Shown piece after piece: positions 1 to 64,000 of a stretch of DNA of 64,000 nt; position 1 is the first letter of the stretch; the number at the start of each line of letters is the position of its first letter. Below the pieces are notes generated by a model. The model saw only the letters and a list, made by a program, of their open reading frames with translations, had not been told where the DNA came from and did not search any database. Source of the stretch: Geosiphon pyriformis uo1. Taxonomy: Eukaryota; Fungi; Glomeromycota. Both the position numbers and the translations under genes were made by a program. The stretch spans positions 496,001 through 560,000 of the forward strand of contig JAAOMT010000135.1 of assembly GCA_016748015.1 (NCBI GenBank), read 5' to 3'.

Positions 1-490
1 ATTTACTTCAAAAAACATAAAAATTTTTAATTATTTTTGTTCAAAATTAATTATTTTATATTAACAATTAAAATTAATTAGCTACTAATTTCTATAATTA
101 TTAGTGACTTCTAGGTTTAGATTCAAAATAACTTTCTTAATATACTTTTTATTTCTTTTTTTAGTTTATTTTTTTTAATTTTTTTAATTTTTTTTGATAT
201 TATTAGGTAGTTTATAGTCGAAATTTTTTGTAAAAAAGTTAACTTTTATAGCAAAGTAACTACACATATTTTTAAAAAGCTTACAGACAAAATTTTTCTG
301 TAAAAAAGTTAATTTTTACTGCAAAATAATTATATAAATAATTGAAATAAAATTGGCTATTTTATTATAAGTTCAACTGCATATATAATTCAAAATATAA
401 AAAAATACTTGAAAGAAAAATTAACTTATTAGAAGTTTACCAACTTTCATTAAACAGCAAAATTAACAACAAAATAGTATTAACAATATT
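1..490 (+). mobile_element. Degraded fragment of an LTR (type E)
   Basis: About 200-485 aligns by eye with 22090-22375 (e.g. ttttatagcaaagtaa...aaaaaagttaa-ttttactg-aaaataa), which lies inside the TG..CA-type LTR at 21546-22405. Boundaries are approximate. Confidence 0.6.
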
Positions 491-1890
491 AAAAAAAAAG
501 TAAAAAATTTTTTAATAATACTATTAAAGTTTTTCTTGGTGGTTTTTTTTTAATCACACTTAAAATTATAAAATCGTTTGTAATGGCTTTTGGTTTTCTT
601 TTTTTTATTTTTATTGTATTCTGTGATGTTTTTTTTAATATATTTTTTAATAATATAAAGAATATTTTTAATATTTTTGGTATTATTACTTTTGTTAAAT
701 TAAAGTTTGCTGGTTTGTAACAATATACTGTTGTCAATTTTAAGACCTTTTTTTTTGCTATTGCTTTTAGTAACTAGTTTGTACTAGTAAAAAAAAACAG
801 TGTTTAAATTTTTTTTTTTCTTAATTAAAAAAAAATTATTACTTTTTAAGATTTTTTCAAGACCAAATTGATCAATTTTTTTTCAGCTGTATTGTTTTTG
901 AAATCAATAATATAATTTTTTAAATTGGTGATCATACTTGTTTTATTTTTTATTTTTTAGATTTTTAATATTATTAATACTTTGCTGTTATTACTTTTGA
1001 ATTTAAAGAAATTTTAGAACTTATTATGTTAAAAATTAGTACTTTGTGTAAATATTTTATTTGGTAGAAAATTTTTAAGTGTCATTATTACTATAAGTAT
1101 TAAAATTTAAATTATTTGTTTATTAATTGTAAAATGTTATCGTTTTTGTTTTTTAAACTGTTTTTTAAATTAGAAATTAGTTCTAAATTTTTTGTGTTAT
1201 TTTTCGTTAATAGCAAGTTTTATGTTATAATTTCTGCCTTTTTGGCTTTTTTATCTGTTGTTTTTTTGGTTGTTTTTGCTGTTAATCTTGTAATTAAGTT
1301 TAGATTAAATTTTTTAGAAGCTTAAATTTTAAGCTTGGCTATTTTGCTAAAATTTATTGTTAAGTTTATTAATTTTTTAGTTATTTTGGTTATTAGTTTT
1401 CTAAATAATAATGTTGTTAAAACTTTTCTAGTTAAAAAAAATTTGCTATTTATAAAATGTATTACTAATAATTTTTTTAATCTTTTGGTTAGTGTTTTTA
1501 AGAATATTGCTGATCTTAGATCTGAAGTTGATTTTAATAATATAAATTATAATAAAATGCTGATTGCTAAACTTTTTTTTTTGAGCAAGAATACTATTAA
1601 GCATATTATAGATTTATGACATATGTTAAATCTTAATATAAGATATAGTATTAAATCTATTAGATTATTTTTTAGTAAATTCATCTTTAATTCTAAAAAC
1701 TTAAATAGTATCATTAAAAAAATTAATGAACTGATTTATTTTTAGTTTCTTTTGTTTTAATATAGTGTTGTTTTAACTGACTTGAGTAGCTGGTTATGTA
1801 TAAAAAGTACATGATTCATACTTAGTTTAAATTATATATTGTATTAGATAGTGTTTGAGTCTTATTTATTAAACGTAATAAAAAAAAATT
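490..1890 (+). mobile_element. Degraded ORF1-only non-LTR retroelement (LINE ORF1 + LINE-type 3' tail + poly(A))
   Basis: Decayed peptides FGIITFVKLKFAGL*QYTVVNF (from 676), *FVLVKKNSV, IGDHTCFI and a ruined CCHC knuckle (about 1080-1130) parallel ORF1 of the LINE at 29-37 kb. The tail at 1763-1890 (tagtgttgttttaactgacttgagtagctggttatgtata...aataaaaaaaaa) matches the LINE 3' end at 37314-37452. Confidence 0.65.
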
Positions 1891-3439
1891 CATATTAATT
1901 ATAAATTAAGTTTTTTACTTTAATCTGTTTTTAAATTTATTTTGTATTTGTTTTGTTAAATTATAATAATATCTGTTGTTATAAATAAAATTTTTAAATG
2001 AATTTTATAATTTGGTATTCTATTATAATTTAAAATATCTGAAAATTTTAGTAATTTAAAAGTTTTAACATTAAAGTTTTTGTATAAAAAACAAAAATTA
2101 TTGTAAAACAATAATTATGTATTTAATTTGCTTTATTTTTTTGTAAAATTTAATACTATTTTATTTTTTTGAAAATTTATTTAAATTGTTAATAAGTTTA
2201 ATTCTATATTTATAATGTACATGGTTTTTTTAAACTATTTATAATATTATATTTAACATTATTTTTTTTCAACAAGTTAATTTCAAAATAAAAGCAAAAA
2301 AAAATATAAAAAAATATAAAATTAATATTTTTTTAATAGTTATAATTAAAAACTATTGGTTCAATATAATAATTTTAATTTATGTGTATTATATAAAACT
2401 ATATTTATTTAAAAGATAATTTCAATTCAAAAATATGAATAATTGTCATAATCTTTGATTGTTTCATTTTTAAATATTTGTTTTACTAATTAATATTATT
2501 TGTATTTATATATATTTTTAGTAATATAAAATGTTTTATAACAATTTTGGTATTTCTGATTATTCTAAATTATTTCTTAATATACTATAATATTTTTTAA
2601 TATTTTTTAATATTTCATAGCATTTTATAATATTTTTTCGTCTTTTTTGGTATATTTTAATATTTTTAATTATTATATTATTTACAGTGCTAATATTTAA
2701 TTGGTATTTTTATTGTCATTTTTTTACCGTTTATCTTTAATATATTTATACATTTATTTTTTCAGTTGTATTCTTTTAAAACTTAATTTTATTTTCTTGT
2801 ATGTTCTATATATTATATAGTTTCTTATAACCAATAACAATTGAACCAAAATCTTCAAATCTACAGAATAAGCTTTGTGTTTTTTTTTGAGCTGGCTAAA
2901 AAACAAAATAATCTTTAATGTTTATACCAAGATTTGTTTTGGCAGTTACAAAATCTAATTTTTACAATTATTTTTCATCAACTTGGTTTTTACTTGATTT
3001 TCCTTTAGGAACAATTGGTCTTACAAGAACAGACAATCTCATTTTCGTGACATGTTTTTTTAACATGCTCCAGTTGAAGAGATCAAACAGATGATAGAAA
3101 ACTTAAAATCTATTAAAAACAATAAAAGAAAAAAATCGTTTCTTCTTTACTCTTTCCTTTGAGTGTGATTATAAAATTACAGAAAAAAGAAAAAATCTTA
3201 TTATTTGCATAAAACAAAAAAAATCGAGTTTAAAGATTGGTAAAAAGAAGATTTCCAGCATCATAAAAGATATTACAAACTTAATTTTCCCGTTCTGATA
3301 CCTTCAACTTCAAACGTCAACAATATCTTTACAATAATGCTTGTCCATACATGAAAAATGAATTTAAAGACATTACCTGTCCAAAACTAAGGATTGTTAA
3401 TAAAAACAAAATTATGGTAATTAAATCCCCGGGAAATAT

Positions 3440-4090
3440 TTTCTGGTCTAGAAAAGCATCTGATCGAAAAAGGAAGTAGCTATTCTCTCGACTTGCAATT
3501 TTGAATTTACTGAAAAAAGAGTTATGAGACTTATTGAAAGATCAGAATGGGGGTTAAAGGAAGGAGGAGAGATGTTTTATAAAGACCTGGTAATCTCCAA
3601 AACCAAAGAACTTCTCACGGGAAAGATATTCTTTACCTTAATTGAAAGCAGAAAAGCACGGGTTGAGAAGAAATTACTGCTGTTGAAAACGAGATTCATC
3701 CGCCCAGAGATATGGCAGACCTATAAAGATTTTTCAACGCGGATGAGGATAATTGTTTACTTTGAAATATTTAAAGAGCCCCTAATTATAAAAAGCAGAA
3801 GGCAAACACCTAGTTCTAAAGTAAAGTTTGACCACTCCGAAGAAAAAAAAAGGTGCTGAAGAGTTTACCAAAGCTTTAGAAGCTTATGGGTCAGCCCGAA
3901 AGGATCAAGCGAAACCAATAATTTTCTCCAAAAAAGAATAGGCCGACTTAGTCTTGGTTCATAATACTTGAGACCAATTAAAACAAAACATCAAACAATT
4001 AGCTCACTATATCGATTTCTACTTTAAAGATCAAAGAAATTAAAAAAGAACAATTAGAGTAATTCAAGCCGAATACCAACTACGTGATTA
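3440..4090 (+). pseudogene. Decayed intronless coding-like remnant of unknown origin
   Basis: 111-aa ORF at 3524-3859 with normal composition. It continues after a poly-A frameshift (GAEEFTKALEAYGSARKDQAKPIIFSKKE*...) with in-frame stops. No family recognised. Confidence 0.25.
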
Positions 4091-5104
4091 ATTCCAAAAA
4101 TTTTGGTAGCGGTAAGGATAACAACAATGGTATTTGGTGTTTAGAAAGAAAAGAAATAAAGTATTTGGGAAGGCAACATCATCCAAATCGCCAAGAAACT
4201 GTACAAATTCACTTTGTTGCAGCACGCACCATATGGTTATTGTGAAATTTAAACAATTTGTGATTAACAACTTAATATTTCAAGAGTTAACGAATAGATA
4301 TTTACATGTTCTTGTGATTAATATAGTTACTTTGATTGAAAATAATGAACATCAGTAATTTTGAACCCTTAGGATATTTTTCACTGAAAGGTTCGAAATG
4401 CTTAAGTGCAAAAATGGGATTTTTGCAATAAAGGAAGCTTTCTCTTGTGAAAATTTATTGATGAAATTTATTATCTATACAGCCTAGTATACTCTAATTT
4501 GTGAAGAATGAAATTCAAGGGCAGCGCGAATATTCGAATTACTAATCTGATGTTTTTTAACATCAAAGAAGCAAAAAGTTCTCATGTCACTACGAATAAG
4601 AAAACGAAAAATAATGTCTATACTAATCTACTAAAGAATCTATACGATCCTTTTCCAAAGTGTTCTTGTTTGCAAAATATAATTTTATACTGACATGATT
4701 ATTATCTTTAAGATACCTTTAAACGGAATCTCTAAGAACAGGGGGCTTCTCAAAGCTGTTGGTAAACTGTTGTCGTCATTGCAAAAAGTATCAATGTTGG
4801 ACTAATGAAAGAAATATCCCAATTTAGAGATAATGAAGATGGTTCAACCTCAAATCAGACCCAAAAAGAAAAACGGAATAATCTTACATTATGGAAAATA
4901 TCCATATATTACAAACAGCCAGAAAAAAAAATCTATTTTTGGTCCCTTTAAAAGAATTTGGATTCTCTCATTTGTTGTGAATCGGAATATTTACGAGCAG
5001 GAGGAACTTTACCATTCAGGGAAGAAACCATTACGTCTGAAGTTATTTGACGCAGGATCAATATAAAGGGAGTTCGTGCGTTTTGAAAAAGTAAAGATTG
5101 AGTA

Positions 5105-5860
5105 TCAATATCCCCAAAACCGCCGACTTGTTTGACTACCTTGGAATTGCTGCTCACCGATATGAGCTGCGTTAAACGCAGCAGTTAAAGGATCCATCAA
5201 AAGATCACCTCCGTTATTCGACGAAACAACTGGGCTAGGTTGCGAATTAGTTCCAAACCCATTTGCCATGAATGCCGTATTAGCTCGTTGGTCAGAAGCC
5301 CCTACACTACCACCACTGCCACTACCACTACCACCACTACCACCACCACTACCACCCCCACCACTACTACTACCACCTACTGTTGCTGCTGTTCCAATAA
5401 GGCCTTGTTGATGTTGACGAACCCCTATGTAAGGAGTCAAACCATTGTTAGGAACTCCGTGATGATTACCGACATGAACCCCGAGGGTCGCATTCGAATA
5501 CGTGACAGGTGTAGTCGCAGGGCGATTTTGAGTGATGGGCGGGTTGGAGGCTGTTGTCGAATTTTTCCACGCTGCAGTCGTTGCTTCAAGTAAGCTTGCC
5601 TGAGTAGCGATCAGAACTTTCTGGACGTTCAACAATTCTTGACGGATTTGAGCGATTTTCTGATCTTGCGAGATGATGATATCCTTGAGATTTTCGCAGG
5701 AACGGCAACGGCTTTGTTGTTGATGCTGTTGAGTGGTACGGGTTGAAACGCCAAAGGTTGAGGTGGTTGATGAACGAAAAGGAGATAAAGTTTGTGGAAG
5801 GGAGGCTGTTGGGGTCGGAGGGCCGATCCCATTTTGTGGGGCAATCTCGGTTGATGTCAT
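5105..5860 (-). CDS. Hypothetical protein, 251 aa, single exon; CxxC followed by coiled coil, Gly/Ser-rich low-complexity C-terminal half
   Basis: ATG-to-TGA ORF with GC-richer, CpG-retaining sequence inside AT-rich flanks. CRSC followed by heptad-like LKDIIISQDQKIAQIRQELLNVQKVL. Pyrimidine-rich 5' leader on the minus strand. Confidence 0.75.
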   Translation of the reverse strand: MTSTEIAPQNGIGPPTPTASLPQTLSPFRSSTTSTFGVSTRTTQQHQQQSRCRSCENLKDIIISQDQKIAQIRQELLNVQKVLIATQASLLEATTAAWKNSTTASNPPITQNRPATTPVTYSNATLGVHVGNHHGVPNNGLTPYIGVRQHQQGLIGTAATVGGSSSGGGGSGGGSGGSGSGSGGSVGASDQRANTAFMANGFGTNSQPSPVVSSNNGGDLLMDPLTAAFNAAHIGEQQFQGSQTSRRFWGY

Positions 5861-6759
5861 TATTAAAGGTAGTCAGGTTGTGAGTCACGGTAACTTTGTA
5901 TTATTCTTTGAGTGTTTGTGTTGAACGAGGAAAAAAGCAAAAGGAAAGAAACGATGAAACCGGCGAGATAGAAGTTTAATGAAAATAGGATTTGCGAAAG
6001 ATGAAGAGAGAGAGAAAGAGAGAAAAAACTAAAGGAACTTGTATAAAGAAGAGAGAAGAAAATGAGAAGGTAGAAGGCCAAAGAATTTTTATTTTATTTG
6101 TTTTTATAGAAGTGATGACTAATGATCTAAAAGGTGAAACAAGTTTACTAAAGAAATCAGTTGGAAAAATCAATTTGGTCATTAATCAATCTTCTTTGGT
6201 TAGGCAAACTTACATGACATCTTGGTTGCGGAAAAAAGATTCCTATAATAACCAGTAAAATCTTTGATCAAATGAAGCATCATGATTGATATAGAGAAAG
6301 ATTTTTTTGTTAAATGAAGTGTATGATAAAAATATGTTTTTTCTTATATTGTGAAGACGAAATGGTACAGGTAAGATTTCATTTTTTTGAAGGCCTTTTC
6401 CCCTTGTTTTTATAAAAATATGAGTTTTTAATATAAAAAACATATAAGCATTATGAATGAATCATTTTATATTATATAATGTTTTTTATTATTGAGATTT
6501 TTTTTAATATTCAAAAAAAAAATTTTTTAATATTTGATAATTTCAAATTATTTGGTAAAAAATGGATCGTTTTCAAAAATTCAAACAAGAAATGATTTTT
6601 CAAAGAAATAAAAACATGGGTTTTAAATGAATATTGAAAATAAGTTTCTAATGAGACAAATCAGGAAGAATTTCAAGCTTTTAAACAGTGTAATTGTTTT
6701 AGAAAATTTCAACAAAATATATTCAACTAGATTATCAGTTTTTCCCCTATAATCGTTTA

Positions 6760-6840
6760 TAGAGAGAGAGAGAGAGGAAAAGAGAGAGGGAAAGAGAGAG
6801 GGAAAGAGAGAGGGAAAGAGAGAGGGAAAGAGAGAGAGAA
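6760..6840. repeat. (AG)n and (GAAAGAGAGAGG)n purine repeat
   Basis: Seen directly. Confidence 0.9.
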
Positions 6841-7192
6841 AGTTAAGTTGGTTTCATTGAGTTTTAAAGAGGAGTTCAAATTTTAAAAAAAAAGGTCGAA
6901 AACCGATGAACAATAAATTTATTCAAGACGACAAAATGGATTCCTTGCAAGCAGGTGATTTTCAAGTTTTCAAATAAAATTATTTTTTCAATTGAATAGA
7001 TTTTTTGAGCAAGTGCTAATGCCGGTAGAGGTACCAGGGGGCCTTTATGTAAAATTGAGAACTTATGGTTAAATCTGACAAAATTTATGTTTGACAACAG
7101 CTAGGAAGAATTCTTTCTGAATATTCTTTTTAGACAGAGTAGAGAGCTGCAAAACATTTTGTAAAAACTAGATAATTTTAAAAAAAATTTAT

Positions 7193-7223
<31 letters not shown>

Positions 7224-8200
7224 CGTACAAAAAATCATTATTTATAATATTTGTTTCTAACCGATGGGCAAACCTTATCAAACATTTCTTTATCAAAATC
7301 AAAGTTTCAAAGAAAAAAATCCTTTTAGTAAATAAAGTTTGCTCGAATGATAAATTTTGATTACATAATTCTGAAAATTCCCAATTTGACAACTTTTTTT
7401 CAGTCTAAAAAATTCAAAAGGCTAAGATGATAAACAAATGGCGCCATAAAAACGCACAAATACCATTTTACCATTCAAATCATTGTTCTCAATTAGAATA
7501 CTCCTTTTTTTTTTAATTAGGAAAAAATAATTACTAATTATCTCTTATGGAAAAAATAACTAAATAAATAAATAAATAAACAAAGAGAGTCTTTGATAAT
7601 TTTTGATTCGTTGGAATGAAACAAAAAAAAACCTTTTTAAAATTCTTTGTTTCACAACTATTCATTATTTTCCGTCCCACCCACCCACATAAATATACAT
7701 ATACATTTACATACAAATACACATACACGCATAAAAAGGATCAAAAATCTGTAAATCTTTTTCCATTCATTCATCGAATAAATAATATTTTCCGAGATAC
7801 AGTTTTTCAAAAATCTCCATTTGTTATCATTGATACCAGCAGTACCCAGCCCAAATTTTATTATTAGAGCTTAAAAATAAATAAATAAATAAAAATGAAA
7901 AAAAAAATTTATTTGCCCGTGCGCTGATTTGATATGATGTGCTATTTCGGGAATTTCTTTTATGATTATTATTGACAATTTTTATATTTATTAAATTCAG
8001 AATATTCCATAACTCATGTGAGAAAAAAAGAAAAAAAAAAAAGGTAAATTTCCCGAGGTAGCACTATATTATTAATCAAAATTGATTCTAAATATATATA
8101 TATATATATATTTCTACCATTGATAAATTATCTCTCTTTCTCGAGAATCTTTTACCTTCTTTTTGAGTAAAAAGAGAAACACTTCTTTTTATATTAGAAA

Positions 8201-8985
8201 ATGGTTACTACAATAAAAATGTGTTCTCCAAGTTCTCAACTCTCAAGCTCACCGTTCACTAGCTACATAAAACAAGTGGAAGACGTGTCCGAAGTCGTAA
8301 ATATTTTGGCTCGTGAGAGTTTGGTAAGCTGGTCATTTTAATATCTTTTTTTACTTTCTAGACATTTATCTCAAATAATTGGATGATTTTAGACGGTCAT
8401 AGAATTTACGGCAAGGTATGTTATGGAAAATTTTCTCCATTTGGTGATAGGATTTTGATCCTAGTCCAACTGAGGATCTTATTTGACCTTAAACAAAACT
8501 ATTAGAGAAAATAATGTCAGGTTTAATTGATTTTGGGAGTCCTTGAACTTGGAAAAAAAACTCTAATGTTCTATCAATAGATACTTTACTCTTGGAAAAA
8601 ATGTTAATTCTCATTGACAAAGCTCATATTTTGATGAATCTTTTCATTTTCTTTACTTTATTTTTTTCCTGAAAACTATCCTTCTTCCATCATACACTCT
8701 TCGCTCCCATGATTGGCGATAGACATTGCGCACATTGTAGGGCTATAGGTATATAATGTGAAAATAAATATATCAAACGCATACTTATACTTTTTAGTTT
8801 CTTCATTGATTTCAATCTAATGAAAAATTCTCATATATTATTACCCTTTATCTCTATTCAGCACCACAGATTGAGAAATTAGCAAAAGAATATCTGGGAA
8901 ATGTAGTATTTCTTAATGTGGATGTTAACGACTTGGCGGTAAATCATTCGTATTTGTTTTCCGTTTCCCTGAAATAAAACTCATC

Positions 8986-9020
<35 letters not shown>

Positions 9021-10012
9021 CTCTACTACCACTAAAAATAAAAAATAATAATGTCAATTCTTTTGTTTCTTTTAGCCATTCACAGCAACAAGCAATATCA
9101 CTGGTACCCCCACATTTCAATTTTATCGTTCCAGCGTTCTCCTCTCAACGTTTAGCGCCGCCTCTCTACCCGCAAACGCCCATTCGCCCGCGAATCTAGT
9201 ACCATCTATCGCGAGTCTGATAAAACTATTTATCACAAAGTATAACCCTGGTCTCAACAAGATTACCGATGATTTGGCATTCTCGGCACAGATTCCTGAG
9301 GAATGGGTGCAAAAGTTGGGTGATGTTGGATTTCGCACGGTAATCGATTTGAGTATGGAAGGTGAAAAAGGTGAGGATTTTTTCTAAAAGAAGATTGCAT
9401 AAGAATTGTAGTGTAAGATTATGATTTTTTTAAAGCATTTGAAATTTATTCATTTCGAGTCAATTTCTTTTTATTTACCTGATTCTTGAAATCAATCTTA
9501 TAAAACCGGACAGATCATTTGTCAAACGAAAAAGATATACTGAAGGAGAACGGCGTCGAATATACTCATTTTCCAATCACGGTGTTCTATACTCTTTTTA
9601 CTTAAAATTCATCTACTTTATTGTTTTATCATTTCCTATACAACCCTCAACAAAACTAATCCCACCCTTTTAACTTTTCAAGTCAATAAACCAATTAACT
9701 CCATCAACCATATCACAATTCACCAAGTACGTTCAAGCACTGCCAAAACCATTACTGGTTCATTCTCGTATCGGATTACACGCTTCGATTCTCTTATTAG
9801 CCTTCGCGGCAAAAGAGTACCATTCAACCTCACAAGATATTGTTGATTGGGCACGTGATTTTGGCTACGATTATGAAGGATTGCCAGAAGGTGAGCTGGT
9901 AAAAAAAAAAAAAAAAAAATTGTGGAAATTTATCATGAATAATTCATGACTAATATATGGTTTTGAAAAATTTTCAGTGATGCGCCTCTTACAAAATTAT
10001 ATCCCGAGTTAA
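8201..10012 (+). CDS. Thioredoxin (CAHC) fused to a DUF442/TIGR01244 (BLH/PTP-like) domain with degenerate active loop, 284 aa, 8 exons
   Basis: Manual splicing with GT-AG introns: 8201-8323, 8393-8415, 8723-8748, 8862-8938, 9076-9370, 9514-9581, 9683-9890, 9978-10012 (855 nt, open frame). Trx: TVIEFTARHCAHCRAIAPQIEKLAKEY..VVFLNVDV..ITGTPTFQFY. DUF442: ITDDLAFSAQIPEEWVQKLGDVGFRTVIDLSMEGE..NGVEYTHFPI..LPKPLLVHSRIGLHAS..WARDFGYD. Confidence 0.88.
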
Positions 10013-10298
10013 ATTTGGGAAAATATGCTTATTTAATCGTCTATATATGTTTGATAATTTTATTCATTGAGTAATTAAAAAGTATTAGTCTGTCATAAAT
10101 AGGAAATGAATAGTTTACGTGAAATTTACCTCATTTTTTATTATGTCGATTTTTTATGCGAAGCTATTCGTTAAAAACTTTTTACATTGTTTTCTCGTTT
10201 TTTCCTCATGTTTGATATATTATGTCACTATGAAAAGATTAATGATGATATTGACATCAGGCGTGGTTTGATTGATTAAAGGAATTCCCTTAAAATAA

Positions 10299-10299
10299 G

Positions 10300-10345
<46 letters not shown>
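10299..10345. repeat. (AG)n microsatellite upstream of the CBS gene
   Basis: Seen directly. Confidence 0.9.
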
Positions 10346-10349
<4 letters not shown>

Positions 10350-10449
10350 AAAGTTTGTCTTTTGATTTTTATAAATAACCTTTGTTTCCAAAACCTTTAA
10401 ATATCCCAACATAACTTTTATTTCCTCTTTCTCTTCTTACTCATACATA

Positions 10450-11673
10450 ATGGCAACTACTCAAGTACCCTCGTCTCACCTGATTCGACCATATCAATTG
10501 TTTGATGATTTACGCAAACTGCAAGTTAACACCCTAATTCTAGAATCAGCTCAACCAGTCGAAAGTCTAGTATTCGCGCGAGTCAGTGATCCGATTTCCT
10601 TGGCGATCGATCAGTTTCGAATTCATAATGTGATCAGCCTACCAATTTATGATGAAGAACAAGGAAGATTCGTTACCATTATCAACGTGTTGGACATGGT
10701 ACGATTTCTCATGTTGAAAGAGGCCTACAGATCGCTAAGCCTACCTGATAATTCTCCTGATGAGGAGAAAGTGAGGATTGTTGAGGCTGTTGGTGCAGAA
10801 ATACGTAAACTTTATTATGATACTCGGATTGAGGATTTGATTAGTAGTGTCGCTGTTGGTCGCCCTCTACGCGTGTACCACCCCACTGATCCATTGTTGG
10901 ACGCATTGCGAGCCATGGGTTACGGGACTGAAAATGTCTACTCAATTTTGGTCTCCGTCGCCGAAGAAAAAGAAAGAGCTGAGAAAGATATTAAGTATGC
11001 TTCGATTATCTCACAGTGGGATGCTATCACTTTTCTGTTGAAGAGTGGAGCAGTAAATAAGGATGGTATTAAGGATTTGCGAGCAAAACAAGTGATGCAA
11101 TGTGCTTGGATAACTTTTCACAAGAAAGATGACCCAAATCAATTATTGCCCATCGCTCCCGAAAAATCTGCTTTGGTTTTGTCGATTACAAAGGATGTCA
11201 GTGCTTTGGCCGCTTTTAGAATCATGGCGAGTATCAACATTTGTTGGATTGGGTGATAATATTCTTTTGCAACAATCCGACCAAATTGATTAGAACTCGC
11301 CTAAAACTCCATTTTACCTCAGGCAATTCATAAGGTTTCATCGCTCGCCATAATATCTCACGCGGATGGGAGTAAACGTCAGCTGCTTGATAACATATCG
11401 GCATCTGATATTCGTCACTTGAAGCCTGAAAATCTTATCGACGGTTTCTTGGCGGTCACCGAATTTCTCAAGAAACTTCGTGAGCATCCGCCTAACCCGA
11501 TTTCATGTGACCAAGACACGCCACTTCCCGAAATGATGGAGATGGCATTGAAAAATAATGTGCATCGGGTCTGGGTTATCGAGAAAGAGACGGGGTCGCC
11601 GATTGGAGTGATAACTCTTGGCGAAATGTTGAGTACACTTGTTGGTGTTGATGGGGTAATGATGGATGGATGA
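10450..11673 (+). CDS. CBS-domain protein (Sds23/AMPK-gamma-like, four CBS motifs), 375 aa, 2 exons
   Basis: Exons 10450-11226 and 11323-11673 joined by a GC-AG intron. CBS motifs HNVISLPIYD..IINVLDMV, AFRIMAIHKVSSLAII..NISASDIR and MALKNNVHRVWVIE..PIGVITLGEML. Confidence 0.88.
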
Positions 11674-12524
11674 AAGTTGAAAGGTTGAATATTTCGTTTT
11701 GATTGAGGATTAAATGATGGTCCCGCTCAAATTCTCAGATTTTATTTGCTCTATATTTTTTTTTATGTATAATTTTTGAATGGCTTTTTACTATCTTTGA
11801 ATTTTTTCGTTGTCCTGAGCAAATGCTATTAAATATTAGGATTAATTTCGTTTTTTAATGAAATCTATGAGATATTAAATTTCATAAAAAAAAGGGGTAA
11901 AATTTTTCGTTGAAATATATCAGTTATTCGATTTCAATAACGTTTTTAGTTCGCAACTACAAGTTTTCCTCCGACCAAGCAAAGGATCACTAAATTTTCA
12001 ATTGAAAAATTTTAGCAGCCCTTTTTTCAAAAAAAAAAAATTAGTAGCAAAAAATTTTGCACGAATGGTGGTTTTTTTTTAAAAGAAAAATAGTGAATAA
12101 GATAGTTACAAAAAATTCTGACAAAAATAAAAATACAAAAACACATGAATGAATGAATTACAATCAATACCAAATTCTATATAAAACTTGAACTGACTAA
12201 AAGAAATTCTTAAAAAGTTTGCAAAAATGAAATAAGATAACTCGGGAGTTCGTAGCCAAACAATAAAATCCCGAATCTTGGAACTTGGGTTATGTTCGAT
12301 CTTGCAGAAAAGACTCTTTCCATTTTCAGTATTAAAAACGGTCTGAGTAAGCAATTTTTCTAAAATATGTGACTTGATAAACATATCGTTACATCTTACT
12401 TCAAAATATGGGTCAGTGAATGGAAATAAAAAAAATTGAGAATACATAATCATTTTTGAAACTATTTCAATCTTAACGTAAGATAGTATGTAAAGTAATC
12501 ATTTTATTTAGTTAAAGTAACAAT

Positions 12525-12526
12525 AG

Positions 12527-12581
<55 letters not shown>
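12525..12581. repeat. (AG)n microsatellite
   Basis: Seen directly. Confidence 0.9.
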
Positions 12582-12583
<2 letters not shown>

Positions 12584-13425
12584 ATAACATTCATCGAATT
12601 ATGTTGCTTTTACCGAAATCAGTAACCTGTTTACCAGTTTCCGTACTTTGATAATAAACTTTGAAAACTTTTCTAAAAAGAAGAATAATAGCGATTCTTT
12701 TAAAGATTATCATCGCGTCGATAATTTCTAGTTTCGGTAAATTAGAAGGTTTAATATTCGCAAAGCCAAGAACATTAGTGATAAGTTGCTGAAAATTTTT
12801 AACGCTTACTGATACAATAATATTAATTCCATCAAGTTCTCTATTAACCACTCAAACTTTTAATTAGAGATAAAGTAAACATATCGAATTAACAAAAAAA
12901 TCAGAGTTTTTTTATATCTCTAACGTTTAAAAAATTACTAAAAGCTTTTATTAAATTCGATATTTTGAAAGTTTAATATTAAGACTCAAAATTTCTGATT
13001 CAGAAACAAATTTAAAATAGTCTTCTAAAAAATAAATAGGTTTTAACCCAAAATAAAAAACTTTATCTGCCAATTGATTTGTTTTTTGTTTTTTTTTTAA
13101 TCTGCAATTCTCATAAAGAACATTATTGCTTTCCAAAAAACTGATAATTTGACTAAAAATTTTCAATTTAATATATTATACATAAATATTATATACATGA
13201 AAAAAATAACTAAATCAATAATTACATAAAAATTTTTTATTATACTTAAAATATTTGTCAACTTATTTTATTTCTTATATCATTAAAAAACTTTACATTT
13301 GGCTTTTATTTTTATTTAATTGATTTAATTTTATCATTTTATTATTTTGTTTGTTAATTTTATAAATTTATTAAATAATTAATATTTTAACTTTATAAAT
13401 ACATAACAATAACAATAACAACAAC

Positions 13426-13467
<42 letters not shown>

Positions 13468-13680
13468 GTTATTATTTACTTATTATTTTTTTAAATGGTT
13501 TAATATTTATAAAAATTATTTTACAATATAAAAAACTTTTATGTATATATACAATTTTTTTATATTAAATAACCAATACAACATAATAATTAAACATAAT
13601 TAATAATTAAAAAATCTTATTGAAAATCATGTGCAAATGAAACCATTTTAAAAAGATAATATACAAGTAATAAAAAACGA

Positions 13681-13682
<2 letters not shown>

Positions 13683-13724
<42 letters not shown>
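13683..13724. repeat. (TTA)n microsatellite
   Basis: Seen directly; similar tracts at 7196-7223 and about 13400-13470. Confidence 0.9.
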
Positions 13725-13725
<1 letters not shown>

Positions 13726-14157
13726 GTATTTATTTACTAAAAGGCATTGTCATCAATAATATTTTTATACCTTTTATATCTATATTCTTAATAATACGTC
13801 TTAACTTTATAAACAGTTTCCCATATCAAAACACTAGTGCTGTGGGAAATATTTCATGTATTGCTTTTAACCAATAGTTTGGGTTTTTCCTTTGCTGACG
13901 CAGATAATCCGATATTATTTGTCTTGTGAACATGCTGCGCCCAAAGAATTCCATCACTGCATTGTTACTACGCCACCGACACCTGTGATACTAAAAAGTT
14001 AATCAAATCACGCGCTTTTTAGAATTGATCCTAATTTGTTGTCCATTATAAAATGCTTCAGTGTCGGGTTTTAAGATATTGACTTCTTCCAATTTTAAAA
14101 GCACGGGTGCGAGAAAACTGTCCCACCCAACAAAGTTCTAATTTACGGTCTTTCTTA

Positions 14158-15943
14158 ATGGAACCGCGCGTTATAACACGCCGTAGACGTGGGGAAAGTA
14201 ATAACCCTGAAATCCTTGTCAGCGAAGGCAGTTCTGGAGTTGTTAACATTGAAGAACCTCAAAACTCGATAGTTTCAACCACATCCCAAAAACGCCCTTT
14301 TACTGAAGTTATTGACTTAACACTTGATGACGATTCTGATCCTAATCAAGAAGAATTAACAGAATCAAGTCTTTCCTTAACTTTTACCACCCCAATAACA
14401 AGAGTTTCATCGCGTGCTCTAGACTCGCAAGAACTGTCATATCGCGAATGCCCACTGTGCACCTTTCACAACCACCCTGCGCTTTTAGAGTGTGAAATAT
14501 GTTCGACAGCTCTTGTCACGCAGGCTGACTTCCCAACTGAGGAACAGCTTCAACAGATGCAAATGATTGAAATGGATCATGTGTTAGCCCTTCAATTACA
14601 GCAGGAACTGGGATGGGCACCAAATAATTCGGAGGCTGATGAATTCGACGAAGAAGATGATGATGACGAAGAAGATGAGGATGATGATGATGATGATGAT
14701 CAAATGGATACTGAAGATGAAGGCCGAATCGATGAATCTGAGGACGGTGAAGGAAGTGAGTCTGATGAATCTGAATTAGAGGAAAATGTAAATCCAGGAG
14801 ATCCACGACGTGTCACTCCGATACGTCCAAGGGTAGAAACAACACCCATTCGTCCAGACTCGGTGTCTGGTTCTTGTGGAATCTGTTTGGAAATCTATAA
14901 TCGTTTGGTATATATCGCAAATTTTTAAATGAAACCTTAAAGGGGTAAAAGATGCTTTGTTCCTAAATTATGCATTGTTTCGTCAGGAATATGGGTCTGC
15001 AGTTTGCCCTGATGCATTTTGTGTAGAATGCTGGCATGTCTATTTAGAAACTAAATCAAAAGATCACAAATTTCCTTGTCGATGTCCAGCTCCGAGATGT
15101 CGGTCTGTTGTTATGCCTGATGATGCGGAAAGATTATTTAGACTGAAACCAGCACCATCAGTAGGGGGTAATCGGGCTGGATATGCAAATAACCCTATTA
15201 ATGATGCTGATCACGAGAACCTGATCAAAAATTTTAGACATTTACACGAGGAAGCTACCATGGAAAATAGTATGTATGAGGAAAAAGCGTGTTCCCTTTA
15301 ATTCTTTTTTCTTTATTAAATTTATTTAACATATGATTGCAACGTAGAAATATATTGCCCTGTGATAAATTGTTCAAGGGCACTTCAATTCGATCCAAAA
15401 TCAGCAACCACAACTAGAATCTTCTGTCCTGGTCCTGATGATTCCTTTACAATTGGCAGTACTAGTAGCACAGAGGCTACCGATATCCCCACCATCATCA
15501 TCACCACCACCACCGATGAACTAGTTGCTCCTAAAAATTTGGAGAGAGGTCACTGGATCTGTGCGACTTGTCTCGTCTCGTGGCATGTAAAATTAACTTG
15601 TAAAGCATTCCAGCATCTAGAAAGAGAAAAGGGGAATGCTGGAACTTTGGAAGAGCAACAGACTTTAAACGCGATTCGAAATCAAAAACTTCAAAAATGC
15701 CCAAGTTGTGGCTTTTGGGTCGCAAAGAGAAATGGATGTAACCATATTGTGTGTGTGGTACGTGCAACAAAACTTGATATATTAATTTATGATGCTGCTG
15801 ATGATGATGATGATCATACTAGGAATTTCAAACCATGTCTAATAAATGATTTTTTCACTAAATCACCCAAGTGTGGAGAAGACTTTTGTTATCGATGTGG
15901 TCGCAGTTATAATACCAAACCAAAGTGTAGGGGAGACCATTGA
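14158..15943 (+). CDS. RBR (RING1-IBR-RING2) E3 ubiquitin ligase with N-terminal NZF/RanBP2 zinc finger and acidic tract, about 504 aa, 4 exons
   Basis: Exons 14158-14907, 14987-15269, 15348-15757, 15872-15943 (1515 nt). NZF ECPLCTFHNHPALLECEIC; RING1 CGIC..CPDAFCVEC..CPAPRC; IBR YCPVINC..WICATC..WH..TC; RING2 KCPSC..GCNHIVCVCGEDFCYRCG with the catalytic Cys. Confidence 0.88.
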
Positions 15944-16335
15944 ATGGTGGATGGAATCGAGGATTCCAAAGAGACACTTTCTTATAGTAATTCTGCATCA
16001 TTTGTAAAATTTACCTTTGCTGTTGGACATTGAAATCTTTTGAACGTTTGTTTGATTCTATTATCTCTCGTCCTAATGGGTACTATTACAACGGTACTAT
16101 TAGTTTCAGGTTGCAATACTTTTTCGGAGCAAGGGATAAAATAGAAGTTTTATTCGGGGAAATTTCCACACATGTATATCTTTTGAATATGTATTTATTT
16201 GCATCACTTATGGGTTGTGACAAAATCATCACTATCAGATATGCCCATTATCCGATTAATTATTGATCGACCTGTTGCCCGGACAAAAAGATAATCTCCA
16301 ATTGTTTCCTACCCAAAGTTTTAATTGCAATCAAA

Positions 16336-18509
16336 ATGTCAACGGAAATCGCCGCTCCCGCGCCTACCGTCCTTACAACAACCGCCATAGAACAAAAGGA
16401 ACCATTTGTCACCGAGAAAAAACAAACCACAAGTGGACTTAAATCATTTATTTCTGGCGGCTTTGGGGGGATAGCGGCGGTGCTCGTTGGTATGTGTTTC
16501 AGGCATTAATTAATGAGAAGAGGATGTACATAAAAGTTTGGAATTAATAAAAAGTTAAAAGCGTGAGTGAGTGAGTGAGTGAGTTAAAGAGTTAGTGAAT
16601 TTGAAAAGGAATCATACACTTGAATCGTGCTGTAGATAAAAGTTCACCCTAAAGCTTATAAAACGTATTCAGGGTTCATTTTCAGTTGTGGATAATCAAA
16701 CAAATATATATTATTATTTCTTAACAAAACCGCTATATGTATTTTAAGGTCATCCTTTTGATTTGATCAAGGTAAAACATATTTGCTCTTAAAAATCCAA
16801 ATATCTGTTTCAATTAATCAAATTTAGTTTTATTTGAATTAATGTTTCTCAGGTTCGATTACAAACGGCTCCCCCAGGCGCATACAAAGGAATTCTTGAT
16901 GTCACAAAACAGATTATTGCAAAGGATGGGTTTCGTGGGTGAGTCTTATATTTTCTTGGGCATTTTTGGAAGTCATGCCTCCTGTTTTGGGTTTTTATGT
17001 CTGCCAAGTGGCAACTAGAATCTGTTGTTGTCATTTCTTGGCTCACCACAAAGGCTTTTATTATATTGGGGTGACTACGTGTTGCTTCATATATGGATTT
17101 ATTTTCCGTGAATTGGCTCGAACAACGAAATAGCTTGTATAGAGGCATGGGACCTCCTTTGGTCGGTGTTACGCCGGTTTTTGCTTTGAGTTTTTGGGTA
17201 AGTTACTTACATACATACATACATACATTGGGTGGTTCTAGATACCTTAGAACAAACATCCTTCCAACAAATTTCCATTAGGGAATTTATATTTTTCATC
17301 AAGCCTAAATATTGTCCTGATCACCTTCGATCTTTCAAGCACTATACGTGTGCTTCTTAAATAGATTGACATTTGCAATTTGTTCAAATTCTTTAGTCAT
17401 ACGATCTCGGGAAAAAGCTCATTTATCGCTTGACGCCAAACCGCGAATTACCTACCCTTAGTTTGGGAGAAATCATGATTGCTGGAGGCTTTTCGGCAGG
17501 TCCCACCACATTATTAATGGGCCCTTTGGAAAGAATTAAAGTTCTTCTCCAAGTGCAAGGTCAAGGAGGCGAACCCAAATACAAAGGTCCTGTTGACGCT
17601 GTAAAGCAATTATATAAGGAAGGTGGCATTCGCAGCATTTTTCGAGGATCAGGTGCCACGTTATTACGTGATGTACCGGGATCCGCTGTATATTTTGGTG
17701 CTTACGAATTGACGAAACGTGCCTTGACACCCAAGGGATCCAGTCCTGATCAGCTGAATCCAGGGGCCGTGCTATTTGCCGGAGGTGAATAAATATTAAA
17801 TAATAGTCAATACCAGTAATACACGACAACGCAAACTGTAGTCTGACCTATTTTCATATTTACTTTAAAATCTACATGATTGCTTCAGGAATGGCTGGTA
17901 AGAGCTCTTGCAATTTTTTTTATTCCAAATTTATTCACTTATTTTCCGATTCTCTGGGAATTCTTTAACGCTTGTTCAAATACTTTAGGGTAAAATTGAT
18001 CATCTCGCTTCTCAGTTTTGTAATTTAATTATCTAGAGTAAAAGCTTAATTCTCATCTTTCTTTAATTATTAATTATTAAAATCACATCAAATTTATAAG
18101 GGTAACTATTTTCAATTATTCATTTTTGCTTTCATTCTCTAATTTTAAACTAATTCAAAATTCCTCATCCCAAATTCAACCTGTAAAAGGGTAAATATCA
18201 TTTTCTCAAATTATAGTTTTCAATGCGGCTATAATTTTTCTGATCTGATATGTTTCAATTCGCGACATCTTATTAGTTGCGATGTGGACTATAGCGATTC
18301 CTCCTGATACTTTAAAATCTCGCCTACAGTCAGCCCCCAGTGGTACTTACAGTGGCACGCTTGACGTTTTAAGGCATTTGCTCAAGACAGATGGTCCCGC
18401 AGCCTTGTTTAAAGGGCTTGGGCCTGCAATGCTTCGCGCATTTCCGGCTAACGCGGCCTGTTTCCTTGGAATGGAAGCTAGCTTAAATGTTATGAATAAA
18501 TTCTGGTGA
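16336..18509 (+). CDS. CRC1: Mitochondrial carnitine/acylcarnitine carrier (SLC25A20/Crc1 type), 319 aa
   Basis: Exons 16336-16489, 16749-16771, 16853-16938, 17134-17197, 17397-17784, 17889-17897, 17989, 18101, 18190, 18277-18509 (960 nt). Three Px[DE]xxK motifs (HPFDLIKVRLQ, PLERIKVLLQ, PPDTLKSRLQ) and carnitine-carrier signatures GVTPVFALSFW, RDVPGS and RAFPANAA. Confidence 0.92.
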
Positions 18510-20406
18510 ACGAGGTATTCGAAATGGTATCATTGATTCTAACTGATGAAACAATCCAAAGCTCAGGATTTAATTAATCTTTAATTTTTCCACAAGCATA
18601 AAGCAACTTAAAACTGGGGACTTGGTGACTCCAACAATAGAGAATTCTGGATTGAAGGGGAGGATAGCATTTTAAATTATATTTACATAAATTTTTTTAT
18701 TTTTTGTCTAGATCGTTGAAAATTTGGTTTCTTTGCTTCTGAATACCATCTAGCGATAGTCTTTAGGCGCAATTTTTCTCATTCATGTAAATCATGGCTA
18801 ACAGAAAATAAATATGGGTGAATTGTGCCATTTTAATCGTTCAAACCACAACAGCGTAATTTGGTTGCGATCAAATGCATTGTGACTCCTGTTAAACGAA
18901 GATGGATAAGCTAAATATTGTTTTTGATCAATTACTAAGAATTTAATTCAAGAATATATGATATTTTAATTCATACATCATTAATCTTGAAAAAAATAAT
19001 TGAAGTTTATTGATTCTTGAACATATGTGAATTATTTTAAAAACAACTATTTTTGATTTAATAAAATTTCAGATTTTTGATCAATATTTTAAGTATCTAT
19101 AAACCATATTTTAGTTGTAAATAAAAAATTTTGAGTTTTTTAAATTACAATAACAAATATATATATAAATTTTTTTTTTCTTTATCTAAAATTCTTTAAA
19201 AAAAAATGTTTTTGAAAAAAAATTATTTATTTTATATTTTTTACTGCTTTTTTTAATTGTTTATTAAAAATATCACAAATAGCAAATATTTTAGTGTGTT
19301 GTTTTTAAGTTTTTTAATATAAATTTATATTTATTTTAAAAACTCAATTATTTTTTTATAAAAGTTTAATATTGGAATGTATTTATAATTAAAATTTTAA
19401 CTAAAATAATAATTTTATTTAAATTTAAAATTTTTCTATTTAAGTATTTGTATAATAATAGAAATTTAACAATTTAATGATTTTTAATACTTAATATTTA
19501 AATTTTTTTGCTTTTTTTAACATGTTTATTCTGGTATTTTTACTTTTTTAATAAATTATTTAATTCAAAAAATTAATTTATAATTATAATATGTTTTTTA
19601 TTAAATTATTTATAATATTATAATCTTAATACAATTAAATCTTCATAAAAAAACTCTTAATAAAAGAACAATTTCTTATAAAAAACATTTTTTTATAAAA
19701 TCAATTAATTAATTACCAATTTTTTCTTTATATAAAAACAATTTATAAAGAAATAAAAACATAATTTTATCAAATATTTATTTGAAATTTATCTTTATAT
19801 AAGAACAAATATTATATATTAAATATTAATTAATAATTAAAAAAAATTAAAACATATTAAATTGATTTTATTTTAATTTTTTTTAAATTAATTTATATTA
19901 AATTTACTTTTTTTAATCTTGTTTGTTTTTATGTATAGTTATTTAATCTCTATTATATTTTAATTTAGGCTTGTTAAAACCAAATTTAATATTATTATTA
20001 TAAGTACATTTTTTAATAGACTTGCTAAATTATTATAATATCAAAATTTTTATTCAAAAAACAAAAACAAATAATAGTTAATGATATTTTTTATAAAAAA
20101 AATTGTTAATATTTCAAAAATTACTATAATATAAAACATAATAATATTGTAATTTATTTCAATTATAAATATTTAGAATTTTATATTTCTTGTTTAATTG
20201 TCTTTAAAATAATTAAAAAGCATACAAATAATTAAATATTAAAATTGATAAAATTTCAGAAAGATTTATTTAACACAAAAGTATTAAATTTCTATTATTA
20301 GACCAAATTTTAAGTTATTAAATAAAACAAATAATTACAACCACTATTAAATTTAATGATTAACTAATTAAAAAAAAAGAAAAAAAATTTTAAAAAATTA
20401 AATCAG

Positions 20407-21369
20407 TATTATCTATAAAAAAAAACAATCCAAATAATTAAAAAAATATGCTTATTATGTGAAAACACAAAATAATATAAAATAATATAAAATAACATAA
20501 AAAACACAAAATAATTAAAAATAATCAAAGATAACTAGTTATAATATAAAAAAACAAAGCAATAACTAAAATAGTAAACAATAATAAGCAATTAAAAACA
20601 ATTTTATAAAACTAGAAAATATATATAAAAAGAAATAGTTTTAGCAGATAGAAAAAAACAGACTAAACAAAAATCAAAGTAATATTTTTATCTTACTTTT
20701 AGTTTTAAAAATCTTTTTTCTCTTTTTTATTGTTTATATTTATAATTTACTAAATAAAATATTATTGTTTAATTTTATATGTTTATAATCAAAATTATCT
20801 AATTAATAAAATTTAATTAATTGTTTTTACTTATTTTTATTTCAAGTCAGATATAATTAGTATAAATCTTTTTGAAATTTTAATAATTTGGATTAATTAT
20901 TCTTGATAAAATACTAATTTTTTTATTTTTTTTTCTTTGCTTTATTTTTTTTTAATTTTTTTAATTTTTAATTTTTTTATAGAACAGCAATATTGAAAAT
21001 TGACTGTCTGAAAATAGACTTTATAATAGTCCAATAAAAAAGAAAAGCTCTTCCTAAGTTTGAATATTACTTATTGACTTATTAAAAAGATAAAAAGCTA
21101 CTGTTAAATTTTATAAACTATACTTGACTAGTTCAGAAGAAAATACAACTATAATAATATTACTACAAATATATTATTTTTGTGCTTTATAACAAAAAAA
21201 CTTAATAAATAAAACTTTAAACAAAAATTTTTTTAGAAACTAATAATTAAATTTAATATTCAGAACAATTTAACTAAAAATTTTTTTGCTTTTAATACTA
21301 AATTATGAGCACCAAATATTATAATTATATTCTATTAAGTTTATTTATAATATTTGGTGTTCTTTGTAA
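20407..21369 (+). mobile_element. Degraded 5' LTR (type A) plus primer-binding site
   Basis: Colinear with the type-A LTR at 31069-32132 (shared ttgactgtctgaaaatagactt block). Ends tataata (from ..taaca) at 21352, followed by tttggtgttctttgtaa. Confidence 0.75.
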
Positions 21370-21545
21370 AATTATAAAATTCACAGAAAAAAACACTTGG
21401 AAAACTTACAAAGTAGTAACTATTAAAATAATCAGAAAAGATTACTTGTCTTTTAGAAAAACATTATATTAACACTTTTAAAAAAATCTAAAAATCTTAA
21501 AAAAATATTCACAGCCAAAAACGATTTTCTTTACTACATATATGT

Positions 21546-24500
21546 TGTTATTAATAAAATTTAGTTAGTAATTTATATAAAATTACTCTTATAATTCTTA
21601 TTATTAATTAACATATATTATTATTATTTTAATTATATTATTAAATACTACTATCTAATTAATAATCTAATTTATAGAATACACAAATATAATAATCAAA
21701 CCATGTAATATTTCAACTTTTATAATATTTAAAAATTTGCTGAATTTATAGAAATTTATAAAATATCTTAATAGTTTACTAAAATAAAAACAAAAAAAAG
21801 ATGCAAATTTATAAACTAATATTATAATAAATTGTATAAAAAAATAGCTTTTTTTTAAAAAAATATATTTTAACTAAAATTATTTTCATTAAAAATATAT
21901 TTTTTTAATATTTATACAAATTAGTTTAATAAAAATTACATTAAAAAACAACAAAAATTATAATTATTTCACTTAAAATTTTTCAAATTTCTACTAATAT
22001 TTTGAAATTGATTAATTATTAATTTTAGTAATTTGTTAATGACTTCAAGCCTAAACAAAAAACAATTTCTTAATAAAATTTCTTTTTTTTTATTATAATT
22101 ATTAAGATAGTCTACAAATAAAATTTTTGTAAAAGAGTTGATTTTTATAGCAAAGTAAATACACATTTTTAATAAGCTTTTAAACAAACAATTTTTGAAA
22201 AAAAGTTAACTTTTACTGTAAAATAACTACATACAATAACTGTTATAAAATTGGTCATTTTATTTATAAGCCCAATAATTCAAATTATAAAAGATAATTT
22301 GAAGATAAATTCAGTTATTAAAAATTTATTCACTTTTAATAATTGTAAATTAACAGTAAAACAACATTAACATTTAAGAAAAGAGACCAAAAATCTTTAA
22401 TAATATTTAGTGCTCTTTTATAAATTAACACAACAATAACAACTTTAAAATAATAATTACATTAGATATAACAACTTTAAAGTATTATTAATTAATTTAC
22501 ATTTACTGTAAATAACAATTTGAAATCCAAGATAGAATCACAGCTTTTAAAAAAATACTCTTTTAATATATTAAAAACTGAATCAATGATTATCTCTTTA
22601 AAAACTACAATATCACAAAATTCAAGCAAAATCTTTTTAAAAATTTTATTCACTACTTAAATAAAGACCCAAAAAATATTAGTGCTAATAATTACACTAC
22701 TTACTTTGAAAAACTTGATTATAATATTATTAAATTTTGCAAAAAAAAATATTTTGCTAATTTCTAATTTGTTTTTAAACTCGAGTTTGAATTTAAAACA
22801 AACAGAAAAAGCAAAAAAAAATACTTAACCAGTTTATATAATGCTTAACACACTAAAAACAATCTTTTAACACTTATAAACATTTAAACAAAGAGCTTAT
22901 TTTAAAATATTACTTTTAATTACATTTTTCTCAGATTTATTTGTTCAAGTTTAAATATCAAATTTATTATTTAATTATTTTTTAAGACTAAAAAACTTTA
23001 CATTACTAAAAAACTCAATACAATAGTCTAAACAAATTTTTATCAGCACAAATCTTCTTGATTACTTAGCAGAAAACCAGAATAATTACTTTAACAATAT
23101 AGACAATAGTAAAAACATTTTTAAATTTATTGAGAAAAAAACTGTCAAAAACAAAAACACAAAAAAAATAACAATTACTTATATTGCAAAAATTAATGAA
23201 TTTACAGAAAAAAATATTAATACTAGTTCTTAAAAATGACTTAACAAAATATAACAAAAATACTCAAAACTATCTCTTATTTTTTTCAAAAAAACAGTTA
23301 AAGAATAATTTGAAAACTTGATTAGTTTTTTTGAATAGTTTACTAACAACAACATTTTTATTACTTTTTAAAATTGATTTTGAAATATTAAATAAGAATT
23401 CTTAGGATTTGTTATAACTTATCTTAGAAAATTCAACAAACTTTTCAAAAGAATTTGCCAATTAAAAACCAATGAATACTATTTTAATGCTTAAATTTTA
23501 GATTAATTTATTGTAAAATTAAAAAATAAATTCATCAAGAAAGTTCACTTATATGCTTCAGAAAATTTAATTATTGTTATTTAATATGTAAAAACTTATA
23601 AAATAGCCATAAAAAAAGTTAATCACACAAAACTTGATAATCTGACAATTAAAAAAACCAGCTTAACAGCTGAAAAAAAAATTAACCAACTAATTAAAAA
23701 AGTCAAGAATTATTTTACCAATTAATAATAACAGCAATAACAAAAGTACCAGCCATCTTAATAACAACTTTAAAACAACTACCTATTATTATTCAACAGC
23801 CAATCTCAAAATTGCTATTATTGTGAAATTTTAAAATATTAAAAATAAAATTGCCAAAAGATACAACAAAATCAATAATTAAAAAATAACTAATATTATT
23901 TCTAATTACAACAAATTTATTATTAATTTTTATTACCAGTTTATTATTTTTCAAGACACTAATATTAGAACAATTATTATTAATTTGCTTTACAACTAAT
24001 TTAAAAACAGTTTTAACAACTATTATCTACTTAACAATATTAAGTATTTGCAAAAAAATTGGTTTAACAAAACCAATTTTTACTTTAAAACTAATTTGCA
24101 ATTAACAACAACAAAGTTAATTTTAACAATTAATTGGTTTCTTAAAATCCAGTTTAGCAGAGATTCAATTACTTTTATACTCAACTTAGCTATTTAACAA
24201 TATTAAAAAAATCAAATTTTTAACAAACTGTACTTTTTAAAAGTAAAGTTACAACACCAAAACAAAATTTTTTTTAACAATACAATTCTATTAACAAAGA
24301 TTGCTAAAAATACTAATCTATTTAATATTTTTTTTTTTGAATTTGAAGCAAATGAATTACTATCCTTGTTTAACAATGCAGTAATTACAAAACAAAAAGT
24401 AATTACAGCTATGTATATAAAAACTAAAGTAGAAGAAAAACAAATTTATTTAATCTTAGATAGTAGATTAATGAAAATTATCATTACTTACCAGCTAATA

Positions 24501-27500
24501 CAACAACTTTAACAAAATATTGACTAACTTATATAAACAATTATTATTATAGCCAATAATATGAAAAAACACTAGTAAAAAAAATTGACAACTTCTTTTT
24601 TACAATTAATAAAATTACTATTGTAATCAAAGTATTAGTTATAAATACACTTTAATATTAAGTTCTGATTAGAAATAATTGGTTTCTTAAAACCAATACA
24701 AACTTAAATTAGAAAACCCAAAAATTAAAAATCTTATATTAAAAGCAATATATTAAAGTATTTGTTACTTGTAATACATTTAACAAATAATCAAAAAAAG
24801 CCCTGTATTTAAATTTGAAAAAAAAGAAAAAAAACCAATTATTAAAACTTATATAACTCTTAAATTAATATCTAATTAAACTGAAAAAATAAAACAAAAA
24901 TTTTTTAACAATTTTTTTATCAAAACTACTTGGTTTAAAACTCTAAATCACAATATTAAACCAGTTACTAGTAGTTAAAATAAACTTTATTTTAAACAAA
25001 AACTCAAAAAAAAGAAAGCACATATTTTTTTTAAATATAAAGATTATAACAAAAAGCTTTTATTTATGAAAGTTTACATATTACCAAAAGAGAAATATAA
25101 AATTTGCACTTGTAATTACTACAAAACCTGTTACTAAAAACGATTTGACAACTCAAAACAAAACAAAAAAATAGAATAATACATTTTGTTTTACATGCAA
25201 AAAATTACTGCTTAAAAAATACAATTAGATTAATATTGTAATAAGAAAAAAAATATGTAATCAAATCTGCCAATATGCTTTATTAATTATTAAAAAAGTT
25301 AAGAAAAAAACTTTATTTAATGCAATATACAACAATATTCTTAATAAATTATATTATTATTTTCATAATACTGAAATAATCTATAAATTAGCAATAGTTT
25401 TAATTAATAAAAGAATCCAAAAAAATGGTTATCAAATAAAAAAAGCTGTATATATTATGTATATCTTTAAAATTGCTAAATACAATTATAAAAATAAAGT
25501 AAAAACATACTGCCAAATTGTTAGTCACATTTATCTTTTTAAAGAAATTCAAATTCAACAACTAAAACAAATGAATATTCAATTATATAAAAAATTTATC
25601 ATGTTTTGTAATGTCCAATGGTGTTTAAAATACTATGTTTTTAGTATACTATTATTTACTAAGATAACAAATATGAAATCAAATTTGAAAAAGCTGAATT
25701 AAAAAAAAATTACCAATAATATTAATTTACTTATTTGAAAATCAATTAGTATTATAACTAAAATACTTTGATAACAATAATCAAAAAATTAAATCAGAGA
25801 AAGCTTACAAAGTTAATACAAAATATAATTTACAATATTTTGACAAAGATACTTTGATTCTTTAACCAAAGTTATTTATAAAAATTAATTTAAAAATTGC
25901 TTTTAAAATTTTACTAGAAGCAATAGTACAAATTGTTTCTTAATTATTATTAGCAAGCAAAAAAATCAACATTAAAAAAAAAATTATTAATACAAAATAC
26001 ACTAAAAACATTACAATTATACTACAGAATGAAACCAAAAAACTATTTAAAATTAAACATATTAAAAAAATTATTCAAGCTATTTATTTATCTTTAATTA
26101 AAATTTTGAAATTGCAATTAGTAAACAATAGAAAACAATTAAGCAAAAATAACAAAAAAATACAAAATTTTGGTTTAATAAGATAACTTACAGTTTTAAT
26201 AAATATAATTTTTAGTATACAAAACAAATCTTATCAGATTTTTAGACTTTTATAACCAACTACTATCTTATTTTTTAAAGAATATTAAAAAATTTATACT
26301 TATCCAAAATCTACTATTACTTAATAAATTTTCAAGTCTAATAAACAAATTTACAGAGAATATAATATTTTAATTTTTAATATTTATATTTCCAAAAAAA
26401 TAAAAAAATTCTTAGTTATTTTTTTTAATCTCAATAGTTATCTCATTATTTTATTAAATAGATTAGAAATCGGAATTATACATAGTAATATTTTTCAAAA
26501 TAAAACTTTTAAATTGTTTTTAATTTTTTGAAATTGTAAAACACACCTTTTTCTCAAACCCAAACATTATCTTTAACACCAAAAATTATTATATTATAGA
26601 AAAAAAACTATTTTAAATCAATATGAGTCTACTAAAATTATTATAACAAACAATTTAAGAAATTCATTATCAAATATGCTGATATTTTTGTCAAAGACAA
26701 CAATAATTTAGGAAAAACTAATATTGTTTAGCACTAAATTTACACAAAAGATACTCTATTAAAATGTCAACAAGTTTATTAAGTTTTATTTATTAGTTCT
26801 TAACAATAAGTTTATTTAACTATCAAAAAGTCTTTGGGCTTTACCAATTGTTTTAGTTAAAAAAAAAATAGAAAAATTCGATTTTGTATCAATTATTACC
26901 AATTAAATAATATTACTATTAGAAATATCTATCTATTATTAAAAATTGACAATATGTTAAATGTTTTGGAAAAAACCAAGTTTTTTTTAATATTAAACTT
27001 AAAAAATAGATATTGACAAGTTAAAACAGATCTCAAAAACTGCTTAAAAACAGTATTTATTATCCAAAAAAGAAATTATGAGTTTAATATAATATTTTTT
27101 GGATTTTGTAATATATTGGCAATATTTTAATACTTATAAATATTGTTTATAAAAAACTTTTATAATAATTAATAGTTGTATATCTTAATAACACTAATGT
27201 TTATTTTTTAATCTTTAAAGTTTATTTGATTTATTTACAAAAAGTTTTTCAACAATTATGAAAAACAAAATTAAAATTAAACATTAAAAAATATTATTTT
27301 AAAAAAACAAGCTTAATTTTTTTTGAACACATTATTAACAAAGATAAAATCTTATTTAATCCAAAAACAATTAATACTATAAAAAATTTTAAAGTTTCTA
27401 AAATACTACTAAATTAAAAAATTCACTAAATTAGCCTTTTACTATTAGAAATTCATCAAAGAATTTTCTGAAATTCTCAAATTTTTTAATTATTTGACCA

Positions 27501-27552
27501 ACAAAGATGTAAAATATTAATGAACTTTAATATAACAAAAAGCTTTTAATAT
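21546..27552 (+). mobile_element. Heavily hypermutated Ty3/Gypsy element (LTR type E 21546-22405, PBS, gag-PR-dUTPase-RT remnants)
   Basis: LTR termini tgttattaa...ttaataata; PBS tttagtgctct. Protease ttaatcttagatagtaga (LILDS) near 24450, dUTPase remnant at about 25790-26190, RT YLNN (from YLDD) at 27181 and a decayed GLASYYRKFIK at about 27425. Truncated by the LTR-B insertion. Confidence 0.8.
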
Positions 27553-29103
27553 TATTACTTATAGAAAATAGAAATCATAATAATTAGAGAAAATAGTTAA
27601 TAAAAATTAGACACAGTAGAACAAAAAATTCCAGAATTTTTCTTAACAGGAATTACAGAATTGCAGAATTTCAGAATTTTTTTTAAAAAATTAAAAAATT
27701 TTAAGAAATTTTATATAATGAGAATTATGCATATATATAGTAAAGTTAAAAGCAAAAAAAATAGTTAATTAAATTCAAATAAATATTCAGACAAATAATT
27801 TAAAACACTTTTTTTTTTACTAATAGTTATTATTATCTAAAGTAAAATCATATTAAATAAACTTACACAATTTAATCATTTACTTTATGTTATTATATAC
27901 TAATTAAAATTCTTATTAACTACATTATATTAGCAATTTATGCTAATAATATTTAATATTTAATCACACTAGAACAATAGTTTTTGATCATAGCTATTAA
28001 CAAAATACTAATTTATTTATTTTTTATTATTTTTATTATTTTTTATTTTTTATTATTTTTTTTGTTATTTACTAATTAATTAAAAAATTAAATACTAAGA
28101 TATTAATATCAAAGATAGTCTGGTAAAAGATTTATAAAACAAAAGTAATAAACTTGAAAAAAATAATAGCTTATTAAAAGAGCATAACTGTCAGATTAAA
28201 CTGGTTATTACACTGAAGAAAAAAATTTATAAAAGAAACTATTATTTGAATTTTTGTTTATTATACAAAAAACTTAACTTAAATCTTTAAAAATTAACAG
28301 CATTATTAATTACTAAATACTAAGTTATAGGTTTGTTATTTGTTTTAACATCTTAAATAATTAACTGTAATATTTAGTGCTCTTTATAAGGTCTAATTTA
28401 ACAAAGAACAAATATTATTAACAATTATTTAGAAAAGTGGCAAAATTAGAAGTATTAGAAACAAACTATTTAAAATTTGTCAAATCTTTATTCTAACAAT
28501 ATTAACAACAGTTGGAATTAACCAGCAATTATTTTCTAATTGAATTAATTTTCAATTTTTATGTTAATAAAAAAATTATATATTTTTTAAAAAAACAAAG
28601 AGATTTCAAATTAGTAAAAGAAAATTTTTACAACAAATTACTTTAATATACTAGCTTACTACAAAACTACAATTTTACTTTAATTATTACTAAAATAAAT
28701 TGTAAAATTGAAAAATACACTCAACAAAAATTTCCAATTATATTTGCAAACAAAGACAAAAACAAAATACAAATACCAGTAAGTACATCTAAATTAATAC
28801 AACTACTTAATTAAAAAAAATCCAGAATTATTTTTCTATTACATCTATTATGCTATTATATACTTAGAAGTATTATTAACATATTATTAAAATTCATATT
28901 ATTAGTAACTATAAAAACATTTATAATCCAAGTTCTATTTTAAAACCATCAAAAAAAAACCAAATTATTAAAAACTTATAGTAATTATTTTAAAGGATTT
29001 AAAACATGACCAACAATACTATTAGAACTTTGATTACTACTATTTCAACCAAATTTTGGATCCATTAATAATTAGACAGACATTAATTTAGAAAAAAAAA
29101 ATG

Positions 29104-32100
29104 GAACTTCTTTTCTCTTGTTGATCCCCCAGTCACAATGAGAGTGAGATATTACCAAAGAAAAAGTTTTTTCCTACTCTCTTTTCTCTTTATATTTTCA
29201 ACTATTTTTTCAGACATACTTTTATTCATGGACATAAAACTGGCAAGTCCTGTTGCTGGTGGCTCTGGTTCTACTTCTGCTGGTTTAAGGACCTGGCCTA
29301 ATGCTAAAAAAAAGAGGGTTAATAGTGTGTACTCTTGTAGTGCATCTTACAAGAAGCCTAAGAATCCTAAAGTCAATATTGAAGTAGTTGATTTATCTGC
29401 TGGCCCACTGGGCCTGGCCAATATTGGTGATGCTAACAGTAAGTTTTTGAGATCTTGGGACAGCAAAATAGAAAGTGAGGCAAGTAGCATGAGCAGTCTG
29501 TTAGACTTAGAAAACATAAAAAATACCATCACTAAGGAAACTAGTTATGCCAACTCGGATACTTCTGTGGTCAATAACATGGAGAATGACACCACTCCCA
29601 GAAAAACATGCACTCAAACATACGTGTTAGATAAACCTCCTAAAACTCTTTTGTTTGACGTTTTGAGTAATAATGATGATATGGTGGCTCTTCTGTCTCC
29701 TAAGTTTGCAGGCTTCAAAAAATTGCATTCTATTGGGTCATATGTACCAGAAAAATGCATTTTTAATCCTGTTAAGTCTTTTGCATTGGATATTGGAATT
29801 TCTGCCTTGTCTGGCAAAATTATTGGTGACAAGTTGATTGCTGTAAAAAAGATCTTCTATTAGGTTGACAGTTTTGGAGATGTGTCTGCTCCTTTGAAGT
29901 TTCCAGGCATTATTAGATCTTCTTTTACTTCCAAGTTGAGTTTAATTAAGGCCAAAAAATTGGCAGTTAGTGAAAAAATTCTGGTAAATATTGATGTTAA
30001 GAAACCAAACATCCATTTAGATCGGAAAGTGATAGTCAAAAAAATTCCAGTAGATCTTTTAGATCAACAATTGAGTCAGTCTTTTCTAAGTTTGGTCATG
30101 TAATTTCGATTAGAATGCAACTAATTGGGCTTTGGCAAAAAGCTTTAGTGAAATTTGAGTCATCAGATATGGCTAGCTTGGTTGTTTCTAAATGATCAGT
30201 TCTCATGAGTAAAGATTCTGTTCATGTTGCTTTGGTGTTAAGTGACAAAGAATTGTGGGTGGCCAGAAATCATCATCAGGCATTGTTTTATACTTTTCCA
30301 GTTGGTACAACAGCTCATGATTTGTCAGGTTTGGTGAATTCTTATGGTAGGAAAACTTGTTTTATTGGCCATAATCCCAGCTCTTATGTGCATGATAGAT
30401 GTGTGATTGTGTATTTTGCCGATGAGGCATCCAAATTGGCTGCTATTGGTTCTGTTCTTGTTTATAAGAGTGTGAATTTGCATTGGGCTGGTTTTTTTTT
30501 GGTTCATTGCACCAAGTGTAAACATTTTGGTCATATTTCTGAAGTGTGTTCAATTGGTGGGAATTCTGGAGTTCATAATAAACAAGTGGTGTCCTCTCAA
30601 GATCAGGTTTACTTGGCTAATATTTATAAGAAAAAACAAGCTTCAGTTGCCTGTCTGGTGTTATCCAAGTAGAAAAACCAATCCAAAGTTATGAAGAAAC
30701 ATGACATAACACAAAATAGCACAATAATATTGGATAATACATTATAATATAGGATAATGTATTATAACACAAGATAACACAGAATAGTGTGTAATAACAT
30801 AGGATAACATGTTATAATGCAAGATAACACAGAATAACATGTAATAACATTAGATAATATGTTATAACATAGGATAACTAGCAATAACGTAGAAAAACAA
30901 AGCAATAACAGAAATAACAAAGCAATAGCTAGCAATAGCGAGACAATTGAAAGCAATCCTGTAAAACCAAAAGAATGTATAAAAGCAAGTAGTTGTAGAA
31001 GTTAGAAAAGACAAACAGACAGATACATACAGTTTCACAGGAACTCAATTTTAAAAAGAAAAGGATAATGTTACCTGAGTAGAAAAACTGATCCAAAGTT
31101 ATAAAGAAACGTGACATAACACAAAATAGTACAATAATGTTGGATAATGTATTATAACATAAGATAATGTGTTATAATGCAGAATAACACAAAATAGCAT
31201 GCAATAATATAGGATAACGTGTTATAATGCAGAATAACACAGAATAATATGTAATAATATCAGATAACATATTATAACATAGGATAACTAGCGATAACAT
31301 AGAAAAATGAAGCAATAACAAAAATAACAAAGCAATAGCTAGCAATAACGAGACAATTGAAAGCAATCCTGTAAAACCAAAAAAATGTATAAAAGCAAGT
31401 AATTGTAAAAGTTAGAAAAGACATACAGACAGATAGATATGAACCTTTAGACAAGAATCAAATATCCATATCCCTTTATTATTTATTATCCTTCCTATTT
31501 CATCTTCTGAAATAAACCAATTATTAAAGAAATCAGAGTCACGAATTCATGTTCCCAAACTTCGTGGAATTTACATGAATTAATCCTTGTCTTGTACCTT
31601 TGTTCTAGAACAGATGCTTTTAGCATAACCGCCTTGAATGATCAACAATTTAGACCAATTGCTCTTGATCACAGCAATTGACAATACTAATTTATTTTTT
31701 CTTTCTTTTTTTTTCTTTTCCTTTTCTTTTTCTTTTTTATTTTTTTTGTGGAGTGGCAACATAGTAAAATTGACTGTCTGAAAATAGACTTCGTAATAGT
31801 CTGGTAAAAGAAAAAAGCTCCTCCTAAGTTTTGAATATTAATGTTATCTTGTTAACTTACCAGAAGAGTGAAAAGACAACACCAGACCCTAATGACTGCA
31901 CTCATTAGCTTGGAGAAGAAAGCTCACATTTATGGAAAACATAGCAATTAACAAAAGACAAACTCTGTGTCTTATAACAAAAGAACTCAACAGGTAAATT
32001 TACATCCAGAAATAAACTTTCAGAGACTGATAATCAAGACTAAACCAACAAAATTACGCAGAAAATGCATTATCAATAATTGAGAGCACCAAATGTTATC

Positions 32101-35100
32101 ATTTTCTATACCCACTAAGTTTACCTGTAATACTAGTATCTTTTGGTGGAAAAACTTGGACACAGATTGCTGGTGGCTCATCTTCTCATGTGTCTTTGTT
32201 GATTCCTTCTGGTGCTAATTCAACTTTAAGTAAGACACTTTTGGTGGTGGCTTCTAATTTTTTTGATAATTCTGGTTTGATTGACTGTATGGCTTCTTTG
32301 GAGTGCTCCATGGAGCTTTTATTGGATCAAGTCTCTGAAATTTTGAGAAAATTGAGCTTTGTGGAATTGGTGCCAATTTCCTCTTCTTCTTGCATCTTCT
32401 TTTCTGTTGTTGCTTCTTCTATAGACCTAGCTTTGAATTCAGATATGGCTGTGGATAGTGTGATAATGCCTTCATCTTCTTTTTCTCCTTCCCTATTAAT
32501 TGGAAATGTCATCTCTGACCTGAGTTTAAGCAGCTCAAAGGTTATTACCACTAAGGTAGATGGTTTGGAATCAAAAATGATGGCTTTGGAGGTGTCAGTT
32601 AGTTCAGTTTTGACAAGATTGGATTCTTTGTGTTCTGGTTTGGGTTTATCGGCTCCTTTTTTATCTCAATAACTGATTTAATTTGGAAAATTGCTATGTG
32701 CAATGTCAGAGGAATGAATAATTCTGCAAAGCAAGGTGATATAATTTGTTGGCATAAAGAAATGAACAATAAGATTTCTATTGTTACTGAAACCAAATTA
32801 AAAGATAAGATCCATCTGTGAATTATGAACAGATTTGATGGCATTTATGTTTTCACTTCTGGGGTGGATTTTGCTTATCTGGGTTCAGGCATAGCTATTA
32901 TTATGAACATTTTTTTAGCTCATCATGTGTACAAGGTTTCTGAGATGCCTGATCAGATTTTCTGTGTTAGATTGTTTTTTAAAAATAAACTTTCTGTGTC
33001 AATTTTAGGGCTGTATGCTGGTGTTTCCTCAGTGGTTTGGTTTTCTCAGGCTGGTGACATCAACTCTCTTATCACAAAGACTGTTAACAAGTCTTCTTTT
33101 GTTGTTCTTAGTGGTGACTTTAATGAGAATAATTCTCGCAAATGTGCCAGTTTCAAGAAGTGTTTTGATTTGGGTCTGGTTAACTCTTTGGTTGAAAGTG
33201 CTTTTGCCAAGGTACCTACATGGTGCAATTCTTGTGGAATTGCTAAGATGATTGATTATGTTTTTGTCTCCTCAAATTTGGCCAATGTGATGGTGGATCA
33301 CAATATGGCTAGTGTAGTGGACTATTTTGATACTGATCATGCAGCTGTTTCTGTTTCTGTGAGTTTGGGTGGTTTGTTGAATGTCTGGCAAACAAGAATC
33401 ATTGGAAATATAACATCAAAGATACTAATGAGAGGAAGTGATGCGAGTTTAGGAACACCACAGATGCTTATGCTGCTATGTTTTCATGTGTGTTTAAGAT
33501 GGCAAAGAAGTCTTTAGATCTGGATGCAATATGGAACATTGTTTGTGGAGTTGTGGTTTCATTGGCTAATGGAACATTCAAGAGGAAATGGTTCAAAGAT
33601 TATGACAGTGTTTTTACCAAAATGTCTTCTAAGTTCCATAAACTGGAGTTGCTGGTGTCCAGACTGGTAAAAGCTTCTTATTTGGTTTCAAGTAATGATT
33701 TTGTTTTGCTGCTGAATACATGGGACAGGTTGAACTTCAGTGGTACAGCTAAAGTGAAGTCTCTTTTTCTTTCAGGTTCTACTTTTGATGTTATTTGTTC
33801 TAAATTGGCTAAAACACAAAAGTTTTACCATTCTTCCAAGTTATTGGAATCCAAGCATGCTAAAGAATCTTGCATCAGACAGGCCATTACTAGTAGAATA
33901 GAAAGTTTTGAATTGGATAAAAATCGTACTATTAGGAGTGTACTGGAGTATCCTTTTTGTAAGATGATATTGGATCATTTAGTAGTAGATGATGAGTTGG
34001 TTTTGGAGCCCAATTTAGTTAAGTCTAAAGTGAATAAGATTATGAAGGGTTGGATGAGAAAGTACAGGGTGGTGTTTAACATCTCTGGTGATTGGACTTG
34101 CCAATATCAGCCTTTGGATTATGTTTTTGATGGTGCATTTTCTGGTGTTATGGATCTGATTGGTTTTGACAAATTGTTTGTGGTGGTCTCTGATCTGCCT
34201 GATGATAAAGCAGTTGGACTTTCTGGTATCTCTAATGAATTGTGGAAACACTGTGACAGCTCAGTTTTGGCTATGCTTTCTGTGCTCTTGAATTTGTATT
34301 TGATTCGTGAATCAGTGCCTGGGCCTTGGAGAGAAGCTTGGGTTTCAATAATTCCTAAGCCTTATGAGTAGAAAGATGTTTTTACGAATACTCATCCTAT
34401 TGCATTGATCAAAACAGCTTACAAAATTCTTTTCAAAATTCTTTTGGACAGAATTTCTTTAGCTTGCAGTACTTATAATGTTTTGCATGGGAACAATTTT
34501 TTTGTGTTGAGGGTACAACAATGCAATCACCTATTTTTGCCATTGGTTTTGTAATTGAGGATGCATTGAAAAAAAACTGTGAACTATGGCTGGTTTTGCA
34601 GGACATGCATAAGGCCTATAATTCTGTTGGTTGGAAACATCTCAGAAGAAGTTTGGTTAGAATCAAGATGTGTAACAGGTTTATTAGGTTTTTTGGTAAT
34701 ATTTACAATGGTTGAGTTAACAGAATGATAACAAACTTTGGCTTAACTGATAGGTATTGTGTTCATGATAGTTTAGACCAAAGAAAAGTGTTCTTACCTC
34801 TTTTTTGGCACATATTCTATGATTTGCTTCTATATAAAGTCAAAAGGCAAGAGAATGTATATGATTACAGACTGAATTCTTATTTTGTTTCCAAGTTAGG
34901 CTGGGTGGAATCTCAAATAGAGTTAACATCATTTTTTGCTGCTGATGCTTTCATTGATGATACAATTTGGGTTGGTAGTAGCCAGGCTGCTACACAACAC
35001 ATCCTCAATGTTGCCAGTGAATTTTTTAGGTTTAATGATATTTCTATAAACAATAACAAGACTGTAGCCATCTCTATCAACTGCCAGGTTTCTAACCCTT

Positions 35101-37452
35101 ATCTGACTGTCAGTGGTTCACCTATTTCTATTGCCAAAAAGAAGGAATTTCATTGTTATTTGGGCATTTTTTTGTCTTCTGAGAGTTTATCAAAACCTAG
35201 TATAGCAAAGACGCACTTGGATGTTCGGTTTTTTGTCAATCTTATTCTAAGGAAGGCGATTTCAGATAAGCAGTTTGCATATTTGGTGTTGGCTGTTCTT
35301 TTTCTTATTGTCAGTTACAGGACCCAATTCAGTTTTGTTTCTATCAGTGTTTGTAATAAATAGGATGCTATGATTTGCAGAGGCTTGAAGTCCAAGTCTG
35401 GTCTCCTGCGTGATTTCTTTACTGATATGATCCATCATTCTTCTTTGTATGATTTAAAGACTTTTGAACAGATCCAGGCTGAAAGCAAATCAGCTTCCAT
35501 TGTTTTTTTTATGAATTCATTGGGTATTTTGGATCAGTTATTTTCTCATAAGTCTTATGATCTTCAGGTTTTTAGCTGGTGTTCTTGCCATCCTTTGCAG
35601 TTTTCAGCTCGTATCAGGGTCAACCCCTTTGACAATTTTTTGGCTAGTATAGTCCACATTTTTTTTGGATATGATTTGTCCTTAGGCAGCTCTATAACAA
35701 ATACATTTCATTATTAGGGTGGTATTCCTATGTCTCTTGTTCTTGGAGAACCTGGTTATTTTAAGTATGTCTCCTCTCTTCGGTGGTATGAGATCACTTT
35801 TGTGAACCAGCTGCATGACAAGCATGATAATATTTTTGGTTGGCCAACCTTCAAGTGGTAGAAGTGACTGAATCCTCGTGGCCTTGTTCCCATCTGGTTT
35901 GAACTTTCAGTTCATTTTCTTAGTGGTGTGACTTCTTCTTCTGATTGTTTCTTACCTTTGGATGTCTCCTCCAATATTCTTTGATCTCATGATTTTGATG
36001 TCATTGGCATCAATTTGTTGCATGTTAATGCTGCTCGTCTTTCTGTGTATATGGATAGATCTCTGAGTAGTTTGGGAACTCCTGGTATAATGGCTGGTGC
36101 TGTGGTTTTTTTTGAGGACATTGATTTGGGCCTGGGTGTTGGGGTTTCTTCTATGATGATGAAGTTGCAGGTCATTGCACTGGCTTTTGAGTGTATTCCT
36201 TCTTTCTGTTCTGTCAACTTGTTTTCAGACAACCAGGCTGCTCTGGATGCATGCAAATTGGAATTTGTGTTGGCTTGTCCAGATTTCAGGAATTGGTGCT
36301 GGGTCAAGTGTCGCCATATTGTTAATGTTATTCATCATAAAAATTTAAATGTGAATTGGATTAAAGTTAAAGGTCACTCTAGTGTACCTGACAATGAACA
36401 TGCTGATGCTCTAGCCAGAACTGCTGCTTTCTCTAATAGGTGCCTATCTTACATGATTAGTAAACAATTTCTTTAAGCTGATAATGCAATTGTCTCCAGT
36501 AATTCTCGGCATTTTGTTTATGATATTTTTCGATCTGTTCACTGTTTGTGTTGGGAGGTTGGTTCTGGTTCTTGTATTCTGGCGGATAGTCTACATGCTA
36601 ATATTGATTGGTCCAAATCTTCTTTGGTATGATATCCCAATTTTCACTTGGCTGCTGGCTTTACCAGTGCATGCACTGCTAGCTTCCATTCATACTTTAT
36701 GAAAGCATTGCATCACTGTCTTCCTGTTGTGATATGTAAGCAACTTTATAATAAGTATTATCCTAATGTGGTGTGTTTATTCTGTGGGAATGTCAAGATT
36801 TTGGACCATGTTTTTTCTTGCCCCTTTGATGTGGCTGATTGCACCCACTTGATGGAAGCTTATGTGTCAGCATGAGAGTTACACTTAGGTTTATCTCACT
36901 CTTTTTTTTATATATCACAGTTGTTGCATACTTGTGTTTCCGATGTAATTGTTGGTACTGCTTTGTGTAAAGGCTTTGTTTTCAATGATTGGTATCGTGA
37001 ATCTACTTTCATTTTTAAGGACTCTAAAGTTGCAGCTCAGAATATTGTGTTCTTTGTGTGCGAATTCTGTCTTGCTTTCTGGGATGATATTTGGTTGGTA
37101 CATGCTAAATACCGAGCTGTTATGGAAAAAAGTGGCTTGATCTTACCAGATGGTTTTATTCCTGTCTTAGTTTCTGGTCTTCCAGTGGTGTTATTGGCTG
37201 GTATGATTAAGTAATTGGGTGTTGCTGATGTGTTTGGTGTTAGATTCAGGTTTCATAAGTCTTGTCTGTTTTTCTCAGGTATTAAGGACATGGTCTCTGT
37301 TTATATAAATGTCTAGTGTTGTTTTGATTGGCCTGAGTGGCTGGTTATGTATAGCAAATACATGATTTGCACCTAGTTTAGATTATGAATATGATGTATA
37401 GTACTTGGCCACATTTGAACTTCACTCATTAAAAGAATAAAAAAAAAAAAAA
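29104..37452 (+). mobile_element. Full-length degenerate LINE: ORF1 (RRM-like + CCHC) and ORF2 (APE endonuclease, RT, RNase H, C-terminal CCHC), poly(A) tail
   Basis: ORF1 runs from 29228 to 32672 with CTKCKHFGHISEVC. ORF2 motifs: MCNVRG, SGDFN, IDYVF, TDH (APE); LQDMHKAY and AFIDDT (RT); YMDRS, SDNQAAL and WIKVKGHS..NEHADALA (RNase H); CLFC..HVFSC. Poly(A) at 37439-37452, A-rich TSD ending AAAATG on both sides. Many stops and frameshifts. Confidence 0.92.
30659..32132 (+). mobile_element. Internally deleted LTR element (partial 5' LTR-A + PPT remnant + full 3' LTR-A 31069-32132) inserted in LINE ORF1
   Basis: TGTTA start, TGTAATA end, 4-bp TSD ctgg/ctag. Removing it restores ORF1 ..ACLV|SFGGKTW. 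30659-31025 duplicates 31069-31435. The LTR contains short A-rich tandem repeats. Confidence 0.85.
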
Positions 37453-38265
37453 TGACAATTAGAAAAATAATAATCAAAATCTAATTCCAAATAAACTGAA
37501 AATACAAATTTTGATTGTTTAAACTTAATAAAATCCAAACAATCCAAATTCTGTTTCTATTATTCAACAAAACATATTTCCAATTATTTAAATTAATTTT
37601 TCAATTGTACTAATAGTCATTTTACAATAACCACAATAATAATAACTACTAGTACCAATAACTTATATTCTAATTACAAAACTAAAAAAATTTACAGGTA
37701 AAAAAGACAATATTTAAGAATAATTAAATAATTTGGCAAAGCTATTATAGTCAATAGTTAAGATAATATCAGAAATTTTTAAGCAATTTTCTACTTTTTA
37801 CAAGATATTATTAATTCATAGTATTAGAGTTTGGTCAATAAGTCTTAAACTTTTAATGCATTTAAACAAAATTTTTTGTAATATTTTAATAATTATAATA
37901 GTATCAATTGCTTGTTAACAGAATTTACTATCATTAAGCAAGACAATACAAAAGCAGTTATTACTTATTTAGAACACTTTTATTGAAATCTATACCAAAT
38001 TCAAGTAATTAATATTAACTATTTTACAGCATTTCAGATCTTAAACCAATTTATTTACAGATTATACAGCAATTTATTATAATGAATATGTTTATTATAC
38101 TTAAACACATTTCAAAATGTAATTACTCATGTTAAAAATTTTGAATTGGCAGAACTTAAAGCCAATTATACACAAATTATAAATCTAATAATGAATAAAT
38201 CATTTGAATTGTATTTAAAACTAAAGCAATTTAGCAAATTAATTAATTAAAAATTAAAAAAAAAC

Positions 38266-40191
38266 TGTTATAAGTAAACTTGATAAGTTATTGTAATAAT
38301 ATTTAGTGCTCTAAACTTGGATAATAAAAGCTTAAAAGCATTTATTTTGGATACTTAAGATAAGTCATTTAATATCAGTTTTTAAAGATTTTTTGCTAAT
38401 TTTACTTATAAAATTCTTTAATTATAAAATACAAAAAAGTATTTAGCTATTTGCAGCTTAAATGTATGAGCTATTTTTTTCAAGCTAATTAAACACAGTT
38501 ACTAGAGTCTGGTGGTGTCTTTTTGTTCTTCTAATAAGCTAACAAAATAATGTTAATATCTAATTTTAAGAAAAGCTTTCTTTTTTTATCAGACTATTAC
38601 AAAGTCTATTTTCAGACAGTCAATTTTTTAATGTTGTCACTATTACAAATGATTAGTTCTCTGTTAAATTATACTTTACAAAGAGCACCAAATGTTACAA
38701 GTAATTATTTGGGGTCTCAAATCAAATAACAAACCTGTAACTTGATGCTTAAAGACTAATATAGTTGGTAATATCTGAAAGTTTTCGTGATTTGAAGATT
38801 TTGAATTTGAGTTTTTTGTATAATAAACAGAAATTCAGTAGTTGTTTTTATCAGTAGTCTTTTAAAATCGCAATTCCATCAAATTTTTTTCTTTAGCATA
38901 ATGGTCAGTTTATTCTGGCAGTTGTGCTCTTTTGGTAAGCTATCCTCAATTTCCAAGTTTCCTACTCTTATTTCTGGGTCTTTTACCAGGCTATTCTTAA
39001 TGTCAATAACTCAGTGCTTAATCTTTAATCAATTAATAAACAACAAAAGAAAATAAAATAAAGAAAAATAAAAGAAAATAAAGAAATAAAGAAAACAAAA
39101 TAAGAAATAAGTGTCCTGTCAATAGCTGTAATTAAGAACTATTGTGCCAGCAGATTAAGTAGTGGATAACAATATGAATTTAAAGAATTGAAAAAATATT
39201 TTATTTGATATAATTTTATTTCAGTTAATAGCAATTATTCTTGAAAAAAAAAGTATTTAATAATTATGACTTACAAGTCTAATTAACTCTGGAAGTCTAA
39301 TTGACTAATTTTCTAGCTTCTAATACTACTACTATATATGCATAAATTTTATTATATAAGATTTCTTGAATTCCTCAATTTTCTAGCCAGAAATCCTGGA
39401 ATTTTTTATATGAGAATTCTGTAATTCTGGAATTTTGCAATTTTTTTGAGAGGAATTCTGGAATTCCATTTTTACTATGTCTATTTCTGATTGGCTAATT
39501 TATGTACTAATATATAATTCTTATATTCTATGAGTAATACCACTTCACAAAAAAAATAAAAAATAAATAAAATAAAATAAAAAATAAAAATAAAATAAAA
39601 ATAAAAAAATAAAATAAAAAAATAAAAAAAATTAGTATAATTAATTGTCATAATCAAAAAATATTGGTTTAAGTTATTATTTATTTAAGATGTTTTATGC
39701 TAAAAGATTTGGCCAGAAATGAAAATAAAAAATGATTAATTTGGTTTAAACATGAAATTTGTAGGTTATAAATGAGTAATTTTTAGTTTTTAATATTTTT
39801 TTTATTTAAGATAATATAAATATATAGAAAAGATAAATCTAATAGATATAAATAAAAAATATATTTTCTATCTAACTATTTTTTCTGTCTTTTTTTTACT
39901 GCTAAAACTAATCATTTTTATACATATTTTTAGTTTTACAAAATTGCTTTTTGATTACTTATTATTATTAGTTATTACTTACTATTTTTGTTATTGCTTT
40001 ATTCTTTTATATTATAACTAGTTATTTTATATTACAGCTAGTTATTCTGTGCTATTTCACATTATTGTATTATCTTAAGTTATAACACATTATTTTGTGT
40101 TATTTTGCATTATTATGTTTTTTTATATTATTACATTTCTTAATTATATTTTTTCAATATTTTTTGGATTTGTTTTTTTACTTGGATAACA
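38266..40191 (-). mobile_element. Solo LTR type A (interrupted by the 38641-39539 insertion)
   Basis: Reverse complement of LTR-A (aagtctattttcagacagtcaa; ends cttggataaca). Imperfect TSD aaac/atac. Confidence 0.8.
38641..39539 (-). mobile_element. Internally deleted LTR-B element (5' LTR 39539-38693, PBS, short leader, about 15 bp of 3' LTR end)
   Basis: Reverse-complement PBS aaagagcaccaaa next to tgttaca at 38693. TSD tcac/ccac. Confidence 0.75.
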
Positions 40192-41681
40192 ATACTTAGC
40201 TAACAATATAACAATTTATCAACTTCTTTAATGCTATAACAATTAAGAAAATTCTAATTAATTTCAAAATCAATTATGTTTATTATTATTATTATTAGCA
40301 GCAAATCAAATATAACAACAAAAAATGCATAATTGTTACTACTATAGTAAACAAAAACATTTAAAAATAGACTATAGAACAAAAATAAATAACCAATGAT
40401 TGGAAAATCAATATCAAAACTCTAATTGCAGATTTTAAATCTAGAACTACATCAATAATTTGTTATCAGAACAATATTAGTATCAGTTTTATTATTTCCA
40501 AATAATATAATCAATATAAGTATCTTCAATTTATTAAACTTTAATACCAGTAATTTATTAAGCTTTATACCCACCAGTTATTTATTAATTTCAACAAATC
40601 CAAGTATCATCTCAAATTTCAACTTAAATATCAACTAGAAACCAAAAACCAAGAATCATGTATACTTAACAAAATTGAAAATTGGCAATAGTTATGTACC
40701 AACTAATCTTCAATTCTTCAAACTAGTTATTATAATCATGTCAATAAAATTTAAAAAATGAGTATACTCAAAACCCAAATTTTTAGAACTATTTAAGTCT
40801 TCTAGTAATCTAGAAATTACCACATACAATTTATTAAAAACCAACCAAAAACCATTAACTAATAGCATTTTACCAACAATTGTTACAAAAAACAAATCAT
40901 TAACTGCCATTTTTTTTTTCAATTGGAAGACCAAATTGAAACTCTGTTATTTAGTGAAGCCATTTTTAATACTAAACCAATTATTACTATGTATACAGAT
41001 ATTAAAGTTAATGACTATTTTGTTAAATTAATTTTTGATAATAGTTCAATAAACAGCATTATTACATGATAACTTATGAATCAATTAAATCATCAAGTTA
41101 ATTAAGTTGTCAGTGCCAGAATTATTACTATTGATAAAACAACAAAAATTCTTATTAAAGAAATTAATGACTTTCTATTTAAAGTTAATAATATTATTAT
41201 ATTCATTAAAGTTTTAATTATAGAAACCACATAATATTAAACTCTAGTTAATAACAACTGGCTGTTTAAGACTAATATTATGTTTGACTAGAATATATAA
41301 AACTTTAGCTCAACTATAATAATTAGCAAAATTAAGTACCAGCTATTTGTAGTTATTTTAAAACTTTTTCAAAAAAGCAACCATTAATCAAATTAAAGGA
41401 AGAAAAAAAACCTACTTAAAAAGCTTACTAAGTTTCATAAACCAAAAAAAACACAATAAGTTGCTACCAATACTTGAAATAAAAAAAGAAAAAAAAAGGA
41501 GAAAAATAAATCTCAAACCACTATCTTTACAGAAAAACCAGTAAATAGTTGGAATATTCTATACTTGACTCCAAAATTAAAAAAACATTTACTTTATATT
41601 TTGCTCAAATGCATAGATTATAACAAAAAATTTTCATCTATAAGAGCTTGTATTTTATCAGAAAAAAAATATAAAACATGT

Positions 41682-43414
41682 TGTTACAAATAATTATTTG
41701 GGGTGTTAAAACAAATAACAAACTTATAACTTGGTGGTTAATAGGTAAATATGTTGATAATTTCTGATGGTTTTGGTGTTTGAAAGTTTTGATTAAGTCT
41801 TTTGTGTAATAAACAAAAATTCAATTGATGGTTTTTTCTGTGAATTTTTTTTTAGCATGGTGGTCAGTTTATTCTGGCAGTTGTATCTTTCTAATAAACT
41901 ATTCTTAAATTTCTACTTTTATTCCAGATCTTTTACCAAACTATCCTTAATGTCAAATACTTTACATTTAATTTTTTTAATCAATTAAAAAACAACAAAG
42001 AAATAAAACAAAAGAAAATAAAAAAATATATAAAAAATAAAATAAAAAAATAAGAAATTAATATTCTATTAATAGCCATAATCAAAAACTATTAGTCCAG
42101 TATAATTAAGTGTTAAATTTTATCAATATAGAGTGTTAATAATAAAAAAATGATTAATATTTTTAATCAAATAACAATAACATAGATTGAATAATAATTA
42201 GATATTTTATTAATATTAATGAATTTCTATTTTAAGTTATAAAAAACTATTTTTTAAAGAAAGAATATTGGGGTTTTTTAATTCTATCAAATTTTGCATA
42301 CTTTTTTGCTTTTAATATTCTCACTATATATACATAATTTGTATTATATGAGATTTCTGGAAATTCTGCAATTCCTTAAGAGAATTTTAGAATTTTGAAA
42401 TTCTGCAATTCTTTAAGAAAATCTTGGAATTCTGAAATTCTACAATTCTTTAAGAAAATTCTAGAATTTTCTGTTTTATTATGTTTATTTTTAATTGGTG
42501 TTACAGGTGATTATTTGGGGTTTCAAAGCAAATAACAAACTCGTAATTTGGTATTTAATAGCTTAAAATAGTTGGTAATATTTGAAAGTTGTTTGTATCT
42601 GAAAGTTTTGGGTTGGAGTTCTTTATATAATGGACAGAGATTCAAGAGTGTTTCAATAGCCTTCTGGAATCACAATTTCATCAAATTTTTTTCTCAACAT
42701 GGTGATCAATAATCTGCCAAAAATGCTTTTCTAGTAAGTTATCTTTAAATTTTCAATTCTATACTCTTCTTTTGGGGTCTTTTATTAGACTATTCTTAAC
42801 ATCAATAATTTAGTACTTAATCCTCAATTAATTAGTAAACACAAAAATAAAAATAAAGAAAAGAAAATAAAAGAGATAAAAAAAAGATAAAAAAAATAAG
42901 CCAAGGCAATTGCAAATTAGTATTTCATTAATAACTATAATTAAGAGTTATTGTTCTAGTGTGTTTAAATATTAATTACTATTAACATAAAGTGTTAATA
43001 GTGGGGAATGGATTAAGATAGTAAATAATTATTTATTGATATTTGTAAATAAAATGGTTGCTTAGATCAAATCTAAATTAAGAGATCTGTTTTTTTTACT
43101 TCTAACACTATCACTATATATGCATAATTGAGATTCCTCAATTCTTCAATTCTTTATACCAGAAATTCTGAAATTCCTGGAATTTTGCAATTCTTTTGAG
43201 AGGAATTTTCGAATTCTGGAATTTTGCAATTCCTCATATGAGAATCCTGAAATTTCTGGAATTCTGCAATTTCTCTGAGAGAAATCCTAGAATTCCACAT
43301 TTACTATATCTACCTCTGATTGGCTAATTTTATATACTAATATTCTTTCTATATTCTATAAGTAACATTGGCTATTTTACTTATTATTATAATTCCTAAT
43401 TTCTATAAGTAACA
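41682..43414 (-). mobile_element. Solo LTR-B containing a second nested solo LTR-B (42499-43367)
   Basis: Outer TGTTACA..GTAACA with TSD atgt/atat. Inner TGTTACA..GTAACA with a perfect TSD ttgg/ttgg. Confidence 0.85.
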
Positions 43415-46400
43415 ATATATCTGTTATTATTGTAAAGTGTATTATTAAAAATGCTTTGAACATCCAAAATGACAAAAAAATAGAACAACAAACCATGTTT
43501 TGCTTGTAAAAAAACTTTACTTAACAAAAAAATATAGAACAACATTTTTGGTTGAAGAAAAATGTGTAATAAATTGTGCCAATACATAATTTTTATTAAT
43601 AATTGAGTAAATAAAAGAATATTTTTTAATGTTATATAAAACAGAACTCTTTTATATTTAAATAGTTATTTATATAACAAAAACAAAATTTGGAAAATAG
43701 CAAGTACCAAAATTGAAGATGTTTTATTCAGCAAGATATTTACAATTAAAAACAATTTATTAAAACTCATTAAAAATGTTTTTATTTTAAATTCAGACAT
43801 ATTTGTTAATATTATAAGTGACTCAAAACAGTTTTATAAATACTACTAAGATTTAACACTTATACAAAAAAAACAAAAGCAGCAGTTAGAACAATTAAAC
43901 ATTAAACTTTGTAAACATTGTTTAATTTTCAGTAACTTTAAATACTGTAATAATTGTAATTTTATTTACAATCTACTACTATGTATAATCTATTTAATTT
44001 TTAAAAAAAAAAACCAATTAGCAGTTGTGCTACAGAATTGGAATCAGAAATTAATCTTAATACAAACTTTGATAATAATGACAATAACAGTTTCAATAGT
44101 ATTAACAATGACAATAATAATAATTCAAACTTTAATTTAAATCTTAAGCAATATATTATGCTTTCAAATTTTTTTATAAAACAAAAACTAAAATAGTTCA
44201 ATAATAATAATAAAAGTATTATGCTAAAAGATATGCATAATATTAATACCAAATTTAATTTAGATATTCTAAAAAAGATACCATTATCATGAAATTTAAT
44301 ACATGTACTTGTATAGATCTAAAAATAGTCTTGAAAATTTTGACAATAATGGTTCAATTAGTATCTAAATTTAGTTTAGTAAAAAAAAAATTAACATCAA
44401 AAAAGAAATAATTAATACGGAATATATAAAAAATATTATTGCAATACTACAAACAAATCAAAAAAAGCATATACAATTGAACCAAATGAAAAGATAATAC
44501 AGACAATATTTTTATTTTTGGTGAAAATAATTCAGTTAATATTAGTAAAAACAAGAAAAAAATTAGTAATAATTACATGAAAGATAAATAGATTCGAATT
44601 TATGAGTAGAATAAAAGTATTAATTTATATAGCAAAAATAGAAATTATTAATCAGAAAAAAATTATCTCTACACATTAATCAATTTTTATTTTACTTTAT
44701 AATTAGTACATATTAGCTATAAAAAAAAAGTAAAAAATCAATCCCAATTGTTTAAAATAGAATTTATTATTTGCAAATCAAAAAAAATTGCTATTACCAA
44801 TCTGTATTTGCTAGCCAAAAACTACAAACACATTAAAATTCAAATCTATAATACTATCAGAGATCTAATAAAATTATTAATTAGAACTATTATTGAGTAC
44901 TTAAACACTAAAGTTAAAAATCAAATACCAATTATTATTCCAAATTTTTTGTAACTTTGTGAATATGTGAATATTATATTACAAACTATTTATGGATTAA
45001 AAAAATGCTATTTGCTATAACTAGAGCAATTAAACCAAATAAACTTGAAAAATCTAGATTTATTTTAACAAATGCAAATTAAATTGCTGCTCAACAATTT
45101 TACTAACATTTTTGCAAGTAAAAATGAATTGGCAAAATTGATATCATCCAATATTCATATTGACATAATACATTGCATATTTTTTTTTAACCAAGAATAT
45201 TATTTTACATTTTTTTATCAAGTAAAATTTATTCATAAACTAAACACAATTTGTTGTCCTACTTTTTTTGTTATTTTAGATATTAAATATATTTTTAATA
45301 ATACACTTTGCAATAATAGCAAGTTTGCATTTTATATTTTTTTCTGATAAAATTCAAGTTTTCATAAATAAAAGCTTTTTTTTGCAGTTTATGTATTTAA
45401 GTGAAATATAAGATAGGTGTTTTCTTAATATTGGTATCAAATATAGAATATTTCAATTATTGGCTGATTTTTTTGTGATGATAATAGCTTAAAATTCATC
45501 ATCTTTTTTTTTTTCTTTTTTGTTTTAGATAAGTATTAATAATAGTTTATTGTATTTATCTTTAGCCCATAAGATTTAATAGGCTTTCCAAATAGATTTT
45601 TTTTTCTTTTTCTTTAGCTTGTTTAATAATTGCTCTTTTGAAAGAGCTTTAAAATATCTACAAGTAACAAATACTTGAATATACTGACTATTAAATGTTA
45701 GCTAAAGCTCTTAAGTATTTCAGTTAAATATAATATTAGTTTTAAATAGCCAGTTATTACCAATAAAAGCTTGATAATATGTGGCTTTTATCACTAAAAC
45801 TTTAATTAACACAGTAATATTATTAACTTTAAAAAAAAGTCATTAATTTTACCAATAGAAGTCTTAATTTTTTTATTAATAATAATAATTCTGGCATTGG
45901 CAGTTTAATTAACTCAGTAATCTAATTGGTTTATAAGTTGTTATGTAATAATATTATTTGCTAAATCACTATTAAGAATTAGTTTAATAGATTGGTTATT
46001 AATTTTGGCATTAGTATACATAGTGATAATTAGTTTGATATTAAAAATAGCTTTACTAAATAGCAGTATGTCTTCTAAGTTTTTTAACTCAAAGAAAACT
46101 ATAGTAACTAGTGATTTGTTTTTGGTGATAGTTGTTGATAGAATATTGTTAATAAGTAATTTGTTAGTTTTTAGCAAGTTAGGTATTGTGATTTTTGGAA
46201 TTATTAAGAAACTTAAATAGTTTTAAGAATTTGGGTTTTGAGTATACTCATTTCTTAAATTTTTTAAACATAATTCTAATAACTGGTTTAATAAACTGAA
46301 AATTGATTGATACATAACTATTGCTGATTTCCAATTTTGTTGAATATGGGTAATTTTTGGTTTTTGGCTTCTGATAGATATTTGAATTGAAATTTGGAAT

Positions 46401-49248
46401 GGTATTTGGATTTGTTGGAGTTAATAGATAACTAATGACTATAAAACTTGATAAATTACCAGTATTGGAGTTTAATAAATAGGAGGTAAGTATATTGGTT
46501 GTTGCATTATTGGTATATAATAGAGTTAATATTAATAGTATTCTAATGCTAAATTATTGGCATAATTCTGAATTTGAAATCTGCAATTGGGATTTCAATA
46601 TTAATTTCCTAATTATAGATTATTTAATCTTGTTCTACAGTTTATTTTCAAGTGTTTTTGTTTGTTACAATAATAGCAAATACATATTTTTTGCTGCTAT
46701 TATTAAATTATTAATAATGATAAACATAACTAATTTTGGAATTAATTAAAGATTCCTTGATGATTATAATATTGGAAAGATTGATAAATTGTCTAATTAT
46801 TAGTTAAGTATTTTTTAATTTTCTAATTAATTGTTTTGCCAAATTACTTTAACTTAGTATTCAGTTTAGATAATTTATTTATTACTAAATTTACAGCTTA
46901 AATATAGTTGGCTTCAAGTTTAGCTAATTTAAAATCTCTGACATGTATAACTGTATCTTGAATAAACTGCTGCATAATTTACAAATAAATTGATTTAAGA
47001 TTTGTGGTATTGTAAAGTAGTCAGCATTAATTGCTTGAATTTAATACAGATTTTTATAGAAATGTTCTAAATAAGTAATAACTGTTTTATTATTATTTTG
47101 TTTAATTGTGATAAACTAATTAACAGTCAATTAATGTTATTATAATTACTAAAATACTATAGAAATGTGATTTTAAATGTGTCAAAATCTTGGAATTTGT
47201 TTAGATATGCTTGAACATTGTTTTTTTATCAGTGAATTTTTTTAATTTGGCAATTAATGTATAGATTATTGATGCAAGTTGTTGTTATTATGGTTGTTAA
47301 GAAGTTATTTGAAATCAGATTTTGATTATTAATTTTCTGATCATTGTTTTTTTTTTAATTTGGTTTCTGTTTAATTGCTTATAAATTTGAAATTAGGTTA
47401 AGGTGGCAATAATCAAAGTTCTGATGAAGTTGTTGGTTACAATTTAAATTTTTTAAAATAATTACCATAGGTTTTTAATAATCATGATTTTTTTTGATTG
47501 TTTTAAAACAGAACTTGAGTTACAGGTGTTTTTACAGTTAATAGTAATATAAATTTTGATAATATATAGATAATACTTCTTAGTATATAATAATAAGATA
47601 GATGTAATGAAAAAACAATTCTGAATTTCTTTCAATTAGATGGTTGTATTAGTTTAGAAGTGTTTGCTGGTGTTTGTATTCTGTTTTTGTTTTTATCTGC
47701 AAATGTGATTGGAAACTTTTGTTGAGTGTATTTTTTGATTTTGCAATTAATTTTTGTAAAAATTGGAATAAAACTATAATTTTGTGGAAAGTTGGTGTAT
47801 TATAGTAGTTTTATATAAAAATTTCTAATAGTAATTTCTAGATCTTTTTGGTTTTCTAAGTAGTATATAATTTTTTTATTAACATAAAAATTGAAAGCTA
47901 ATTTTGCTGGCCAGTGTTACGGTTTAAGAATTTAGCAAAAAGAATCATAAAAATAATACAAACTATTCAATCATAATATAGCACAGTAATAAGCTTAGAA
48001 AGGTAATGATTAACATAGTAGCAAACACCATCTTGTGATAGTGGCAAGCACCAGTTCACAATAGCAGCCAACACCAACTGGTGATAGCAGCAAGCACCAG
48101 GTTGAAATATCAAAAAGAAAGTATTTTCTCGTAGAACTACAAACATGTATATATACAGTAGTTTTAATATTGGGAAAGAATCAATCAAGTAATAAAAATC
48201 ATAACTTATCAAGCAATAAATCCAATTTTATCCAACAAACTCCACTTTAAATCATACTTTCAAATTAAATATCCCAAGAAACCTTTAAAATCAAAAAGAA
48301 ATGAAAAAGAATATTTAAAACTGAACTATCACAACCCAAAGTATTAAGAAACCTACTTGTATTATTTATTGAATGAAACTATCATTCATCAACTGAATTC
48401 CTTGGAAGAATAATCCTTGATCAAGATTATTCACGTTGTTACTAATNNNNNNNNNNNNNNNNNNNNGGGTGTTGTCCAGCAGAATCTGCCCTCACTTATT
48501 ATATCAACACCAGAATAAATTATCATATAGGAAAGGAAGAAGAACCACATGACGCAAAACTTGGATTGTATAGAGAATTATCACAATACACTACAAAAGA
48601 AGTAGCAGTAATAGCCGCAACTATTGTCAAAATCCATCGAGAAATTGAGCAATACGCCAACGAAAATTTTCCAATATCCACAGGAAACACTAGGGAACGT
48701 GCCAACAAAACCAAAGAAAATTTAGAAACTAATCAGGAAAGTAACCAGCAAAAACTAGAAACATCAGCTCAAACGCCAAAGAAAACTGTCACTCAATCAA
48801 TAAAGAAACAACGTATTTATTCACCAGAAGATAAATCATACCATTTTTCACCAGAAAATAAGATACAAATTCCATTAGGAGCTGCATCATCATCAACATC
48901 AACTCCACAAACGCCAAGAACTCCTAGTTATATTGACAACGTAACTGGGGAGACATACCAATTACAGGAAGATATTCATCACTATTTCAAAACCCTCTTT
49001 TTCAGCCAAAATTTAGAACGGGATTTGAAAACCGTGAAGAGGAGTCTGAATCAGAATCCGAAAAAGAGACCAGCAAAAAAACAATCACAAGACCAGTCAC
49101 TGGAACAAGCAGCCAGTCCAGAAACCAAGAAACTCGTGATCAAGAGGAAGAACTGGATATAAGGGAAGCCACCTTTAGGAACGCTCAAGGAAATATCATC
49201 CCACCTCCTCTTAGACCAATAAATCCACCAGCAAAAAACGGCAACGAA

Positions 49249-50100
49249 ATGATCACACCATATATTGCAAGACTAACAGATTTCTTAGGAGAGGAAGAAG
49301 AAACGGACGTGCACACATGGCTCAGAGAAGCACAAAAAGCCATCCAGGCAAATAACTGGAACAACCAAAGAGCAATTCAAACATTACCTTTCTTCCTGAA
49401 AGGCACAGCCAACTCGTGGTATCAAAGCCTGGAAACAAAACCCACGAGCTTCGCCGAATTTAAAAATGCACTCCTGGAGTATTTTAGCGACCCAAATGCC
49501 GTAATCCAACTACAGAACGAATTCAATACTATCAAGCAAAATACCGGTGAAACTGTCACCCAATACCTTGCTCGATTCAATCGAATTTGCCATCAGATTG
49601 AAGCGATTGAACAAGGATACTACACTGATCCTCAGGTTTTAAATCAGTTTATTAGAGGATTAAAAAGCAGCATTTTAGGAAGAGTATGCCCTGCCCACCC
49701 TAATTCCTTACCAGAAGCCATTACGCTCGCCAGAGCCCTTGAATCGGCTGAGAAAGAAGCTAACCATAGTCAAATGGTTAACATGGTAATAGAGGAAAAT
49801 AAGACAGAAACATTAGAGAAAAGAGTAACGCGATTAGGGAAAAAACTCTCTAAGAAAATAGAAAGTTAACTCATCCCGGATCCGAGAAAAAATACATACC
49901 AACCACCCCAAAGACGCAGCCAGGAAGTCAGCGACAGTCAAAATAATCGCCCGTCGCGCCAGGAATTCAGAACAGAAACACACGCCTGCCATTTTTGCAA
50001 ACGTGTAGGACATTTGATTAGTCAATGTCGAACGCGAATGATGCAGGAAGCACGCGAAAATAATTACTACGCACCACCCCAAATGCCCAGAAACCAGTAC
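49249..50100 (+). pseudogene. gag: Gag (capsid-like domain + CCHC zinc knuckle) of the young Gypsy element
   Basis: WLREAQKAIQANNW..LKGTANSWY..IKQNTGETVTQYLARF..QFIRGLK; in-frame stop at 49869, then the knuckle near 49990. Confidence 0.85.
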
Positions 50101-50667
50101 NNNNNNNNNNNNNNNNNNNNCTTCTGATCAATTATAATGGCCACCAGGCCAAAATTCCAGCCACCTGTGGCCACTTCCAAAAACCCAGCGCCAACCAAAG
50201 ACCTACCTTCGAATTTGAGGAAAATCCAGCACTACCAGCCATCGAAACCTATCAGCTCTCTTGGGCTGATGACCAAAGAACAGGACTACCAGCCGTACCA
50301 ACGTGGACCAGCAAAGAAAGATCCGAATGGAACCAGGTAAGTTCACGAAGAAACCACCAGCGACACAGACCAAAGCTAGAATGCTCGGTTTGCAAGAAGA
50401 AACTCTCGTCTATGACTGCGTGCAGCGCACTGGACGAAGACCCAAGAAACCCCACCCACTACTATTGTAATTGTTGTAACAAAGAAAAATACGGTTACCC
50501 AGAAAGACATGGAAAATGGGATGAGGAACCGTGCCTCGCTTGTGGAGAACTGTTACCAAGAGGGTGCGACTGGAACGACTTACCAGGCAGAGGAGGAACG
50601 TGTGATGCAACTTGCCAATACACGATCCTCATCTGTGACTGGGTAAGNNNNNNNNNNNNNNNNNNNN

Positions 50668-53600
50668 CAAACTACCAAAATTATCAACAAACTTACCTTA
50701 ATATACCAGAAAACCTGATCATCGGAAACAATGACGGTAGAAACATAAACAGAACCAAGAATTCCTCCAAATTGAGCCAGACAATACCACCAGCAGTTGC
50801 CACCAAAGATAGCAGCCTCGCAGCTATTTTTCCTTTTGAATTAGAGGAAAACGAGGCTATGTTCAGTGGAGCAGCATTGGACGAAAAACGCCCAATCACT
50901 GCTATGTATACGGAAGCCACTGTAAACAATACTCCAATCAAACTTATCTTAGACAGTGGATCCGCTGGAAGCATCGTAACGCTTCAACTAGTAAACCAAC
51001 TGGGTTTCAAAGTTGATCGTGCCGCGACGTCCCAAATCATAACAGCCGATGGAAGTACAAAGCTGCCTTATGGCGAAATTGACTTATTCCTTTTCGAAAT
51101 TAATGGCATAGTAATACCTACAAAAGTATTAGTAATGGACGCTACACAATATCAAGCGTTAGTAGGGAATGACTGGCTAACAAAAGCCAATGCCACCCTA
51201 GACTGGACCACCCAAGAGTTTCTGATCAATTATAACGGCCACCAGGCCAAAATTCTAGCCACCTGTGGCCACTTCCAAAAACCCAGCGCCAACCAAAGAC
51301 CTACCTTCGAATTTGAGGAAAATCCAGCACTACCAGCCATCAAAACCTATCAGCTCTCTTGGGCTGATGACCAAAGAACAGGACTACCAGCCGTACCAAC
51401 GTGGACCAGCAAAGAAAGATCCGAATGGAACCAGGTAAGTTCACGAAGAAACCACCAGCGACACAGACCAAAGCTAGAATGCTCGGTTTGCAAGAAGAAA
51501 CTCTCGTCTATGACTGCGTGCAGCGCACTGGACGAAGACCCAAGAAACCCCACCCACTACTATTGTAATTGTTGTAACAAAGAAAAATACGGTTACCCAG
51601 AAAGACATGGAAAATGGGATGAGGAACCGTGCCTCGCTTGTGGAGAACTGTTACCAAGAGGGTGCGACTGGAACGACTTACCAGGCAGAGGAGGAACGTG
51701 TGATGCAACTTGCCAATACACGATCCTCATCTGTGACTGGGTAAGAGGAGGAATGCCGTTCGAAGCAGCATTCAACAGAGCGTTAAAAAGACTACAGCAC
51801 TACCCACATGACGAGGACGAGTTGTACAATACCGCACAAGCCAAAGTAAGAGGAGGAACCGCCGAAGAAATATGACGTTGGAAAGAGTCAGCCGAAGTAG
51901 CCGACGAAGTTGCCAGCTACAACATGTTCGACCCAGTGGACGAATTCCAGGACTACTACCAACAACTATGCCCCACTCGACAAGAGCAAGAACAATACCT
52001 CGCCCAAATCAACACTTACCTCTGCGAAAACTGTCTTATCCCATGCCAAAGTCAGTGCTGTGAAGAGTGTCAAGACGAAAGGGACTTAGAAAGAAAAATG
52101 GAAATTGAGAATCAGCAGTCTCAAAATCAATCAATAAATCAACAAGACTCACCTGACGGTCCTGAGTCAGAAAAATTTGTAGCCTATACCGACCTAGAAC
52201 AGGTGACCGACATCCGATACTTCGACAACGGGCACTTAGGAATAATACCCAAAAGAGCCCATCTAACCGACGCCAGATTCGATCTACGTTATCCGAAAGA
52301 CCAATCCACAATATTACCACCCAGGAGCATCACCAAAATCGACCTAAAAATAGTGGTTGAAATTCTGCCAGGAATAATGGTTCAAATGGCGTCGCGATCA
52401 AGCCTCGCAAAAAAAGGAATAAGCATTCAAGGAGGAGTAATTGACTCCGGATACACTGGAAATTTGATGGTTTTGCTACAGAACAATTCAGAAAAGCCTT
52501 ATACCATTGAATCTAAGGAAAAGATTACACAAGCAATTTTCCTACCATTGGTAAAAATTGGGAAATTTGTGCCAGTGGAAAATCGTGAGGAATTGTCACA
52601 AACAACGAGAGGAACTTTTGGTTTCAGATCGACAGGAAAAAAAATTGAAGCGAATTTCGCTAAAACAATAGAGGAAAAAGGCAAAGTAATTAAAAATGAG
52701 CAGTCCATCACACTCCTACCATATGGAAAATCAGAAATAAGAATAAAAAGAACAATTAAAGAAAAAGACCTAATATTTGAGCCCTACCCAGAAACTTGCC
52801 AACAGTTTCTCATAGGACTTATTAACCTTTTTATTCCAGCTGATAAAGCTCAATGGATAAAAATTCCTATCGCAAACACCACAGAAGAACCCGTCTACAT
52901 TCCGGAAGATACCATCATTGGATACCTCGGAACGGAGCTAGAAAACGCATCAACACCACAAGAAATTCTAAATTTCCCAGAAATTGCCCTCTACTGTGAA
53001 CTCACTTCAATAAATTGACAACAACCGGTAGAATGCTATCAATTTACGCCAGAAGAATTGGTCAAATTAAATATTGGAACAATGGATCCCAACCAACAGC
53101 GACAATTAAAAGCATTAATTTTAAAATACTCTGATATATTTTCAAGAAATGGCAAATTTGGAAGAACCAACTTGGTTCAACACCAAATCCCCACTGGAGA
53201 CGCCAGACCTGAAAAACAACATGCTTACCGTGTCCCACCAATGGAGCATAATTTTATTAGAGAAGAAGTCCAAAGCATGTTGGAAAAAGGAATAATACAA
53301 CCATCAATAAGCCCATGGTCCTCACCAGTTGTTTTAGTAAGGAAAAAGAACAGAAAAATTAGATTTTGCATCGACTATTGCAAACTAAACAGCAAAACAA
53401 CCAAAGACTCATACCCAATACCGTTAATTGACGAAATCTTTGACGTTTTTGGAGGAGCAAAATGGTTTTCTACACTGGACTTGACCAGTGGGTACTGGCA
53501 AGTGGAAATGGACCCAAAGGACAGGCATAAAACAGCATTCACAACACAAAATGGCAATTATGAGTTCAATGTAATGCCATTTGGATTAACAAACGCTCCC

Positions 53601-53757
53601 GCAATATTCCAAAGACTAATGGACGTAATTTACTCCGGAATCCTGTGGCAATCCGTTGTTGTCTACTTGGATGATATAAATGTTTTCTCGTCAAAATTCA
53701 CGGATCATCTCCAACATTTACAACAAGTTTTTGAGAGATTGAGACACACTGGACTTA
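50668..53757 (+). pseudogene. pol: Pol N-terminal part: aspartic protease, Cys-rich domain, dUTPase, reverse transcriptase (in-frame stops at 51875 and 53018)
   Basis: LILDSGS; dUTPase motifs DARFDL, RSSLAKKG, GVIDSGYTG, KITQ, RGTFGFRSTG; RT SPWSSPVVLV, LDLTSGYWQ, MPFGLTNAPAIFQ, YLDD. Confidence 0.9.
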
Positions 53758-54344
53758 NNNNNNNNNNNNNNNNNNNNCCCTTGAATCGGCTGAGAAAGAA
53801 GCTAACCATAGTCAAATGGTTAACATGGTAATAGAGGAAAATAAGACAGAAACATTAGAGAAAAGAGTAACGCGATTAGGGAAAAAACTCTCTAAGAAAA
53901 TAGAAAGTTAACTCATCCCGGATCCGAGAAAAAATACATACCAACCACCCCAAAGACGCAGCCAGGAAGTCAGCGACAGTCAAAATAATCGCCCGTCGCG
54001 CCAGGAATTCAGAACAGAAACACACGCCTGCCATTTTTGCAAACGTGTAGGACATTTGATTAGTCAATGTCGAACGCGAATGATGCAGGAAGCACGCGAA
54101 AATAATTACTACGCACCACCCCAAATGCCCAGAAACCAGTACACGCCAATACCATGCCAATATCCCATCATGTATCAAAATCAAGGAGCTTACCAGCAAC
54201 AGCCCATGATAGCCAACCCGAATTGGCATCCCGAGGCCCGAAATCAGCCCATGTGGAACCAGAACGCGTTGGTCCAGAGGAATCCAAACCGCGCCGGAAC
54301 CAATCAGCAAACCAATCCAAACTANNNNNNNNNNNNNNNNNNNN

Positions 54345-55549
54345 TAACCATGGATGAAAAAGAAACTATCTTATTTAACATGCACTCAGATATTCATTCA
54401 GGCCACTTTGGAAAAACAGCAACCATCCAACGTGCAACTAGCCATTAAAATTAGAAAAAAATGAGCTCAGACATAATCCAATACATAAGAAATTGTGACC
54501 CATGCCAATGAAGAAGAGGAGCAAAAACAACGGAATTATTAAGACCAATAAAAGTTGGACAGCCATTTGACAGAATCGGAATTGATTTAGTTGGACCCTT
54601 ACCAATAACAACAAGAAACAACCGTTATATTGCAGTAGCCATGGACTATCTCACCAAATGGCCAGAAGCTAGAGCTATTAAAACAGCTGATGCTATTTTC
54701 GTAGCTCAATTCGTACATGAAGACTTAATTTGCCGACATGGATGTCCACAAGAATTGCTATCAGATCAAGACACACACTTCGTAAACAGCACCTTAAAAG
54801 AACTTAGCCAAAAATTTGGAATCAAGCGACCACTGTCATCACCATACCACTCTCAAACAAATGGATTAGTTAAAAGATTTAATCGCACATTATGCGAATC
54901 ACTGGCGAAAATTAGTAACGAACATGAAAAAGAATGGGATTTGTTCATACCAGCAGTACTACTAGCATATAGAACAATAAAACAAGATACTACACAATTC
55001 ACACCGTTCGAACTAGTTTATGGAAGAAAAGCCACATTACCCGTTGAACTTACTATTCCAACTTATCCGAGTGACACTATCACGGAAGCAACATTCCAAG
55101 AAACACTACTTAGAAGAACATACGAATTAATAGGAACTTTAGAAAACAAAAGAAGAAAAGCAGCACAAAATATTGAACAATCACAAGAACAACAAAAAGT
55201 GAGACATGATAACCAGTTACCAGATAATATAATTAGCTATAAAATTGGAGATAAAGTATTGTTGCATCGTACAAAAATGGAAAAACAGTGGAGTGGAAAA
55301 TTTGATCACAAGTGGGATGGACCATTTTATATTCACGAAATACTTGGAAATGGAGCATACAAGCTAAAACTAGATGATAAAATATTAAGAAAAGCAGCAC
55401 ATGGTAACCGGCTGAAATTCTATTACAGTAAACCAGTAATAACAACAAAAACACCCAGAATTAGAACACAATTACCTTTAATTCTACCAAAACAAATTCC
55501 ACGAGATTTAGAACCAATAGTTTTAATTGAACATTATTCGAAAAGATAA
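54345..55549 (+). pseudogene. Integrase (HHCC, DDE core, GPY/F), no chromodomain
   Basis: H..HSGHFG..CDPCQ, IGIDLVGP, DYLTKWPEA, LLSDQ, NGLVKRFN, WDGPFYI..GNGAYKL. Stops in the N-terminal part. Confidence 0.9.
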
Positions 55550-55633
55550 TTAATCTTAGATCACAGCAAAAATGATTTAACAACCATAAAAACGCATGCA
55601 AAAGATTCCAAAATAACATTCAAAATTAAAACA

Positions 55634-56302
55634 ATGATACTTATTCCAGAAAACATCAACAATATAACTCAACAATTAGTTGAAAGCTTACAACAATTAA
55701 AATCTGATCTAGAAATCACAGTTAATAGCTCCAAAATAACATACATAAAAAGAACAATAGAAAATCCAAAAACAAGAAAAGAACATAATTTCGAATCATA
55801 TAATATTGCCAAATATAACAACAAATTTATTAGCAAAGTTATTGAAAAATTAGAGATAGCATTGGGCAATACATTAATAATGGAAGAAATAGAAATAAGT
55901 GAATTAACACCAGACACATTTAGCAACTTGAAAACGAAATTCCCAATTAATTACTGTTATTATCAACTAGAAAAGCACTTGAACATACAAACATTATACT
56001 CAAAAGACTCAACTAGAGTGTTTGACAAAACAACTATCCAACTATTAGAACCTTTCATTGGAAAAACCAACACTACATTCCATTCAAAAACAGTTTACAG
56101 AATTTTCAAAGCATTTGAAAACTGTCACAAATTATTGTTGGACCCAACTATGAACATAATAACAACCAACAGTATTGGACGACTTACCAACTCGCAATTT
56201 CAAGAATTACAACAACAAATCAATAACACAGTATTGAACCACTATAGTAACTTAGAATTTAATGAAGAAATTAACTTCGATTTCGACGGAGCTCAATCTT
56301 GA
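55634..56302 (+). CDS. Extra ORF (ORF3, 222 aa) between integrase and PPT, unknown function
   Basis: Intact ATG-to-TGA ORF ending at the PPT. No obvious signal peptide or transmembrane segment. Confidence 0.65.
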   Translation: MILIPENINNITQQLVESLQQLKSDLEITVNSSKITYIKRTIENPKTRKEHNFESYNIAKYNNKFISKVIEKLEIALGNTLIMEEIEISELTPDTFSNLKTKFPINYCYYQLEKHLNIQTLYSKDSTRVFDKTTIQLLEPFIGKTNTTFHSKTVYRIFKAFENCHKLLLDPTMNIITTNSIGRLTNSQFQELQQQINNTVLNHYSNLEFNEEINFDFDGAQS

Positions 56303-58195
56303 AAGGAGGGGATAATGTTATGGTTTAAGAATTTAGCAAAAAGAATCATAAAAATAATACAAACTATTCAATCATAATATAGCACAGTAATAATCTTAGA
56401 AAGGTAATGATTAACATAGTAGCAAACACCATCTTGTGATAGTGGCAAGCACCAGTTCACAATAGCAGCCAACACCAACTGGTGATAGCAGCAAGCACCA
56501 GGTTGAAATATCAAAAAGAAAGTATTTTCTCGTAGAACTACAAACATGTATATATACAGTAGTTTTAATATTGGGAAAGAATCAATCAAGTAATAAAAAT
56601 CATAACTTATCAAGCAATAGATCCAATTTTATCCAACAAACTCCACTTTAAATCATACTTTCAAATTAAATATCCCAAGAAACCTTTAAAATCAAAAAGA
56701 AATGAAAAAGAATATTTAAAACTGAACTATCACAACCCAAAGTATTAAGAAACCTACTTGTATTATTTATTGAANNNNNNNNNNNNNNNNNNNNNNNNNN
56801 NNNNNNNNNNNNNNNNNNNNNNNNNNNNNNNNNNNNNNNNNNNNNNNNNNNNNNNNNNNNNNNNNNNNNNNNNNNNNNNNNNNNNNNNNNNNNNNNNNNN
56901 NNNNNNNNNNNNNNNNNNNNNNNNNNNNNNNNNNNNNNNNAGAGAAACACATCAGGCAATTGCAAGGATAGCCTCAGAGAAGACACCAGACAGTGGGTAG
57001 ATTTCAGTTTAGCCTCTGAGAAGGAGTACATAAACACACACAACAATCAAGAATTAAAGAATAACTTACATCGCAACAGTAAAAAGAAAGCCTTCAGTGT
57101 AACAGTGACATTATTACACAAATAGAATTGAGGAACTCACGAAAGACTGATTGCAATTAAAGCGGGATATCAGCAATTAAATATAACAAGAAAACCATCC
57201 CATAACACCAGTAATTATTTGTTAATTTCAAATGTATTTGATAATATTAAAATAAAGATTTTACAAATTTTAAGTGGTTTTCTTTTGTTGTTTTTTGTTT
57301 GTCACTTTTTTGAATGGTTGATGTTAGTATTGGTTCTTTGTTGAATTATATCTTATAAAGAGCACCAAATATTACAGATGATTATTTGAAGTGTTGAAAC
57401 AAATAACAAATCTGTTAATAGCTGTAAATAATAGTAATTTCTAAAAATTTTGTGATTTGAAAATTTTAATTAAGTTTTTTGTATAATAAACAAAAATTTA
57501 ATTAATGGTTTTTTTCCAATTTCTGTTTTCAGCATAATAACCAGTTTAATTTAACAGTTGTACTCTTTTGGTAAACTATCCTTAAGTTTTCTATTCTTGT
57601 TCCCAGATTTTTTACTAGACTATTTTTAATGTTAAATACTTAATACTTAATCTCTTTAATCAATTAATAAACAACAAAAAAATAAAACAAAAAAAAATAA
57701 AATAAAATAAAATAAAATAAAAAATTAGTATTTTATTAATAGCCATAATTAAAAGCTATTGTTTTAGTATGATTAAATATTAAATTCTATTAACATAGAT
57801 TGTTAATAGTATAAAAGTAATAAAAATTTTTAATTAAGCAATAATAACATAGATTTGATAATAATAAGTATTTTTATTTAATATAAGTATAATTTTACTT
57901 CAAGTTATAGAAAACTATTTTTAAAAAAAATATATTAGATAATTACTTATTTTTAGCTATTATTCTGTTTTTTTTGTTTTTAATACTCTTATTATATATA
58001 CATAATTCATATTATACAAGATTTTACACATTTTTATACTTTTTTTACACTATTTTTTAAAAATATGCTTATTCTTGAAAATTTGTCATGATTTCATAAA
58101 AATGTGCTTATTTATTGAATATTATTTTTTTATTGGTCTATTTTATAATCTGTTTTTTTCTATATTTTTCTTGTACTCTTTTTCTATAAATAATA

Positions 58196-59632
58196 CCAAT
58201 CTAAAAAAAACTTAAACAGAATTTTTTTAGCTGTTTTAATCAAAGCAATAGGCCAAGTATTTATTAAAATCTTATCATATTTATAAGACTTTGATATTAT
58301 TAAGATTCATGCCTTTTTTTACAAAGCTAAAACTATATCCAAAGTTAAATATAAGTTTAATAGGACCAAAAAATGCCTTAAAACATTTTTATTATAGTGT
58401 TTTCACAACTTATTTAATATATTACTTAAATCAGCAGTCTTTTTATTTGGCAAATCTTTGACTATCTGTACTAATTCTTTATGGCTAATAATATTTATAA
58501 TATCTGAAAATGTATTGCTGATCACATAACTTAAAGAAACATATTAATTAGTTCAAAGCTTAAACAATAATCCAAGAATCACTTGTCTTTTGGTTCAACT
58601 CTTTATAATTAAATCTATCTTAGATCCAATCTTATTAAGTTCTAATATTAGCTTATTAGTTATTACTAAATAATTTAATATTACTTTGTAAAATATTTTT
58701 TTAATTATGCAGTCTTTATTTAAGTAAAAATTTTCTATTTTTTTTAATTGTATACTTGATAACAGTAGTTTTAGCAATCTTAGATTTATATATTTTCAAT
58801 CTGTAGTAGTCTTTTTTGATTTTTAATAAACAGTTAAAAATGTTAGAAAACTTGGCACCACTTTAAACCAGAATCTGTACTTTAAAAGTTTTATTACTAT
58901 CAATAACCAACCAAATATGAAGCAAAAAGTCAGTTTTAATCATATTATTTAACCTTAAAGCTTTAGTTATTTTGGTAACCAGCAATTTCAATCTAAAAAA
59001 TATTGACAAATGTTTGTTTTTTGAGCAATCAAACACACTGAACCAATGTTTAGAAAAAACTTTATTAACTGAGTTTATTATTATTTTTTTCAATATCTTT
59101 TATATTGTATCTAAATTTCCAAAATCTTTTATTTTTATAAATGTATCTATCATAATTAATAGTTTATTGAAAAAACACTTTTTAAAGTACACTTATTTAA
59201 TTTTATTTATATCTCTTATTTTGAACTCTTAGCAATTTTTGTTAATTTGTTTGCATAAACTATTTAAATAAACATCCAAAAATTCACTTTATCTAACTAA
59301 AACCAAAACTGTTTTGTAATTAGTATTAAAAAAATCTGATACAAAGTTGATTTCATAGCTTGCAACTGCTAATAATAAACTTTTATTAACAAAAATATAA
59401 TCTATAACTTTTTTAATTGCTCCAAGTGGAAATCTTAATCAATAAATATTCACCAAATAAATTAATCAAACTTAAATTCAAACAGAACTTGAAACTTGTA
59501 CTTTTCTTAAACCTATTTTTATTGAAATTTTTACTTAATACTACAAAAATACTGAAGTTAATTGTTTTAGTAATAAAAAAGTTAATTTTTAATACTTTAC
59601 TAAACCTAGCTTTAGCAAAAGCACTAATATAC
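58196..59632 (-). mobile_element. Degraded LINE ORF2 fragment (endonuclease to RT start)
   Basis: ORF 58863-59093 (VFSKHWFSVFD..FFRLKLLVTKITKA) parallels LINE ORF2 (TFKRKWFKDYD..FHKLELLVSRLVKA). Confidence 0.75.
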
Positions 59633-62600
59633 TGTTATGGTTGAAACTTATACTTCTTATTAATTATCCCATGTATTAGCCACTGATGTCATATAAATTA
59701 GCCACTCTATTTTTAGAAAGTGATCATTGACTTGATTAATGACCTGACCGTTGACTTGATCAATGACTTGATTATTGACCTGATCATTGACTTGATCAAT
59801 GACCTGATCATTGACCTGATCATTGACCTGATCATTGACCTGACCATTGACCTGATCATTAACCACTTTTGATAGCTATATAAGCAATAAATCTTTTAAC
59901 TGTAGAAATGTATGTCAAAAATCAAGGAAATTAAATAAATAAAATAACAACTTTTATCTCAATCATTCTCTTATCGCTAATTTCCCTTTCCTTACTTTTA
60001 AGTATTTAAACATCTTAAAGATAAAAGATCACTTGTTGGTTATTTCCTACCTTTTTTCTGAAACGTATAAGTGTAGTATTTGAAGATTATTAAATAAAAC
60101 ATGACTGAAAAGCACATCTGATACTTGATATTGAATTCTAAGAGTGCCAATGTAAGGCATAGAATTATACCAAGTGTAATCATTTGTTGACAGTATGGGC
60201 TATCCCTCTACCTTCAGATTCCTCAGTTACCTTTTGAAAAATATAGCGACTGAGATATTTTATGAGACTGATCTCACACATTGAATTTATACTCATTCAA
60301 TTCACTCTTTGAAGTTAAATTCCCTTTGATTCCTTTCATCACCCTACAATTCTGTTCTCCTTTGCTATCTGTTAGTTTGTTACTTTAACCCATAACATAA
60401 AAGTGGTGCTCCCTGTGAGGTTGTCAAAATCCACTTTGTTTCTTATTGTATGGGTGATTATTCATACCTGTCACAACAATTAGAAAAACACTTTAAAGCA
60501 CACAACAAAAACAATCTAGACTTTATTGAACTCAATCTTTTGCCCTTCTGCTTGATTTGTTTTTCCATTAAAAAACAATCCAGCAGACAATTTCAAGACT
60601 TTTGGAACTGGTTTCTGAATGAGCATTTAGCTAAAACCTACACAGCTTATACAACTTATTACTTTGACCAAGCTTATTTTGAAAACAACTTTGAAGAAAG
60701 AAACAACAGTATCAATTAGCTCTTATATTCTACAATCTTTAAACAACAGCCTTCTGATCTCGAATATCTGAACCATTAAATTCACATTTGGATTGCTGCC
60801 CATCAATTAACAGAAACTCCTCTTGAAACAGAAGAAGAAAGCTATTAAACTGCTTCTGTTTTTGATCTCTTTTCAAGTAAATCAGAACACTCTACACAAA
60901 CAGTTACACCTGAACCAATGGCTCAAGACTCTCTGCAACAAAACATTCTAATTGTCCTCCAAGGTATACAGACTGTTTTAGGGTAAAGAAACAACACTCC
61001 ATTACTATTATTCAGAGGTAATGCCCAAGATCCAATTGAATGGCTGGATGATTTTGAAAGAGCTGTTACAGCAAACCAATATGATAATAAATACAAGTTC
61101 CAAATTGTTGGTGGCTACCTCCAAGGCTCTTCTGCTACTTGGTTCTCACAAGAAACCAATGCCAATGCTCAACAAAAAATCATTAGATGGGCACTGGCAA
61201 ATACTGGAGAAGACAACACCTCTTTCACTACCCAGTTTGAAACTAAATTTAGAACTTCTATCTTAATCTCAAAATGGCATATGGAATTAGAAAGAAGAAC
61301 TCAAGACCCTGGTGAGATTGTGACAGAATATGCCAAAGCAATAAGAAAACTCATTAAATGAGTAGACTCTGAAAGAAATTAGACAAAAGAACAGAAAATA
61401 CATTCCTTTACAAAAAGACTGAGAACTGATTTATTATATGCTCTTTGGCCCCTCCTGGCCTTGAAAAATAATCCCACAATGGATATGGCCATTGAACTTG
61501 CTCAGAGAATAGAAGACAATTAAAGGATGCACCTAGGATCCACACTTCCAGTTTTTGTTCTTGCTCCTGTTATAATTCCTGCTCCACAAATGGCTGCTAC
61601 CTCTTTTGCTGCTCAAACACAAGATCCCAATGAACAATTAATAGATAGATTTACAGCTAATCTTGCCTAATTACTGGAACCATTAGCTCAAGCAGTCAGA
61701 GAAAATCAACAACCTCAAAGACCTAAATATGAACCACATTTCAATCAGCTCCAGCAACCACCATATTAAAGATAACAAAATCATGGTTCACTTGTGTGTT
61801 ATTGCTGTGGACTAACTGGACACTTTTCCAGAGACTGTAACAATTCTCCATTGCTCCCTCCAGCTCCTAGAAATAATGACACCCAGAATAACAGAAACAA
61901 TATTAATATTCCTAATCAAAGACCTAATTATGCCAATATCAATTTCTTTGAAAAGGATCCCTTAGTTAAAGCTACTGTTTATCAGCCTTTAAACTGGTAA
62001 GCACACCTCCAAAGGGTAAGAGTACAAGCCAACCAGAAGAAAACCTCTTTTATGCTTTTAACTTAACTGATAATAACCATGACATGAATGAACTAGCAAT
62101 TAACACTTCAGAATCAACCAGAAAGAAGAAAAAGACCAAGGTTGATTTTGTTCTGGATCCAAACAAACCATCCACTTCAACTGTTGACAACAATAAGCCA
62201 CCAAAAACTAAAGTATTTAAAAATCCTCCAAAGCTAGAACTCCCAGAAATAGTGCAAAAATCTGGTCCTTATTCCGTTGTCAAAGATCTCATAGAAACTT
62301 CTGCACACATTATCTTTGGCCAGTTAATAACTCATTTTCAATTCAGAAAAGACCTTTGCAAATCTTTGATTCCTAAGAAAAAGACACTAAAAACCAACAA
62401 GCATCCACACCAAGCTGAATTTGCTGACAACAGTAATGTCACCCCTTTCATTTGTAAAACCCAAGTGGCTGGTTATTTCATTGATCTAATCCTGGACAGT
62501 GGATCATCTGTTAGTGTCATTGCCAAACACTTCTTAGAAGCAATTGGCAGAAAAATTGATGAACCATCTACATGACCAATGATCAATATACATGGTGACA

Positions 62601-64000
62601 AGAAGAAAGGTCTAGGCATAACCAAAGCTGTTCCTGTCCAAATCAATGGCATTAGTATTGAAACTAACATGAAAGTATCTGAAGCAAAAAATACACCATA
62701 ATAGTTGGCAATGAATGGCTCAAGAAAGCAAAAGTCTTGCTTGATTATGAACTTTGTGAACTGACCATCAGATGTGGTGAGAAACCCATTGTGGTTAAGT
62801 GTTGCCATTAGACAACTCCTTCAGTACCCAAACAAAGCCAAGAAGAAGAGTAATCAAATGAGTTAAATGATGAAGAAAGTGATGAAAAAGATGAACAAAA
62901 AGAACAAGAAGAAACTGCTGAACTTGTCTACACCATCTTTACTAGCAATGGCAAATCATTAGATAATGTCAAAGCAGATAAAGAAAAAATCATGGTAAAT
63001 GGCAAGCTGATCTGCTGGCCTTATTATGATATCCTTAGAAGAATCTTTGATCGAAAGCCTGGCAAGAAAGCCAAATACAATTATTGGTGGCATGGCCCTT
63101 ATGCCAGATGCTGGTACAATAAACCTTTGTATTCTCCCAGTGATGAATGCAAATCTTGCCTGATCTATTACAAAGATTGGGAACCAATCAGTTTGATACC
63201 CAAAGAAGAAATAAAAGAAGTACAGAAATCCTTTAAGAATAAACCACCTGAGATTCAATCACTTGTTGTAAAACAAAGAAAACCTTCCCCAAAAGAAAGA
63301 AAAGTAGATATTGAAAATCTATTGGTTAGAAATAGCCCAGTTATCTCAAAAGAAGGTGATACCCCTGAACAAACCCATGTAATACAACACACTATCACAA
63401 CCAGAAAAACTTGCTCTATATATTTGAAGTCTTATCAATCCAATCATCATAATGATGAGTTTATCAAGAAAGAGATAAACAGAATGAAAGATCTTGGATT
63501 CATACAAGAAACCAAGAGCAAATGGGCTTTCTCAGTTGTAGTGGTATCCAAAAAAGGTGGAACCCTATGCTTCTGTGTTGACTACTACCAATTAAATACC
63601 ATCACTATAAGAGACATGTACCCACTTCCCAAAATTGATGCAATGCTAGACAAATTCAATGGTGCTGCTTTCTTCTCAACTATTGACTTAACTGCTGGAT
63701 TCTGGCAAGTAGAGATGGATCCAAAAAGCAGAAAAAAAACTGTCTTCATCACCAAGTATGGCACTTATGAATTCATGGTTATGTCTTTTGGTCTCACAAA
63801 TGTCTCTTTCACTTTTCAATGCCTAATGGACAAGATGTTTGAATCAGTAAAAGAAAACTTTGTTCTAGTTTACTTGGATGATATAATAGTATACTCAAAA
63901 ACCTGGGATGAACACCTTGAACATTTGCAAAAGGTTTTTGACCTGCTCAGGAATGCTAGCCTTAAGATCAACCCAATCAAATCTTTCTTTGAATGTCAAT
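59633..64000 (+). mobile_element. Ty3/Gypsy element (LTR type D 59633-60397, PBS 60404-60420, gag, PR, RT), runs off the window
   Basis: TGTTATGG..CCATAACA termini, PBS TGGTGCTCCCTGTGAGG, knuckle CYCCGLTGHFSRDC, LILDSGS, YLDD near 63871. Multiple stops; no dUTPase seen between PR and RT. Confidence 0.92.
59721..59862. repeat. 12-bp tandem array (TGATCATTGACC-like, about 12 copies) in LTR-D
   Basis: Seen directly; it generates the spurious VNDQ-repeat ORF. Confidence 0.9.

Follow-up and report, generated by a model that had tools for sequence, protein, structure and literature searches.

The window considered here is the whole analysed stretch of 64,000 nt, positions 496,001-560,000 of contig JAAOMT010000135.1 in the 128-Mb assembly of Geosiphon pyriformis, an early-diverging glomeromycotan fungus whose genome is very AT-rich. 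The gene at 16336-18509 on its forward strand is, as judged by sequence, the Geosiphon orthologue of the fungal mitochondrial carnitine/acylcarnitine-type carrier. Its coding sequence of 960 nt is distributed over 10 coding exons, and it shows 60-70% identity with fungal proteins called carnitine transporter by their sources, the homologues being labelled carnitine transporter or SLC25A20/29 in their source records. Carnitine or acylcarnitine is the presumed substrate, a designation taken only from the names of these orthologues. The product belongs to the mitochondrial carriers (Pfam PF00153), as its three Mito_carr repeats with their signature motifs indicate; the profile is matched by exon 5 and by the last exon, and repeat 1 and the signatures were read in the translation. 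These repeats with their P-x-[DE]-x-x-[KR] signatures are the likeness to carriers of the SLC25A20 or yeast Crc1 type, and at the protein level there is nothing unusual about the correctly spliced Geosiphon product. The gene is single-copy, exon 5 having a single match in the assembly. The nearest full-length match to the carrier is 66% identical, and no closer relatives (other Archaeosporales) surfaced among the homologue matches. On the 3' side of the gene, about 9 kb of the window (19000-28000) is extremely AT-rich, with 13-22% G+C and a strong negative GC skew.

The gene is divided as follows, the transcript contig being a spliced contig assembled from a public run:

16336..16489 (+): coding exon 1, with the ATG at 16336 and ending in phase 1; transcript contig and frame
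16490..16748 (+): intron 1, 259 nt, at an old position (VLV^GHPFDL) common to other Glomeromycota; transcript contig
16749..16771 (+): coding exon 2, 23 nt, absent in the GenBank model; transcript contig and frame
16772..16852 (+): intron 2, 81 nt, at an old position; transcript contig
16853..16938 (+): coding exon 3; transcript contig and frame
16939..17133 (+): intron 3, 195 nt, at an old position; transcript contig
17134..17197 (+): coding exon 4; gap-free pieces of the transcript contig, and frame
17198..17396 (+): intron 4, 199 nt, at an old position (SFW^SY), containing an (ACAT)n repeat; transcript contig
17397..17784 (+): coding exon 5, 388 nt, carrier repeat 2; transcript contig and Pfam match
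17785..17888 (+): intron 5, 104 nt, phase 1 in FAG^G, at an ancient position; transcript contig
17889..17897 (+): 9-nt exon GAATGGCTG, its final G being base 1 of a Gly codon; transcript contig
17898..17988 (+): new intron A, 91 nt, GTAAGA..TTTAG, with TTAAC 21 nt before the 3' end
17989 (+): 1-nt exon G, base 2 of the Gly codon; transcript contig and path enumeration
17990..18100 (+): new intron B, 111 nt, GTAAAA..ATAAG, containing an unused AG-A-GTAAAA decoy at 18035-18043
18101 (+): 1-nt exon G, base 3 of the Gly codon; transcript contig and path enumeration
18102..18189 (+): new intron C, 88 nt, GTAACT..AAAAG
18190 (+): 1-nt exon G, base 1 of a Val codon; transcript contig and path enumeration
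18191..18276 (+): new intron D, 86 nt, GTAAAT..ATTAG
18277..18514 (+): last coding exon, with the TT of Val followed by AMWTIAIPPD... and the stop codon TGA at 18507-18509; transcript contig and Pfam match
18515..18596 (+): 3'-UTR intron, 82 nt, starting 5 nt past the stop codon; contig joint with GT..AG ends

Microsatellites occur in two of the older introns, (GTGA)n at 16556-16590 in intron 1 and (ACAT)n at 17205-17232 in intron 4, and a second contig matched the intron 1 microsatellite (16556-16590) on the minus strand. Introns 1, 3 and 4 measure 195-259 nt, two to three times the length of the corresponding introns in Rhizophagus, Dentiscutata and Entrophospora (70-118 nt).

Within the 379-nt stretch that separates the 9-nt exon from the last coding exon, the sequence AG-G-GTAA occurs three times, at 17987-17993, 18099-18105 and 18188-18194 (+), and sets off a single exonic G at 17989, 18101 and 18190. 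The four introns on either side of these nucleotides all start with GTAA and finish with AG, and the coordinates and sizes (91, 111, 88 and 86 nt) that the original prediction gave for them all hold, each being a GT..AG intron. The branch-like motifs it had proposed are also present: each of the four introns has a YTRAY motif 21-37 nt from its 3' end, as do the other introns of the gene. Its description of the four sizes as typical for the window is only loosely right, given the 195-259 nt of three older introns of the same gene. On its two sides, each single nucleotide directly adjoins an acceptor AG and a donor GT, and the neighbouring introns are of a size that can be spliced and carry a branch motif. 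The last exon opens with TTGCGATGTGG at 18277, preceded by TTATTAG. Counting against a reading as three micro-exons, the acceptor is AAG and not YAG at two of the three micro-exons. The sequence AG-A-GTAAAA at 18035-18043 in intron B resembles a fourth 1-nt exon and is absent from the transcript; it would cut intron B into 47 and 63 nt, and the introns mapped in orthologues measure 55-593 nt. As this decoy is unused, the motif alone is insufficient to make an exon.

The clustering of three AGGGTAA in the 379-nt stretch is far beyond chance. Across both strands of the 64-kb window this heptamer occurs 6 times against 6.9 expected, and half of these occurrences fall inside the stretch. When the stretch was shuffled 50,000 times with its dinucleotides preserved, three or more AGGGT turned up in 6 of the shuffles. 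Some canonical path giving GGG was available in 0.7% of the shuffles, and the figure for segments elsewhere in the window was 0.4%. Genome-wide, this locus is the sole match to triple AGNGTAA arrays with 75-105 nt spacing that is not a tandem repeat, and AGGGTAA pairs are without enrichment (17 versus 64 for a control pattern).

The RNA evidence consists of one assembled contig from one public run of one study, and contigs of this kind conceal minor isoforms. In this run, the one public run that contains the locus, 37% of the sampled words of a 2.3-kb query covering the locus were found, which is about the exonic share. The spliced contig, 2,936 nt long with a k-mer depth of 287, skips every intron at GT..AG ends, and when the contigs of the run were aligned to the window none covered the carrier introns; thus, the run appears to be cDNA in effect. 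The sole letter at which the contig appeared to differ from the genome is a placement effect, the end of exon 4 (TTTGG) having been set on TTTAG at 17392-17396, and with this explanation the contig is identical to the exons. Between window positions 17785 and 18276 it holds AATGGCTGGG; the aligner had set the G before it on the intronic G17785 and the G after it on the intronic G18276. The mRNA accordingly reads ...GGAG GAATGGCTG GGG TTGCGATG.

A test set beforehand was whether the mRNA has four G after GCT or reads GCTGTTGCG, and the contig has four. Across the gap, GCT-GGGG-TTGCG gives GCTGGGGTTGCG, which is three G more than a single 379-nt intron at 17898-18276 allows, and the mRNA thus holds nucleotides beyond what the flanking exons supply. 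With one intron alone, no more than three G are available (17897, 17898 and 18276), so that at least one internal exon is required. When every way of arriving at the observed mRNA from 17760-18300 was enumerated, admitting introns of 20 nt or more with GT-AG, GC-AG or AT-AC ends, exactly one solution was obtained, with introns at 17785-17888, 17898-17988, 17990-18100, 18102-18189 and 18191-18276. This single canonical splice solution makes G17989, G18101 and G18190 1-nt exons, and the path through three such exons that had been read from the DNA is therefore the sole canonical path to the observed mRNA.

Alternatives that depart from canonical splicing of this copy have to be weighed against this result. 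The four G could also be produced if one AGGGTAA contributed its GGG as one 3-nt exon (A-GGG-T), with the non-canonical inner sites GT..TA and TA..AG. Such an exon likewise yields GCTGGGGTTGCG, and the contigs are blind to which genomic G was used; it would nevertheless require two non-canonical splice sites although a fully canonical path exists, and it leaves the other two AGGGTAA, at intron-sized spacing, unexplained. We regard it as very unlikely. A second possibility, also highly improbable, is that the transcript was made from a copy other than the assembled one, be it a different allele, a copy in another nucleus or a paralogue missing from the assembly; in that copy GCTGGGGTT would be uninterrupted or broken up in some other way, and the assembled copy would be silent or spliced as one intron. 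Glomeromycota are multinucleate and the data comprise one assembly and one run, which lends this idea some ground; against it, the contig fits the exons and UTRs of the locus without a real mismatch, exon 5 has its one match in the assembly, and the three canonical G micro-exon sites in the gap would be unaccounted for. Finally, the stretch might be removed as one intron and three G added untemplated, by insertional editing or polymerase stuttering. Nothing beyond the extra G themselves speaks for this; the junction offers no slippery template, we know of no insertional editing of such kind in fungal nuclear mRNAs, and the three AG-G-GT sites would have to be a coincidence with a probability of about 1e-4 or less, so that this explanation is barely credible.

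The protein sequence agrees with the splice path. With the three G included the product reads FAGGMAGVAMWTIAIPPD, as the orthologues do, and inclusion restores both the frame and the conserved motif. The Gly codon GGG is assembled from G17897, G17989 and G18101, that is, from three exons, and G18190 opens the next Val codon. The motif FAGGMAGVAMW is present in Rhizophagus, Dentiscutata, Entrophospora, Cetraspora, Umbelopsis and Mortierella, and Calcarisporiella has VAGGMAGVAMW, which differs solely at the motif start; the Geosiphon sequence GGMAGVAMW agrees with all of these only when the three G are included. The original prediction had used the first two carrier repeats as an internal control, and in both the distance from GG to the signature Pro is indeed 11 residues. 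The same spacing is found in 116 of the 118 homologues with a recognisable third signature, and among these homologues the Gly is present in all common variants of the motif, in line with the expectation that orthologues would carry it.

The expectation that gene predictors would miss the array is borne out by GenBank, where the single gene was entered as two separate hypothetical proteins, G9A89_013646 and G9A89_013647. The first (KAG9303320.1, 231 aa) lacks the 23-nt exon 2 (GHPFDLIK) and finishes in ...FAGGE by reading into intron 5. The second, of 79 aa, begins MAVAMW at an ATG within the 9-nt exon and represents the one-intron model without Gly, which is contradicted by the transcript contig. 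Models of 75-80 aa in Endogone and Jimgerdemannia were considered as a sign of a common split and rejected: the Endogone model begins with a contiguous MAGVAMW and that of Jimgerdemannia at MW, and neither gives a sign of micro-exons.

The intron positions in other early-diverging fungi, mapped exactly in six orthologous loci, are revealing of the history of the array. Geosiphon has all five intron positions of other Glomeromycota, and the phase 1 position at FAG^G (intron 5) also occurs in Umbelopsis and Mortierella, which identifies it as ancient. None of the six orthologues has an intron inside MAGVAMW, where GCT GGN GTT is continuous, and from this absence introns A-D are taken to be gains in the Geosiphon lineage. 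They lie at four successive bonds, GCTG^G^G^G^TT, and are the sole coding-region gains in the gene.

Isolated 1-nt exons are known, as the original prediction had stated. The 1-nt exon of Arabidopsis APC11 is experimentally established, and its authors propose sequential removal of the two introns that flank it (PMC4674806). Transcript or long-read support exists for the conserved 1-nt exon of plant VPS55 (PMC8831610), for 13 cases of single-nucleotide exons in Coprinopsis cinerea (PMC12230235) and for the 1-nt exon of Fusarium CYP621A, which also lies in an AGGGT and within a Gly codon (PMC12940212). A Pfam PF04133 (VPS55) profile search of the Geosiphon genome gave no match, probably because the exons are too short. 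All of these exons have in common with Geosiphon the one nucleotide between AG and GT, the need for it in frame and motif, and the fact that annotation misses it. However, they are lone exons between others of normal size, whereas in Geosiphon three follow one another after a 9-nt exon, the four introns occupy successive bonds and the three bases of one codon come from three separate exons. A full-text literature search found no report of consecutive 1-nt exons.

Two further kinds of complex splicing invite comparison. Ratchet points of recursive splicing are zero-length exons, AG-GTAAGT, in long introns of Drosophila and vertebrates (PMC5126111). The likeness to the carrier array lies in the juxtaposed 3' and 5' splice sites and the stepwise removal in which each step regenerates a usable site. 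No nucleotide of a ratchet point persists in the mRNA, and the introns that ratchet points divide span tens of kilobases, whereas the Geosiphon array would leave one coding G per step between pieces of about 90 nt; with one G retained at every site, the exons are not of zero length and the array does not belong to this class. In fungal stwintrons, complex intervening sequences are likewise removed by consecutive canonical reactions in obligatory succession, and in the [D1,2] type an internal intron splits the outer donor between G and T (PMC9024468, PMC5587772). Stwintrons of that type are nested, whereas the Geosiphon introns stand side by side with none nested, and assignment to the [D1,2] class fails on the sequence, as it would need AG followed by T and all three sites have GGTAA after AG.

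From the mRNA sequence, the unique canonical path to it, the restored motif and the absence of the introns in relatives, exons 7, 8 and 9 are, with high confidence, a single G each (17989, 18101 and 18190), and the four GT-AG introns of 86-111 nt between and around them are all removed in the main mRNA. Each of introns A-D would be recognised across itself, by intron definition. The region of a donor that pairs with U1 spans -3 to +6, and in every AG-G-GTAA the 3' splice site of one intron would overlap this region of the next donor. With the acceptor lying inside the region of the next donor, neighbouring introns could not be engaged simultaneously, and the array would have to be cleared stepwise. 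Removal would then be akin to recursive splicing with one nucleotide kept per step. Either order appears workable: removal of the upstream intron would create CTGG-GTAAAA and removal of the downstream intron AAAAG-GTTGCG, and in both cases the sites of the other intron would be intact.

The consequences of incomplete inclusion can be computed from the reading frame. Skipping of one or two G leads to a stop after 9 or 13 codons, and skipping of all three gives an in-frame protein minus Gly. The 3'-UTR intron at 18515-18596 could, speculatively, expose frameshifted mRNAs to exon-junction-dependent decay. An extension of the three-micro-exon reading would make the array a regulated switch, in which mRNAs with a skipped G are marked for decay by the 3'-UTR intron and the level of the carrier is thereby tuned to the state of the spliceosome. 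The computed stops and the transcript support for an intron 5 nt past the stop codon fit this proposal. Several observations speak against it: no isoform with fewer G was seen in the transcript contigs, which conceal rare forms; a search for an RNA fold bringing the sites of the array together gave no signal (z -0.16); and the array is missing in 6 of the 6 orthologues examined, so that it is not a conserved regulatory feature. On balance a regulated switch is unlikely. The array is most likely a neutral or ratchet-like outcome of intron gain and not a regulatory device.

As to how the introns arose, four gains on adjacent bonds of a coding sequence of about 960 nt are not expected to be independent, and their origin would thus be linked. 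Introns A-D are accordingly read, from the comparison of sequences, as having probably been gained in this lineage through connected events at one run of G. Their source may have been an old serial duplication, or repeated insertion into the run of G, beside a splice site already there. Global and local alignments compared with shuffles reveal no convincing mutual similarity among the four; the pairs A-C and B-C reach p ~0.02 uncorrected, and an unrelated control pair scores as high. A family of introners or introner-like elements was considered as the source and rejected, since a search of the 128-Mb assembly with the 379-nt stretch gave no match other than the stretch itself.

A more far-reaching interpretation is possible, although we hold it to be rather doubtful: introns A-D may have been left by a process that was locked to this site and propagated itself, with their removal obligatorily sequential and the 3'-UTR intron serving as an NMD safeguard against skipped G. 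An intron might, for example, have been copied one nucleotide onward along GGGG by reverse splicing; alternatively, tandem duplication by slippage may have preceded the loss of 1 nt from the run.

The carrier gene shifts the known limit of exon recognition from one 1-nt exon to three consecutive ones. Here the spliceosome must use each of five donors and as many acceptors correctly in the space of 500 nt, and the array is a compact natural substrate for the study of intron definition, of steric exclusion between adjacent splice sites and of splicing order. The division of one gene into two hypothetical proteins also holds a lesson for annotation, in that gene finders and read aligners need explicit handling of micro-exons. 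For the evolution of this gene in the Geosiphon lineage, four lineage-specific introns at adjacent phosphodiester bonds constrain models of intron gain, and, if the process that produced them did propagate itself along the G run, the locus would be a natural record of the birth of spliceosomal introns and of 1-nt exons.
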